Shown here piece by piece: positions 1 through 64,000 of a stretch of 64,000 bases of DNA. The stretch comes from Macrostomum lignano (Eukaryota). The position numbers and the translations under genes were made by a program. Where the stretch lies: contig NIVC01003676.1 of NCBI GenBank assembly GCA_002269645.1, forward strand, positions 19,410-83,409. Direction: 5' to 3'. Within the stretch, counting starts at the first letter, position 1; each line of letters begins with the position of its first letter. The notes below the pieces were generated by a model. The model did not search any database. It worked only from the letters and a program-made list of their open reading frames with translations, and had not been told where the DNA came from.

Positions 1-869
1 TCAGACTGACGTTGGAACCTGAGCGGGTGGATCGCGTAGCCTAACTCGTTCAGTCCGCGTCATATGAGTCCCTGTTACCGTACACACTCGTTTTACGGTT
101 CCAAAAGGAAATAGTGCAAAACGGAAACTCACTTTTACTCGGCCTTGCGTGTCATATGTGGGTGACTTTAGCGTCGTTGGCTATTATTGAATGTATACTT
201 TCGGATCTAAAGTTTTTTTATCAGACTGTTCTAAAGGTAATATCGGTGAAGCCAATAGGCGCCCTCTCTCTCGCTTATCACATCATTATTTTTATATAGA
301 TACATGTATACAATTACTACTTAGTCTTTTAGGGTCAGGGATTCGGCAATAGAGCAGCCGGGAAACTTATAATTGGCTAGGAAACGTGAAAACATGACAA
401 GGCGCGGGGCTTATGGGAAAAAATTGGGTTGCACACAGAAGGGCAGCCAATCAGAGTTGGGTACGGAGCGGGCCGGGGTAGAAAGAATGGGGAGGGGGCA
501 GGCAGCTAGGCTGGGGGGTTGATGCAAACCCCCCTGGGGGGGGGGGGTTGGTGCAAACACGTGGGCCGATGCGGTATGTGGGCGATATGTCGGGTACACT
601 TGTCGAAAACTAGAGATTGCTCATCAGTACTAATGTACCCGAGCACAATACTAATTAAGATGTTTATATGTTATGCTGTTTTTAACGATAATGTGCGTTA
701 ATATTTGAAGAAGCTGCTGCCAAGCCAGATTTTCCTGCCGACTATTTAATTGAAACGGCTACTGGACATTCCCCTCCAGCGTTCCCCCTCGGTGGTGTTT
801 CCTCTGCGTCTCTAAAAAGAAAAATGAAATGGGCAGCGGCACAAGAAAGAACTTTAGTGGCATTACTAG

Positions 870-1460
870 CAATCAGCGCCCCCCGTTGGGGAGCCAAAAA
901 ATGCAGTACAAGTTTTTTTTAATAAACTACATGTAAGCGTCTCTTTGCATTGTACATTGTAAGCCTTGACATGTCAGAAAATCCCACCACAAGCCTTAGC
1001 ATATCAACCCCCTTGACATATTAGCAATGCCCAATAAGCCTTGAAATCCTAAAAAATCTGTCAACCTTCTAACCCTAACCCTAGCCCTAACCCTAAACCT
1101 AACCCTAACCCTAACCCTAACCCTAACCCTAAAGCATTGACATTTCAGTAATTCTCTCCAACAGTCATTATAGCACTACAGCATTATAGCGATTCCCAGC
1201 AAGCCTCGACATCGTAGGGATTTCCAAATGAATCTCTTAACTTCGATATGAAGCTTCTTTTATTTTTTACATTACGCTTTTTCTATCAGCGATCCCTCCC
1301 GTGAGGAGCCAACAAATAATGAAAAAAAGTTTTCAATAGACTACATGTAGCTTCTGACTTTAGCCTTGACATCTCATTTATTCCCCCATGAGCCTTGACA
1401 TCTCAGCTATTCCCCCCGTAAGCCTTGACATGTCAGCAATGCCCCCCATAAACCTTTGAA
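870..1460. repeat. Two diverged direct copies (about 870-1135 and 1285-1460) of a small repeat family with AGCCTTGACAT sub-repeats; a third partial copy at 2335-2430
   Basis: The shared ATCAGCG..GGAGCCAA..AAGTTTT..ACTACATGTA lead-in and repeated (A)GCCTTGACAT words are visible in both copies. Confidence 0.6.
1069..1132 (+). repeat. Interstitial telomere-type repeat (TAACCC)n, about 10 units
   Basis: Direct read of ctaaccctaaccc; a degenerate version lies at 2381-2430. Confidence 0.9.
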
Positions 1461-2457
1461 ATGGGCGTGTCCTGCGGTTTAGGCTACTGGTTTACTGGTT
1501 TCTTTTTAATTTGATTAATCTGAGCTCGAGAGACTCCGGGCTTAGATTAAGCTGGAAGATTTCCTAGCTACCTTAAATTGAATGAATAGTTGTTACGATC
1601 TAGGTTACTTTGCTCTACTAATCTGCTATTACGTACTTTTATTTGGTAGGTCGCTGCCACCAGACTAATGCCCCTTATAATTAATGTTAAATCAAAATAA
1701 ATGAGACAAGAGTCAATTTCATATAAGATTATTTAGATCAAACAAACAAAAGAAATATTATTAAACCGAATATGCAAAGAAAGTACACAATTAATCCCTA
1801 TGTTAGCACCACGGTAGACTCCGATTTCTTATTTAGACCAATGGTAGACTCCTTTAGTCTTTTCCTATGTTACTTGATTTATATATAATCCTATTCTCGG
1901 TAGACTCCGTTGTGACTAAGTGGTAGACTCCTTCTTAGCCTCCCTATTTTACCCCTTAGAATTTTATCCTTAACTTACCCTTGATTTCCTTAAGCTTCTG
2001 TATTAAATTTTGAAAGGGAGACTCCCTTATTTTTTATTTTAGAATTGAGATCTTTGTCTCTATAAATATTGTCCTGATGGACGGTCCTGAACGGATATGC
2101 TTGGACTGATTGTCCCGAACGGATGCTTTTCCCGAGGCTAAACAGCCTTTTACTAATGGAGGAACCCGCTAAGACTCGAATTCCCACAACTTCAGATATT
2201 TCCCCGAGGGTGAACTACTAACAGTAGCGTAAAAGCAAAACTGCTTATTCTAGAATTCATGCTACTAAAATAATTCATCCCGACGAATGGCAAACGCCTT
2301 AGCAAAACTGCTTGAAACTAAACCCCCTACTACACCTTGATATCTGAAAAATCCCCTGTTAACCTTGAAACCCGCTAAAATCTAACCCTCAACCCAAACC
2401 TGACCTAAACCTAACTTTAACCCAACCTATAAATCCACATATGTTGATATTCACCCC

Positions 2458-3630
2458 GTGAACTCTATTGCTACTAACTCACCTATTGAATTCGACTGTC
2501 ATCCATCGGCTGATGAGTACACTGATCTGCTGAGCTCATTCCTGTATATTCGCTGTCGCCTAGTCCGGCTTGGCGGGGCTTTGATGAGGGAGGAGGTTCG
2601 GAATGCCGATGGAGTTGTCACTGAGCACCCAGAAAGCTTTGTCCTGTCTACGGCATTCTCAGATGTAATCGTGAGCATCAACCAGCGAATTGTATCAGGC
2701 GGAGACCAGCTCTACCCCTACCATGCCTACCTAAAAGCTCTCATGAGCTCATCCGATGCTCAGCAGTTAAAGTTCTACCCCGCCGGATTCCTGGAACCCG
2801 AAACTGCTGCTGAGGGGCATGCCGAGAGCCACAGGGAGTCCCGCTGGGTGGAGTATGCGGGACCACTGCTCAGCGACATCTTCCAGTGTCCTGTTCTGCT
2901 GCTGAACAATTTACACCTGCACATCAAGCTGATGCCCAGCGATGCTGCATTCGCCATTCGAACCCCAGATGATAACAACACAGCCTACCGAATGGAAATC
3001 TCCCACTGCATTCTGAACCTGCGCCGAGTCAAAGTGGCGCCTCACATTAGCCTAGCGCATGAGCAGGGACTGACCAATCAGAATTACTTTACCCCATCGA
3101 GCCAACTGAAATGCAAAACTTTATTCTACCCCAGGGAATTCAGTCAAAAAAACATTGAAGGATTCACCCATGGCAAACTGCCGAAGTTCGTTATGCTGGT
3201 CTTCGTGAACCACCTAGCCTTCAATGGCCATCACCATTCCAGCCCCTTCGAGTTCCAGAGCTTCAACCTCAGCCAGCTAGCACTAAAGAAAGGTGGTGAA
3301 GCCATGTGCCACGCTGCATTTGCACCTGAGAATAATTCATTCGTGAGAGAGTATTTGCACTACCTGAAAAGCTGTCAGTCAGCCAGCCCTACCAACACGG
3401 TTCCGTGGGTCCCCTACCAGTTGTTCTCCAACGGCAACACAGCTTTCGCATTCGATCTCACGCCTGAGGGAGCGGCCCTGTGGTACGGACAGAAGGAGGG
3501 CAATTTGCGGCTGGAGATTCGCTTCCGACAGGCCCTGGAGGAGCCTGTATCTCTGATTGTTATGTGCCTGTATGACTCACTGATTGAGGTCACGAAGCAC
3601 AGGGAGATTCTGCTAGATTTTTCATCCTAG
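2458..3630 (+). CDS. Polinton/adintovirus major capsid protein (PY, double jelly-roll), 5'-truncated; the frame is open from about 2404 and homology starts about 2431 (KSTYVDIHPV)
   Basis: Family motifs PIEF, YTDL..SFL, FSDVIVSINQRIVS, YPYHAYLKAL, GPL.SDIFQ..LLLN, GKLPKFVMLVFV..AFNG, SPFEF and GNLRLEIRF..AL..V.LIV....D.LIEV...R.ILLD. There is no ATG at the natural N-terminus. Confidence 0.88.
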   Translation: MNSIATNSPIEFDCHPSADEYTDLLSSFLYIRCRLVRLGGALMREEVRNADGVVTEHPESFVLSTAFSDVIVSINQRIVSGGDQLYPYHAYLKALMSSSDAQQLKFYPAGFLEPETAAEGHAESHRESRWVEYAGPLLSDIFQCPVLLLNNLHLHIKLMPSDAAFAIRTPDDNNTAYRMEISHCILNLRRVKVAPHISLAHEQGLTNQNYFTPSSQLKCKTLFYPREFSQKNIEGFTHGKLPKFVMLVFVNHLAFNGHHHSSPFEFQSFNLSQLALKKGGEAMCHAAFAPENNSFVREYLHYLKSCQSASPTNTVPWVPYQLFSNGNTAFAFDLTPEGAALWYGQKEGNLRLEIRFRQALEEPVSLIVMCLYDSLIEVTKHREILLDFSS

Positions 3631-3653
3631 GAGTACGCTGGCGCAACGCTAAT

Positions 3654-4172
3654 ATGGATGCTTTTCAATTGCTTAAACTGGCTAAAAGCTTTTTACCTCA
3701 AAATAACTATTTAATTATTGTCTTGAATTTAATAAATAAAACATCTTATGCTTTAAACTTTATTCAGCGAGCAACTCTCAAAAGAAATTTATCTCGATGT
3801 AAGTTTATTTTCTTTCTGCTTCAGTACGGCTCATCCTTCGGTCACTGGGTGGTTTGTTATGCTGATAAGGAGAATTCGGGCTGGGACTCAAGCACTTTAG
3901 AGATTATTCACGGAGCACTGAAATCCTTTTGGTATTCTCCATTCTACTTACGTGGCAACGTGAATCGAATTCAGAGCTGCGACTCTGCTAAATGCGGTTT
4001 GTTCTGTCTCTATTTTTCTATCAAAAGTTTCATTTCAAGCACGTTTGCATGGAGGGTTCTGCGGCACCTCCATGCAAATCAGCAGAGCCACTTGAATGAA
4101 AGAATGCTGCAAAGGTTTGAGAGTTGCTTAAGAAAAAGAAATTCAATTAGACTTTTAAAATTGAGGATTTAG
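3654..4172 (+). CDS. Adenain-like (Polinton PRO) cysteine maturation protease
   Basis: GHWV (His), WDS (Asp) and NRIQSCDSAKCGLFCLYF (oxyanion Gln and catalytic Cys); position between MCP and ATPase. Confidence 0.8.
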   Translation: MDAFQLLKLAKSFLPQNNYLIIVLNLINKTSYALNFIQRATLKRNLSRCKFIFFLLQYGSSFGHWVVCYADKENSGWDSSTLEIIHGALKSFWYSPFYLRGNVNRIQSCDSAKCGLFCLYFSIKSFISSTFAWRVLRHLHANQQSHLNERMLQRFESCLRKRNSIRLLKLRI

Positions 4173-4183
4173 CTCAACAGGCA

Positions 4184-4837
4184 ATGGAAACACGTGAGCG
4201 GATAAACTGTTATGATGTGCGCCTGCGACAGGGAAGCTGCATGATTGTCAGCGGACCTACAAATGCAGGAAAGACAACCTTCGTGAAACATCTGATACAA
4301 TACAAGGATGTCATGTTTGATGTGAAGCCTGGGAGAGTTCTGTGGTACTACGGGATTTCACAAGCAGCACACTCTGAGCTCAGCAGTCTCGGTGTGCACC
4401 TGCAGCAGGGATTTCCCAGCAGTATCGAGACCGCACTGAGACCCAATGACCTGGTTGTATTTGATGACCTGATTGAAGAAACTTCCAATTCTGCTGCTAT
4501 GCGAAATGTTTTCACTAGAATTGCCCATAATTTGCCCTGCTTTCTGGTTATTCTGACCCAAAATGTATTTTTTAAAGGGAAGGAGTTGCGAACAATGAGT
4601 CTGAATGCGATGTACTTTGTGATCATGAAGAACCCCAGAGACCAGCTGCAGATTGCAGCGCTGGGCAGGCAGTGCTTTGCTCAGAAGCCCGGCTTTCTGA
4701 GGTCAGTGCTCAAGCACGTGACCTCGCACGGCAGGGGAGCCTACCTGCTCCTGGATTTTCACCCTTCCACCCCTGATGAGCTGCGCGTCCGGGCTCGAAT
4801 CCTGCCCAATCAGCGACCCCACCTTGTTTACACTTAA
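4184..4837 (+). CDS. A32/FtsK-like DNA packaging ATPase of Polintons
   Basis: Walker A GPTNAGKT, Walker B LVVFDDL, and family motifs FT..AH, ILTQNVF, RTMSLNA.Y and KNPRD..QI..LGRQ. The ORF is complete. Confidence 0.93.
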   Translation: METRERINCYDVRLRQGSCMIVSGPTNAGKTTFVKHLIQYKDVMFDVKPGRVLWYYGISQAAHSELSSLGVHLQQGFPSSIETALRPNDLVVFDDLIEETSNSAAMRNVFTRIAHNLPCFLVILTQNVFFKGKELRTMSLNAMYFVIMKNPRDQLQIAALGRQCFAQKPGFLRSVLKHVTSHGRGAYLLLDFHPSTPDELRVRARILPNQRPHLVYT

Positions 4838-4860
4838 GAATAACAGCCGAGATTTTGCCA

Positions 4861-5250
4861 TTAGGCCGGTGGTTTTCCCACGGAAATTCCTGCGGCAGAG
4901 TCCACATTTCCCCTACTACTACAGCTAGTTTTACCGAACGGAAGACTTGAGTTCGGGCCAATCCACGCTCGCTTGTCCTCCCAGATACTGAGAGCGAGCT
5001 TACGTTGCTCAATGGTGAAAACGCGATGTTTCTCACTTCCAATTCGACGAACAGTGAGCGACAGCTTTGAAGCCCCCTTGAAAATCTTTACGTAGTCGTC
5101 GTGGGAGACTTCATTCTTCAGCACGCTTCGTTGGATGCCTTTTGCTTTTGCTTTGCATACCGCCGAGCTTTCAGCGAGGAAAGAATAGAGCTTGGGCCTT
5201 AGCGCCGAGAATTGATTTGAGAAATATTGAGAAAATTGTATTGACTCCAC
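4861..5250 (-). pseudogene. polB: C-terminal fragment of protein-primed family B DNA polymerase (homology about 4930-5215)
   Basis: ALRPKLYSF, KAKGI, DDY, RIGSEKHRVFT, KLALS..EDKR and LPFG match the pPolB palm/thumb end; the N-terminal majority is absent. Confidence 0.88.
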
Positions 5251-5266
5251 ATTTCCCCTACTACTA

Positions 5267-5480
5267 TAGCTGAGTGTTTAATTGCTATATCTGGGTGTTT
5301 AATTGCTATAGCTGGGTGTTTAATTGCTATAGCTGGGTGTTTAATTGCTATAGCAGGGTGTTTAATTCCTATAGCTGGGTGTTTAATTGCTATTGCTGGG
5401 TGTTTAATCGCTATGGCTGGGTGTTTAATTGCTATAGCTGGGTGTTTAATTGCTATAGCCGGATGTTTAATCGCTAGCCG
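5267..5480. repeat. 21-bp minisatellite (TAGCTGGGTGTTTAATTGCTA), about 10 copies
   Basis: Direct read. Confidence 0.95.
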
Positions 5481-6076
5481 GATGCGTCCACAGTACACAA
5501 GATGGAATGCTAGATTAATGTGGGTACAGAGGCTTAGACTACCGCTTCTGTTGTTTATAATACTATCTATACTTGGCCCTTGTAGAAGACATTATGCAAA
5601 TTTCGGCAGGTGAGGCTAACCTGTCTATAAAATTGAACCTGAGAAAAGCAAACAAAAATTACATGCACTGTATCGCAGTTTTGCCACACTTTTGCTTGAA
5701 ACACCAATAAACCTTTTAGAAGCGGGCAAGCAAAGTGATGCGGCAAAAATTGCTGGTTCAACGGATGTAACGTTGCGAAAATTGCAATTTGCAATGTACG
5801 CCATTGCTGTCTGCATGGCACACAGTGAATCCGTAAATGATACACGGATAAACGGCTTTACATCATTTTCTGTTTAAAATAAAAAGTATCTGTTGGCCAG
5901 CACTGCAAGAGAAAGTTTCTGAAAAAATAAGTAACAATTTTACGAAGTTCACCGTTTATATAGTTCGACAATGAGCTCAAACGCTAATGACGATGTAAGT
6001 TAGTAACTCAAGTTTTGTGTAAAAATCGTGTAAAAATTGGAGATGACGTCATATATGGACTATTTGTTTGCTTGTG

Positions 6077-6253
6077 ACAACTGTCACTGGCAGTCAATTG
6101 TTACTGACAGTCAAATGTCACTGGCAGTCAATTGTCACTGACAGTCAATTGTCACTGGCAGTCAAATGTCACTGGCAGTCAAATGTCACTGACAGTCAAA
6201 TGTCACTGACAGTCAAATGTCACTGACAGTCAAATGTCACTGACAGTCAATTA
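6077..6253. repeat. 17-bp minisatellite (CTGACAGTCAAATGTCA), about 10 copies
   Basis: Direct read. Confidence 0.92.
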
Positions 6254-6348
6254 TCATTGGTAGTAAAATTTAAACCCTATAAGCTTTCCCTAAACTTCAA
6301 GACATTTGACAGAAGAGTTGATTAATACGAGCGTATTTCGTTTTTTAG

Positions 6349-8148
6349 TTGACGACAATTTCAACCCTTCAGGCCGACATCACCACGGAGCGTCAGCACC
6401 TGCTATCAAAATCAGAGGTGCAGCCGACAACGATGGAAATCTCTACGGTGTTCAAGCTGAAGTGCTTCATCTATGCGATGTTGCTGATTGCCCTAGGCTT
6501 TGTAACTACTATTGTTGAAACGCAGGACTTCTTAGAGGACGTCGAAAAAACTGATACAAGCGATCGAGCTGCCAGAACTCGAGGCATCATTAAATGGATT
6601 TGCTTTGGTATTAAATGCGCCTACCTGCTTCCCGCCATAGCTGGACTTCTGTACCTGCAGAGGTGGGCCATAGTGCAAGGCAAACTGCCTCTAGTTGCAT
6701 TGCAGGTGTGCGACCATGGGTCTCAATCAGACTTGTTGCAACAAAAAGCAGGAGTTTTGCTTCTGAAGAGCGTTAATCGATATGTCTACCTGCCAAGGAG
6801 GCTGAACAGCTCGCCATCCATGCTCATAATCTTAACGTCACTATTATTCGCGCTATTCTCTTGCTTGTCCATCATATTCGAAATGGCATGCGGAGTTATT
6901 GCGTCAATTGATCGTGCAGAATTTTTACGCAAAAACCTGCCCGACGTATTCGGATGCATGATTTTGCTAATTTTTATTATAACTCAGGCGAGGTTTTCTA
7001 TTCTATACGGCAGGGTTAGCTTCCAATGGAAGCTGCGCGTAGCCTGCTTAGTTTTTGCCCACGTCATTGCCACAAACATTTCCGCCTGGTTCTTCAGTGT
7101 TGGCTTCGAATTGAGTGAAATAATTTCCAATGAAACTGCCCACGGGGAGTTTGCTGGCTCCTATTGTACAATGTTTCCAATCATTCGAAGTCTCTATCCG
7201 TTCTTAACTGAGTACTACGTGATGAGCGCGCTCATCGTATTCGGATTTTCGGCCAATGTTGGAAAACTCGGCGTTGCGATTAAAGAAGCTGCAGCTGGAG
7301 GAATTCGAATTAGTACCGAGAGCATCCGGGATCTGCTGACAAAATCGGGCTCACCGCGCACAGGACACACTTGGCGTGCTGAGCGCTCTATGATGAGGCG
7401 GTACTCCAGTCGAATTTCCGTTGGCGTCGGCTTACTGCTCATCACGCTAGCTGCCGCTATTTTTCTCAGATATCAAAGCACAGACAAGATATACCCGCAG
7501 GTAGTGTTCTACTGCATCCTGATCCTGCTATACTCGAGCGGTATGGCCTGCAACTGTCTGCTACTAGGAGCAATTAGTACGAGTAGAACTAGCTGTCAAA
7601 GGTTTAGCAGTATTCACGGCACTGATCGGATTCTACTGTGGCTAGGCGCTCTAGCGATCGCAGTGAACAATATCTACACCATCGGGATGAGTGTTGCTCA
7701 AATTTTACGGGAGTATAATGTCTCGTATAAATTACCTGGATTGATCCTAAGCGCGGTCTGTTCTTGTATTAATATCGGTCAGAGCTTGCTGCAAGTGTTT
7801 ACTCTGGAGTGCACTTTGCTCTGCAGGTTCAGCTCCGGCAAGAATCAATACGGTCAGGCTATGTTGACAGTTCTCATGATAGTAAATGCTGCCCAGTGGC
7901 TCGACAACACAATCTGCTTTAGTTTCTTCTTTCCTAAAAATCAGCTAAACGATGCTCGAGTTCTTTCTCTTCTAACTGTACCCCTGCAGGTGTTTTTCCG
8001 TTTCCACTCGATTGCCTGCATGCACGACATTAAGAAGCATTGTAACGATTTGCACGCGGCCCATTCAGACAATCATTCGGCACAAGTGGCCGAACAAGCT
8101 GTTGAGCGTCTCAATGAAGAACCAATAGACTTTCCTGACGACAGCTAG
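6349..8148 (+). CDS. OTOP: Otopetrin-family proton channel, single exon, up to 599 aa (true start codon uncertain)
   Basis: Many hydrophobic helices; HVIATNISAW, LYPFLTEY and C-terminal PLQVFFRFHS correspond to the otopetrin H.IATN..W, LYPF..EY and FYRxHS motifs. Confidence 0.85.
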   Translation: MTTISTLQADITTERQHLLSKSEVQPTTMEISTVFKLKCFIYAMLLIALGFVTTIVETQDFLEDVEKTDTSDRAARTRGIIKWICFGIKCAYLLPAIAGLLYLQRWAIVQGKLPLVALQVCDHGSQSDLLQQKAGVLLLKSVNRYVYLPRRLNSSPSMLIILTSLLFALFSCLSIIFEMACGVIASIDRAEFLRKNLPDVFGCMILLIFIITQARFSILYGRVSFQWKLRVACLVFAHVIATNISAWFFSVGFELSEIISNETAHGEFAGSYCTMFPIIRSLYPFLTEYYVMSALIVFGFSANVGKLGVAIKEAAAGGIRISTESIRDLLTKSGSPRTGHTWRAERSMMRRYSSRISVGVGLLLITLAAAIFLRYQSTDKIYPQVVFYCILILLYSSGMACNCLLLGAISTSRTSCQRFSSIHGTDRILLWLGALAIAVNNIYTIGMSVAQILREYNVSYKLPGLILSAVCSCINIGQSLLQVFTLECTLLCRFSSGKNQYGQAMLTVLMIVNAAQWLDNTICFSFFFPKNQLNDARVLSLLTVPLQVFFRFHSIACMHDIKKHCNDLHAAHSDNHSAQVAEQAVERLNEEPIDFPDDS

Positions 8149-8769
8149 TTTTGGACGTTGAAACTTTGATTCGTGACCTTTCTTAGTATACTCTGGATTG
8201 GGCATGGCAGGTATCGCACTACGAGTACAATGAATGATTAAGTTGATGCAGAATTTTTTGGTTAACTATTTAACGATATTATTTTTTCGCGTTTCGACGA
8301 TTTTGTAGATTTCAAAAGCAATTTGATAGCGGTTGTGTTGTCATTATAATTCAATTACATTCAAATCACCCATATTTTAGTGCCACTAGTTATACAGTAA
8401 TTGTCAAAGATTAGTTTACAGTAAAAATTACAATAATTGCTCCTTACTTAAAGTAGCATATCCCAAGGTTAAACTAGAAGCTTTATTTTTTGCTTTCAAA
8501 TTAAATAAATTCTGCGAGATAAATTTTAATTAAGCGCTTTGTCGAAAACTGTAACTTCAGACCAGGGCCTTTGGCAAGGCACTTTAACTTACATGTTTGT
8601 TATATCACGAGTAAAGGCATACGAAACTTAAAACGAAACAACAATTTGTTCGAAATAAATTGTCAGCCAGTAGTGCTGTAGAGTGGTCTACCTCCCACAA
8701 AAGGAAGTAAAATTGTTAATCACAGAATACTGTAAGTAAGCTAGTGCACACATGCGCACCGAAACTTTA

Positions 8770-9220
8770 ACTATGAATCATGTTACTATTTATAGCAGAA
8801 GAATGAGTCATGTTATTAATTATAGTATGCAATGAGTCATGTTACCCCTTATAGCGCAACACATGAGTCACGTTGCTATTTATGGCTTGCCGAATCGTCT
8901 ATAAATATAAGTGGTCCAAAGCGGACCTGGAGTCATTCTCCCAATGACAGGAGGAGCTCCGAAGAGGAAGCCTTAGGAGGACTTCCTGAAGACTAACTCA
9001 ATCGAGACTCGGTAGAGTTCTTGCGGTAAGCCTTTCTCATTTGCGCCCGTTGTTTGAGTCGACTCACTATTGTTGTCGTGTCTACTGGTGACGAGAACTA
9101 CTGAAGAGACATTTCATCCGGATTAAAGGTAATAAATACCTTCATTTGATAACTGGGTTGCCTAGCAGTCTACCCAGTTGCCTAGCAGATTTCTAAGAAA
9201 AGTCTTGGTAATAAGGAACA
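8770..9220 (+). promoter_or_regulatory. LTR-like promoter block: four TGA(G/A)TCA sites at about 30-bp spacing, TATAAATA (8900-8907) and AATAAA (about 9131)
   Basis: TGAATCA 8774 and TGAGTCA 8804, 8833, 8864, followed by a TATA box and a polyA signal, as in U3-R-U5. No TSD or clear termini found. Confidence 0.45.
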
Positions 9221-9617
9221 CATTTAGTGCGTCGGAAAACGTCACAGGACACGTCACAGTTTTACAAGCGAAAAGAGGTGAGAAAGCGATAGCTCCTAGA
9301 CAAACCTTTTTATTGATAATTCAGTATGGAAGGCCAGGTGCATAGTAAATATTGAACCAATAATATCTAAGGAAAGTTGGAAAGCCTCTCTATCGGACCC
9401 TCGGGGGGTCTTTTAAGACGTTACAATAGCAATCCCGCCCGCTCAAGGTTGATGTCTCTCTTGAGTTCCTCTTCTTGTTTTTTCTCTCTTTCCCCTCTTC
9501 TCACTTCTCTCTTCTCTCTACCCTCTTCTCTGCCTTCTCTCCCCTCTCTTCCCTTTCCACTCCCGTTAATAATTCGGTATGGTAGGGCAGGTGCATAGTA
9601 AATATCTGATCGATATA

Positions 9618-9890
9618 TACTCAACAACATCAAAAAGTCGCCATCACAGAAGATTCCGTCTGTGGTCGCCACTTTTGAGAGTGCAGGTGAAGTCTGTCGC
9701 TGTAGACTTGTAGCTACGTCGCGGCAGACTTAGGTTGAGGGAACGAAGTGGGCGAGCGGTGTGCGAGGGTTGGACGGATTAAAGCCACCCAGATCAGTTT
9801 TCTCGTATCTTTTATTTCGGAATAGTCCAAGAGAAATTGCTCACTGGCGCATACGAGCGTAGAGTGGCGACTTTTCAATGTTGCTGAGTA
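9618..9890. mobile_element. Tc1/mariner-type MITE, 273 bp, 26-bp TIRs, TA flanks
   Basis: TACTCAACAACATCAAAAAGTCGCCA (9618-9643) vs the reverse complement of 9865-9890 matches at 23/26; TA on both sides. Confidence 0.7.
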
Positions 9891-10969
9891 TATAATACTT
9901 ACGGTTAAAAGCACACCCGTAATATTTCTCAGTAAGTGATTTTTTGGCTAGTCCAGACTCCTAGCTTAAGGCGTCTTTGGAACTGACTAAGATCAGTAGG
10001 GGACCAGGGTAGGGAGGGATATCCCGATCAACATACGTGAACGTTACCAATCGTCTCTATCTCTCTTCCCCTTCCAAAAGTTTTTCAGGCGCCATATGTA
10101 CAATATTAAAAGTCTCCAGGATCGCAATTCAACTGTGCTTAGCAACGTCAATTACGAGAGCTCACAACATCACTCATCACTGTACAGTTAGAGATGATTG
10201 CTACTCAAAATGGCCTTCTTAACAAAGCAGCGGCCCCCTTACCCCATTCCAAAACCCGTCAAAGCTTAATATCAGTTTTACGCCAATTAGTTAAAATGTT
10301 TTTTATTATATCAGTTACCTTCTAAACCAGCCCACTCGACCACCATGCGAGAGTAACAGCTATATACTACAGAAAGAGCATTTTCTAGTAAAACAAATCA
10401 TTTTTACAGTTTAAATTTTCGGTTAAAGCGCGTTTCCGGTGCACTGAGTAAATTGGTTTAATAACACGGATAAAGTGAAATTACGATGTATAACTTTTTT
10501 ATAACTAGAATCAGTTGCCACTGACTTCGTTCGCAGGAACGAAGAATATTGCAATGTTTTCTTAGAAATTGTATTAAGAAGTAAATTTAATTTAACAGTT
10601 AAACTTTGCTGTTGAAGGAAGGAATAAGAGATACAAAAAGCAACAGACTCATACAGTGTGTGAAAAAGATTGGTGAATCGGGACACAGGTAGTTGCGTTA
10701 AGGTAGAAGCGCAAGACTGCACGGACAGCGGCAGGTTCAGATATGAATATAAAAGCAGGTAGCCGGGCTCAACCCTAAGGCTGCTTTCCCCGACGCTGAA
10801 ACCTCCGGCCCGAGTGCAAGTGCACTTTAAGCGGCATTGTCGCACAACCAGCGAGAGGCATTACTGCCCATTCTGCCAACTTCCCTGAGCAGGCACACAA
10901 GCGCGCGGATACGCACGCAGTCATACGCACAGGCACACACTCACACAGGAGTGTACAGCGGCCCTAACT

Positions 10970-11155
10970 TTATTTATCGTTAGGCATGTACACTTCACTG
11001 TGCCTTGGGGGTTGGCCCTCAAAGGCCGTTAATTGCACGAGCAAACTCAATCTGAGATTCCAATTTAGCCCCAAATTAATGTGACGCACTAGAAATCGAG
11101 CCTGGGCCGCTGGCACATCAGAGCGCCGAGCTAGACCACTGGACTACATCGACGG
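10970..11155 (-). mobile_element. tRNA-derived SINE candidate
   Basis: The minus strand reads GTCGATGTAGTCCAGTGGTCTAG (A-box-like) ... GGCTCGATTTC (B-box-like), then a body ending in an A-rich ATAAATAAAG tail. Confidence 0.5.
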
Positions 11156-11904
11156 AGGTGCATCGGTACAACATGGAGAATGCACGTAAGGAGCCCAAGC
11201 AGAAGCATGTAGCTAATAGGTCCCCACATCCGTAGGGAGCCTCAGAACTCCAAGACAGCCTACCATCTCTTATTATTCTTCACATATCGAGCCCAGTTAA
11301 TCCGTTTTGGAGTCTTCCTTCATCACTGAATGTAGAAGCCGTATGCCTCGAGCTCGCGCATGCACAGGTAATCACTGAGATGACTCAGTATGCGAACTTT
11401 GCTCCCAGTCATGCCGCACGTCACGTTTCTCATTTTGAAATGCTGCGTCACCTTTACGCCGTCCACTAGTATTTCAAAGTTTTCAACCGCTCCGGAGCGT
11501 GACCCAGCCTGTTGTACACGGTGACGTAAGCCACAACAGCCGTCTTGACTAGGTCAGCCCCTCCATTGGTGTGAATGCAGGAGCCACTATCGAAGTTCGA
11601 ATCCGCATTTCCGTCCATGTTATTAGTGCACAAGCCGCCATGGGCTACCGAATGTTGGCTGCAGTTGAATTGTAGCTTCTGAGGAGCTGAAGACGGCTTC
11701 ACGGTGTTATATACTTTCACGGTAACATTTTACAATTAACCATTACATATGCGAAAAAGTTCGTAGTGATTAAAACGCTCTCTGTGAATCGCCAGCACCA
11801 AGGGGCGTCAGCACCAATGATCAAAGCAAGAGTGAGAGATGTACAAACTACAGCCTTACAGGGACCACGAGCGCAACATTTGCTGTTGTTGCCGAAATGA
11901 GAGG

Positions 11905-11965
11905 ACAGCTACAGCTACTCTCTTTCTCTCTATCTCTCTCTCCCTCCCTCTCTCTCTCTCTCTCT

Positions 11966-12018
<53 letters not shown>

Positions 12019-12137
12019 TTCACTTGCCCTGGCGAAGAAATATAATAATTTCGAAATATCGGCAATTCAACTAAATTGACTTTGTTCAGTCCTTTCCACC
12101 GTGTCAGTGCCTGAGATTGGAGGTGCCCTCCTCTCTT

Positions 12138-12190
<53 letters not shown>
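11905..12190. repeat. Two (CT)n microsatellites (about 11915-12015 and 12130-12190)
   Basis: Direct read. Confidence 0.95.
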
Positions 12191-12192
<2 letters not shown>

Positions 12193-12245
12193 GTATATAA
12201 ATGGGTGCTTTGAAAAGAACGTTAGTGCACTAATAAACAACGTAC

Positions 12246-12572
12246 AGATGTGACACAAGCACTCACTAATAGACAACAGGTGTGACACACAAGCACTCAC
12301 TAATAGACAACAGGTGTGACACACAAGCACTCACTAATAGACAACAGGTGTGACACACAAGCACTCACTAATAGACAGCAGATGTGACACAAGCGCTCAC
12401 TAATAGAGATGTGACACACAAGCACTCACTAATAGACAACAGGTGTGACACACAAGCACTCACTAATAGACAACAGATGTGACACACAAGCACTCACTAA
12501 TAGACAACAGGTGTGACACACAAGCACTCACTAATAGACAACAGGTGTGACACACAAGCACTCATTAATAGA
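12246..12572. repeat. 34-bp minisatellite (CACTAATAGACAACAGGTGTGACACACAAGCACT), about 9-10 copies
   Basis: Direct read. Confidence 0.95.
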
Positions 12573-12812
12573 CATATTAGGAGTCGACTCGATAATCTCT
12601 TGCATGCTTACAGAGGCGTCACAAGGTGGGGTGGGGGAGACAAAGCATTGACATGTTTCTTATAGCTTTTGCTTTATCTGGGGGAGGGACATATCCCCCA
12701 GACCCCCCTCGGTGGCGACGCCTCAGCTCGCTTAATAACTACAATACATGTAGATAGTTTTTACGGATATTGTGCGGTAACGTTCTTTGTGGTATTTTAA
12801 AAGTTGTACACC

Positions 12813-14697
12813 ATTTTACCCTCGATTTTGAACAAGGAGAACTTCGAAACTGACAAACTCCTCTTCAATATTGACACTCTATGGTCGGGCACTCAAAATC
12901 TACAATCAATATTGACAGATCAAGCTTCATTTTTGACAAACTCTGGTTCAATTTTGACAATGCACGTTTAGTCAACTTCTCCTGGGAGAATTCGGTAACA
13001 AAGTAATCAAATGAAAGCCTGAACGGGGCTGAAGTGAGCTGTGCAATATCAGCTTATTCTGATTTTGCTTTTTGGATCTACAAGTATTGATAAAATTTAT
13101 TTTTCTCTATCCTTTACACACACAGACTAAAATAGCCTGACTGGTTGGGCTGTAAAGTCTGATTCTATTTTGACAGAGTTGCTTCAAAACTGACACTCTA
13201 TGGTTTGTGTACCCAAAAAGTCCGCTTCATTTTTGACAACTCCGAATCAATATTGAACAGTTAACAATCGATTTTGACTAAGACATTTTTTGAAATAGAT
13301 TTTGACAATTTTTACTAAGATTTCTCTCTTGAGGGGGGGGGGTACTTGCTATTTGGGGGGATGTTTGCTACCTGGATGATGCTTGCTATCTGCAAGATGC
13401 TTGCTATCTGGGTGGATGTTTGCTACCTGGATGATGCTTGCTATCTGCAAGATGCTTGCTATCTGGGGGATGCTTGCTATCTGCAAGATGCTTGCTATCT
13501 GGGGGATGCTTGCTATCTGGGGGATGCTTGCTATCTGGGGGATGCTTGCTATCTGGGGGATGCTTGCTATCTGGGGGATGCTTGCTATCTGCAAAATGCT
13601 TGCTATCTGGGGGATGCTTGCTATCTGCAAGATGCTTGCTATCTGGGTGCACGCTTGCTATCTGGGTGGATGCTTGCTATCTGCAGGATGCTTGCTATCT
13701 GGGTGGATGCTTGCTATCTGGGGGATGCTTGCTATCTGGGGGATGCTTGCTATCTGGGGGATGCTTGCTATCTGCAGGATGCTTGCTATCTGGGGGATGC
13801 TTGCTATCTGGGGGATGCTTGCTATCTGGGGGATGCTTGCTATCTGGGGGATGCTTGCTATCTGCAGGATGCTTGCTATCTGGGTGGATGCTTGCTATCT
13901 GGGGGATGCTTGCTATCTGGGGGATGCTTGCTGTCTGGGGGATGCTTGCTATCTGCAGGATGCTTGCTATCTGGGTGTATGCTTGCTATCTGGATGGATG
14001 CTTGCTATCTGGGTGTATGCTTGCTATCTTGGGATGTTAAATGACCGGTCTTTTGCTAGAGTCCCTTGAGAGAGCAGGGACTCTAGCAAGCATCCCTGGA
14101 TAGAAAGATTCCCATACATGTACTCGTAGATACATGCAGCCTGTACCCCCTCTCCCAAATAGCAAGTACCCCCCCCCTCAAGAGAGAAATCTTAGTAAAA
14201 ATTGTCAAAATCTATTTCAAAAAATGTCTTAGTCAAAATCGATTGTTAACTGTTCAATATTGATTCGGAGTTGTCAAAAATGAAGCGGACTTTTTGGGTA
14301 CACAAACCATAGAGTGTCAGTTTTGAAGCAACTCTGTCAAAATAGAATCAGACTTTACAGCCCAACCAGTCAGGCTATTTTAGTCTGTGTGTGTAAAGGA
14401 TAGAGAAAAATAAATTTTATCAATACTTGTAGATCCAAAAAGCAAAATCAGAATAAGCTGATATTGCACAGCTCACTTCAGCCCCGTTCAGGCTTTCATT
14501 TGATTACTTTGTTACCGAATTCTCCCAGGAGAAGTTGACTAAACGTGCATTGTCAAAATTGAACCAGAGTTTGTCAAAAATGAAGCTTGATCTGTCAATA
14601 TTGATTGTAGATTTTGAGTGCCCGACCATAGAGTGTCAATATTGAAGAGGAGTTTGTCAGTTTCGAAGTTCTCCTTGTTCAAAATCGAGGGTAAAAT
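12813..14697. mobile_element. Foldback-type element: inverted arms 12813-13357 and 14154-14697 around an asymmetric spacer
   Basis: The arms are exact reverse complements over the stretches compared, apart from a G10/C9 run. They contain recurring TTGACA sub-repeats. No ORF. Confidence 0.85.
13358..14035. repeat. 18-bp minisatellite (GGGGGATGCTTGCTATCT) filling the foldback spacer
   Basis: Direct read; it explains the repetitive ORFs at 13346-14069. Confidence 0.95.
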
Positions 14698-14744
14698 TAT
14701 GTAAAACAATATATATATAGAGATAGTAAAACTTTATCGCATTA

Positions 14745-14990
14745 AGATAGCAACAGATTAGCAGCAGATTAGCAACAGATTAGCAACAGATTAGTAACAG
14801 ATTAGCAACAGATTAGCAACAGATTAGCAACAGATTAGTAACAGATTAGCAACAGATTAGCAACAGATTAGCTACAGATTAGCAACAGATTAGCAACAGA
14901 TTAGCAACAGATTAGCAACAGATTAGCAACAGATTAGCTACAGATTAGCAACAGATTAGCAACAAATTAGCAACAAATTAGCAACAGATT
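14745..14990. repeat. 11-bp minisatellite (ACAGATTAGCA), about 22 copies
   Basis: Direct read. Confidence 0.95.
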
Positions 14991-15086
14991 ATCTTATTGT
15001 TATTTGAACTCCATTATTATAAATTTTGTTAGTACTTCGGCGCAAATCATCTCGTCTCACACTTATAGCCAAGACTTGCTGGCTTC

Positions 15087-18000
15087 TTAGTTGTTGTACA
15101 GAGCCAAAAGCTTGGCATCAGCGTTGCCGGCCACAGCAGCAAAGCTGCTCGGAATGACCGTTGACTGAAACAGCCAGCATTCGAGTGTGGCAGTCCTGAA
15201 CAGGACGAACAGGCAGTTGGTCAGCTGCGAGCAGCGCAGCAGGCATTCAATATCCGACCTCATTTGAGTCAGAGCAGCAATAAGGCTGGTCGATGTCATC
15301 GAATAGCTTGGTTGGATCGCATTGGCAACTTCGTTGTCCGGGACGGCTTAAAAATTATTATTGAATTATTAGAATCGATAGCTGATTTAAAATGAGGTAG
15401 AATGATGTTTCTGGAAAAAGTTTCAAAAATCTGTACATATGTAGCCATAGCAACTCTGGGGATCCCTTTATTACACACCGCTAGTCCTTTAAAAGTAGGC
15501 CGCATCACCATGGTGGTATTCCATGATAGCAAAATACCTCGGCATCTAGAGGTCAAAGAAAGTCAATCAATTTCTCTCACTTTGAGAAAAACCAAGAAGG
15601 ATTGGCCATGGACAATAAAGTTGGGCTTAATCATGGACTTCTATACTTAGCATCTGGACTGGAAGCGAAAAAATTCGCGTTACCACATGAGGCCATCAGA
15701 AATGTATTTAATTTTTTATCGCGAGGCAACGACGCAAATTCAAACTGATTAATTTCATTAATTATAATGAAATTAAATTATATACATGTAATTTAAAACG
15801 AATTACATATTAATTCGAATTATATACATGTTGTTATATATATTAGCAGTGTGCAGAGAAAAAGATGCATGTGTGCATATGTCACTTGAACAAATCGGTA
15901 AGAAACGAGAGTAGGCAGTATTAACAAAGGACTGAACAGCTTAGATGTGACACGAAAGCAGGTCAGTGGCGTGTCAGACAGATTGAAAAGCATCATCGAC
16001 ACAAATCAAAGTTGTTAGTATGAACTGCCACTGGAAAGTTTAGCCGACTTTCGCTTACTTTTGGCTCCAGCTCCACCAACCGAAATATCTTTGACCAAAT
16101 TTTTCATCATGCAGTTGAAAAATGCGCAAATAATTCCCTCTTTTACATCATGGCCAGCCGTGCACATCATCTGACCCATGAAATGTTCCAGGTAAATGCT
16201 GTCCTCCATCATCTCGTCAACAATGTGACAGAACAGTTACATCTGGTTGGGCGCGGTCAGCAGCCTTCTGCGCAGTTCATTGCTGATGATTTCTCTATGT
16301 TAGGCTCAGATGTGAAATGCAGTGAGCAGATGCGAGAGTACTTGGTGGGTTCAAAGTCCTTCCTCGGATTCGCCTTGTTCCATTTTCCAGTAGACTCGGC
16401 TTGTTAAGTGGATAACAATGAAACGTCATAATCCTGTCTGGTGTCGAACTATTAGCGAAGCCACTCCTGCAGCCGAATGCCGAACACTTATTCACCATAA
16501 TGGTTGGTTATTCGTAAGTGAGACTTTAGAATAACCGCATTGTCGAATTTCAGTGGGGCCGTAGACAAAAAGGGCATCGAAAGGAGAGAGGGGTTACCGA
16601 GGAGAGAGAGACATAAAGACTGAGGTGGTTTGCTGGAGTTTGGGCCATAGACAACGAAGTTGCAAACAGGCTGGGGGTTAAGAGGGTGGAAAGGAAGGAG
16701 ATGTGGAGAGAAAGAGAGAATAAAACGTAAATAGCTACATTCGCTTGGCCATGGAGAACCAGACGTCATATCCGATCAACTGGGGCAATCTGCCTGTCGA
16801 AAGTTTAGCCAACGTATCTAGCAGCGAACTCAATTGGATCTCAAGACTTTCCACATCTCAGAAGGACATGAAGGATAACGAAGACTTTTTGAACTTCTTG
16901 CACTTTCTTGAGACCTGGAATCGGCTGGGCATTCGATGAGCGAGATCATGGCTATCACGGGTCAAAAGTCCGAGAGCACGGTCCGGCGCTACCTGGCAGT
17001 TAAACGGGACAAGTCCCTGCAACAATGCAGCGATGCAGTGTCGCGTGCGTTGAACATGGGACAAAGCGCCGCGACCCACGGTCAAGTAACAATGCCTGCT
17101 GACATCAGCATCCAAAGTTCCATCGTGCAAGAAGCAGTGAGCGTGTCTGATGGTCGTCAGATGAACGGTCGGAATATCTTTATTATGAACAACTGCACTT
17201 TTAACAATTGCAATCTGTAATGGTCTTCGGCACTATGACAATTGCGCCATATTGATACTGCACAATTAACTTTCCATAGCGCTAATCTTTTGTTGTTGGT
17301 GTTTGCTGTTTTGTTCTAAAAATAGGTGTCCATTATCCCGAGTTTGAAATCATTATCCTGAAGTTTAAGTGAAAAAATAAATAAATGTGCTCATGGTTTA
17401 ACCATAGACGATTGCATTATCCTAAAGGCTGATTTATTTTGACAATGAAGGATATGCTTTCATTATGCAGAGTCAAATGAAGAAAGTGAGTTTAGTTGTA
17501 TTCGATATAAGCCGCAGCAGTTTTTGATAAATGCATATCTATGGAAACAATTGGCCTCATGTGGTAATTTTTTTTGCGAGAATTTTTTCGCTTCCAGTCC
17601 AGATGCTAAGTATAGAAGTCCATAGCTTAATGATAGAACAAAGTACATTATCTGAAAATACCAGCTTTATTATTAGCCATAGACTATAAGCTGCTGTAGC
17701 ATTTCATAAAAAAATAAGCGCACCTCAAATGAAATACATACTTCATTCATTCACTTGATCCCGATCTTAAATTTTAAATTCGATTCTTTCAAATATCCTA
17801 CTTACCCACGTAGACGTCAACCTCGCAGAAATTGAAGTAGGCCTGAGTGATAGCGGTCAGACCAGTTCGATTCTTGTACAGAGCCAGGTAGCGACCAACG
17901 ACAGGGGACGGGCAGGTCAGGCTGATAGGATTTGTAGCATCGGTGGGCGCTCCAGTAAAGTAGAAACAACGTTTGAATAGGTTCTCGCTGAAGCTGGACC

Positions 18001-19021
18001 AAGCGGCCGCGTCCGATGATATGCCTGCGAGTGGCAGGAGAATTTCGGTGAGCTAAAGCTGGTTGCAAATTTTTTATGGAGCATGGATTAAGATAGCAGA
18101 ATTTTCCTAACAATGAGTCCTCTTGTGTATCAAAAATACAAATAAGTGATCTGTGATCCGATTTACCTGAAACCCTAATGTCCGTAGTTCTAGGAACTGT
18201 AATCCTGAGAGCCGTAATCTTGTGAAATGTAATCCCAAGAACTTATAATCCTGAGAATTTATAATCCTGAGAACTGTAATCCTGAGAACTGTAATCCTGA
18301 GAACTGTAACCCTGAGAACTGTAATCCTGAGAACTGTGAAAGCCTGAAAATTGAGGATCTGAGGACTAAAATCCTTAGATACCGTAACGAGTACTATGAT
18401 CCTGGAAGCAATACCATCATTAGTTCTAGAAAACTTTCCTAGAAAGAAATCAATACAGCCTGGAAAAGCGGCTCAACTCACTCACCAAGGCTAATCTGGG
18501 TAAACCGAACCTCGTCCGTGCTATCCAGTCGGTTCCAGACATTGACCCCGGCGATTCGGTAGGACTGCAGCAGGTCCAGCATCCACCAGGGCACCGTGTC
18601 GCTGCCGGAGTTCAACACGCACTGAGCGGCGTCCACGTAATGCCCATCAGTGTTGCCATTGTAGGCCAGCTCAGCAGACTGCCCAGACGTGTGCTGGGAC
18701 GAGATTTTTGCCGGCAGAAACTTCGGCATCAGGACGCTTCGACCTGGGCGTTGGGACGAGTTGTGTGTCTAAGAGTTATGAACTTCTAGACTAAAAAGTC
18801 ATGCAAGCTCGCGACTCGATAGACTTAGAATCCACGGAGAGTATCAACATGTATAATCCTATATGCTAAAAATGAGTTTTTGTATGTATGTAGCTATTCT
18901 CATTTACATCCTCAAAAGCGATGCAACAACTAGGTAAATGTAAACTAACTATAAACTCACCGTCCAGACGGACGAAAAGAAGATTTAACAAAGTAAACAG
19001 AAGCAGAATGGATTTCTCCAT
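15087..19021 (-). CDS. Secreted F-type lectin (fucolectin/FTP) + PAN/apple protein, about 265 aa; exons 18961-19021, 18486-18743, 17806-18024, 15087-15346
   Basis: All three introns are GT-AG and phase 1, and the summed length is 798 nt. Signal peptide MEKSILLLFTLLNLLFVRLDG; FTP motifs AYNGN, PWWMLDL, V.VWNRLD, C..PVVGRYL and FCEVDVY; PAN pattern IECLLRCSQLTNC..VLF.....ECWL. Confidence 0.82.
16015..16498 (-). pseudogene. Internally deleted THAP9/P-type transposase: THAP domain joined to a C-terminal fragment
   Basis: MVNKCSAFGC..FHCYP; restoring one A in the run near 16383 gives EKWNKANPRKDFEPTKYSRICSLHF (C2CH). Then C..GH....I...FFN..MKN tail. The catalytic core is absent. Confidence 0.8.
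16745..17220 (+). pseudogene. Crypton/DUF3504-like tyrosine recombinase remnant (recognisable C-terminus 16912-17220)
   Basis: LESAGHSMSEIMAITGQKSESTVRRY matches the YR box II pattern AG....IM..TGHKS.....Y (His to Gln), with a Crypton-like NNCTFN tail. Most of the core is missing. Confidence 0.65.
18190..18350. repeat. 15-bp minisatellite (GAGAACTGTAATCCT) in lectin intron 2
   Basis: Direct read. Confidence 0.85.
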
Positions 19022-19544
19022 GACGAATATTTCTCAATGAGCAGGGGATGCAATTAGAGCTGAGTTGGGCTGTCCGTCTATCAGCCAAAAGAGAAGGGTA
19101 GGCTCAGTTTTATCAGTTTAAGTTTTAGCTTTAGTGTAGATTTTACTGTCAGGGCCTCATTAATCATAGAGGGTGGCTGCGACTCCTCATAAACTGAAAA
19201 AGCTCTAAGGCTCCCTAACCCCACACTGCCGGTTGAATGTCCCCCCCCCCTCCACAGAACTTGCATATAGAATATAGAGGCCTTATATTGTTTTTCTGGA
19301 CCAAAGTAGTAGAATTAAAAGCCTTGCTATATAATTGGATATCTCTACCTGAGCGGCTGTATCTGACAATGTATCCGTAAGCCAGCCTAGCCTAATCAAT
19401 ATTTTATGGATTTGATTCTGGAAGGACGGAGTTTTAGTCCATTCATCCAAACAATTGCTGCATTGCCTACTTTTTTGAAATATTTTATAGCTTGCTTTTT
19501 CACTGAAAATTTGTAAAGTAGCTAAGGAGACACAGAGCTAATAA

Positions 19545-19730
19545 AAGTAAGCTATGTAGCTAATAAAAGTAAGCTATGGAGCTAACAAGAGTAAGCTATG
19601 GAGCTAACAAGAGTAAGCTATGGAGCTAACAAGAGTAAGCTATGGAGCTAACAAGAGTAAGCTATGGAGCTAACAAGAGTAAACTATGCGAGCTAACAAG
19701 AATAAGCTATGCGCTAACAAGAGTAAGCTA
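19545..19730. repeat. 22-bp minisatellite (GAGCTAACAAGAGTAAGCTATG), about 8 copies
   Basis: Direct read. Confidence 0.92.
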
Positions 19731-19949
19731 TGAAGTTTACAACAGTGATAAAATCTATGAGGCTTACATGGCTTTGTTTAATCCTTATAACAAACTGGTT
19801 TGCGTGGTAGCAAGTTATAGAAGCTTTTATGCTCAGCAGAGTTTACTTGGAATATAGTAATTATTTGCTGCTATCACCACACCCAGTCCACTCATCTGTG
19901 GACCAGCACCAGCGCTGGTATTAGGAACCAATCGAACAGCCTGGTTCTC

Positions 19950-20620
19950 GGTCCCGGCCTTCTCAGTCAAGCCAGGAACAGTCTCAGTCTCCACTGGTTC
20001 ACATGAGCCGTTGTTAATCGCAGGCAGGTCAGCTGCAGTCAGCAGAGCAGAGGGCGCTGAACGATAAACTTGGCTGAAATCGAAGCAGTGCCAGGTTGAG
20101 AACTCAACCAGATTGATTCGCCCACTTGCTCGGTCATGGTCAGCGGGTGGCGTAGGCGGCGACCCCACATGAGGATGTCCGGCGAGCCCGAGCGGTCCCC
20201 GCTAGGCCTACTGGTGCGATTCGAACAGCAGCTTTTGGAGAAACTATAATCGAATAGAAAGACTTTCATCCATGTGTTCAAACCGCTTTACAGACTTCTC
20301 ACCAACCACTTAGCCTGTCCGTTCGATGCAGGATGATAAGGCGGGATGTGCACCTTCTGGCATCCTACACTTTTCAGCCAATGCGACACTCTCTCCGACC
20401 TAAATTCAGGCGCATTAAGATCAGAGTGCAGCAGGAACTTGCGCTTGGCCATCGCTCCCTGGAGGCTTAAAACTAACTCCAGGTTCGATAAGCCGGCGTG
20501 TGGTTTCGGCTGCCTTACGGCGGACGAAAATGTCCTGGGGCGTGAGGCAGAGGAAGGCATTGAGGCCGTCAAAGGGAGCAGAGAGCGCGCGAGGCATTCA
20601 GAGTCATGCGACACGCGCGT
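19950..20620 (-). mobile_element. Decayed Ty3/gypsy integrase fragment
   Basis: HSD.NAPEFRS...PPYHPASNGQAKWLVRSL and, in a shifted frame, SPDILMWGRRLRHPL; stops and frameshifts present. Confidence 0.8.
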
Positions 20621-23539
20621 CCCTGCAACCTCTTTGAGAACTTCGTGTCAGGTTTTGATCTGCAAGGCGCTGTTTACATGTATATATAGTGTCTACGCGG
20701 AAATACTGCTAACTGAAGGCATACATGAAAATCCAGGTTCCTTATTAACTCATACCGATCGCGTCGAATTTGCGTTCCTAAAGTTACATGTATTTACCGG
20801 CAAATTTTATCAAGTTCAAAAATGCTGCTCGCCTGATCATTTTTTGTAAAACAATTACTCTTGAGTTTATATAAAAATTTATTGCAGTTACTTAACTCAG
20901 AAAGCTTTTGAAATTGAAACAATTCGTTAAAACCAGAAATTTAATTCCAAATTTAAATGTGGACCTTCGATTATCGGAATTTTATTTATTAGTATATTGT
21001 TACATTGACACATGACATACATGCTTAGCCTACTGAGTCTCACTCCAACCGGCGCCGTGCAACCTCTCTTAAATTTAATTTATGTTGAGTTGGTGATCAA
21101 GACTAGCCCTATCGAATAATTAGGCAGAGACGGAGCAGGGCATGGTTAGACTTGAGTCACACAATGTGTTGTATCAAAAAGTTGAATGTAAATTATGCCT
21201 AGGGGCCTATCTGAAACAGGGTTTTTTTATGCAAATAGGGTGTAGTTTACACCCTGAAATTTGGATTTGACCCACTTGGCACTTTTTTGGCACTGGATGC
21301 AACTTGTGCATCTGTATTTTTTTAGATCAAGATGCATGCAAGTCATTTTTTAGCAAAAGTTACAAATAAAACATCATGCAGACATGTATAAATATATTGT
21401 TTCAATACTTTTTTGCATCTTCATTGAATACTTTCCCTAAATTTAGACCTAGATGCAAGTTGCATCCTGGTTTTCATATTTGTATCCATTTTTAGGCTTG
21501 AGTTGCAAGCTTGCAAGTTGCATCCACATTTTTGCCAATTTTGGTAGAAAAAACCTGATCTGAAAGTTAATGAGCTCTGTTGCTCATGGAATAATGACAT
21601 GACATGACTCACTTTATATGTAATCAAATAAAACTGATTTATTTGAAAATGCCCTGGCATTTAAAAAAATAAGCCTAACCTTAATTAATTTTTAAGAAGA
21701 TAGCTAATTAGGCCTAATGTCCTATGTCCACAGTCCACACAATTTGCACAAGATGTGGTCGTGCACATGTTTAATTTTTGAAATTACCCAACTTATGATT
21801 TAGGCCTAGTACTACACTCATGACTTATAGCAAGTAATAAGCCTACTGACTAAAAAGAAAACTAAGTAGTTAGGCCTAGGCCTTACCCAAATCTAACTCA
21901 AATTTAATTTTTAATACATTTGATTTTGCTCAGGTTAGCCATTTAGCCTAGTTGCCAAGGGTGTACATCAAAATAGCTATATGCAAAATGGCCTCACAAA
22001 ACAGCCAAATATCAACTCAACTTGTGCTAGACAGTAGACATAGTATAAACATAGACTTATGCTAGACGTATTATATAGTTCTTAGACTAGGCCTAAATGA
22101 GTGAGGTGACAGTTTTTCTCATTGTTTGCTAAGCTGTATGTAGGCAGACACAAAGTTTTCTCTTTCTAAAACTGTTCATCTACTAGGAAATAAAGATAGG
22201 AATGCAGAGTAAGGTTAGAGTTGGAGCTAGGCCTACCTAACAATCTTTTTGTTGATATTGTTAAAACTCTACAAGGGTTGGTCTCTTTAAATATGACAAT
22301 CTATACTAGCTTATATATACATGCCATTATAAAAAAAAGGGTTTAAAAAGGGAGAAACATGCGACAATAATAGATTTGAAATAATAGGGAGCCTACAGAG
22401 ACTTTTGTCTATTATATAAATTTAATCCCTAATTAATTAGGGTAGAGTCCCCAATTATTCTCTTGCTTGTTCACTCTTATCCTAGGCCTATTTTTGTCAC
22501 TTTTTGCCAAATCTAGCTTCCTAGTATTATTCCCAGCAGTATTATATTTTATTTGTATATATGATTTATTTAGGTTCCATTTTATGAGTTTAAGTTTATA
22601 TATAGGCTAGATAGATAGATACAAAGATGCTAAAGAGTCAGAGACTCTTAGTGTTCATACACTCACGAAAAAACTCAGAGGTAGGAAGTGGCCTTTTAAG
22701 TAAGGTAAGATAGATAGCCTTTTAAGTAGGCTGAGGTAGATGGCCTAAAGGTCACTCACTAGTAAAGGTCTTTAGAAATGTCTAAATACATGTATGTCTA
22801 AGACAATATGGGTTGCATGGTAGATTGAGCATGATGATAACAAGGGGGTTCATTTCCCTGCATCCATAGCTATGTAACACATGGTTGAGAAATTGCGCTG
22901 TTGCACTAGTAGAATTGTAGCTAGATGTCTAGTTCTTGCCAAAAAATGTCTACCATCTGCTTTGCCATGCTGCACTCTTGCCAAAGCTTAGATGGTGGGG
23001 TGCTACCAACTGGGGTCTACTTGGCCAACTGCTACTTAGTCTCTAGGTCAAAACTGTAAATCTAGGACTTGTCACTATTGACAATATCCCAGACTAAGTT
23101 TGAGTTACCTGCATTGAATCTGTTGAGCATGGTGCACCACTAGGTCACCCAAGCCTTCTTCTGTTCCATAGTCAGCTGATGAGGCACCTAGCATATAGAA
23201 ATCTTGCTCAGGTTGAGCTGTGAATGCAGAATTGTCCTGATGGATCCCAATGAGATGCCCTATTGCAGCGCATGGCTTAAGTACGCCAGACACCTACACA
23301 ACCTGCGCCACGCTGTGAAATGACTTACCTGTGAAAGAAACCCAAAAGCAAAATTAACGCAGTTTTGGGTAAACGGCAGGAGTAACTATTACTGTCTTAT
23401 CAAGCCTAAATGCCTCGGCATCTAATTAGTACCGCGCCGCGCTGTACTAATCGCCGTGTGCTGTATGCGCCGCGCCGTATTAGATCCGCGCCAGACGCCG
23501 TCCGCCAAAATGCCCATGCGCTGCAATCAGGATGAGATG

Positions 23540-23810
23540 CCCACCTCTGCCTCTATCTAAGCCGCAGTGACTTAAGCATCATCCTCAACCATGGCCCAAA
23601 TAGCAGCAACATTCTCCTCTTTTGTTGCAGAGACAGGCTAGTTGCTGCGCTCTTCATCATCCAGCCTCTGCCTGCCACATCAAAATTTGGCAAACCATTA
23701 AAAATGGAGGATCTAGATGGTGCTTCATCCCCAAAAGCTCTTTAGAATCATTCAAAACTTTCTTGCTATTGCAAACCACTTTTAAAATGTGAAATCATGT
23801 TCTGAAATCA
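23540..23810 (-). mobile_element. Decayed mariner transposase N-terminus
   Basis: Translates as AFGDEAPSRSSIF / WFAKF*CGRQRLDDEERSN*PVSATKEENV, matching FGDEAPS...WF..F..GR..L.DE.RSGRP. Confidence 0.75.
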
Positions 23811-24039
23811 TGGCTCTAAAATGACTTCTATTGAGCTCCATTTTGAATTTGAGAGATAAAGTAGGTATGCTAGCTTGTTTTGTGTGCTGCATTGGCTATA
23901 TATGACCAGTATGTCTGAAATGTTACAAACATTATACTTGTATAATGTACTTGATGCATTAATGCATTTGATGTCTGATTTTGTCAGCCGCCTCTCAACT
24001 ATGCACATCCAGATTCCAGAAACTTATTGCTTACCCCTT

Positions 24040-24660
24040 GTATGAGAGATTTTAATGCTCCCCTCATGGTTGACAGCAAGCTGGTGAAGAACAGATCTAG
24101 ATGTCTGAATGCCAACTCTCCTTTGTTGATAGACTTCAGAGAAGCTGATCCCTCTTAATAGCTACTTTGGTGTGCTTGGGCGCAACCTTTGGATTCACTC
24201 AGCCATTTCTATTGGCAACACACATGTATGTTGCTATTGGACAGAATAGTAGTCACAATCGGAATGTGAGGTATCACTCTGGATTTTATGTTCCCTAAGC
24301 TCCTCAATTTGATCCTGAGGAACAGACTGCTGCCAGTCATCTATCTGCTTCTGCTAGATGCTCAGAGTGGTTTCAGCCTAGGAAGATCTACTGTCGAATA
24401 AGATTACTACTGTCCATAGCATCACTGAGTCCTATGTGATATGGCAAAATTTGATGACCTTTGTTTTTGTTGACTTCCACAAAGCCTTTGACTCAATTGT
24501 TCACTTTGCTATTGGGTGGCTCCACTCCTACTAATGTTCCACCAATTCTGGTGGTGGCCATCATTGACCTCTATTCTGACATCCACACTTTTGTCAAAAT
24601 GAAGAAAGATATAATCAAGGCTTTCATTACCAGTTTTGGCATCTTGCATCCCCACATTTT
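24040..24660 (+). mobile_element. Decayed non-LTR retrotransposon reverse transcriptase fragment
   Basis: LILRNRL, FVDFHKAFDSI and VPPILVVAIIDLYSD...AF.TSFGIL, across frameshifts. Confidence 0.72.
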
Positions 24661-25369
24661 CTGGGGAAAAACTTACAAATGTTTTCTGTCAAACTGTTGA
24701 ATTACAGGGTGATAGGCAAAATGGATTACTCACAGTGCACAGTGTTATCTTTTTTGGGATACCCATTACATATACATACATTGAAAATTTATACATGTAT
24801 GTGTATATATATGTGTGTATGTGTATGTATATGTATATATATTACATAATTGGTATATATATACGCATATATATTTTCTAAACAATATACATATTAGGTA
24901 AATATGTGTATGTGTATATAAGCTATATAAAGCTATGTAAAAATATATTAAAAAAATTAAATATTTTGAAAATTTATATAAATGGACAAAGCAAATGAGC
25001 AAAGTGTAAAATAAGCCAAAAATTGAAGTATATAATATATACTAACCTATAATAAAATGCAATATTCATCATAATTTAACTAGCAAAAAATTCAACATTA
25101 TACTTGATTATAACAGGCTTCTCTTATAATCTAGATTGTATTTGCTTAAGATTTTTATTGCTTCATAATTTTTAAATAGGATTGTACAAAGTCATTAACT
25201 ATTGTATTCAGTTTTTTAAATGAGTGATAGGGACCATCTTAGTTTGTGCCTCTGTAGTTGATAGCCTAGTCCTTTTATAGCTAGTGCTCCACTCCCTTTG
25301 TAGCTAGTCCCTAGTGACCTAGCCTTTGTAGCTAATGCCCCAGCCTCTATATCTAGTGGTGCCCCACCC

Positions 25370-26785
25370 CCTCTGTAGCCAGTGCCCCACCTCCTCTGTA
25401 GCTGGTGCCCTATCCCATCTATCCCCTCTGTAGCTGGTGCCCCATCCCCCCTATCCCCTCTGTAGCTAGTGCCCCATCCCCCTTATCCCTTCTGTAGCTG
25501 GTGCCTCATTCCCTCTATCCCCTCTGTAGCTGGTGCCCCATCCCCTCTATCCCCTCTGTAGCTGGTGCCCCATCCCCTCTATCCCCTCTGTAGCTGGTGC
25601 CTCATTACCTCTATCCCCTCTATAGCTGGTGCCCCATCCCATCTATCCCCTCTGTAGCTGGTGCCCCATCCCCTCTATACCCTCTGTAGCTGGTGCCCCA
25701 TCCCCTCTATCCCCTCTGTAGCTGGTGCCCCATTCCCTCTATCCCTTCTGTAGCTGGTGCCCCATCCCCTCTATCCCTTCTGTAGCTGGTGCCTCATTCC
25801 CTCTATCCCCTCTGTAGCTGGTGCCCCAGCCCCCATTCCCTCTGTAGCTGGTGCCCCATCCCCTCTATCCCCTCTGTAGCTGGTGCCCCATCCCCTCTAT
25901 CCCCTCTGTAGCTAGTGCCCCATCCCCCTTATCCCTTCTGTAGCTGGTGCCTCATTCCCTCTATCCCCTCTGTAGCTGGTGCCCCATCCCCTCTATCCCC
26001 TCTGTAGCTGGTGCCCCATCCCCTCTATCCCCTCTGTAGCTGGTGCCTCATTACCTCTATCCCCTCTATAGCTGGTGCCCCATCCCATCTATCCCCTCTG
26101 TAGCTGGTGCCCCATCCCCTCTATACCCTCTGTAGCTGGTGCCCCATCCCCTCTATCCCCTCTGTAGCTGGTGCCCCATTCCCTCTATCCCTTCTGTAGC
26201 TGGTGCCCCATCCCCTCTATCCCTTCTGTAGCTGGTGCCTCATTCCCTCTATCCCCTCTGTAGCTGGTGCCCCAGCCCCCATTCCCTCTGTAGCTGGTGC
26301 CCCATCCCCTCTATCCCCTCTGTAGCTGGTGCCCCATCCCCTCTATCCCCTCTGTAGCTGGTGCCCCATCCTGTCTATCCCCTCTGTAGCTGGTGCCCCA
26401 TCCCCTCTATCCCCTCTGTAGCTGGTGCCCCATCCTGTCTATCCCCTCTGTAGCTGGTGCCTCATCCCCTCTATCCCCTCTGTAGCTGGTGCCCCATCCC
26501 CTCTATCCCCTCTGTAGCTGGTGCCCCATCCCCTCTATACCCTCTGTAGCTGGTGCCCCATCCCCTCTATCCCCTCTGTAGCTGGTGCCCCATCCCCTCT
26601 ATCCCCTCTGTAGCTGGTGCCTCATTACCTCTATCCCCTCTATAGCTGGTGCCCCATCCCATCTATCCCCTCTGTAGCTGGTGCCCCATCCCCTCTATAC
26701 CCTCTGTAGCTGGTGCCCCATCCCCTCTATACCCTCTGTAGCTGGTGCCCCATCCCCTCTATCCCCTCTGTAGCTGGTGCCCTAT
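25370..26785. repeat. 32-bp minisatellite (GTAGCTGGTGCCCCATCCCCTCTATCCCCTCT), about 44 copies
   Basis: Direct read. Confidence 0.96.
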
Positions 26786-26883
26786 CTCTTTTAGCTAAAT
26801 TAATAACGTACATTAAATAAAGAATAAATAAAATGTGATGAAATTTCTGACTGCTACAGTAAACCCAATAGCCAATCAATACA

Positions 26884-27388
26884 ATGGAGAAGCCGCAAAT
26901 CATTGCTCACGTGCAGAAGTCGCTTAATTACACGCTGTACGACTGCAAGTGGTTGCCAGGTACAGCCAGATTCGCTGTGGTTGGCTCGCATCCCCGAGGC
27001 ACTGGCGCGCTGCAGATGTACGAAATTGCCCAAGGCGATGTGACCATTAAATTGGACACCGAAAAGGCCAAATCTTTTAAATGTTGCACCTTTGGCGCCT
27101 CGCTACCCGGTCGGAGTCACCTGGCAACTGGGGATTTCAATGGCCAGTTACACGTATGGGATGTTGACAAGCCGGAAGTGCCAGCTTATTCGGTCAAGGC
27201 GCATCAAGAAATTGTCAACACGATTGATGCAGTTGGTGGCACCGTAGGCGAGGGCGCGCCAGAAATCGCCACAGGATCTCGGGATGGCTCTGTCCGAGTG
27301 TGGGATCCCAGGCAGCCCAATGACCCCGTGGCCTGCATGGAGTCGGATGATAAGGCTACGGCTAGGTGAGAGAAATCCTGTTTGCTAG

Positions 27389-27429
<41 letters not shown>

Positions 27430-27450
27430 GTCTATCTATCCATCTATCTG

Positions 27451-27497
<47 letters not shown>

Positions 27498-27665
27498 GTC
27501 TATCTATCTATCTATCTATCCATCTATCTGTCTATCTATCTGTCTATCTATCTGTCTATCTATCTATCTATCTATCTATCTGTCTATCTATCTATCTATC
27601 TATCTGTCTGTCTGTCTATCTATCTACCTATCTATCTATCTGTCTATATATCTATCTATCTTTCC

Positions 27666-27701
<36 letters not shown>

Positions 27702-27717
27702 GTCTGTCTATCTATCC

Positions 27718-27761
<44 letters not shown>

Positions 27762-27762
27762 G

Positions 27763-27793
<31 letters not shown>

Positions 27794-28547
27794 GTCTATC
27801 TATCTATCTATCTATCTGTCTATCTATCCATCTATCTATCTATCCATCTATCTATCTATCTATCTATCTGTCTATCTGTCTATCTATCTATCTATCTTTC
27901 TATCTACTCATCTACTAATACTAATACTAATATCTAACCAGTCGCCGCCAACCCTAACTGCCCGCAGAGACTGCTGGGCTGTCGCATTCGGGGACGCGTT
28001 CAACTCAACAGAGCGCTGCCTGGTCTCCGGCTACGACAATGGCGACTTGAAACTATTCGACCTGCGAGCCATGGCCCTGCGCTGGGAGACCAACTTAAAG
28101 AATGGCATCTGTGGACTAGAGTTCGATAGACGCGACATACCGGCTAATAAACTGGTGGCGTCCACTTTGGAAGGCAAATTTCACGTGTTCGACATGAGAA
28201 CTCAGCATCCTAATAAGGGATTTGCCAGCCTCACCGAACGAGCTCATAAATCCACTGTTTGGTGCGCCAGGCACCTGCCGCAGAATCGCGACGTATTTAT
28301 GACCTGCGGCGGTTCCGGCGGCCTCTGTCTATGGCAATACAGCTATCCCACTGCTCGCGTTGCTAAGGACTCAGATGGGCTTGACTACGGCGTAGCCGGC
28401 ACAGTGGCACTGCTGCAGAATGTCACTCTGAGCACACAGCCTGTGGCTTCGTTCGATTGGAGTCCGGATAAGCTCGGCCTTGGTATTTGCGCTTCATTTG
28501 ACCAGTGCCTTCGAGTGCTTATTGTTACTAAGCTGAATAGGCTGTGA
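26884..28547 (+). CDS. WDR92: WD repeat protein 92 / dynein axonemal assembly factor 10; exons 26884-27365 and 27968-28547
   Basis: [44 protein letters not shown]|[35 protein letters not shown]; phase-2 GT-AG intron. Confidence 0.95.
27388..27905. repeat. (TATC)n microsatellite filling the WDR92 intron
   Basis: Direct read. Confidence 0.97.
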
Positions 28548-28779
28548 ATTTCCTTACTGACTTGTGTTATCTACAATGCATATACGCTTCTAGGCAACTC
28601 TTTAGCCGATCCCCCAAAAAAGACCTTGAAACGTCATTAATAGGTATTTGCTGCACTAAAATGTTCCCGAGAATTTCGCAGCCTAACTTGAAGTATCTCA
28701 CTTGAGCGGCCCCTATGAATTTTTCTAACCTCAAATTTTCCCTAATCCGGCCCTAAGAAATTAGCCTAACAGCCTAATC

Positions 28780-29175
28780 CGAATCTAAGACTCCCCCCTA
28801 ATCCGCCCTCTAAGAATCCTCCCTAATCCGCTCCTAAGACTCCTCCCTAATCCGCCCCTAAGAATCCTCTCTAATTCGCCCCTAAGAATCCTCTCTAATC
28901 CGAACGTAAGACTCCTCCCTAATCCGCCCTCTTAGAATCCTTCCTAATCCGCCCCTAAGAATCGTCCCTAATCCGCCCCTAAGAATCGTCCCTAAATTGC
29001 CCCTAAGAATCGTCCCTAATCCGCCCATAAGAATCCTCCCTAATCCGCCCATAAGAATCCTCCCTAATTTGCCCCTAAGAATCGTCCCTAATCCGCCCCT
29101 AAGAATCGTCCCTAATCCGGCCCTAAAAATCCTCCCTAATCTGCCGTAAGAATCCTCTCTAATCTGCCCCTAAGA
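28780..29175. repeat. 24-bp minisatellite (CTAATCCGCCCCTAAGAATCCTCC)
   Basis: Direct read. Confidence 0.93.
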
Positions 29176-29589
29176 AACCATATTCTACTGTTTCAATTCA
29201 ATTTATTAACTTAAAGCAACATTCCATTAGGAGTAATAAAGTAAAATATTCTACTGATTTGTTAGTAGTATGAAGAGTTAAATACAGTAATAAAATTTTC
29301 TCATTCCGTCCTACGAAAAGTTTCGCAGTGCTTTTTTGTTTACTGACTTTTGCACAATGAATTCCTTGCTTAATAAACGCGTGTTGCTGCAGCTCAGTGT
29401 CTTATGCAAAGGTACATTAGTTTCGACTGTTAGTATACCTGTCAGCTAATTATACTTGTCCATCATTCTGATTTTGTCCGCTAGACTTAATTTGATCGAT
29501 GTAAAACATGCGCGCAAATGTTTAATGCAGTTAAAATTTCTCTTTTGTGTGGTGTTAGTTATTTTTGTTTCGCGTACTTTTCTGGCTGT

Positions 29590-30180
29590 GTATCTATCTA
29601 CCAACTATTTGACTACTAGGTATCCATCTATCTACCAGATATCCATCTATCTACCAGATATCCATTTATGTATCAGATATCCATCGATCTATCTTCCAGA
29701 TATCCATCTATCTAATCTACCAGTTATCCATCTATCTAATCTACCAGATATCCATCTATCTAATCTACCAGATATCCATCTATCTAATCTACCAGATATC
29801 CATCTATCTAATCTACCAGATATCCATCTATCTAATCTACCAGATATCCATCTATCTAATCTACCAGATATACATCTATCTAATCTACCAGATATCTATC
29901 TATCTAATCTACCAGGTATCTATCTATCTTATCTACCAGATATACATCTATCTAATCTACCAGATATCCATCTATCTAATCTACCAGATATCCATCTATC
30001 TTATCTACCAGATATCCATCTATCTAATCTACCAGATATCCATCTATCTAATCTACCAGATATCGATCTATCTAATCTACCAGATATCCATCTATCTAAT
30101 CTACCAGATATCCATCTATCTAATCTACCAGATATCCATCTATCTAATCTACCAGATATCCATCTATCTAATCTACCAGC
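29590..30180. repeat. 24-bp minisatellite (ATATCCATCTATCTAATCTACCAG)
   Basis: Direct read. Confidence 0.94.
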
Positions 30181-30223
30181 TACCCATCGATCTAAAACGC
30201 ATTGCTGGCGGGTCTCAAAGCAG

Positions 30224-30711
30224 ACTCAATACCAGAAGTAGCAGCAACAGCAACAACTCAGTCAACATTGCAGCAGAATCGCACTACTCACAATATTAGT
30301 ACAGCTACTAATTGGCAGTCGCCAGCAGCGACAAAGCCTAGTCGACGCTCATTCGACGCTGAATTTGTAGACGATCTCGACGCTCCGAACAGTGGAGCGG
30401 ATTCGAGTGCGCACCGCAGCCGCCGACAGACTCTGTGCGTCAGCGAAATTCATCGACTGCTGCAACTGCCGCCTATCGATGAGAATTCTCAGCTGGTGAT
30501 GAGGTCCCGGTATCGATTCGATGATAGGGCGGCCGCCGCCGCGGCTGCCGCTGCTAAGGATTGCCCATTGCCCAGCCTCCCGGTGCCTCATCAGCGCAGG
30601 TTGAGTCTGCCCTCTCTGCCTATATTGGATAGTGTCAGCGAATTGCCCGAGACTGGAGCGGATGCATCTGGTGGTTCTTCTGTGCTCAATGCGACTACTC
30701 GTTCCAGCTAG
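30224..30711 (+). CDS. Probable terminal coding exon of an unidentified low-complexity protein; upstream exons not found
   Basis: GC-rich open frame of about 160 codons after an AAAGCAG acceptor; no family recognised. Confidence 0.4.
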
Positions 30712-30734
30712 GGCTTTGTTCAGGAATTTAGCTT

Positions 30735-31312
30735 AAGATTAGGCTAATGTCTATGGTCTGGCTAAGATCTAGGGTCTTACTAATGTGCTAATGTCTATGG
30801 CCTGTCTAAGATCTAGGGTCTGGCTAATGTCTATGGTCTGGCTAAGATCTAGGGTCTGGCTAATGTCTATGGTCTGGCTAAGATCTAGGGTCTGGCTAAT
30901 GTCTATGGTCTGGCTAAGATCTAGGTTCTGGCTAATGTCTATGGTCTGGCGAATGTCTAGGGCCTGGCTAAGATCTAGGGTCTGGCTAATGTCTATGTTC
31001 TGGCTAAGATCTAGGTTCTGGCTAATGTCTAGGGTCTGGCTAAGATCTAGGTTCTGGCTAATGTCTAGGGCCTGGCTAAGATCTAGGTTCTGGCTAATGT
31101 CTAGGGCCTGGCTAAGATCTAGGTTCTGGCTAATGTCTAGGGTCTGGCTAAGATCTAGGTTCTGGCTAATGTCTAGGGCCTGGCTAAGATCTAGGTTCTG
31201 GCTAATGTCTAGGGCCTGGCTAAGATCTAGGTTCTGGCTAATGTCAAGGGCCTGGCTAAGATCTAGGGTCTGGCTAATGTCTACGGTCTGGCTAAGATCT
31301 AGGGTCTGGATA
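30735..31312. repeat. 36-bp (2x18) minisatellite (GGCTAAGATCTAGGGTCTGGCTAATGTCTATGGTCT)
   Basis: Direct read. Confidence 0.94.
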
Positions 31313-32054
31313 ATGTACCCTTTGACTTTACTCTGGCAGAAGTTCACATCCAGGATGTGAATAATATATATTCTGTACTTCTTCTGTATCCCCTAAGTTT
31401 AAGCTTATGGAATAGTTTTTCATAGTTGTGCGTTTATTGAACTATCTTCCAAGAAGTTAATATTGCTTTAACTTATTTAGCATGCTGTTGATCACATTAA
31501 TGTTTGGAATTATTCTGTGAGTTTCATATTTTTGCCATTCATTTTTAACGTTTTAATAAAGTGACACCCATTCCACTTTTTATTTTCGAACACTCAAATA
31601 TATATTTTTTTTATGAAAGTCAATAACGATATTTTTGTTAATAAAATTATTATGCGTCAACTTGAAATAAATTTTTTTCTAAGCATGTAGTTCGCAAGCT
31701 GCTTTTGTCGTGTATCGAGTTTTAATTTAGTTGTCTTTGCGTTTAAAAGTTTATTTTTAGATGAAGCATTCAACCTGTGTTTTCGGCCATAAATCATTGT
31801 TGAACATCATAGAGCTGTTTAAAACAATTTTAAAAACTCCGTAAAAACTTAGTTTAAAATACCTATTTATATAAAAATGTCTATGGTAAGATATAGGTAG
31901 TCAATACAATTGATCTTGCCAGCTAATTTTTATTGTAAAAAGTTAAAAGCCAATATTTTCCAATTAAACCATATTTTCTGTGTGCTATTACGTTTTAATT
32001 TTTTTTGTCTAGCAGTTTATGTACAAAAATGTATAAAGATTTACTTTATTATAT

Positions 32055-32495
32055 ATCTATACCCCCAATGTACACACGCCTGCTGAGCCAACCCCTACTC
32101 CCAATCTACCCACGCCTGCTGAGCCAACCCCTAACCCCAATGTACACACGCCTGCTAAACCAACCCCTACCCCCAATGTACACACGCCTGCTGAGCCAAC
32201 CCCTACCCCCAATGTACACACGCCCGCTGAGCCAACCCCTAACCCCAATGTACACACGCCTGCTGAGCCAACCCCTACTCCCAATCTACCCACGCCTGCT
32301 GAGCCAACCCCTAACCCCAATGTACACACGCCTGCTAAACCAACCCCTACCCCCAATGTACACACGCCTGCTGAGCCAACCCCTACCCCCAATGTACACA
32401 CGCCTGCTGAGCCAACCCCTACCCCCAATGTACACACGCCCGCTGAGCCAACCCCTACCCCCAATGTACACACGCCTGCTGAGTCAACCCTTACC
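32055..32495. repeat. 36-bp minisatellite (CCCCAATGTACACACGCCTGCTGAGCCAACCCCTAC), about 12 copies with a duplicated 4-unit block
   Basis: Direct read; variant units recur with a 144-bp period. Confidence 0.93.
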
Positions 32496-33433
32496 CACAA
32501 TCTTTTACAAGTAGTTTATTCTTCATTCTCTCTTTTCAACCTTAAATCATCGATTTAGGAGTTCAATAGAAAAATATTTTTAATTGTCCTTTTTACGTTC
32601 AAAATATTGCTTTCTATAAATACCTTAAGAACCTAAGGTAGCTTGTCTCATTCATTACTGTTTTTAATTAAACTACACTATTGTGTTTATTCAACCTCGT
32701 TATACGAGTGCAGTATCGACTACTCATGAGTAGTTTTTTCGGTGTTATATTTTTTGTCGCTTTGTTTTTATAATCTGGCGTGTGTGCAATAAAAACAGTA
32801 ATTTTGTTTTTTTTGTAAACGATCTCTACTAGTAAATTAACCATTTTACTGATTATATTATTGTTTTCATGTCATTTATAACCCTTACCGACCTATTTTT
32901 AAATCCAGCTTTTTGGTTGGTCCATTTTGCTTGTATTATTAAACTTTGTCGTAATGGCTGTTTGACATTTATTGAATTAGTCTACGATATATATTAACGT
33001 ATATATAAGATATTTACTAGTTATACATTATACTTTTTCGAAAAAATCGAAAAAGCAGAACAAAGAATTTTTCTTTGTGTTTTTTGTAAAAATTGAACAT
33101 TATTATTTTTAGTTTAGTATAAATTAATGACTGGTTTTAATAGATTTAGTAAATCAAAATGGGATCTCACAAGTAGTACAAAAAGTGATAAATGCGTGGG
33201 ATGTAGAGATGGGATTAAAATAGCGATGGGATAGGATAGAAGATCTAGGATAGAAGATATAGGATAAGCATATAAGATATAGGATAGAATAGAATATATA
33301 TGATGAGAATAGAAGCTATAGTATAGATTAGAAGAGATAGGATAGAGATAGAAGATATAGACTAGGGATACAATATGCACAGAGATAGGATAGATATATT
33401 ATAGTTAATATCGCACCAATCCCCGTTGCTTGC

Positions 33434-34045
33434 ATGTTGCCAGCCATGTCTTCAACATCCGGCGATTCGTCCGCTATACCCGCCCCGGTGAAATGGGCCC
33501 AGCGCAACGACAAGCTGTACTTGACAATCTGCTTGGAGGATGTGCAGAACAAGCAGTTGGATCTCACTAGCAACCGGCTGACCTTCACCGGGGTTGGCGG
33601 CACCGACCGCAAGCCGCACTCCACTGTCATTGACTTCTACGCCGAAGTGAACCCCGACGAGAGTCTGCAGATGGCCAACGATCGCGAGATAGTGATGAGC
33701 ATTCGCAAGAAGGAGCCCGGCCCTTATTGGCCCCGCCTGACTGCCGACAAGGTCAAACGGCACTGGATCAAAACTGATTTCAATCGCTGGGTTGATGAAG
33801 ACGAAGGACCTGGCGGAGATGAGGATGGCGGCGGTTTCGGCGCTAACGACAACCAACTCGAGTCGATGTTGGCCCAGATGGGCGGCGGTTTCGGCGGTGC
33901 CGGTGGCGGCGCCGGCGGAATGGACTTTTTGAAAGGCGACGAAGAGGACTTCGATTTAGGCGACGGCGAAGGTCTGGAGGCTGACGGACCGGATGGGAAT
34001 GGGGAGAAAGACGGCGAGGATGAGGAGATTCCGCCGCTGGAGTGA
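33434..34045 (+). CDS. PTGES3: HSP90 co-chaperone p23 (prostaglandin E synthase 3), intronless; ATG at 33434 or 33446
   Basis: VKWAQRNDKLYLTICLED, YWPRLTADKVKRHWIKTDFNRWVDEDE, Gly/Met-rich segment and acidic tail ending IPPLE. Confidence 0.93.
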   Translation: MLPAMSSTSGDSSAIPAPVKWAQRNDKLYLTICLEDVQNKQLDLTSNRLTFTGVGGTDRKPHSTVIDFYAEVNPDESLQMANDREIVMSIRKKEPGPYWPRLTADKVKRHWIKTDFNRWVDEDEGPGGDEDGGGFGANDNQLESMLAQMGGGFGGAGGGAGGMDFLKGDEEDFDLGDGEGLEADGPDGNGEKDGEDEEIPPLE

Positions 34046-34164
34046 ATCGCTGCCAACAAGCTGTTGCTATAGCTTTGGAAACGAAAATTGCATTCGATTT
34101 AATCAGCATTCGGCATTCAATCAAAGACTGTTGTTCTACTATATATACTTGCTGGGGAAAAGGG

Positions 34165-35125
34165 GATTAATCTGGATAATCCGCTACCTGATGGGATTAA
34201 TTAGAATAATCCGCTACCTGATGGGATTAATTAGAATAATCCGCTACCTGATGGGAATTAATTAGGATAATCCGCTACTTGATGGGAATTAATTAGGATA
34301 ATCCGCTACTTGATGGGAATTAATTAGGATAATCAGCTACCTAATGAGGATTAATTAGGATAATCAGCTACTTGATGGGAATTAATTAGGATAATCAGCT
34401 ACCTAATGAGGATTAATTAGGATAATCCGCTACTTGATGGGGATTAATTAGGATAATCCGCTACTTGATGGGAATTAATTAGGATAATCAGCTACCTAAT
34501 GAGGATTAATTGGGATAATCCGCTACTTGATGGGAATTAATTAGGATAATCCGCTACTTAATGGGAATTAATTAGGATAATCAGCTACCTAATGAGGATT
34601 AATTAGGATAATCAGCTACTTGATGGGAATTAATTAGGATAATCAGCTACCTAATGAGGATTAATTAGGATAATCAGCTACTTGATGGGAATTAATTAGG
34701 ATAATCAGCTACCTAATGGGATTAATTAGAATAATCCGCTACTTGATGGGAAAATTAATTAGGATAATCAGCTACCTAATGAGGATTAATTAGGATAATC
34801 AGCTACTTGATGGGAATTAATTAGGATAATCAGCTACCTAATGGGATTAATTAGAATAATCCGCTACTTGATGGGAATTAATTAGGATAATCAGCTACCT
34901 AATGAGGATTAATTAGGATAATCTGCTACCTGATGGGAATTAATTAGGATAATCAGCTACCTAATGAGGATTAATTAGGATAATCCGCTACTTCATAGGA
35001 ATTAATTAGGATAATCAGCTACCTAATGAGGATTAATTAGGATAATCCGCTACTTGATGGGAATTAATTAGGATAATCAGCTACCTAATGAGGATTAATT
35101 AGGATAATCTGCTACCTGATGGCGT
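34165..35125. repeat. About 28-29-bp minisatellite (AATTAGGATAATCCGCTACTTGATGGGA variants)
   Basis: Direct read. Confidence 0.94.
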
Positions 35126-35639
35126 TTATTTAGGGTAATCTAAAAATAAGTTGTCTCCTTTGACGTTCCATTGCAGTAGTGCGGAGAGATTATCTGTGTA
35201 AGTTCCTCTTGTTTAAATTTTATCAGTTTTCAACACACGTAGGCAACCCCCTAAGTAATTCAAACCAGTATAATTATATATTCATCAAAATTCTATATAT
35301 ATATAACTTAGTGTTTCCCAACTACTAAAGCCGGTTATTTAAGTTTTCAATTTATTTCTTATAGTATAAAACTTGCAATATAAGTTTTCTACTATTTGCT
35401 ACTAATTATTAGTATTGTTTTCTCTTGGTTTTGTACCGCTTACAGCCCATCACACAGCTTTTTGTCTGCTTGATGTTCTTGTCAGTTTTAATTAAATATT
35501 ATTAATATATAATTAATACATGATTTGTTCAGCTTTTTAATTTAGCCAGAGCTTCAATATGCGGTCATATTTGAGTTTCTGGCTTTTGAGCTGACTTAGT
35601 GTTGAAGTTTTTGTCTTGTATGTGTTATTTGCGCTAGAT

Positions 35640-37726
35640 AGAGTGAGATACCAGCCTGTAGAATAGGTGAGATACCAGACTGCAGACTATAGACTTGGTG
35701 ACTATACGATTATAGTGAGTAAGATACCAGCCTGCATAGAGTGGGCGAGATACCAGCCTGCATAGAGTGGGCGAGATACCAGCCTGCATAGAGTGGGCGA
35801 GATACCAGCCTGTATAGTAGGTGAGATACCAGCCTGTAGAGTGGGCGAGATACCAGCCTGTATAGTAGGTGAGATACCAGCCTGTATAGTGGGTGAGATA
35901 CTAGTCTGTATATAGTGTGTGAGATACCAGCCTGCATATAGTGGTTGAGATACCAGCCTGTAGAGAGGGTAAGATACCAGCTTGTATAGTAGGTGAGATA
36001 CCAGCCTGTAGAGTGGGCGAGATACCAGCCTGCATAGAGTGAGTGAAATACGAGCCTGCATAGAGTGAGTGAGATACCAGCCTGTATAGAGTGAGTGAGA
36101 TACCAGCCTGCATAGAGTGAGTGAAATACCAGCCTGCATAGAGTGAGTGAGATACCAGCCTGCATAGAATGAGTGAGATACCAGCCTGTATAGAGTGAGT
36201 GAGATACCAGCCTGCATAGAGTGAGTGAAATACCAGCCTGCATAGAGTGAGTGAGATACCAGCCTGTATAGAGTGAGTGAGATACCAGCCTGTATAGAGT
36301 GAGTGAAATACCAGCCTGCATAGAGTGAGTGAGATACCAGCCTGCATAGAGTGAGTGAGATACCAGCCTGTATAGAGTGAGTGAGATACCAGCCTGCATA
36401 GAGTGAGTGAGATACCAGCCTGTATAGAGTGAGTGAGATACCAGCCTGCATAGAGTGAGTGAGATGCCAGCCTGCATAGAGTGAGTGAAATACCAGCCTG
36501 CATAGAGTGAGTGAGATACCAGCCTGTATAGAGTGAGTGAGATACCAGCCTGCATAGAGTGAGTGAGATACCAGCCTGCATATAGATTGAGTGAGATACC
36601 AGCCTGCATAGATTGAGTGAGATACCAGCCTGCATAGAGTGAGTGAGATACCAGCCTGTATAGAGTGAGTGAGATACCAGCCTGCATAGAGTGAGTGAAA
36701 TACCAGCCTGTATAGAGTGAGTGAGATACCAGCCTGTATAGAGTGAGTGAGATACCAGCCTGTATAGAGTGAGTGAGATACCAGCCTGCATAGAGTGAGT
36801 GAAATACCAGCCTGCATAGAGTGAGTGAGATACCAGCCTGCATAGAGTGAGTGAGATACCAGCCTGTATAGAGTGAGTGAGATACCAGCCTGTATAGAGT
36901 GAGTGAGATACCAGCCTGCATAGAGTGAGTGAGATACCAGCCTGCATAGAGTGAGTGAGATACCAGCCTGCATAGAGTGAGTGAGATACCAGCCTGCATA
37001 GAGTGAGTGAGATACCAGCCTGCATAGAGTGAGTGAGATACCAGCCTGCATAGAGTGAGTGAGATACCAGCCTGCATAGAGTGAGTGAGATACCAGCCTG
37101 TATAGAGTGAGTGAGATACCAGCCTGCATAGAGTGAGTGAGATACCAGCCTGCATAGAGTGAGTGAGATACCAGCCTGTATAGAGTGAGTGAGATACCAG
37201 CCTGTATAGAGTGAGTGAAATACCAGCCTGCATAGAGTGAGTGAGATACCAGCCTGCATAGAGTGAGTGAGATACCAGCCTGCATAGAGTGAGTGAGATA
37301 CCAGCCTGCATAGAGTGAGTGAGATACCAGCCTGCATAGAGTGAGTGAGATACCAGCCTGCATAGAGTGAGTGAGATACCAGCCTGCATAGAGTGAGTGA
37401 GATACCAGCCTGCATAGAGTGAGTGAGATACCAGCCTGCATAGAGTGAGTGAGATACCAGCCTGCATAGAGTGAGTAAGATACCAGCCTGCATAGAGTGA
37501 GTGAGATACCAGCCTGCATAGAGTGAGTGAGATACCAGCCTGCATATAGAGTGAGTGAGATACCAGCCTGCATATAGAGTGAGTGAGATACCAGCCTGCA
37601 TAGAGTGAGTGAGATACCAGCCTGCATAGAGTGAGTGAGATACCAGCCTGCATAGAGTGAGTGAGATACCAGCCTGCATAGAGTGAGTGAGATACCAGCC
37701 TGCATAGAGTGAGTGAGATACCAGCC
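35640..37726. repeat. 26-bp minisatellite (GAGTGAGTGAGATACCAGCCTGCATA), about 80 copies
   Basis: Direct read; it explains the 592-685 aa ORFs on the minus strand. Confidence 0.97.
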
Positions 37727-37766
37727 CGATTAATCCTCTTCCAGCAGTTCTGCATTGAAGCCAGCA

Positions 37767-39555
37767 ATGTCCACCACAGAGGAAGGAGTCAGCGCAGACA
37801 TCCTGGAGTCAGAGATGGCAGCTGCTAAAGCGGCTTCATCTGCCGAAGAAACAGCCGGTGCTGCTAGCTTAGAGGATGAAGCTACGAAAGAATTAGAGGC
37901 TATACCTGTGCAGGTGAGTTTTCTTTGATTGTTTTGAAAAATGAGGTCGTTGCCGTAATAACAACGGCATTCTTTGATGGCTTTGATTTAGGTTTGTGAT
38001 GACAAATTGGAATGTGATGACAAAATAGTGCAGTAGAGAGGCGACTGTTGAGTCACTAGGCGTCACGTGACTTGCATAATCGTTAAATATAGTCGTCCAA
38101 GTGTTGGCGCTTAACTTAATACTAACTCATAGTTGCTTCATAATAAAACAGGGGTCGGCAACCTCCGTCCCGCTGACCACATGCGGCCCGCAAAGCCTCT
38201 CTATCCGGCCCTCGTGTCCTTTATAACTTCACAATAGCAATCCAGTTCGCTCAATGTTTATGCTTCTTCTTAGCTCTCTTCTCTCCTCTCCTCTCCATTC
38301 CTCTCTCCTCTACTCCTATCTCTCCATTACTCCTTTTCTCTCTTCTCATCTCTCCTCCCGCTCCTCTCTCCTCTCTTCTCTCATTCTGTTCTCTTCTTCT
38401 CACCTCTCCTATTTGATCTCTCCTCTCCTATTTGATCTCACCTCTCCTATTTGATCTCACCTCTCCTATTTGATCTCACCTCTCCTATTTGATCTCACCT
38501 CTCCTATTTGATCTCTCCTCTCCTATTTGATCTCATCTCTCCTATCTGATCTCTCCTCTCCTATCTGATCTCTCCTCTCCTATTTGATCTCACCTCTCCT
38601 ATCTGATCTTACCTCTCCTATCTGATCTCACCTCTCCTATCTGATCTCACCTCTCCTATCTGATCTCTCCTCTCCTATCTGATCTCACCTCTCCTATCTG
38701 ATCTCTCCTCTCCTATCTGATCTCACCTCTCCTATTTGATCTCTCCTCTCCTATCTGATCTCACCTCTCCTATTTGATCTCTCTTCTCCTATTTGATCTC
38801 TCCTCTCCTATTTGATCTCACCTCTTCTATTTGATCTCACCTCTCCTATTTGATCTCTCCTCTCCTATTTGATCTCACCTCTCCTATTTGATCTCATCTC
38901 TCCTATTTAATCTCATCTCTCCTATTTGATCTCTCCTCTCCTATTTGATCTCATCTCTCCTATTTGATCTCATCTCTCCTATTTGATCTCTCCTCTCCTA
39001 TTTGATCTCATCTCTCCTATTTGATCTCATCTCTCCTATTTGATCTCTCCTCTCCTATTTGATCTCTCCTCTCCTATTTGATCTCTCCTCTCCTATTTTA
39101 TCTCTCCTCTGCTATTTGATCTCAGCTGGCCTCTGCTTTGAAACCACCAAAATACTGTATTGTAAATATATGCCAGCAAGCACATTTTTCTCTTCTAAAC
39201 GGTCCAGGGTTCGAATCGCGAGTGCACATTTATACTGCGCAACGAGGATCACACGCTCGGCAACGCGCTTCGCTGCACCCTCATGCGCAATCCGCGAGTC
39301 AGCTTCGCTGGATGCAGCGTGCCTCATCCTCTCACTAAAGAGATCCACCTGAGGATTGTTACGGTTAGCGACGATGTTGCACCTGCCGACTGTCTGGCCG
39401 AAGGTCTCCGGGATCTGTACGCCAGCGCCGAGTCGTTGCTGCATCAATTCGATTCCGCTTACGATGAATTTGTTGCTAGCAATGAATCTGCCGCCGGGGA
39501 TGGGGCCGATGTTAAAATCAATATTAAACAGGAATTTATGGGCAGTTTTAACTAA
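37767..39555 (+). CDS. POLR1D: RNA polymerase I/III shared subunit RPAC2 (AC19), about 164 aa; exons 37767-37913 and 39208-39555
   Basis: The phase-0 join gives LEAIPVQ|GSNRECTFILRNEDHTLGNALRCTLMRNPRVSFAGCSVPHPLTKEIHLRIVT; EDHTLGN is the RPB11/AC19 signature. Confidence 0.92.
38149..38215 (+). mobile_element. Left end of a hAT (Charlie-like) non-autonomous element
   Basis: CAGGGGTCGGCAAC terminus followed by GCGGCCCGC/CCGGCCC subterminal words; no right end seen. Confidence 0.55.
38410..39120. repeat. 19-bp minisatellite (TTTGATCTCACCTCTCCTA) in the POLR1D intron
   Basis: Direct read. Confidence 0.95.
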
Positions 39556-40321
39556 TTTATGCAGCGTTATCAGGTATTCTGTCAGTAGTATAGGGGCTTA
39601 CAATAGGGCCCTTGGATTGTCCTTGGACATCTCTCATAGATATCATTTTTTTGTCTGGTTCGAGTTGGCTCTGTAACACTTTGTCTCTGCACTCTCGGCC
39701 ATAGACAATAATAGAGGCCAATCAAGTTGGTAAACAAGTCAATCAAAACTAGTCGCGTCACGATCATGTGAGTTGTAGAATCGTAAAGAGGTTAATTACT
39801 TTCAACAACTCAAGTAAAATCAACCTTAATCTATAATTTCGGACATAATCAACACTACTTAAAGTAATACGAGTGAGTATGCATGCTCACAAGTTAATGG
39901 CCGAGGTTGTACATAAAACGTGCTGTTTTGAAACTGTTTGACAATACAAAATACAAACGAGTTTTGCATTTCTACGCGCTCTCAAGAAAAAGAGGGTCTT
40001 GAAGTTTTTTTATTCGACCAGTTTGTCTTAGTTTAAGTTATATAATATAATATATTATATTACTGCTAAAAACTTGCAGTATCTGTTTGCATAGGCATCA
40101 GTTTATAATCTACTAAGAGTTCAGGTTTTGTATTGACTGTGAATTTACTTTCTGTGAGTGTATAGTATGGAATTTATGGAAAGTATTTGGCAGGCTGTAT
40201 ATTAAACTATTATCTAGCACAGGTGTATTCTGTGACAGATTTTTTCAGCTTATTTGCAGTGCTCATTGAAATGATTGCCTGATTTAAAGCAGTGCTCATT
40301 TTTCCGGTAAGTTTAAAAAAT

Positions 40322-40680
40322 CAGGAATAGAATGGATTGCTAATCTATCTCTGGTCTGTAGGAATAGAATGGATTGCTAATCTATCTCTGGTCTGTGGGA
40401 ATAGAATGGATTGCTAATCTATCTCTGGTCTGTGGGAATAGAATGGATTGCTAATCTATCTCTGGTCTGTGGGAATAGAATGGATTGCTAATCTATCTCT
40501 GGTCTGTGGGAATAGAATGGATTGCTAATCTATCTCTGGTCTGTAGGAATAGAACGGATTGCTAATCTATCTCTGGTCTGTAGGAATAGAATGAATTGCT
40601 AATCTATCTCTGGTCTGTAGGAATAGAATGGATTGCTAATCTATCTCTGGTCTGTAGGAATAGAATGGATTGCTAATCTA
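40322..40680. repeat. 37-bp minisatellite with core GGAATAGAATGGATTGCTAATCTAT
   Basis: Direct read; same 25-bp core as the array at 42070-43020. Confidence 0.94.
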
Positions 40681-40833
40681 CCGCTGTTATTTTATAAATA
40701 GATTAGATTTGCTGATCTATATTTTAATTGAAAAATCTTCAGTACTATTCCACAATTTTGAATTTAAATTCATGCTGCACTTTGACGCGGTCTCCAATAC
40801 ATTTTAAAAGTTATAAGCGCAATCAAACAGAAA

Positions 40834-42008
40834 ATGAGCAGCATGTACACCTGCCATCCTTTTGTTGACTCCGGCAAGAAAATCGCCAGTCTGCCCACCT
40901 GCATGTACACTGCCCCTAATTTGGTGTCAGTTCAATCCGAATCAGCTGAACTCGATGCCAGCACAATTGCTGCAACCGAAATCAATATCTGCTATTTGGA
41001 ACGACTCCGTGGCGACCTGGCAACTTTGATCAGGGTTAGGAACTTCTTATCGGCTGCTACTGCAGGTGTGGCTGAGGTTGAACCTGTGCCTGTTGCGGCT
41101 GTTAAATCGACTGTAATTCAGTCCGTTTCCAGGTAACTAATTCGTTAATTTGGCTGATGTGTTCTGTTATCACGAAGTGCTTAAAAATGAGGGGTTTATT
41201 TAAAATCTAGTTTGCCTGGGTCATGCATTCTGGAAGATATGTTTATTAAGGAGGGTTGACGTGCAGAGATTTCAATATTTTTTACAGTAAGACGCCGCCG
41301 CAGAAGCCGGAACTGTCCAAGCCAGCAGCTGCATCATCAGTTCCAGCATCCCATGCCCCATCTGCAGCGCCAGTCAGTTTGGCATTGCACTGCTCCACCA
41401 GCCGCCCGCCATTGGCTGTACTACTATTAGTAGAGCTGCTCCGGTCTCGTCAAGGTATCTCAATTTACCTGACCAGTCACGGCCGGGTTCTGAACGGTTC
41501 GGCCGCTCGGCCAGCTTCTCCGGCTGTTAATCGTTTAATCCATCGGCTCTCATTGGCTAATCCGCCTAGGCGTATGTCGGCAGACATCTGCTTGGATCTA
41601 ATCTGGTCAACTAGCGATAAAACTTTCAATAACGATTGCTGTCTAATTAATAATGCTTTTTCTGGCCAGCCTCTGCTAGGAGAGTTGCTGGCTCTGCAAT
41701 CTATCAATTTGGTTGTCAAGCAGAAGCTGCCAGTTGATCAGCATCTGCTGGATCTGGCTGACCATCTGCAAACTGGTAGGCGAGTGTCCGAGCAGCTGAT
41801 GGCCGAACTTTTGGCCAAGAATGAGGATTCGAAACAGTCAAGCCTTGGTCAGCTGCTTGCCTGGTCAGTGCTGCAGTGCCACTCATCAGCTGCTACTGCT
41901 AGTAGTAGCACTAACGGCAATTTAGCAGCTGCTTCAAAGAGATTTCTGGCTAAACTAAATTCTGCCGAGCCGTTTTCTAAATTTGTTGCGGATTTAACGG
42001 CTAAGTGA
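40834..42008 (+). CDS. Uncharacterised protein, about 339 aa; exons 40834-41132 and 41288-42008
   Basis: A phase-2 GT-AG intron (CCAG|GTAACT ... TTTACAG|T) joins two ORFs in frame; no family recognised. Confidence 0.6.
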
Positions 42009-42033
42009 CTTGCTATATATGTGGTTTGTGTGC

Positions 42034-42047
42034 GTAACTATGGCAAC
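42034..42047. promoter_or_regulatory. RFX X-box-like motif GTAACTATGGCAAC
   Basis: Matches GTNRCYATRGYAAC. Confidence 0.45.
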
Positions 42048-42069
42048 AGGCCTGTCAGTGACTTTATTG

Positions 42070-43020
42070 TGTTTGGATTGCTAATCTATTTGGTGTCTTG
42101 AGGAATAGAATGGATTGCTAATCTATTTGGTGTCTTAAGGAATAGAATGGATTGCTAATCTATTTGGTGTCTTAAGGAACAGAATGGATTGCTAATCTAT
42201 TTGGTGTCTTAAGGAATAGAATGGATTGCTAATCTATTTGGTGTCTTAAGGAATAGAATGGATTGCTAATCTATTTGGTGTCTTGAGGAATAGAATGGAT
42301 TGCTAATCTATTTGGTGTCTTAAGGAATAGAATGGATTGCTAATCTATTTCGTGTCCTAAGGAATAGAATGGATTGCTAATCCATTTCGTGTCTTAAGGA
42401 ATACTCGTAGAATGGACTGCTAATCTATTTGGTGTCTTAAGAAATAGATAGATTGCTAATCCATTTCGCGTCTTAAGGAATAGAATGGACTGCTAATCTA
42501 TTTCGTGTCCTAAGGAACAGAATGGATTGCTAATCTATTTCGTGTCCTAAGGAACAGAATGGATTGCTAATCTATTTTGTGTCTTAAGGAACAGAATGGA
42601 TTGCTAATCTATTTTGTGTCTTAGGAATAGAATGGATTGCTAATCTACTTCGTGTCTTGAGGAACAGAATGGATTGCTAATCTATTTTGTGTCTTAAGGA
42701 ACAGAATGGATTGCTAATCTATTTCGTGTCCTAAGGAACAGAATGGATTGCTAATCTATTTTGTGTCTTAAGGAACAGAATGGATTGCTAATCTATTTTG
42801 TGTCTTAGGAATAGAATGGATTGCTAATCTATTTCGTGTCCTCAGGAACAGAATGGACTGCTAATCTATTTGGTGTGTCTTAAGGAACAGAATGGATTGC
42901 TAATCTATTTGGTGTGTCTTAAGGAACAGAATGGATTGCTAATCTATTTTGTGTCTTAGGAATAGAATGGATTGCTAATCTATTTCGTGTCCTCAGGAAC
43001 AGAATGGATTGCTAATCTAT
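42070..43020. repeat. 37-bp minisatellite (GGAATAGAATGGATTGCTAATCTATTTGGTGTCTTAA), about 25 copies
   Basis: Direct read. Confidence 0.95.
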
Positions 43021-43489
43021 GCCCTGTTTTAGAAAATGACCAATGAATAGATCAGCCATTAATGGGTCAAGCCATAACTTGAATTATTTATTAATGTTTA
43101 GCAGCTTTAAAAATTGAAAATGAAAAGCAATTTTGTCAACAATTATTTATCTTGCAATCGTCTCTTCTGCATGAAATTTCAGTCGTATATTTTGAAAGTT
43201 GAAAGTTAGTTTAAAAAATTAATTTTTTCTTTTAACTTACATTTAATATAATAGCTGTTTAAAATATGAAATTTAAGTCAACGAATTTGGCATCTATAGA
43301 ACTGTTGCTATATATTTATTTAAACCTTTCGTCTTCCTTATTCAACCCAGTCGAAGACCTAACTGTTCAACTACTATGAGTAGTAAAAATATATAAAAGA
43401 ATTCAATTGCTGTTTTGTGTGCTAGGAACCTTTAAAAAAAACAAAGTACCGGCTTTTTGTTTTTTTATTTGTTGAGGCATTATAACTCG

Positions 43490-43770
43490 CAGGCGCGTTG
43501 CCAACGGGAGGGACAGGGGGGCATGTCCTCCCAGTAAAAGCTATGGGGGGACATGCCACTGCTCTGTCCCCCCTACCCCACCTTGTGACCCGTTGTGGTA
43601 ATCAATAATGTTTCTTCAGGGCGCCCTAATATACTCTTAGCTCCTACGGTGCTAAAATGATTGCCTGCGGCGCTAAAATGATTGCCTGCGGCGCCAAAAT
43701 GAGTGCCTGCGGCGCCAAAATGAGTGCCTGCGGCGCTAAAATGAGTGCCTGCGGCGCCAAAATGTAGGAA
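43490..43770. mobile_element. hAT-like MITE fragment containing a 21-bp tandem repeat (GGCGCCAAAATGAGTGCCTGC, 43655-43765)
   Basis: CAGGCGCGTTGCC start, GGGGGCATGTCC and GGGGGACATGCC subterminal words, and a 21-bp array. The second end was not identified. Confidence 0.35.
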
Positions 43771-44682
43771 TTTAGTCATGTACATGTTGAATTCTTGGCT
43801 TTGTCAATGGATTTAGTTTATGGTTGCAATACCACTGGGAATGTTGTGTGTTCAGGTCTCAGGAGTCAGCAAATGGGCAGAATTGTCTTAGCGCCATGGT
43901 TGTAGGATGATGTCGCCCAAAGGTGCCCACTGCCCTTCTGAGTTTTGCGAATAATTATGCAGGTGGCTGCTTGGTAGCCATCATCACCTTGTTACTTTGT
44001 CAGGCAGTCAAGCTTCCGGCTATTAAAGTACTTAACAGGATCTAACCAGAGTTCATCTCATTCAACAGGCAGTTTCCATTGTATTGTCGCCTCATGTCCT
44101 CCTTACAGCTTGGTCTTCCTTACAAGCAACGGAAACTGACTTTGGCCCGCCTCTGTTAGCTTGAGGGGCTATTTAACTACACGAACAGAAGAAGATGCTG
44201 GCCATTACCTTGAAGCAATTAGCTCTAACTGCTGACTGCACACACTGCATTAATGCTGGGTCCTCATTTTCTTGCCATATGCATGTAGCAGTGTGGCTTC
44301 AAGGTATTGTCCTGCCTACGCTGCGCTTGCAGAGGTGGGAGGGCGAGAGGGACAGGCCCCTCTTTCCCTGTTCAAATATTGATCCTATACACGCTTCTTC
44401 CTTACACAACAATTGCCACACACGCTAAGCCTTGCTGTTGCCAACTAAAGAAAGAAATTTTGTACAACCCACCTGGGCTATAGTCCCGCGTGCATCGCAT
44501 TGTTTTGGGCTGAAAAATATTCTTAAAACTGTATAAAAAGAGGGGTAGAATTACTAGGGCCGGGCCATTGTGAGGTCTGCTCGCTTGTCTTTTGCAAGTC
44601 TTTGGGATTTTGCTTTTTTAAGCTGCAACCATTGGACTCGTTTTTTTAATTTTCTGTAAAGCTCACGTGAAAGCAAATTGAA

Positions 44683-44806
44683 ATGGCAACTCATAGGCAT
44701 CAGAAAGATGCAGTGCAAAATCAGCTCACTGTGCCTGGCAACTCGGCAACTTCTTCTAATCGTTTCCGATTGCCTACAAGTCTTGCGTCACCCAGGCATC
44801 ATACTG
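44683..44806 (+). CDS. Candidate first coding exon (MATHRHQKDAVQNQLTVPG...RHHT); phase-compatible with acceptors at 46561 (100-aa product) or 46948 (N-terminal extension of MYCBPAP)
   Basis: ATG-initiated frame ending at a G|GTGAGC donor just before the 41-bp array; both downstream acceptors are phase 1. Confidence 0.3.
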
Positions 44807-44825
44807 GTGAGCTGGGTGTAGAGAT

Positions 44826-46560
44826 AGGCGCCAGAATTAATTGGTGTCAGATCATTGTGTCAGATATAGGCGCCAGACTTAATTGGTGTCAGATCATTGT
44901 GTCAAATATAGGCGCCAGAATTAATTGGTGTCAGATCATTGTGTCAGATTGGGCGCCAGAATTAATTGTTGTCAGATCATTGTGTCAGATTGGGCGCCAG
45001 AATTAACTGGTGTCAGATCATTGTGTCAGATTGCGCCAGAGTTAATTGGTGTCAGATCATTGTGTCAGATTGGGCGCCAGAATTAACTGGTGTCAGATCA
45101 TTGTGTCAGATTGGGCGCCAGAATTAATTGTTGTCAGATCATTGTGTCAGATTGGGCGCCAGAATTAACTGGTGTCAGATCATTGTGTCAGATTGCGCCA
45201 GAGTTAATTGGTGTCAGATCATTGTGTCAGATTGGGCGCCAGAATTAACTGGTGTCAGATCATTGTGTCAGATTGGGCGCCAAAATTAATTGGTGTCAGA
45301 TCATTGTGTCAGATTGGGCGCCAGAATTAATTGTTGTCAGATCATTGTGTCAGATTGGGCGCCAAAATTAATTGGTGTCAGATCATTGTGTCAGATTGGG
45401 CGCCAGAATTAATTGGTGTCAGATCATTGTGTCAGATTGGGCGCCAGAATTAATTGGTGTCAGACATAAGAATTAATTAGTGTCAGATCATTGTGTCAGA
45501 TATAGGCGCCAGAATTAACTATTGTCAGATCATTGTGTCAGATATAGGCGCCAGAATTAATTGGTGTCAGATCATTGTGTCAAATATAGGCGCCAGAATT
45601 AATTGGTGTCAGATCATTGTGTCAGATTGGGCGCCAGAATTAATTGGTGTCAGATCATTGTGTCAGATTGGGCGCCAGAATTAATTGGTGTCAGATCATT
45701 GTGTCAGATATAGGCGCCAGAATTAATTGGTGTCAGATCATTGTGTCAGATTGGGCGCCAGAATTAATTGGTGTCAGATCATTGTGTCAGATTGGGCGCC
45801 AGAATTAATTGGTGTCAGACATAAGAATTAATTAGTGTCAGATCATTGTGTCAGATTACGCCAGAATTAATTAGTGTCAGATCATTGTGTCAGATATAGG
45901 CGCCAGACTTAATTGGTGTCAGATCATTGTGTCAAATATAGGCGCCAGAATTAATTGGTGTCAGATCATTGTGTCAGATTGGGCGCCAGAATTAATTGGT
46001 GTCAGATCATTGTGTCAGATTGGGCGCCAGAATTAATTGGTGTCAGATCATTGTGTCAGATTGGGCGCCAGAATTAATTGGTGTCAGATCATTGTGTCAG
46101 ATTGGGCGCCAGAATTAATTGGTGTCAGATCATTGTGTCAGATTGGGCGCCAGAATTAATTGTTGTCAGATCATTGTGTCAGATTGGGCGCCAGAATTAA
46201 TTGGTGTCAGATCATTGTGTCAGATTGGGCGCCAGAATTAATTGGTGTCAGACATAAGAATTAATTAGTGTCAGATCATTGTGTCAGATTACGCCAGAAT
46301 TAATTGGTGTCAGATCATTGTGTCAGATATAGGCGCCAGAATTAACTATTGTCAGATCATTGTGTCAGATATAGGCGCCAGAATTAACTATTGTCAGATC
46401 ATTGTGTCAAATATAGGCGCCAGAATTAATTGGTGTCAGATCATTGTGTCAGATTGGGCGCCAGAGTTAATTGGTGTCAGATCATTGTGTCAGATTGCGC
46501 CAGAGTTAATTGGTGTCAGATCATTGTGTCAGATTGGGCGCCAGAATTAATTGGTGTCAG
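44826..46560. repeat. 41-bp minisatellite (GGGCGCCAGAATTAATTGGTGTCAGATCATTGTGTCAGATT), about 42 copies
   Basis: Direct read. Confidence 0.96.
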
Positions 46561-46949
46561 ATTTTCATGACGTTCCTGCAGTAAGGAAGGCAGTTTTGTT
46601 ACATTATTGTGGCAGATTGCTAGTACTGCAATCAAATCGGTCCCACGATGCTCTTGCGGTCATAAATTGCATGGCTTTTGAAGCAACTTCCCTCTCGCCT
46701 CATCCAGAGCTTTTATTCTCCCATTTTATGACCACATAAAATGTGCAGACTTATACTAAAAACTGGCGCAGTAACAATAGAGAAACTTGCACATTTTTAA
46801 TCAGATTATTGATGCAAATTTATTATCCCTGGTCTAAATCGATTGCATATAAGCCGTGGCAACTGTATTTGATTGAATCCAGTTTTAGCTCTTGTACTAT
46901 TCTAACAACAAATTCAACACAAATCACAGCAAATCAGTGCAGTTTAGCA

Positions 46950-54585
<7,636 letters not shown>

Positions 54586-54692
54586 ATATTCGTCTCTGAC
54601 ATTCAACACAGAAGACTTTTGATTGGATGGCTCACTTACGAGCGTATTTTTCCTGAGGAATATTTTCGCGCCTGCATTAAGCTGTAACTTCT

Positions 54693-55349
54693 AGGGGGCG
54701 CCAGCTACAGAGGGGGCGCCAGCTACAGAGGGGGCGCCAGCTACAGTGTGGGCGCCAGCTACAAAGTGGGCGCCAGCTACAGAGGGGGCGCCAGCTACAG
54801 AGTGGGCGCCAGCTACAAAGTGGGCGCCAGCTACAGAGGGGGCGCCAGCTACAGAGGGGGCGCCAGCTACAGTGTGGGCGCCAGCTACAAAGTGGGCGCC
54901 AGCTACAGAGGGGGCGCCAGCTACAGAGGGGGCGCCAGCTACAGTGTGGGCGCCAGCTACAAAGTGGGCGCCAGCTACAGAGGGGGCGCCAGCTACAGAG
55001 GGGTCGCCAGCTACAGGGAGGCGCCAGCTACAGAGGGGGCGCCAGCTACAGGGGGGCGCCAGCTACAGAGAGGGCGCCAGCTACAGAGGGGGCGCCAGCT
55101 ACAGGGGGGCGCCAGCTACAGAGAGGGCGCCAGCTACAGAGGGGGCGCCAGCTACAGAGTGGGCGCCAGCTACAGAGGGGGCGCCAGCTACAGGGGGGCG
55201 CCAGCTACAGAGGGGGCGCCAGCTACAAAGGGGCGCCAGCTACAGAGTGGGCGCCAGCTACAGAGGGGGCGCCAGCTACAGAGGGGGCGCCAGCTACAAA
55301 GGGGGCGCCAGCTACAAAGGGGGCGCCAGCTACAGAGGGTTCGCCAGCT
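54693..55349. repeat. 18-bp minisatellite (AGAGGGGGCGCCAGCTAC), about 36 copies
   Basis: Direct read. Confidence 0.95.
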
Positions 55350-55883
55350 AATTGCTGTTCTAAATAAGTTTTAAATGTATCACCTAGCTATTCGCTATTA
55401 CACTTACTGTCCCTCTAACTTAAGTTTCTGATAAATTATGAAAAGATACTGTAAATTACATATATGAATTGAAGATTACAAAAAATATAATGAAAACCAA
55501 ATGAAAGTCAGATTTGATAAAGTATAGAGATCCAGGCGATCTATGCAGTGAATATAAACATAGGGCTCGTATCTTAACATAGCAACTTGGGGGCACAATG
55601 AATTAAGCTTTTATCTTGGCTAGAAACTTCAGCGTGACAAAAAAGGTGAAGCTACACCTCTCTTCAATGCATCGCATGAGAGTGTTTAGATATAGAAGCA
55701 GCGAACTTCCGCTGATTTACATCTGACGCATAAATAAGCTTCGCGCACCTGGAACCTGCCAGGTGCCCCAAAGTTACAGTTAGCAAGATGCAAGCAGTTG
55801 TCTCTGTTTCTGCTTGGTAGAGCATTAGTTTGTAAAACTTACCGATTTTTTAAGCAACCCTGACTTAATAAGACAATCGGACA

Positions 55884-58780
55884 ATGCGGCAACTGATTGT
55901 GTTGCTTTCAGTTTGCTGCGCCGTTTCGAGCAGAACTTCGCCTGTGCAGTCTTGCCGCTTCCCATCAAAATGCGACTGCACAATCGAAAGGAAAGATCCC
56001 TATCTCATGTGCGTGAAGATGGAGAACTGTCTCAATCAGGCTGACATGAACGCCATCGCTGCTTCAATCAATCCGAACGTTTGTCCCGTAACCCATTTGA
56101 AAATTTCCTGCTCAAAAGAGTCCAAAGGCAAGGAAATTGAGATCCAATCGGATCTATTCAAGCACTCGAATTGGCAACACCTGAAAGAGCTCACTTTCGG
56201 ATCTCCAGTTGATTACGTCTTCAAAGAAACAAAGGTTTTAAAACACCTGAAGAAACTGCGGTACCTGGAGATGCAGTTTATGAACATCGTCACTGACCTC
56301 GGTACACTGTCGGAGACAATGTGCTGCTCCGTCAACTTATCGGAATTGCACTTTAGAGGTGTCACGATAAAATCACGGGCATCAACTCTTGGTCGGAATT
56401 CATTCATTGGCTTTCGGTCTCTTAAAAAGGTGACCATTAATAGCTCTCCGTCGATGCTGAAGACAATCAAATACCAGTTCAATACAACTGCTCCAAGCTT
56501 TCTGTTCGAAATTTACGGCAATCTTCCTCGTGGAAACTTCTCCAGCATCAGCTTGACAAACACTGCTAACCGATCTGGCCTTCATTTGGGCTTGCACGGT
56601 GATGATCGTTCATTCCAGCTAGATGCCCCAGCTCAAATCGAAGGGTTCACATTGTCCACATTTTCCATGACTAACTACCATCTGGTGTCTGTCGGTGAGT
56701 CACCGTTTGCCGACTTCCAGCTGCAGACGATCGAGATTTCTTCTTCGCGATTGAATGAGAAGCTGTTAAAGAGGCTGCTGCGAGCTGCAAGCCGAGTCAA
56801 GGACCCCGCGCTCTTCAATAAACTCTCCGTCCAGTTCTCCCTGAGCAAGCCGGGATTCCCGTATGACGACTTCAATCGTCTGTGCGAGTCCTTGCCTTGG
56901 ATAAGGGAAATATCCATCAGCCACTCACCGATTAGCTTGTCAGACCCAAACAAGCTGCTCAACTGCTCCCAGCTGAGAACACTGTCATTAACCAACACAA
57001 AGTTAAATCTGCTGCCACCAAATGTTTTCAGTGGTCTACCCAAACTGAAAACTTTAGTCCTTACGAACTGCCATCTGTACGAGTTTCCCAAAGAAGCTCT
57101 TCGACAAACGCCCAATCTAGAGACGCTCATCATGGAGAAGAACAACAACATGGACGTCAAGGCTACCTCACTTCGAGGCATTCTCCCCAACTTGCGCTCT
57201 CTGGATTTATCCTACGCAAGCATATCTGCTGCACTTGTTGATGCTTTCATGGATCAGAAGAATCTGACCTACTTAAAGCTAAGCAACCTGCATAACAACG
57301 CATGGTGCACTGTCGGCAAGACTTGGTTCCGTGGATGCGACAAGCTGACGAACCTGGACCTCTCGCAAAACGACATGCTGTCGAAGGCGCTGTGCCATGC
57401 AAACGGGTTCCTCGCACCGCTCAGACATCTTCAACACCTCAACTTGAGAAAGTGTTTAGTCGGCAGACAAACCGATGGAATCATAAAGTCAATGCTGACG
57501 AATCTCACCTCACTGAGAACTCTTGACTTGGAAGGAAACGACATCGATAAAGTGAAACACATTCTGAGTGTCCGGATGCCCAATCTAACCACCTTGAACC
57601 TCGCGAAGAACTCCTTCTCCGAATTTTCGTCAGACCTTTTCATTACGAGGACACCGAATCTCAAAGTGCTTAAACTTGCCGCCAACCCAATCGTGAGTCT
57701 GAGGCCTGCAGCTTTCAATCGAATGCCGGATCTCAGGGTGCTCTTCGGAGGTAACCAGTTCGTCTGCTCATGCGACTTGGTGAAGTTTACTGACTGGATG
57801 AGACAGCAGTACCCGATCTACCAGATTGAGAACAAAGGTTCGTGGCTATCCAATGCAATGTGCAACAAGATGCCTAACGGGTCCCATCCAATCAGCAATG
57901 TCATGCTGTTGGACTTCCGACTGTCCTGGTGGGACTGCTACAGCAGACGGCTGATTGCTGTGTTGTCCTCGGCGATCGGCGGACTGATGGTTGTGTTCGC
58001 GGTGAGCAGCGCGGTTTCGAGATACCGCTGGAAGCTCCGGTATGCGCTGCTAGCGTTCTGCATTCGGCACGGACTCGTGAGAGGGCGGAAGCTGCAGAGC
58101 GAATGGACCTACGAGTGAGTTTAAATATTGTGCTAATGTCGGATTTATTGGATTTAGGCTAATGTTGAGCTGGTAGATAGTCTGTTCCAAAAACTTTGGT
58201 ACGTTATGGAACGGTATGGAACCAATGCTTAATTGGCGAGTAATTTGATTGATACTTTGATGACCGCCGCAGCGCCTGCTTCATCTACGACGAGACGGAC
58301 AGCTCGGTGTCCGAGTGGGTCGGCGACCTCGTCCTCAAGCTTGAGACGGACCTGCGGCTCCGCCTGTACGAAGCCGAGAGAGACGCGCCCGTCGGGTCCA
58401 ACATGCTGGACGAGGCGGCCTCGGCCATCGACAAGAGCCGACACGCCGTGCTGGTGCTGAGCCGGGGCTTCCTGGAGAACAGGCTCAACTTGTACAGCGC
58501 ACAGTGGAGCAGCGAATCGCTGTTTATGCGCCGCCGCTCTCTGGCCGTTCTCGTCATGAGGGAGAAGCTGAGCGAGTCCGAGCTGCGATTTCCGGAATGC
58601 AAGGTGCTGCATCGGCTGTACCGGATGTGCAAGCGGGACCGGATTGTAGACTGCAGCGGCTGTGGAGTCGGGAGCAACTCCGCGAACCGGCTGGGACTGC
58701 TGCTGTACGACGGCGCGGCCGTGTCGGGGCGGGCGCAGGAGCGTCGGGCTCAGGAGTCCGAGACCGAGTGGCTTCTCTAG
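55884..58780 (+). CDS. TLR: Toll-like receptor, single-cysteine-cluster type, about 912 aa; exons 55884-58114 and 58273-58780
   Basis: Signal peptide, LRRNT (CRFPSKCDC), LRRs, LRRCT (GNQFVCSCDL), TM (LIAVLSSAIGGLMVVFAV), RWKLRY; a phase-2 intron joins to the TIR start YD|ACFIYD. Confidence 0.9.
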
Positions 58781-60139
58781 CTCGGGTGATTGAAATCGGT
58801 TTTGCGTCAGGATGGTTGAGATAGACGTCCTGCAAGGTCTTACGGCTCAATTCTTCGACGGAAGTCGCATGACTATATGGCTACTACTCATGAGAATCTT
58901 GTTTTAAGGGCAAAACGCGTTGTCTTCTTTTTTCCTCGGACGAATTCTTTTCTAGTAATAACTTTGAATCTAAACTGAGTCTAAACTAATTCTAAAATTG
59001 GTTTTGACCCATTCGAAAATTGCAAAACTGGTGGCAGAAATATTTTTTACGAAAAATCGGCTAAGTACCTAACATTGTTCTGGGAAATTAAAAATTTTTC
59101 AAATATATATTGTTTCAATTTTTGCATTCAGGTGCTGATTAAATTTGATTTAATAGTTTTTTTTTTAGTTTCGTTAACTAATTAGACAATCCTATCAATA
59201 CGTTTTTTAATTTCATAACCTTTTTTCTACGAGATATTTTTTTAAAATCAATAAATAATTATCTGCTTTAATTTTTACTCATGCATGTAATTGGAATGTG
59301 TGTGGATATATATCCTACCATTTTAACTGGCCAAATTTTTGTAACAGCTTTAGTTATAAACCTGTGCAAAGAAGCTAATTACAAAAATAGATAAAATTAA
59401 ATTTTACATTAGATAGCTACTGAAATGATTTGACCTAAAGATAAATTTCTTTTAAGAGACAACTTTTTATAATTATTAAAATGTACATACGAGTCAAAGC
59501 ATTCAAAAACGATGTCAGCAGTAAAAAACTTTGAAATTTCAGCGATAATAGATGAAATACGCTTGTAGTGTAACGCAAAATAGCTAGTTTTAAAAAAATT
59601 GTACAATTTTCGGTATTTGTACAATTTACTTTACTCGTAGCAAAGTAATAGCCATTTTTTATTAGTTTAATAACCAAATGAAGTACGTACGAGCGTATTA
59701 GCTAGCTACAAAGTCGCAACAATTTAAAGTAGTCAGTTTAAAAATTAAACCTTTTTGTACTACTGTAATGACATTGTACTAGCTCGTAACAATTGGTTCA
59801 ATTGCTGAGATGTCAACTTTTACGGGGGAATAGACTGGGGGCAGCAATTGTCTTGAGCTCTGCCATTCTGGATTAAGTCAAGTGCTCCTAAGCTCAAACT
59901 GGCTGCAATAGCTATATTAAATTGTCACAGTGTACGACTCTGTGCATTGGGTGTAGGCTAACGTGTTGCCGCAGTCGGACTCCCAAACACTACGCAGTTG
60001 CTCGTCCAGCCACTGAGGCTTATGTCAAAAGTGATAGACCCATTGGGCAGATGTGCAGCCGACAGCTCAGCCGCAGCTATTTGCGCGGCGCATCTGAAAG
60101 CTGCTGCGTACGGCTGTTCAGTCCAAAGACTGGGGGGTC

Positions 60140-60300
60140 GCCACACACCCTCAATTACCCCAGCTAATGCTGGCACCAAATTTACAGCTGGGTGAACTGA
60201 AGCAATGCAGAGTTAAGTGCCGTGCTCAAGGACACAAATTGTTCCGAGTCTGACCTTATTCAGTATTGAGTCTGACGCTCTAACCATTAGGCTATAACCT
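60140..60300 (-). mobile_element. tRNA-derived CORE-SINE (may extend to about 59930)
   Basis: Minus strand: TAGCCTAATGGTTAGAGCGTC head, then GTGTCCTTGAGCACGGCACTTAACTCTGCATTGCTTCAGTTCACCCAGCTGTAAAT, resembling the MIR/CORE domain. Confidence 0.68.
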
Positions 60301-60390
60301 TTAGTAGAGATGGTTTGGGATCTTCCAGAAAGTAAAGGTTAGCTCGCAATTAATTCAAAATTTTTTTTTTCAAAACGATCCCATCCAGCT

Positions 60391-63390
60391 CTAGTCGTCA
60401 GACAGAAGCGACTTCGTCCCTGCGGCCTCGGCACCACGCTCCTGCGACCGTCCCGACACGTCCGCGCCGTCGTACAGCAGCAGTCCCAGCCGGTTCGCGG
60501 AGTTGCTGCCGACTCCGCAGCCGCTGCAGTCTACAATCCGGTCCCGCTTGCACATCCGGTACAGCCGATGCAGCACCTTGCATTCCGGAAATCGCAGCTC
60601 GGACTCGCTCAGCTTCTCCCTCATGACGAGAACGGCCAGAGAGCGGCGGCGCATGAACAGCGACTCGCTGCTCCACTGTGCGCTGTACAAGTTGAGCCTG
60701 TTCTCCAGGAAGCCCCGGCTCAGCACCAGCACGGCTTGTCGGCTCTTGTCGATGGCCGAGGCCGCCTCGTCCAGCATGTTGGACCCGACGGGCGCGTCTC
60801 TCTCGGCTTCGTACAGGCGGAGCCGCAGGTCCGTCTCGAGCTTGAGGACAAGGTCGCCGACCCATTCGGACACCGAGCTGTCCGTCTCGTCGTAGATGAA
60901 GCAGGCGCTGCGGCGGTCATCAAAGTATCAATCAAATTACTGGCCAATTAAGCATTGGTTCCATACCGTCCAGGAGCCTAAAAGCTTTACTTCGCACCTA
61001 CCATGTTTTATCATCCAAGTTCGTAGAGCTTACCAATTCAGTTGTACCAAAGTTTTTGGAACAGACCATCTACCAGCTCAACATTAGCCTAAATCCAATA
61101 AAGTCCATTCTAAAGGGGAATGTTTTTCCATTGAAAGCTACTTGCACAATATCGAAACTCACTCGTAGGTCCATTCGCTCTGCAGCTTCCGCCCTCTCAC
61201 GAGTCCGTGCCGAATGCAGAACGCTAGCAGCGCATACCGGAGCTTCCAGCGGTATCTCGAAACCGCGCTGCTCACCGCGAACACAACCATCAGTCCGCCG
61301 ATCGCCGAGGACAACACAGCAATCAGCCGTCTGCTGTAGCAGTCCCACCAGGACAGTCGGAAGTCCAACAGCATGACATTGCTGATTGGATGGGACCCGT
61401 TAGGCATCTTGTTGCACATTGCATTGGATAGCCACGAACCTTTGTTCTCAATCTGGTAGATCGGGTACTGCTGTCTCATCCAGTCAGTAAACTTCACCAA
61501 GTCGCATGAGCAGACGAACTGGTTACCTCCGAAGAGCACCCTGAGATCCGGCATTCGATTGAAAGCTGCAGGCCTCAGACTCACGATTGGGTTGGCGGCA
61601 AGTTTAAGCACTTTGAGATTCGGTGTCCTCGTAATGAAAAGGTCTGACGAAAATTCGGAGAAGGAGTTCTTCGCGAGGTTCAAGGTGGTTAGATTGGGCA
61701 TCCGGACACTCAGAATGTGTTTCACTTTATCGATGTCGTTTCCTTCCAAGTCAAGAGTTCTCAGTGAGGTGAGATTCGTCAGCATTGACTTTATGATTCC
61801 ATCGGTTTGTCTGCCGACTAAACACTTTCTCAAGTTGAGGTGTTGAAGATGTCTGAGCGGTGCGAGGAACCCGTTTGCATGGCACAGCGCCTTCGACAGC
61901 ATGTCGTTTTGCGAGAGGTCCAGGTTCGTCAGCTTGTCGCATCCACGGAACCAAGTCTTGCGACAGTGCACCATGCGTTGTTATGCAGGTTGCTTAGCTT
62001 TAAGTAGGTCAGATTCTTCTGATCCATGAAAGCATCAACAAGTGCAGCAGATATGCTTGCGTAGGATAAATCCAGAGAGCGCAAGTTGGGGAGAATGCCT
62101 CGAAGTGAGGTAGCCTTGACGTCCATGTTGTTGTTCTTCTCCATGATGAGCGTCTCTAGATTGGGCGTTTGTCGAAGAGCTTCTTTGGGAAACTCGTACA
62201 GATGGCAGTTGTAAGGACTAAAGTTTTCAGTTTGGGTAGACCACTGAAAACATTTGGTGGCAGCAGATTTAACTTTGTGTTGGTTAATGACAGTGTTCTC
62301 AGCTGGGAGCAGTTGAGCAGCTTGTTTGGGTCTGACAAGCTAATTGGTGAGTGGCTGATGGATATTTCCCTTATCCAAGGCAAGGACTCGCACAGACGAT
62401 TGAAGTCGTCATACGGGAATCCCGGCTTGCTCAGGGAGAACTGGACGGAGAGTTTATTGAAGAGCGCGGGGTCCTTGACTCGGCTTGCAGCTCGCAGCAG
62501 CCTCTTCAACAGCTTCTCATTCAATCGCGAAGAAGAAATCTCGATCGTCTGCAGCTGGAAGTCGGCAAACGGTGACTCACCGACAGACACCAGATGGTAG
62601 TTAGTCATGGAAAATGAGGACAATGTGAACCCTTCGATTTGAGCTGGGGCATCTAGCTGGAATGAACGATCATCACCGTGCAAGCCCAAATGAAGGCCAG
62701 ATCGGTTAGCAGTGTTTGTCAAGCTGATGCTGGAGAAGTTTCCATGAGGGAGATTGCCGTAAATTTCGAACTGAAAGCTTGGAGCAGTTGTATTAAATTG
62801 GTATTTGATTGTCTTCAGCATCGACGGAGAGCTATTAATGGTCACCTTTTAAGAGACCGAAAGCCAATGAATGAATTCCGACCAAGAGTTGATGCCCGTG
62901 ATTTTATCGTGACACCTCTAAAGTACAATTCGGATAAGTTGACGGAGCAGCACATTGTCTCCGACAGTCTACCAAGGTCAGTGACGATGTTCATAAACTG
63001 CATCTCCAGGTACCGCAGTTTCTTCAGGTGTTTTAAAACCTTTGTTTCTTTGAAGACGTAATTAACCGGAGATCCGAAAGTGAGCTCTTTCAGGTGTTGC
63101 CAATTCGAGTGCTTGAATAGATCCGCTTGGATTTCAATTTCCCTGCCTTTGGATTCTTTTGAGCAGGAAATTTTCAAATGGGTTACGGGACAAACGTTCG
63201 GATTGATTGAAGCAGCGATGGCGTTCATGTCAGCCTGATTGAGACAGTTCTCCATCTTCACGCACATGAGATAGGGATCTTTCCTTTCGATTGTGCAGTC
63301 GCATTTTGTTGGGAAGCGGCAAGACTGCACAGGCGAAGTTCTGCTCGAAGCGGCGCAGCAAACTGAAAGCAACACAATCAGTTGCCACAT
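60391..63390 (-). pseudogene. TLR: Inverted paralogue of the TLR with three 1-bp deletions (about 62848, 62210, 61961); exons 61163-63390 and 60391-60907. May be intact if the indels are sequencing errors
   Basis: Nearly identical to 55884-58780 with the same intron position; two of the three deletions shorten homopolymers (A5 to A4, GG to G). Confidence 0.85.
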
Positions 63391-64000
63391 TGTCCGATTG
63401 GCCTAGTAAAATTAGTGGCTTTTTAATTCACGCTTATTTCAAGGCTGTCGGAATAGAAAGTTGGCTTTTTTATAGCCATTACTTTCGCGTTATTAGCAGA
63501 CACACGGTGGTGCTGTGCAGACATGTATATGCATACATTTACGTCTAGTTCAAGGTTAATCGAGGGAGAATGTGTATTTGCGTCTAATTTCTAGCATAAT
63601 TTTAGGCCCACAGTAGCAGAATAAATTGCGCACTTCGCTACTTAACAAGCTATACGCAGCTACCTTTGCATATGGCTGGCACAGATGACTAAAAATAAGC
63701 CTTCTAGGCCAATTTAAAAGTCAGGTTTCAGCTAAGTTGACGATTTTTTATAAATCGTTTCGATTGTTTAATGATTTTCTACAAACTTCTTGCAGCACTT
63801 CCTGCCTTATTCGAAATTGGCATACGCGGTCACGTGCTGTACCAAATTGCCACAACAACATGGCAACTTTGATAGAAATCGATATGAAACTTTAAAATGG
63901 TAGAAAACATGAACGCTTAGTTATAAACAATAATCGGTTGCATTTGAACAGTATAGTAGTTGCGCTGCCTACGCATATGTTTAGGTGAAATTAACGCGAA

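Follow-up and report, generated by a model that had tools for sequence, protein, structure and literature searches.

A broken Polinton remnant in Macrostomum lignano and its many-copy family, with a TBP-like gene and a putative promoter box

The window analysed here is a 64,000-nucleotide stretch of Macrostomum lignano contig NIVC01003676.1, and its positions 2431..5265 are very probably the broken, rearranged remains of a Polinton/Maverick element that had integrated here, one among many copies in this genome, which alone is likely to yield no working capsid, protease or polymerase. The window copy is itself ordinary, decay being the norm for Mavericks, and it serves as a caution that a stop-free frame is not the same as an intact gene. 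Of more interest is the family to which it belongs, present in many copies in a laboratory flatworm, recently mobile, and carrying a TATA-binding protein (TBP)-like gene of its own together with a matching sequence box.

Open frames in a damaged element

Three adjacent frames free of stops lie on the + strand, at 2431-3630, 3654-4172 and 4184-4837, as an earlier note on this DNA had described for the major capsid protein (MCP), protease (PRO) and ATPase; the gaps are 23 and 11 nt, where the note gave 24 and 11. Its assignment to a Polinton/adintovirus-type element also holds; the capsid is a double jelly-roll, and fuller copies carry an integrase (INT) and a penton-position gene. The capsid fold, named in advance as a test, was recovered in a structure model (pLDDT 94.5) whose Foldseek matches are double jelly-roll capsids (E 1e-15 to 1e-12), those of iridovirus, PBCV-1, mavirus and Sputnik; searches with the capsid sequence against PDB and Pfam gave no match. 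What had been called an open capsid frame (2431..3630, + strand) is stop-free throughout, but it lacks a start codon at the 5' terminus, the first 22 codons having been lost through an insertion, and it contains a gap and a frameshifted stretch. Positions 1..2430 (no strand assigned) are the downstream part of this non-Polinton insertion, which splits the capsid gene and comprises a host-type duplicated segment to ~1068, then telomere-like repeats and a dispersed repeat at 1069-2430.

Eight indel events mark the window, the set being identical against each of six other copies. In the capsid gene 18 nt are missing at 2625 and a -1/+1 pair at 3084/3146 shifts the stretch 3084-3146; in the protease gene 21 nt are missing at 3878, -1/-2/+3 changes shift the stretch 4011-4048, and a -1 change at 4133 adds a further frameshift. 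No frame is closed by these events, as each gap either has a length divisible by three or is offset by another. The adenain-type protease gene (3654..4172, + strand), open but damaged, lacks seven codons that include the second catalytic position, and the catalytic His, Gln and Cys are present. The PF00770 match comes from copy C2692 (E 4e-5, above the cut-off); the alignment to adenain is weak (E 0.75). The 11-nt spacing between protease and ATPase results from the frameshift at 4133, and is 33 nt in copy C130. Of the two genes described earlier as intact, only the packaging-type P-loop ATPase gene (4184..4837, + strand) is full length and without indels, but it is substituted at six positions that do not vary among five other copies. 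Both Walker motifs (A and B) are present and the position fits a packaging ATPase; profile matches are to P-loops only and weak, and the structure model is of low confidence (pLDDT 52), with no meaningful structure match. With the ATPase frame whole and two TAAGAA boxes remaining in the window, some expression is possible.

About 3.3 kb of element DNA lies within a 9.9-kb span at the locus, where the penton-position gene, the TBP-like gene and most of INT and of the polymerase (PolB) are absent; a 426-bp integrase piece remains upstream of the window. Intact, potentially active Mavericks are recognised by complete core genes between two ends, a completeness that the window copy lacks. Between the ATPase and the polymerase ~2.8 kb (2.7-2.9 kb in fuller copies) and four genes have been deleted, and only because of this deletion does the polymerase adjoin the ATPase. 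The convergent pPolB of the earlier note shrinks to the last 90 of 1,200 codons of a protein-primed PolB (4933..5203, - strand; residues 1055-1144, 7.5% of the gene) within a PolB-like frame at 4861-5277 (-), and these codons lie outside the inner element end, past a terminal repeat that stops at 4920.

That inner end (4862..4920, no strand assigned) consists of the terminal inverted repeat's final 59 nt, ends in ACTACT, is identical to the left end at 56 of 59 positions and has been fused by deletion to sequence just 3' of the ATPase; the hexamer after it resembles the target duplication and also a native hexamer near the PolB stop. An outer end of 23 nt (5243..5265, likewise unstranded), also ending in ACTACT, is bridged by a contig of run X14. 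It is followed by the 6-bp target duplication ATAGCT (5266..5271, + strand), whose counterpart, the identical hexamer, stands in front of the left end at G000:C3676:14804, some 4.6 kb ahead of the window. This duplication is less firm than in other copies because both hexamers lie within a 21-bp tandem array (5264..5476, + strand), the insertion target, whose other half stands before the left end. With two right ends at the locus, a nested insertion and a tandem pair both fit.

The same insertion site, with matching flanks, is found broken differently in contigs C1186 and C1426, the former keeping capsid codons 1-23 on the insertion's other side, and none of four right-flank matches is an empty site. 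A recent integration had been proposed, but the site exists in three versions, each broken in its own way, that diverge by 2.4-3.4%, and the integration is therefore not recent. Window-versus-copy dN/dS is 0.11-0.30, and not 1, because most of the differences are older than the insertion. What the sequences show is an element with AGTAGT/ACTACT ends that sits in the 21-bp array with a 6-bp duplication, whose capsid gene was split by a non-viral insertion after about codon 22, and from which deletions took most of the left arm as well as 2.8 kb that separated ATPase from polymerase. A single integrase-made insertion, possibly a tandem pair, would be older than the point at which the three versions parted, and would have decayed afterwards. 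The idea that the element carries a host ion-channel-like gene to new sites as cargo was rejected because the segment lies within the element at this site only, and is Polinton-free at C1332 and C890.

Other readings of the locus

The reading of the element as newly integrated and still competent, its compact MCP-PRO-ATPase-PolB layout being unusual, would suit the three stop-free frames, the protease catalytic residues and both ATPase Walker motifs, but it is extremely improbable, as the capsid has no start, eight indel events are present, 7.5% of PolB is left and an element end stands between ATPase and PolB, where 2.7-2.9 kb normally lies. Its supposedly unusual order, without penton or PZ, becomes a standard one once the fuller copies are read, since MCP-PRO adjacency, a penton one gene upstream and an atp-pm-pz row make up the published Maverick layout in the available parts of PMC8097293 and PMC4028283; for layout and completeness this reading is refuted. 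Domestication of the capsid or ATPase frame by the host, hence the open frames, is hardly to be believed either. In its favour, each gap keeps the frame or is compensated, 2.4 kb run without a stop, and all versions of the locus have the site, yet these genes are lost in the C1186 version and frameshifted in that of C1426, and the missing capsid start and the ATPase changes at invariant positions also count against it.

The lesions private to this contig (the 21-nt gap, the 3084/3146 pair and 24 substitutions) could be assembly errors, the 21-nt gap being unseen in the contigs of four out of four sequencing runs, although such contigs drop rare variants. That gap, the repeat-rich contig and a right flank whose identity to C1186 shifts from ~90-98% to 100% near window position 7000 would fit a locus made up for the most part by faulty assembly, from a Polinton copy, host repeats and read errors. 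Such a chimera is very unlikely: the junction of element end, hexamer and PolB recurs in C1186 and C1426, that from PolB to the outer end recurs in C1426 and in the run X14 contig, and the window shares with the C1426 version both 16 derived substitutions and the protease frameshifts at 4011-4133, so that neither of these is an error of one contig.

The family in the genome

At least 106 capsid matches were found in the genome (104 of 526 candidates were scored), at least 28 of which are other copies whose frame, free of stops, runs for 427 or more aa over the whole query. The fuller copies anticipated in the earlier note do exist, with INT, a penton-position gene, terminal repeats (132-135 bp) and, where both ends were located (three copies: C84, C106 and C2692), AGTAGT/ACTACT ends and 6-bp target duplications. 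Their genes run PC4-INT-penton-basic-MCP-PRO-ATPase-105aa-230aa-160aa-TBP, facing pPolB and one more gene, and the order is fixed through to PolB in 12 of the 14 other sites examined. The integrase is a 355-aa ORF (rve PF00665, E 2e-12, plus chromo) and PolB a 1,200-aa ORF with a weak PF03175 match (E 7e-14) and Endonuclease_7. In 12 fuller copies a conserved 269-aa ORF occupies the usual penton place one gene upstream of the capsid, and PM/PZ-position genes lie downstream; the former had no Pfam, PHROG or PDB match and the latter no family or structure match, so that penton, PM and PZ are putative names given by position only. A search of 12 loci (114 kb) against Rfam returned no match.

Capsid dN/dS is 0.05-0.18, and the fuller copies stay under purifying selection. 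Virion-forming polintoviruses are recognised by particles and extrachromosomal linear genomes; from the family there is purifying selection on the capsid-module genes. Over 2.4 kb no difference separates the copies of two pairs that occupy different sites (C84/C3089 and C130/C2692); it is the family, rather than the window copy, that moved recently. Fuller copies would probably work as other Mavericks are thought to, with integrase taking them in and out, protein-primed replication from the element ends, and the ATPase packaging DNA into a double jelly-roll shell, which the protease then matures. In a quick-method tree of 53 rows the capsids of the family form their own long-stemmed clade. Scans of viral contigs with the capsid and TBP alignments, and of metagenomes with P0004, gave no loci; in the deep capsid alignment conservation was nowhere high enough for it to serve as a scan query. 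We found no paper on Polintons in M. lignano, in keeping with the suggestion that the lineage may be undescribed in this host; RepBase or bioRxiv supplements may hold the family.

A TBP-like gene and a recurrent box

The family carries a stand-alone gene for a 188-aa, two-repeat TBP-like protein, which is absent from the window. Its TBP core is matched by PF00352 in two stretches (E 1e-22) and by 35 PDB TBP sequences (best E 8e-17), and protein searches returned nothing beyond own-host proteins, three from Logan (66-72%) and a single distant one from JGI. The dN/dS of the gene is 0.13-0.35. A TAAGAA box precedes 8 of 11 same-strand genes, with bias in position and strand. Two boxes are left in the window: a putative promoter element ahead of the ATPase gene and inside the protease 3' end (4128..4134, + strand), and one at the ATPase stop (4834..4840, + strand), which in fuller copies precedes the 105-aa gene, deleted here.

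The chances are roughly even that the TBP and the box constitute a built-in switch for the particle genes, in which the element's TBP may bind TAAGAA and turn these genes on. It could also be, with a probability a little short of one half, that a host TBP/TRF reads the box, or that a helper virus polymerase does so, as with the TAAG late motif of baculoviruses, or that the box is the 3'-end signal of the preceding gene, the element's TBP acting otherwise, for example as a decoy. Most boxes do fall within the 3' end of the gene ahead of them, they stand anywhere from 40 to 148 nt from the start codon, and the TBP gene itself is preceded by one. Against this, the INT box, in an unalignable spacer at -40 to -61 in four of six copies, tracks the INT start and not the PC4 end, and the TBP-like frame is kept open across subfamilies and in a second, 36%-identical family. 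We tentatively propose, at somewhat less than even confidence, that the remnant derives from an active flatworm Polinton lineage that would run its particle genes by a private TBP and TAAGAA box, and of which recently moved copies may still form virions.

The literature searched gave no account of how animal Mavericks time their capsid genes and, on Mavericks and TATA-binding protein, nothing beyond the adintovirus paper (PMC8502044), in the available part of which TBP is named solely in the legend of a figure about other MELD viruses and related elements; no passage on promoters occurs in PMC11296320. The family would open two questions, particles and capsid-gene timing, to promoter mapping, binding assays and particle searches.

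Comparison with known systems

The vertebrate Mavericks of Barreat and Katzourakis (PMC8097293, available part) share with this family the int-minor capsid-pw-major capsid-protease module, the atp-pm-pz run (by position here), (AGT)2//(ACT)2 ends, 6-bp target duplications, a length of 12-16 kb, a majority of degraded copies beside some intact ones, and purifying selection; 96% of the vertebrate loci are decayed, and Maverick particles had not been observed at the time of that paper. Unlike them, the flatworm family has its ATPase run 3' of the protease on the same strand, with only PolB and one gene opposed, extra TBP-like, PC4-like and 160-aa genes, and a long-stemmed capsid clade of its own. 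With the adintoviruses of Starrett et al. (PMC8502044, available part) it shares PolB, rve integrase, hexon, adenain and ATPase in an animal genome, its weak PF03175 match fits their 'more divergent' PolB class, and the Beta-type is the likely nearer one. Alpha and Beta are told apart by the clade of PolB and capsid and by PLA2X or GasderminX/Cupiennin. The Polintons of Schmidtea mediterranea, likened here by description and not by sequence, also place capsid-module genes in a flatworm, a different host, in elements of 12.8-14.9 kb; the supplement rows of PMC4028283 that were available hold no Macrostomum entry.

The closest likeness to the TBP-like gene is the TBP mimic of beta- and gamma-herpesviruses (KSHV ORF24, as described in the sources available). 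The family's protein differs in being stand-alone, 188 aa and two-repeat, in a 12-16-kb element, with no partner complex known. Both systems have a virus-encoded TBP-like protein and a non-standard box ahead of structural genes, a pairing that is inferred for the family and that, if true, would make it a small-scale counterpart to the late transcription of herpesviruses, set in an integrating virus of a laboratory model animal.

Open frames and their decay

Three stop-free frames lie in succession on the forward strand of the window (G000:C3676:19410-83409), encoding a capsid protein (2431-3630, without a start codon at its 5' end), a protease (3654-4172) and an ATPase (4184-4837), followed by a PolB-like frame on the reverse strand (4861-5277). 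Structure prediction of the capsid frame with 141 relatives yielded a model (pLDDT 94.5, pTM 0.92) that matched iridovirus, PBCV-1, mavirus and Sputnik capsids in the PDB (E 1e-15 to 1e-12) and MELD, adomavirus and virophage capsids in BFVD. Because the model matches capsids in both databases, the double jelly-roll fold on which an earlier note had staked its reading stands, and its identification of a Polinton/adintovirus-type element holds. The window protease matches Peptidase_C5 weakly (E 0.033), while that of another family copy matches above cut-off; the ATPase frame carries Walker A and Walker B motifs and is, from its sequence, a candidate A32-class enzyme.

The same note had described the genes as intact, which they are not. 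Comparison with six other copies gives 2.6-3.4% substitutions in the window and an identical set of eight indel events: an 18-nt gap (2625) and a -1/+1 pair (3084/3146) in the capsid gene and, in the protease gene, a 21-nt gap (3878), a shifted stretch (4011-4048) and a -1 (4133), the last of which lengthens the protease tail and so produces the 11-nt gap before the ATPase. The 21-nt gap removes the stretch aligned to adenain's second catalytic position. Six positions of the ATPase that do not vary among five other copies are substituted here, and the PolB piece is truncated to residues 1055-1144 of 1,200. Over 1,930 columns, the window and another version of the site have in common the lesions at 4011-4133 and 16 derived substitutions; 24 substitutions occur in the window alone and 17 in that other version alone. 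Lesions private to the window contig may be errors, since contigs from all four sequencing runs compared carry only the longer form at 3878. The copy in the window belongs to a known kind and has decayed.

History of the insertion site

The left end of the element, AGTAGT, lies upstream of the window at C3676:14804, preceded by a 21-bp array ending ATAGCT. There, 112 nt of terminal repeat directly abut 426 nt of integrase; the next 6.5 kb or so are non-viral DNA, made up of a duplicated host-type segment and a dispersed repeat. The capsid-protease-ATPase block, 3' of this DNA, runs at 4862 straight into the final 59 nt of the terminal repeat (ending at 4920), after which come the PolB piece, the second end (5243-5265), ATAGCT and the remainder of the array. 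Of the 9.9 kb spanned, about 3.3 kb is element DNA.

The right flank is shared with contigs C1186 and C1426, and the left flank is matched in C1186 as well. The C1186 version still carries integrase, the penton-position and basic genes and, as far as the insertion, capsid codons 1-23, but has lost the block present in the window; that on C1426 consists of two units, broken differently. None of the four right-flank matches is an empty site, all four bearing element ends. The simplest reading is one element insertion, a later insertion into the capsid gene, and then separate deletions. Several versions of one site are consistent with the host genome duplication reported in the literature, as far as the available text goes.

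The dispersed repeat (window 1069-2430) is flanked by telomere-like (CCCTAA)n runs and has at least 43 matches (40 of 141 candidates scored). Within the capsid-splitting insertion, two long host-type ORFs occupy G000:C3676:16559-18606 on the reverse strand (L011 6150-8197), one of them matching the ion-transport family PF00520 (E 9e-5); copies of this segment lie on C1186, C1426, C1332 and C890. Just past the insertion site is an intronless 571-aa otopetrin-family gene (6433-8148, forward strand; PF03189, E 5e-11), which the C1186 and C1426 versions carry too. By eye, the window further contains a WD40-type gene broken up by a (TATC)n run (26872-28547), a p23-like co-chaperone ORF (33389-34045) and, across 55872-63402, a receptor-like ORF with leucine-rich repeats and a TIR-like tail, together with a second copy that is inverted and broken.

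The family in the genome

A search of the 764-Mb genome gave at least 106 capsid matches (104 of 526 candidates scored), among which at least 28 other copies keep the capsid frame free of stops for 427 aa or more, spanning the query; there were 151 matches for a TBP-like gene and 134 for PolB, the latter taking in more distant families. The order (PC4)-INT-269aa-basic-MCP-PRO-ATPase-105aa-230aa-160aa-TBP, with PolB facing, is found in 12 of 14 other sites. One of the two outside it is C1184, a distant family examined over 10 kb only; on C38, PolB and the left genes were not found in the stretch examined. In the three copies with both ends found, the termini read AGTAGT/ACTACT, the repeats measure 132-135 bp and the duplications 6 bp. 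Some copies at separate sites show no difference over 2.4 kb, which indicates that the family moved recently; recent integration, as earlier claimed, was not upheld for the window copy.

Pairwise dN/dS values, with saturated pairs left out, were as follows: capsid 0.05-0.18, ATPase 0.05-0.29, integrase 0.03-0.12, the 269-aa gene 0.10-0.32 and TBP 0.13-0.35. When 53 capsids were placed in a quick tree, the genome's copies and four relatives fell into one clade (SH-aLRT 100, stem 0.76).

Copies of 12.1 kb on C84 (L012-L013) and C106 (L019-L020) have near-perfect ends, each with its own target duplication, and lack most of PolB; they are likely a non-autonomous subfamily retaining the capsid module. 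C84 and C130 are alike at 98% in capsid, at 79% in integrase and at about 61% in PolB, a pattern suggestive of mosaic subfamilies with modules swapped between copies. The PolB at L024 5244-8846 contains an Endonuclease VII/HNH-type insert (PF02945, E 7e-7); an HNH insert, which may or may not be the same one, is called unique to nematode and oomycete pPolB2 in the available part of the nematode Polinton preprint 10.1101/2023.08.22.554363. The distant family at L057 (G000:C1184:46674-53999; identity 43% in capsid, 36% in TBP) has the same gene run and a TBP-like gene, with a PC4-like gene on the opposite strand.

Comparison with known systems

The earlier note's claim of an unusual gene order does not survive comparison with the portions available of PMC8097293 and PMC4028283; the family's order is ordinary. 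Vertebrate Mavericks run int-minor capsid-pw-major capsid-protease, and ppolb with atp-pm-pz (PMC8097293), and the penton gene is most often one gene off the capsid gene (PMC4028283, whose listing includes Schmidtea Polintons). The 269-, 138-, 105- and 230-aa genes are candidate penton, PW, PM and PZ, named by position only. Vertebrate elements end in (AGT)2//(ACT)2 with 6-bp duplications, and 96% of their loci are degraded (PMC8097293); on this partial view the M. lignano family is alike in its AGT/ACT-type ends and 6-bp duplications.

The family also encodes a PC4-like protein and a 188-aa TBP-like protein (PF00352, E 1e-22; PDB TBPs matched down to E 8e-17). In the gene module of six copies, counts of the motif [ACT]TAAGAA are 55 for the sense strand and 6 for the opposite strand, and 48 of the 55 fall 30-160 nt ahead of a start codon, a zone holding 16% of bases. 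The enrichment (binomial p 1e-4 to 9e-8 per copy) is overstated by these p-values, because motif and distance range were picked after inspection and the copies are related. In 6/6 copies the box stands ahead of six genes (269-aa, basic, capsid, ATPase, 160-aa and TBP); it does so for the 105-aa gene in 5/6, for integrase in 4/6, and for the PC4, protease and 230-aa genes in 0/6; two boxes survive in the window (4128-4134 and 4834-4840). In the C1184 family it lies at -102 of capsid and -51 of the 160-aa-like gene and was not found within 130 nt of the TBP start, and 9/9 TAAGA sites are on the sense strand. The element's own TBP might read this putative promoter motif; about evenly balanced against that are reading by a host TBP/TRF or by a helper virus, or service as a 3'-end signal.

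In the available text of the adintovirus paper (PMC8502044), TBP is named solely in legends that deal with other MELD viruses and related elements, and in the literature searched on animal Mavericks a report of TBP was not found. Judged on its genes and motifs, the family appears new in having a TBP together with a putative box, and the closest parallel to such a pairing, from partial sources, would be the herpesvirus TBP mimic.

Follow-up and report, generated by a model that had tools for sequence, protein, structure and literature searches.

How did remnants of a THAP-type transposase gene and of a tyrosine recombinase (YR) gene come to lie within one transposon of the flatworm Macrostomum lignano? 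Mobility by DDE transposases and by YRs normally belongs to separate classes of eukaryotic DNA transposons, and the sole described fusion is the fungal MarCry. We examined the question in a window of 64,000 nucleotides (the whole stretch of DNA analysed, in which position 1 is the first letter), following up a sequence-only reading that had proposed one element with both remnants inside.

Outline and ends of the element

Positions 15632-17624 of the window (~2 kb) form a single element bounded by terminal inverted repeats (TIRs) and an exact 7-bp target-site duplication (TSD), which lies immediately outside the termini CATGGAC... and ...GTCCATA. The ends are as follows:

15625..15631, no strand: left TSD copy, GCTTAAT, by direct reading; identical to 17625-17631
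15632..15695, plus strand: left TIR, 63-64 nt, CATGGACTTCTATAC..., by alignment to the right end
17552..17624, minus strand: right TIR, 72-73 nt, with 9 nt inserted that the left arm lacks
17625..17631, no strand: right TSD copy, GCTTAAT, by direct reading

The outer TIR arms (15633-15679 and 17577-17623) are 98% complementary over 47 nt, and past the 9-nt insertion in the right arm the inner arms (15680-15695 and 17552-17567) are 100% complementary over 16 nt. The terminal 30-mer has two sites in the 64 kb, both at the element ends, against an expectation of zero. With these arms and with GCTTAAT on both sides, the proposal of one TIR- and TSD-bounded element is upheld, and the coordinates given for its parts proved correct to within a few bases. 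The motif CATGGAC is also present 26 nt left of the element, and the surroundings hold a foldback element and several tandem arrays, all ≤3 kb away.

A transposase remnant with a THAP domain

The minus strand of the element carries what is left of a transposase gene:

16285..16498, minus strand: THAP zinc-finger domain remnant with one frameshift (Pfam PF05485), ATG at 16498
16276..16290, minus strand: junction of the deletion between THAP domain and tail, placed by the end points of homology
16018..16278, minus strand: transposase C-terminal tail, ~87 codons (tblastn to P0003, alignments A3 and A4)

Once the two frames were joined, Pfam identified the THAP domain (PF05485) with E=4e-11 and 43.9 bits against a cut-off of 23.9, in agreement with the earlier call of a THAP transposase remnant starting at 16498. 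The frameshift is located between 16397 and 16346, and the remnant matches the proteins P0002 and P0004 in two frames (tblastn). Homology to THAP stops at ~16285 and homology to the tail runs from 16278; at this junction two relatives (loci L004 and L005) have >150 residues. The tail, with a stop codon at 16015-17 and a premature in-frame stop at 16237-9, shares 51% identity with residues 156-239 of P0003 (E 2e-21, tblastn), 51-55% with the ~85 C-terminal residues of that protein and 52% with a remnant at a second M. lignano locus (L002, 13561-13319). At the L005 locus, from Helobdella, the C-terminal region represented by the window tail comes after a THAP domain.

We assign the remnant provisionally to the P type, based on the THAP domain, the TIRs, the 7-bp TSD and one weak THAP9_C match, the last being a precomputed match of P0003 that was not found by hmmscan of P0003 and longer translations. 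The features of the P superfamily present in the window, an N-terminal THAP domain and TIRs with a 7-bp TSD, resemble those of the P element, Galileo, 1360 and THAP9-like elements, which have an N-terminal THAP domain, TIRs beginning CA/CATG and a 7-8-bp TSD; Galileo and 1360 generate 7-bp TSDs. Internally deleted, non-autonomous copies are likewise frequent in this superfamily. The window element differs from it in that the RNase H/DDE core with its GTP-binding insertion is deleted in the window copy, and it was not seen in the relatives retrieved, none of which was full-length. To our knowledge, no P-family element carries a YR gene.

Both L004 and L005 carry the stretch LQSDxIExRFGWLRxxSGxN, which we take to be P/THAP9-like and which had no Pfam or PDB match. 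The transposase C-terminal region had no match in Pfam or, as a single sequence or as a profile, in the PDB, its AF2 model was unusable (pLDDT 34), and the solved P element transposase gave no significant sequence match; these searches speak neither for nor against the P type. A protein search with the stitched THAP and tail sequence returned mostly THAP-only proteins. We also considered 'LEHFMGQMM' as a catalytic-Glu motif and rejected it, as the remnant represents the very C-terminal end of the protein and the motif lies upstream of it.

A recombinase remnant head to head with the transposase remnant

The YR remnant lies on the plus strand, head to head with the THAP remnant and 253 bp from it:

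16499..16750, no strand: divergent intergenic region, 253 bp, between the THAP ATG and the YR ATG
16751..16912, plus strand: YR N-terminal part, 54-56 codons, MENQTSYPINW...FLHFLE (P0038 match)
16910..16914, plus strand: YR deletion junction, ~318 codons (~0.95 kb) missing, with a frame change (mapping of the YR part of P0038)
16912..17220, plus strand: YR C-terminal part, ~100 codons, DLESAGHSMSEIMAITGQKSESTVRRY...NCTFNNCNL followed by a stop (P0038, phmmer, alignment A2)

The N-terminal part is 95% identical to residues 270-331 of the M. lignano protein P0038, with homology also to P0010 and P0017 at their N-termini, and the C-terminal part is 100% identical to P0038 650-691, P0009 977-1020 and P0036 257-299. 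A head-to-head recombinase remnant about 250 bp from the transposase had been read from the sequence, and these matches to the two ends of the P0038 reading frame confirm it. In the YR part of P0038, residues 1-57 correspond to 16751-16921, and residues 376-417 to 16912-17037. Of the active site, the C-terminal part has just the Gln and the nucleophilic Tyr left (TGQKS...RRY), and the R, K and HxxR fall in the ~318 missing codons; the R-K-HxxR-(H/W)-Y catalytic set, complete in the YR family, is incomplete in the window copy. Both genes are internally deleted, as had been suggested: the THAP domain runs directly into the final ~87 aa of the transposase, and ~318 codons are missing from the recombinase. 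Neither enzyme can be produced from the window element and this copy is inert. A frameshift and a stop were seen in the transposase remnant and none in the YR remnant.

By itself, the YR fragment of the window had no Pfam match, and a word-indexed protein search with the stitched fragment gave no match; an exhaustive phmmer search linked it to the family with E-values of 4.5e-32 to 5e-10. The M. lignano proteins P0038 and P0008 contain an uninterrupted YR reading frame with the motifs GERGRE, SKNKS, NHSIRV, TGQKS and RRY. Pfam matches within the family were to QRICH1 (10 of 14 members, 1e-8), Phage_integrase (9 of 14, best 6e-10) and DUF3504 (6 of 14, best 3.8e-12). The family profile matched XerA in the PDB (E 0.005) over a span from HxxR through GH to Y, and the AF2 model of a full-length relative, P0010 (pLDDT 73), matched Cre (E 6.5e-10, TM 0.67). 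Based on the uninterrupted reading frame in M. lignano proteins, the DUF3504, QRICH1 and Phage_integrase matches and the Cre-like model, identification of the window segment as the remnant of a CryptonA/DUF3504-class YR is firm. The family shares with CryptonA/DUF3504 proteins these three domain matches (QRICH1 as the N-domain), the R-K-HxxR-(H/Q)-Y residues and the Cre-like fold. In M. lignano it is multi-copy, with 95-100% amino acid identity.

Search for Crypton ends

Four stand-alone relatives of the YR gene (L002 and L007-9) are bracketed by inverted repeats of 16-24 nt, 1.74-1.84 kb apart, and also carry hairpins. No bracketing inverted repeats or hairpins were found around the window YR remnant, so the earlier statement that separate Crypton ends are not evident holds when judged against these relatives. 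The apparent lack of Crypton ends argues against a simple recent nesting, and the contrast with stand-alone relatives that have their own inverted repeats fits a fused unit. Metagenomic relatives are YR-only units of ~2 kb, and YR relatives are found as YR-only contigs of ~1.8-2.2 kb; a scan of IMG/VR for YR relatives found none.

The non-coding parts of the element hold several short repeats:

16559 and 16645, intergenic region: CCGTAGAC and CCATAGAC, respectively, at -192 and -107 from the YR ATG
17221..17551, no strand: non-coding stretch from the YR stop to the right TIR
17333-17425, within that stretch: CATTATCC repeats and AACCATAGAC

The same two upstream positions are occupied at the L002 YR gene (9810 and 9894). 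Local alignment of the 17221-17551 stretch with the hairpin region that precedes the YR gene at L002 gave a score of 30 (z=4.0, reached by 1 of 200 shuffles; uncorrected, 12 comparisons), the one non-coding similarity to L002 and a weakly significant one. Direct copies of CC(G/A)TAGAC at 16559 and 17402 are candidate Crypton boundary repeats, and the motif also occurs elsewhere.

Search for recurrence of the pair at other loci

At L002, in a family of ~50% divergence, a YR gene and a P-like remnant again lie 2 kb apart, in convergent orientation; the two genes have diverged from the window copies to a similar degree (YR 47%, transposase tail 52%, by amino acids). The L002 YR is intact and has its own 23-nt inverted repeats, the adjoining transposase remnant is decayed by stops and frameshifts, and no direct repeat flanking the YR unit was found there. 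We considered whether L002 might be a circular permutation of the window element, produced by integration via the intergenic CCATAGAC site, and rejected this on two grounds: both upstream sites still precede the L002 YR, and there is no TIR-TIR junction between YR and transposase.

No P-like remnant was found in 118 kb of unselected Macrostomum DNA, and no YR within 10 kb of the THAP-transposase relatives from the leech Helobdella and ENA; in the ENA relative (L006) a retrotransposon has inserted and disrupts the sequence, and TIRs could not be defined for the Helobdella relative. Sequence resembling the window TIR was found at none of the other loci, including those near other YR genes. No second copy with the window TIRs and no full-length copy was retrieved. 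In exact look-ups, the products P0007, P0008 and P0009 were absent, as were a 94-aa window ORF and, in the cluster table, seven window ORFs. The M. lignano NACHT-WD paralogue loci (L003 and L010), sought as the source of the chimeric gene model P0007, held no copy of the element, and the flanks in the chimeric M. lignano gene models were uninformative.

Comparison with known systems

The sequence-only reading knew of no described family that encodes both enzyme classes, a view that does not stand: MarCry-1_FO is a published DDE and YR composite (PMC3212892). In this element of Fusarium oxysporum, a Mariner-type DDE transposon with 16-bp TIRs and TA TSDs is fused with a Crypton (PMC3212892; PMC13465315), and Kojima & Jurka (2011) described four intact copies of >97% identity (PMC3212892). 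The likeness to the window lies in YR and DDE genes inside one TIR pair with a TSD of the DDE partner's type, present in the window as remnants only; in MarCry-1_FO this type of TSD indicates that the DDE enzyme moved the composite. The two differ in the DDE partner (Tc1/Mariner in MarCry-1_FO, a THAP-type P-like partner with 63/72-nt TIRs and a 7-bp TSD in the window), in the recombinase (CryptonF with a GCR1_C domain versus CryptonA/DUF3504 type) and in the host (fungus versus flatworm), and the window element was seen as a single, doubly deleted copy.

Cryptons are single-gene units without TIRs, flanked by direct repeats of 4-6 bp (PMC13465315, Glomhopper). In contrast, the window copy lies inside long TIRs and a 7-bp TSD and is missing two-thirds of its YR gene, and the stand-alone YR relatives differ from Cryptons in their short bracketing inverted repeats and hairpins. 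We found no published animal composite of P-like and CryptonA parts.

Origin of the element

From the observed anatomy, both homologies, both deletions and the TSD, we infer that the element is, on balance, probably a dead, non-autonomous MarCry-like composite of a P-like shell and a CryptonA gene that moved in trans via its outer ends. The outer shell, whose TIRs of 63/72 nt open with CATGG and whose TSD is 7 bp long, would be a P-superfamily element with a THAP transposase, and the CryptonA-type (DUF3504-class) YR gene would sit divergently in its 5' leader. A DDE-type transposase acting in trans would have inserted the whole composite as a unit, the target apparently being an intron in a gene for a secreted protein with F5/8-C/PAN domains. 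The two internal deletions, separate from each other and of the type made by interrupted gap repair in cut-and-paste elements, took nearly all of the transposase, leaving the THAP domain and the last ~87 aa, and ~318 recombinase codons including R, K and HxxR. The YR would most likely have come from a Crypton that integrated into, or fused with, a P-like element and whose own terminal repeats may afterwards have disappeared, as they did in MarCry-1_FO; that the transposase depended on it as a partner from the beginning is improbable. The renewed pairing of a YR with a P-like remnant at L002, set beside the absence of such remnants from 118 kb of unselected Macrostomum DNA, and the MarCry-1_FO precedent also favour this reading. 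Against a composite origin, no second copy with these TIRs and no full-length copy was retrieved, the DDE/RNase H core was not seen, the arrangement at L002 looks like two separate elements, convergent, with an intact YR and a decayed transposase, and the two window parts could differ in age, since only the transposase remnant has a frameshift and a stop.

If the MarCry-like composite is real, its presence in a flatworm would mean that such fusions (here P-like with CryptonA) arise repeatedly and across kingdoms, and it would give Crypton YR genes a route to spread without their own ends. It would also bear on the way in which DUF3504 genes (ZMYM2-4, QRICH1, KCTD1) reached new loci prior to their domestication, and it would be a tractable case because M. 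lignano is a transgenic laboratory model.

Could the parent instead have been a native two-gene hybrid, an autonomous element whose P-type DDE transposase and YR co-evolved and each had a part in its life cycle, such as cut-and-paste movement together with site-specific resolution or integration? Both remnants lie head to head, 253 bp apart, in one TIR/TSD unit whose interior has no evident Crypton ends, full-length YR copies keep all catalytic residues, and the second family pairs similarly diverged genes ≤2 kb apart, all of which would suit such a parent. However, the window pair is divergent and the L002 pair convergent, with the L002 YR intact in its own repeats beside a transposase with stops and frameshifts; no YR accompanies the Helobdella and ENA transposases within 10 kb, YR relatives are found as YR-only contigs, and a full-length two-gene copy was not seen among the loci examined. 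We regard this origin as unlikely.

Quite unlikely, and ranked next, is a one-off nesting in situ, in which a non-autonomous P-like element came first, a Crypton integrated into it later and decayed by random deletion, and the composite never moved; the element would then be nothing more unusual than a dead intronic transposon. In this repeat-rich genome the nesting of transposons is the rule, as the foldback element and tandem arrays nearby illustrate, M. lignano carries multiple, young copies of the YR family, and Cryptons of this clade occur as autonomous units. The transposase remnant also looks more decayed than the YR remnant. Nesting is nevertheless disfavoured because a single deletion within the gene would not remove the bracketing repeats and hairpins that stand-alone relatives have and the window remnant does not. 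Furthermore, the 253 bp upstream of the YR ATG is less than the 384 bp needed by the L002 unit, and chance recurrence of the pair at L002 was estimated at roughly 0.03-0.15, from the 118 kb without a P-like remnant.

A distinctly improbable reading is that Macrostomum has a lineage of autonomous transposons with two enzymes, a P-type DDE transposase and a CryptonA YR with its catalytic residues intact, which are co-inherited and co-diverging across two families whose proteins differ by ~50%. Elements of this lineage would be able to move in two ways, by TIR/TSD cut-and-paste and by site-specific integration of circles via CCATAGAC-type sites, and would be the first such hybrid in animals.

Cre/loxP and Flp/FRT sites consist of inverted binding sites flanking a 6-8-bp core. 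Although this general YR site architecture and the recurrence of CATGGAC 26 nt left of the element are compatible with an entirely YR-driven element, in which TIRs and 7-bp spacer formed a lox/FRT-like site in a circular intermediate, the 'TSD' was the shared crossover core and the THAP protein was an accessory DNA-binding factor, this is very improbable: nothing TIR-like was found beside the other YR loci, the inverted repeats of stand-alone YR relatives are just 16-24 nt long, with no flanking direct repeat at L002, and the C-terminus of the THAP protein belongs with proteins that have a transposase-type region (LQSDxIExRFGWLR..., weak THAP9_C match) and are found without any YR.

A dead composite transposon in an intron

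The element is a dead composite lying in animal DNA (Otopetrin, LRR and WD40 proteins are encoded in the window), within an intron of a gene that lies on the minus strand and encodes a secreted protein. The closest matches of its coding pieces are all Macrostomum lignano proteins (72–100% identity), and one window repeat matches an M. lignano contig at 87% identity, which points to M. lignano, or a species very close to it, as the source of the window.

The element and its host gene (window positions)
15632–17624: element, a single unit of 1,993 bp bounded by inverted repeats
about 15090–19020, minus: host gene, secreted protein, with the element in one intron
about 19020–18960, minus: signal-peptide exon of the host gene
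18720–18480 and 18050–17800, minus: F5/8 type C (discoidin) exons of the host gene (Pfam E 2.6e-7)
about 15300–15090, minus: PAN-domain exon of the host gene (E 2e-5)

The terminal inverted repeats consist of a 47-nt block at 98% complementarity and a 16-nt block at 100%; between the two, the right arm has an A-rich insertion, 9 nt long (arms of 63–64 and 72–73 nt). The element begins with CATGGAC and ends with GTCCATA, and GCTTAAT flanks it immediately on both sides (15625–31 and 17625–31). In the 64-kb window the terminal 30-mer occurs only at the two element ends, with 0 sites expected. Given this complementarity, uniqueness and flush duplication, the inverted repeats and 7-bp duplication described in the sequence-only reading are real and far beyond chance.

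The THAP-type transposase remnant

On the minus strand, from the ATG at 16498, a THAP piece translates as MVNKCSAFGCRSGF...FHCYPL and, after one frameshift, continues as ...WNKANPRKDFEPTKYSRICSLHF; the 80 joined residues from both frames match Pfam THAP (E 4e-11). Directly after this domain the reading runs into ...LLTAPNQM*LFCHIVDEMMEDS...AFFNCMMKNLVKD...KRKSAKLSSGSSY (16278 to 16018, minus), a tail with 51–55% identity to the C-terminal ~85 residues of P0003, a protein from a Logan assembly that carries a weak THAP9_C match by precomputed annotation. At the sequence level, these matches show the piece to be the transposase remnant previously read from this ATG, evidently internally deleted. 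The P0003 contig (L004) and a Helobdella robusta locus (L005) have >150 further residues upstream of the corresponding tail, including IYYxxxAVAxxxxxxxRCDxC and LQSDxIExRFGWLRxxSGxN; the latter we take, as a lead, to be the P/THAP9 RNase H C-terminal motif. Searches of the transposase C-terminal region by hmmscan and twice against the PDB, like a structure model of it, yielded nothing usable. The THAP domain, together with the 7-bp duplication and long repeats that begin with CATG, makes assignment to the P superfamily reasonable; no catalytic core was seen.

The tyrosine recombinase remnant

The stitched tyrosine recombinase (YR) fragment by itself matched no Pfam family and no homologue by word-indexed search, and exact-protein look-ups of window ORFs returned no match; an exhaustive phmmer search with the fragment found ten proteins. 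An uninterrupted YR ORF lies inside a chimeric M. lignano gene model, P0038 (MENQTSYPINW...FLHFLE-SGDTADD...(~318 aa)...NHSIRVC-DLESAGHSMSEIMAITGQKSESTVRRYL...). Since window 16751–16921 matches the start of this ORF at 95% identity and 16912–17037 its end at 100%, the window copy has, on alignment, evidently lost ~0.95 kb in a clean internal deletion, and the frame changes at 16910–16914. With the THAP domain joined to its tail, both genes have thus lost their central regions, as had been noticed.

The remnant is a CryptonA/DUF3504-class tyrosine recombinase, in line with the plus-strand YR similarity first suspected. Its family conserves GERGxE (Arg), KN (Lys), NHCIRV (HxxR), TG(H/Q)K and RY (alignment A2), and Pfam matches comprise QRICH1-N (10/14), Phage_integrase (9/14, best 6e-10) and DUF3504 (6/14, best 3.8e-12). 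The family profile matched XerA in the PDB across HxxR...GH...Y (E 0.005), and an AlphaFold model of a full-length relative, P0010 (pLDDT 73), matched Cre in both domains (E 6.5e-10, TM 0.67). With only the active-site Gln and Tyr left, the window copy can have no activity.

YR proteins also share a conserved C-terminal F-x-(N/G)-C-x-F-x-x-C-x-F motif (window 17190–17220: NCTFNNCNL), carried by P0011, P0012, P0017, P0018 and P0025–29 a long way C-terminal to the catalytic Tyr, where no Pfam match reaches. Separately, YR-element fragments have been taken up as exons in public M. lignano gene models (P0007, P0009, P0033 and P0038) for NACHT-WD40, EF-hand and other proteins, owing to a cryptic GTGAG donor (window 17146) and an AG acceptor (16911–12); these models are annotation chimeras.

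Paired and separate genes at related loci

Both genes are present again at L002, the only M. lignano locus reached through a YR protein, in another family (YR 47% and transposase tail 52% amino acid identity to the window).

Genes at L002 (locus positions)
10001–11350: intact YR gene, 449 aa
about 14000–13319: THAP and tail remnant, full of stops

Unselected Macrostomum DNA totalling 118 kb (L003, L010 and the remainder of the window) contains no remnant of this kind, so the closeness of the two genes at L002 is unlikely to be due to chance (roughly 0.03–0.15). The element itself is absent from L003 and L010, two M. lignano loci chosen on other grounds.

Elsewhere each gene stands alone. Three metagenomic YR relatives (L007–9, ~2.1-kb contigs) lack a transposase, their YR bracketed by 16–24-nt inverted repeats, 1.74–1.84 kb apart, and by hairpins. 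A 1.77-kb Logan contig (L001) also carries a YR alone, with no comparable bracketing repeat (best pair 22 nt at 77%, on the ORF start and stop), and no YR lies within 10 kb of the transposase relatives in Helobdella L005 and ENA L006. The L002 YR is enclosed by its own 23-nt inverted repeats (9723–45 and 11547–69), with an adjoining hairpin (9617–9720). Four stand-alone CryptonA-like units (L002 9617–11569 and the whole of L007, L008 and L009) thus have a bracketing pair of 16–24 nt and strong hairpins (arms up to 51 nt at 96%), although Cryptons are usually stated to be without terminal inverted repeats.

Origin of the composite

The window YR remnant has none of its stand-alone relatives' bracketing repeats or hairpins around it, and only 253 bp lie between its ATG and the THAP ATG, less than the 384 bp of element that precede the YR gene at L002; separate Crypton ends are therefore missing, as originally remarked. 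In cut-and-paste elements such as P, interrupted gap repair leaves internal deletions that spare gene ends, and two separate deletions, each sparing both gene ends, would fit such repair. Together, the L002 pairing, the occurrence of each gene alone elsewhere, the absent Crypton ends and the two deletions favour a composite that would have been fused from a P-like element and a Crypton and then moved by its outer repeats, and we consider an origin by fusion somewhat probable. Gene orientation is convergent at L002 versus divergent in the window, and a truly ancestral two-gene hybrid parent, the earlier proposal, seems unlikely. One-off nesting in situ is slightly more doubtful: had a Crypton nested recently and then undergone a single deletion within its gene, its ends would still be there, and none is present in the window; a second, diverged family also has both genes. 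That an element bounded by these repeats was driven purely by the YR is very improbable.

The single composite with both remnants stands in every detail, and its earlier interpretation in part; the supposed novelty of pairing DDE and YR enzymes does not, as MarCry-1_FO, a Mariner and Crypton composite from Fusarium oxysporum (PMC3212892), already combines them and is a precedent for this architecture. According to a paper of 2026, it is still the one Crypton for which a DDE transposase has been reported (PMC13465315). Full-text literature searches found neither an element that joins P/THAP with Crypton nor any account of Cryptons from Macrostomum. If confirmed at other loci, the composite would be a second, independent DDE and Crypton fusion, of superfamilies differing from those of MarCry-1_FO (P-like and CryptonA), and the first in an animal.

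A recurrent motif and neighbouring repeats

Two diverged families, those of the window and of L002, have CC(A/G)TAGAC at the same distances before the YR start (−192 and −107), and L002 has 6 matches against ~0.65 expected.

CC(A/G)TAGAC sites
Window: 16559, 16645, 17402 (3' of the YR), 17677 (53 bp beyond the right TIR, outside the element)
L002: 9630, 9707, 9810, 9894, 14059

Both arms of the L002 hairpin carry the motif, and the 14-mer GCCATAGACTATAA at 17677 recurs at L002, ~55 bp upstream of the THAP remnant there. The motif may serve in a promoter or at a start site, as a site bound by the recombinase, or as the crossover core of a Crypton. In shuffling tests, window 17221–17551 resembled the L002 hairpin region (z 4.0, 1/200 shuffles as high, uncorrected for 12 comparisons); no other non-coding similarity stood out among these comparisons.

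A foldback-type element (12803–14707; 539-nt arms, 99% complementary), which could instead be a palindrome assembly artefact, encloses 38 copies of an 18-bp tandem repeat (GGGGGATGCTTGCTATCT, 13337–14033). Short-period tandem arrays (34, 11, 15, 22 and 36 bp) occupy introns and intergenic DNA, each unit of the 36-bp array containing CCATAGAC.

Tandem arrays (window positions)
12253–12574
14748–14991
18194–18337
19535–19746
about 30750–30950

Spurious tblastn matches at about 53300–53550 mark a long simple repeat, (AGC)n, that codes for poly-serine.
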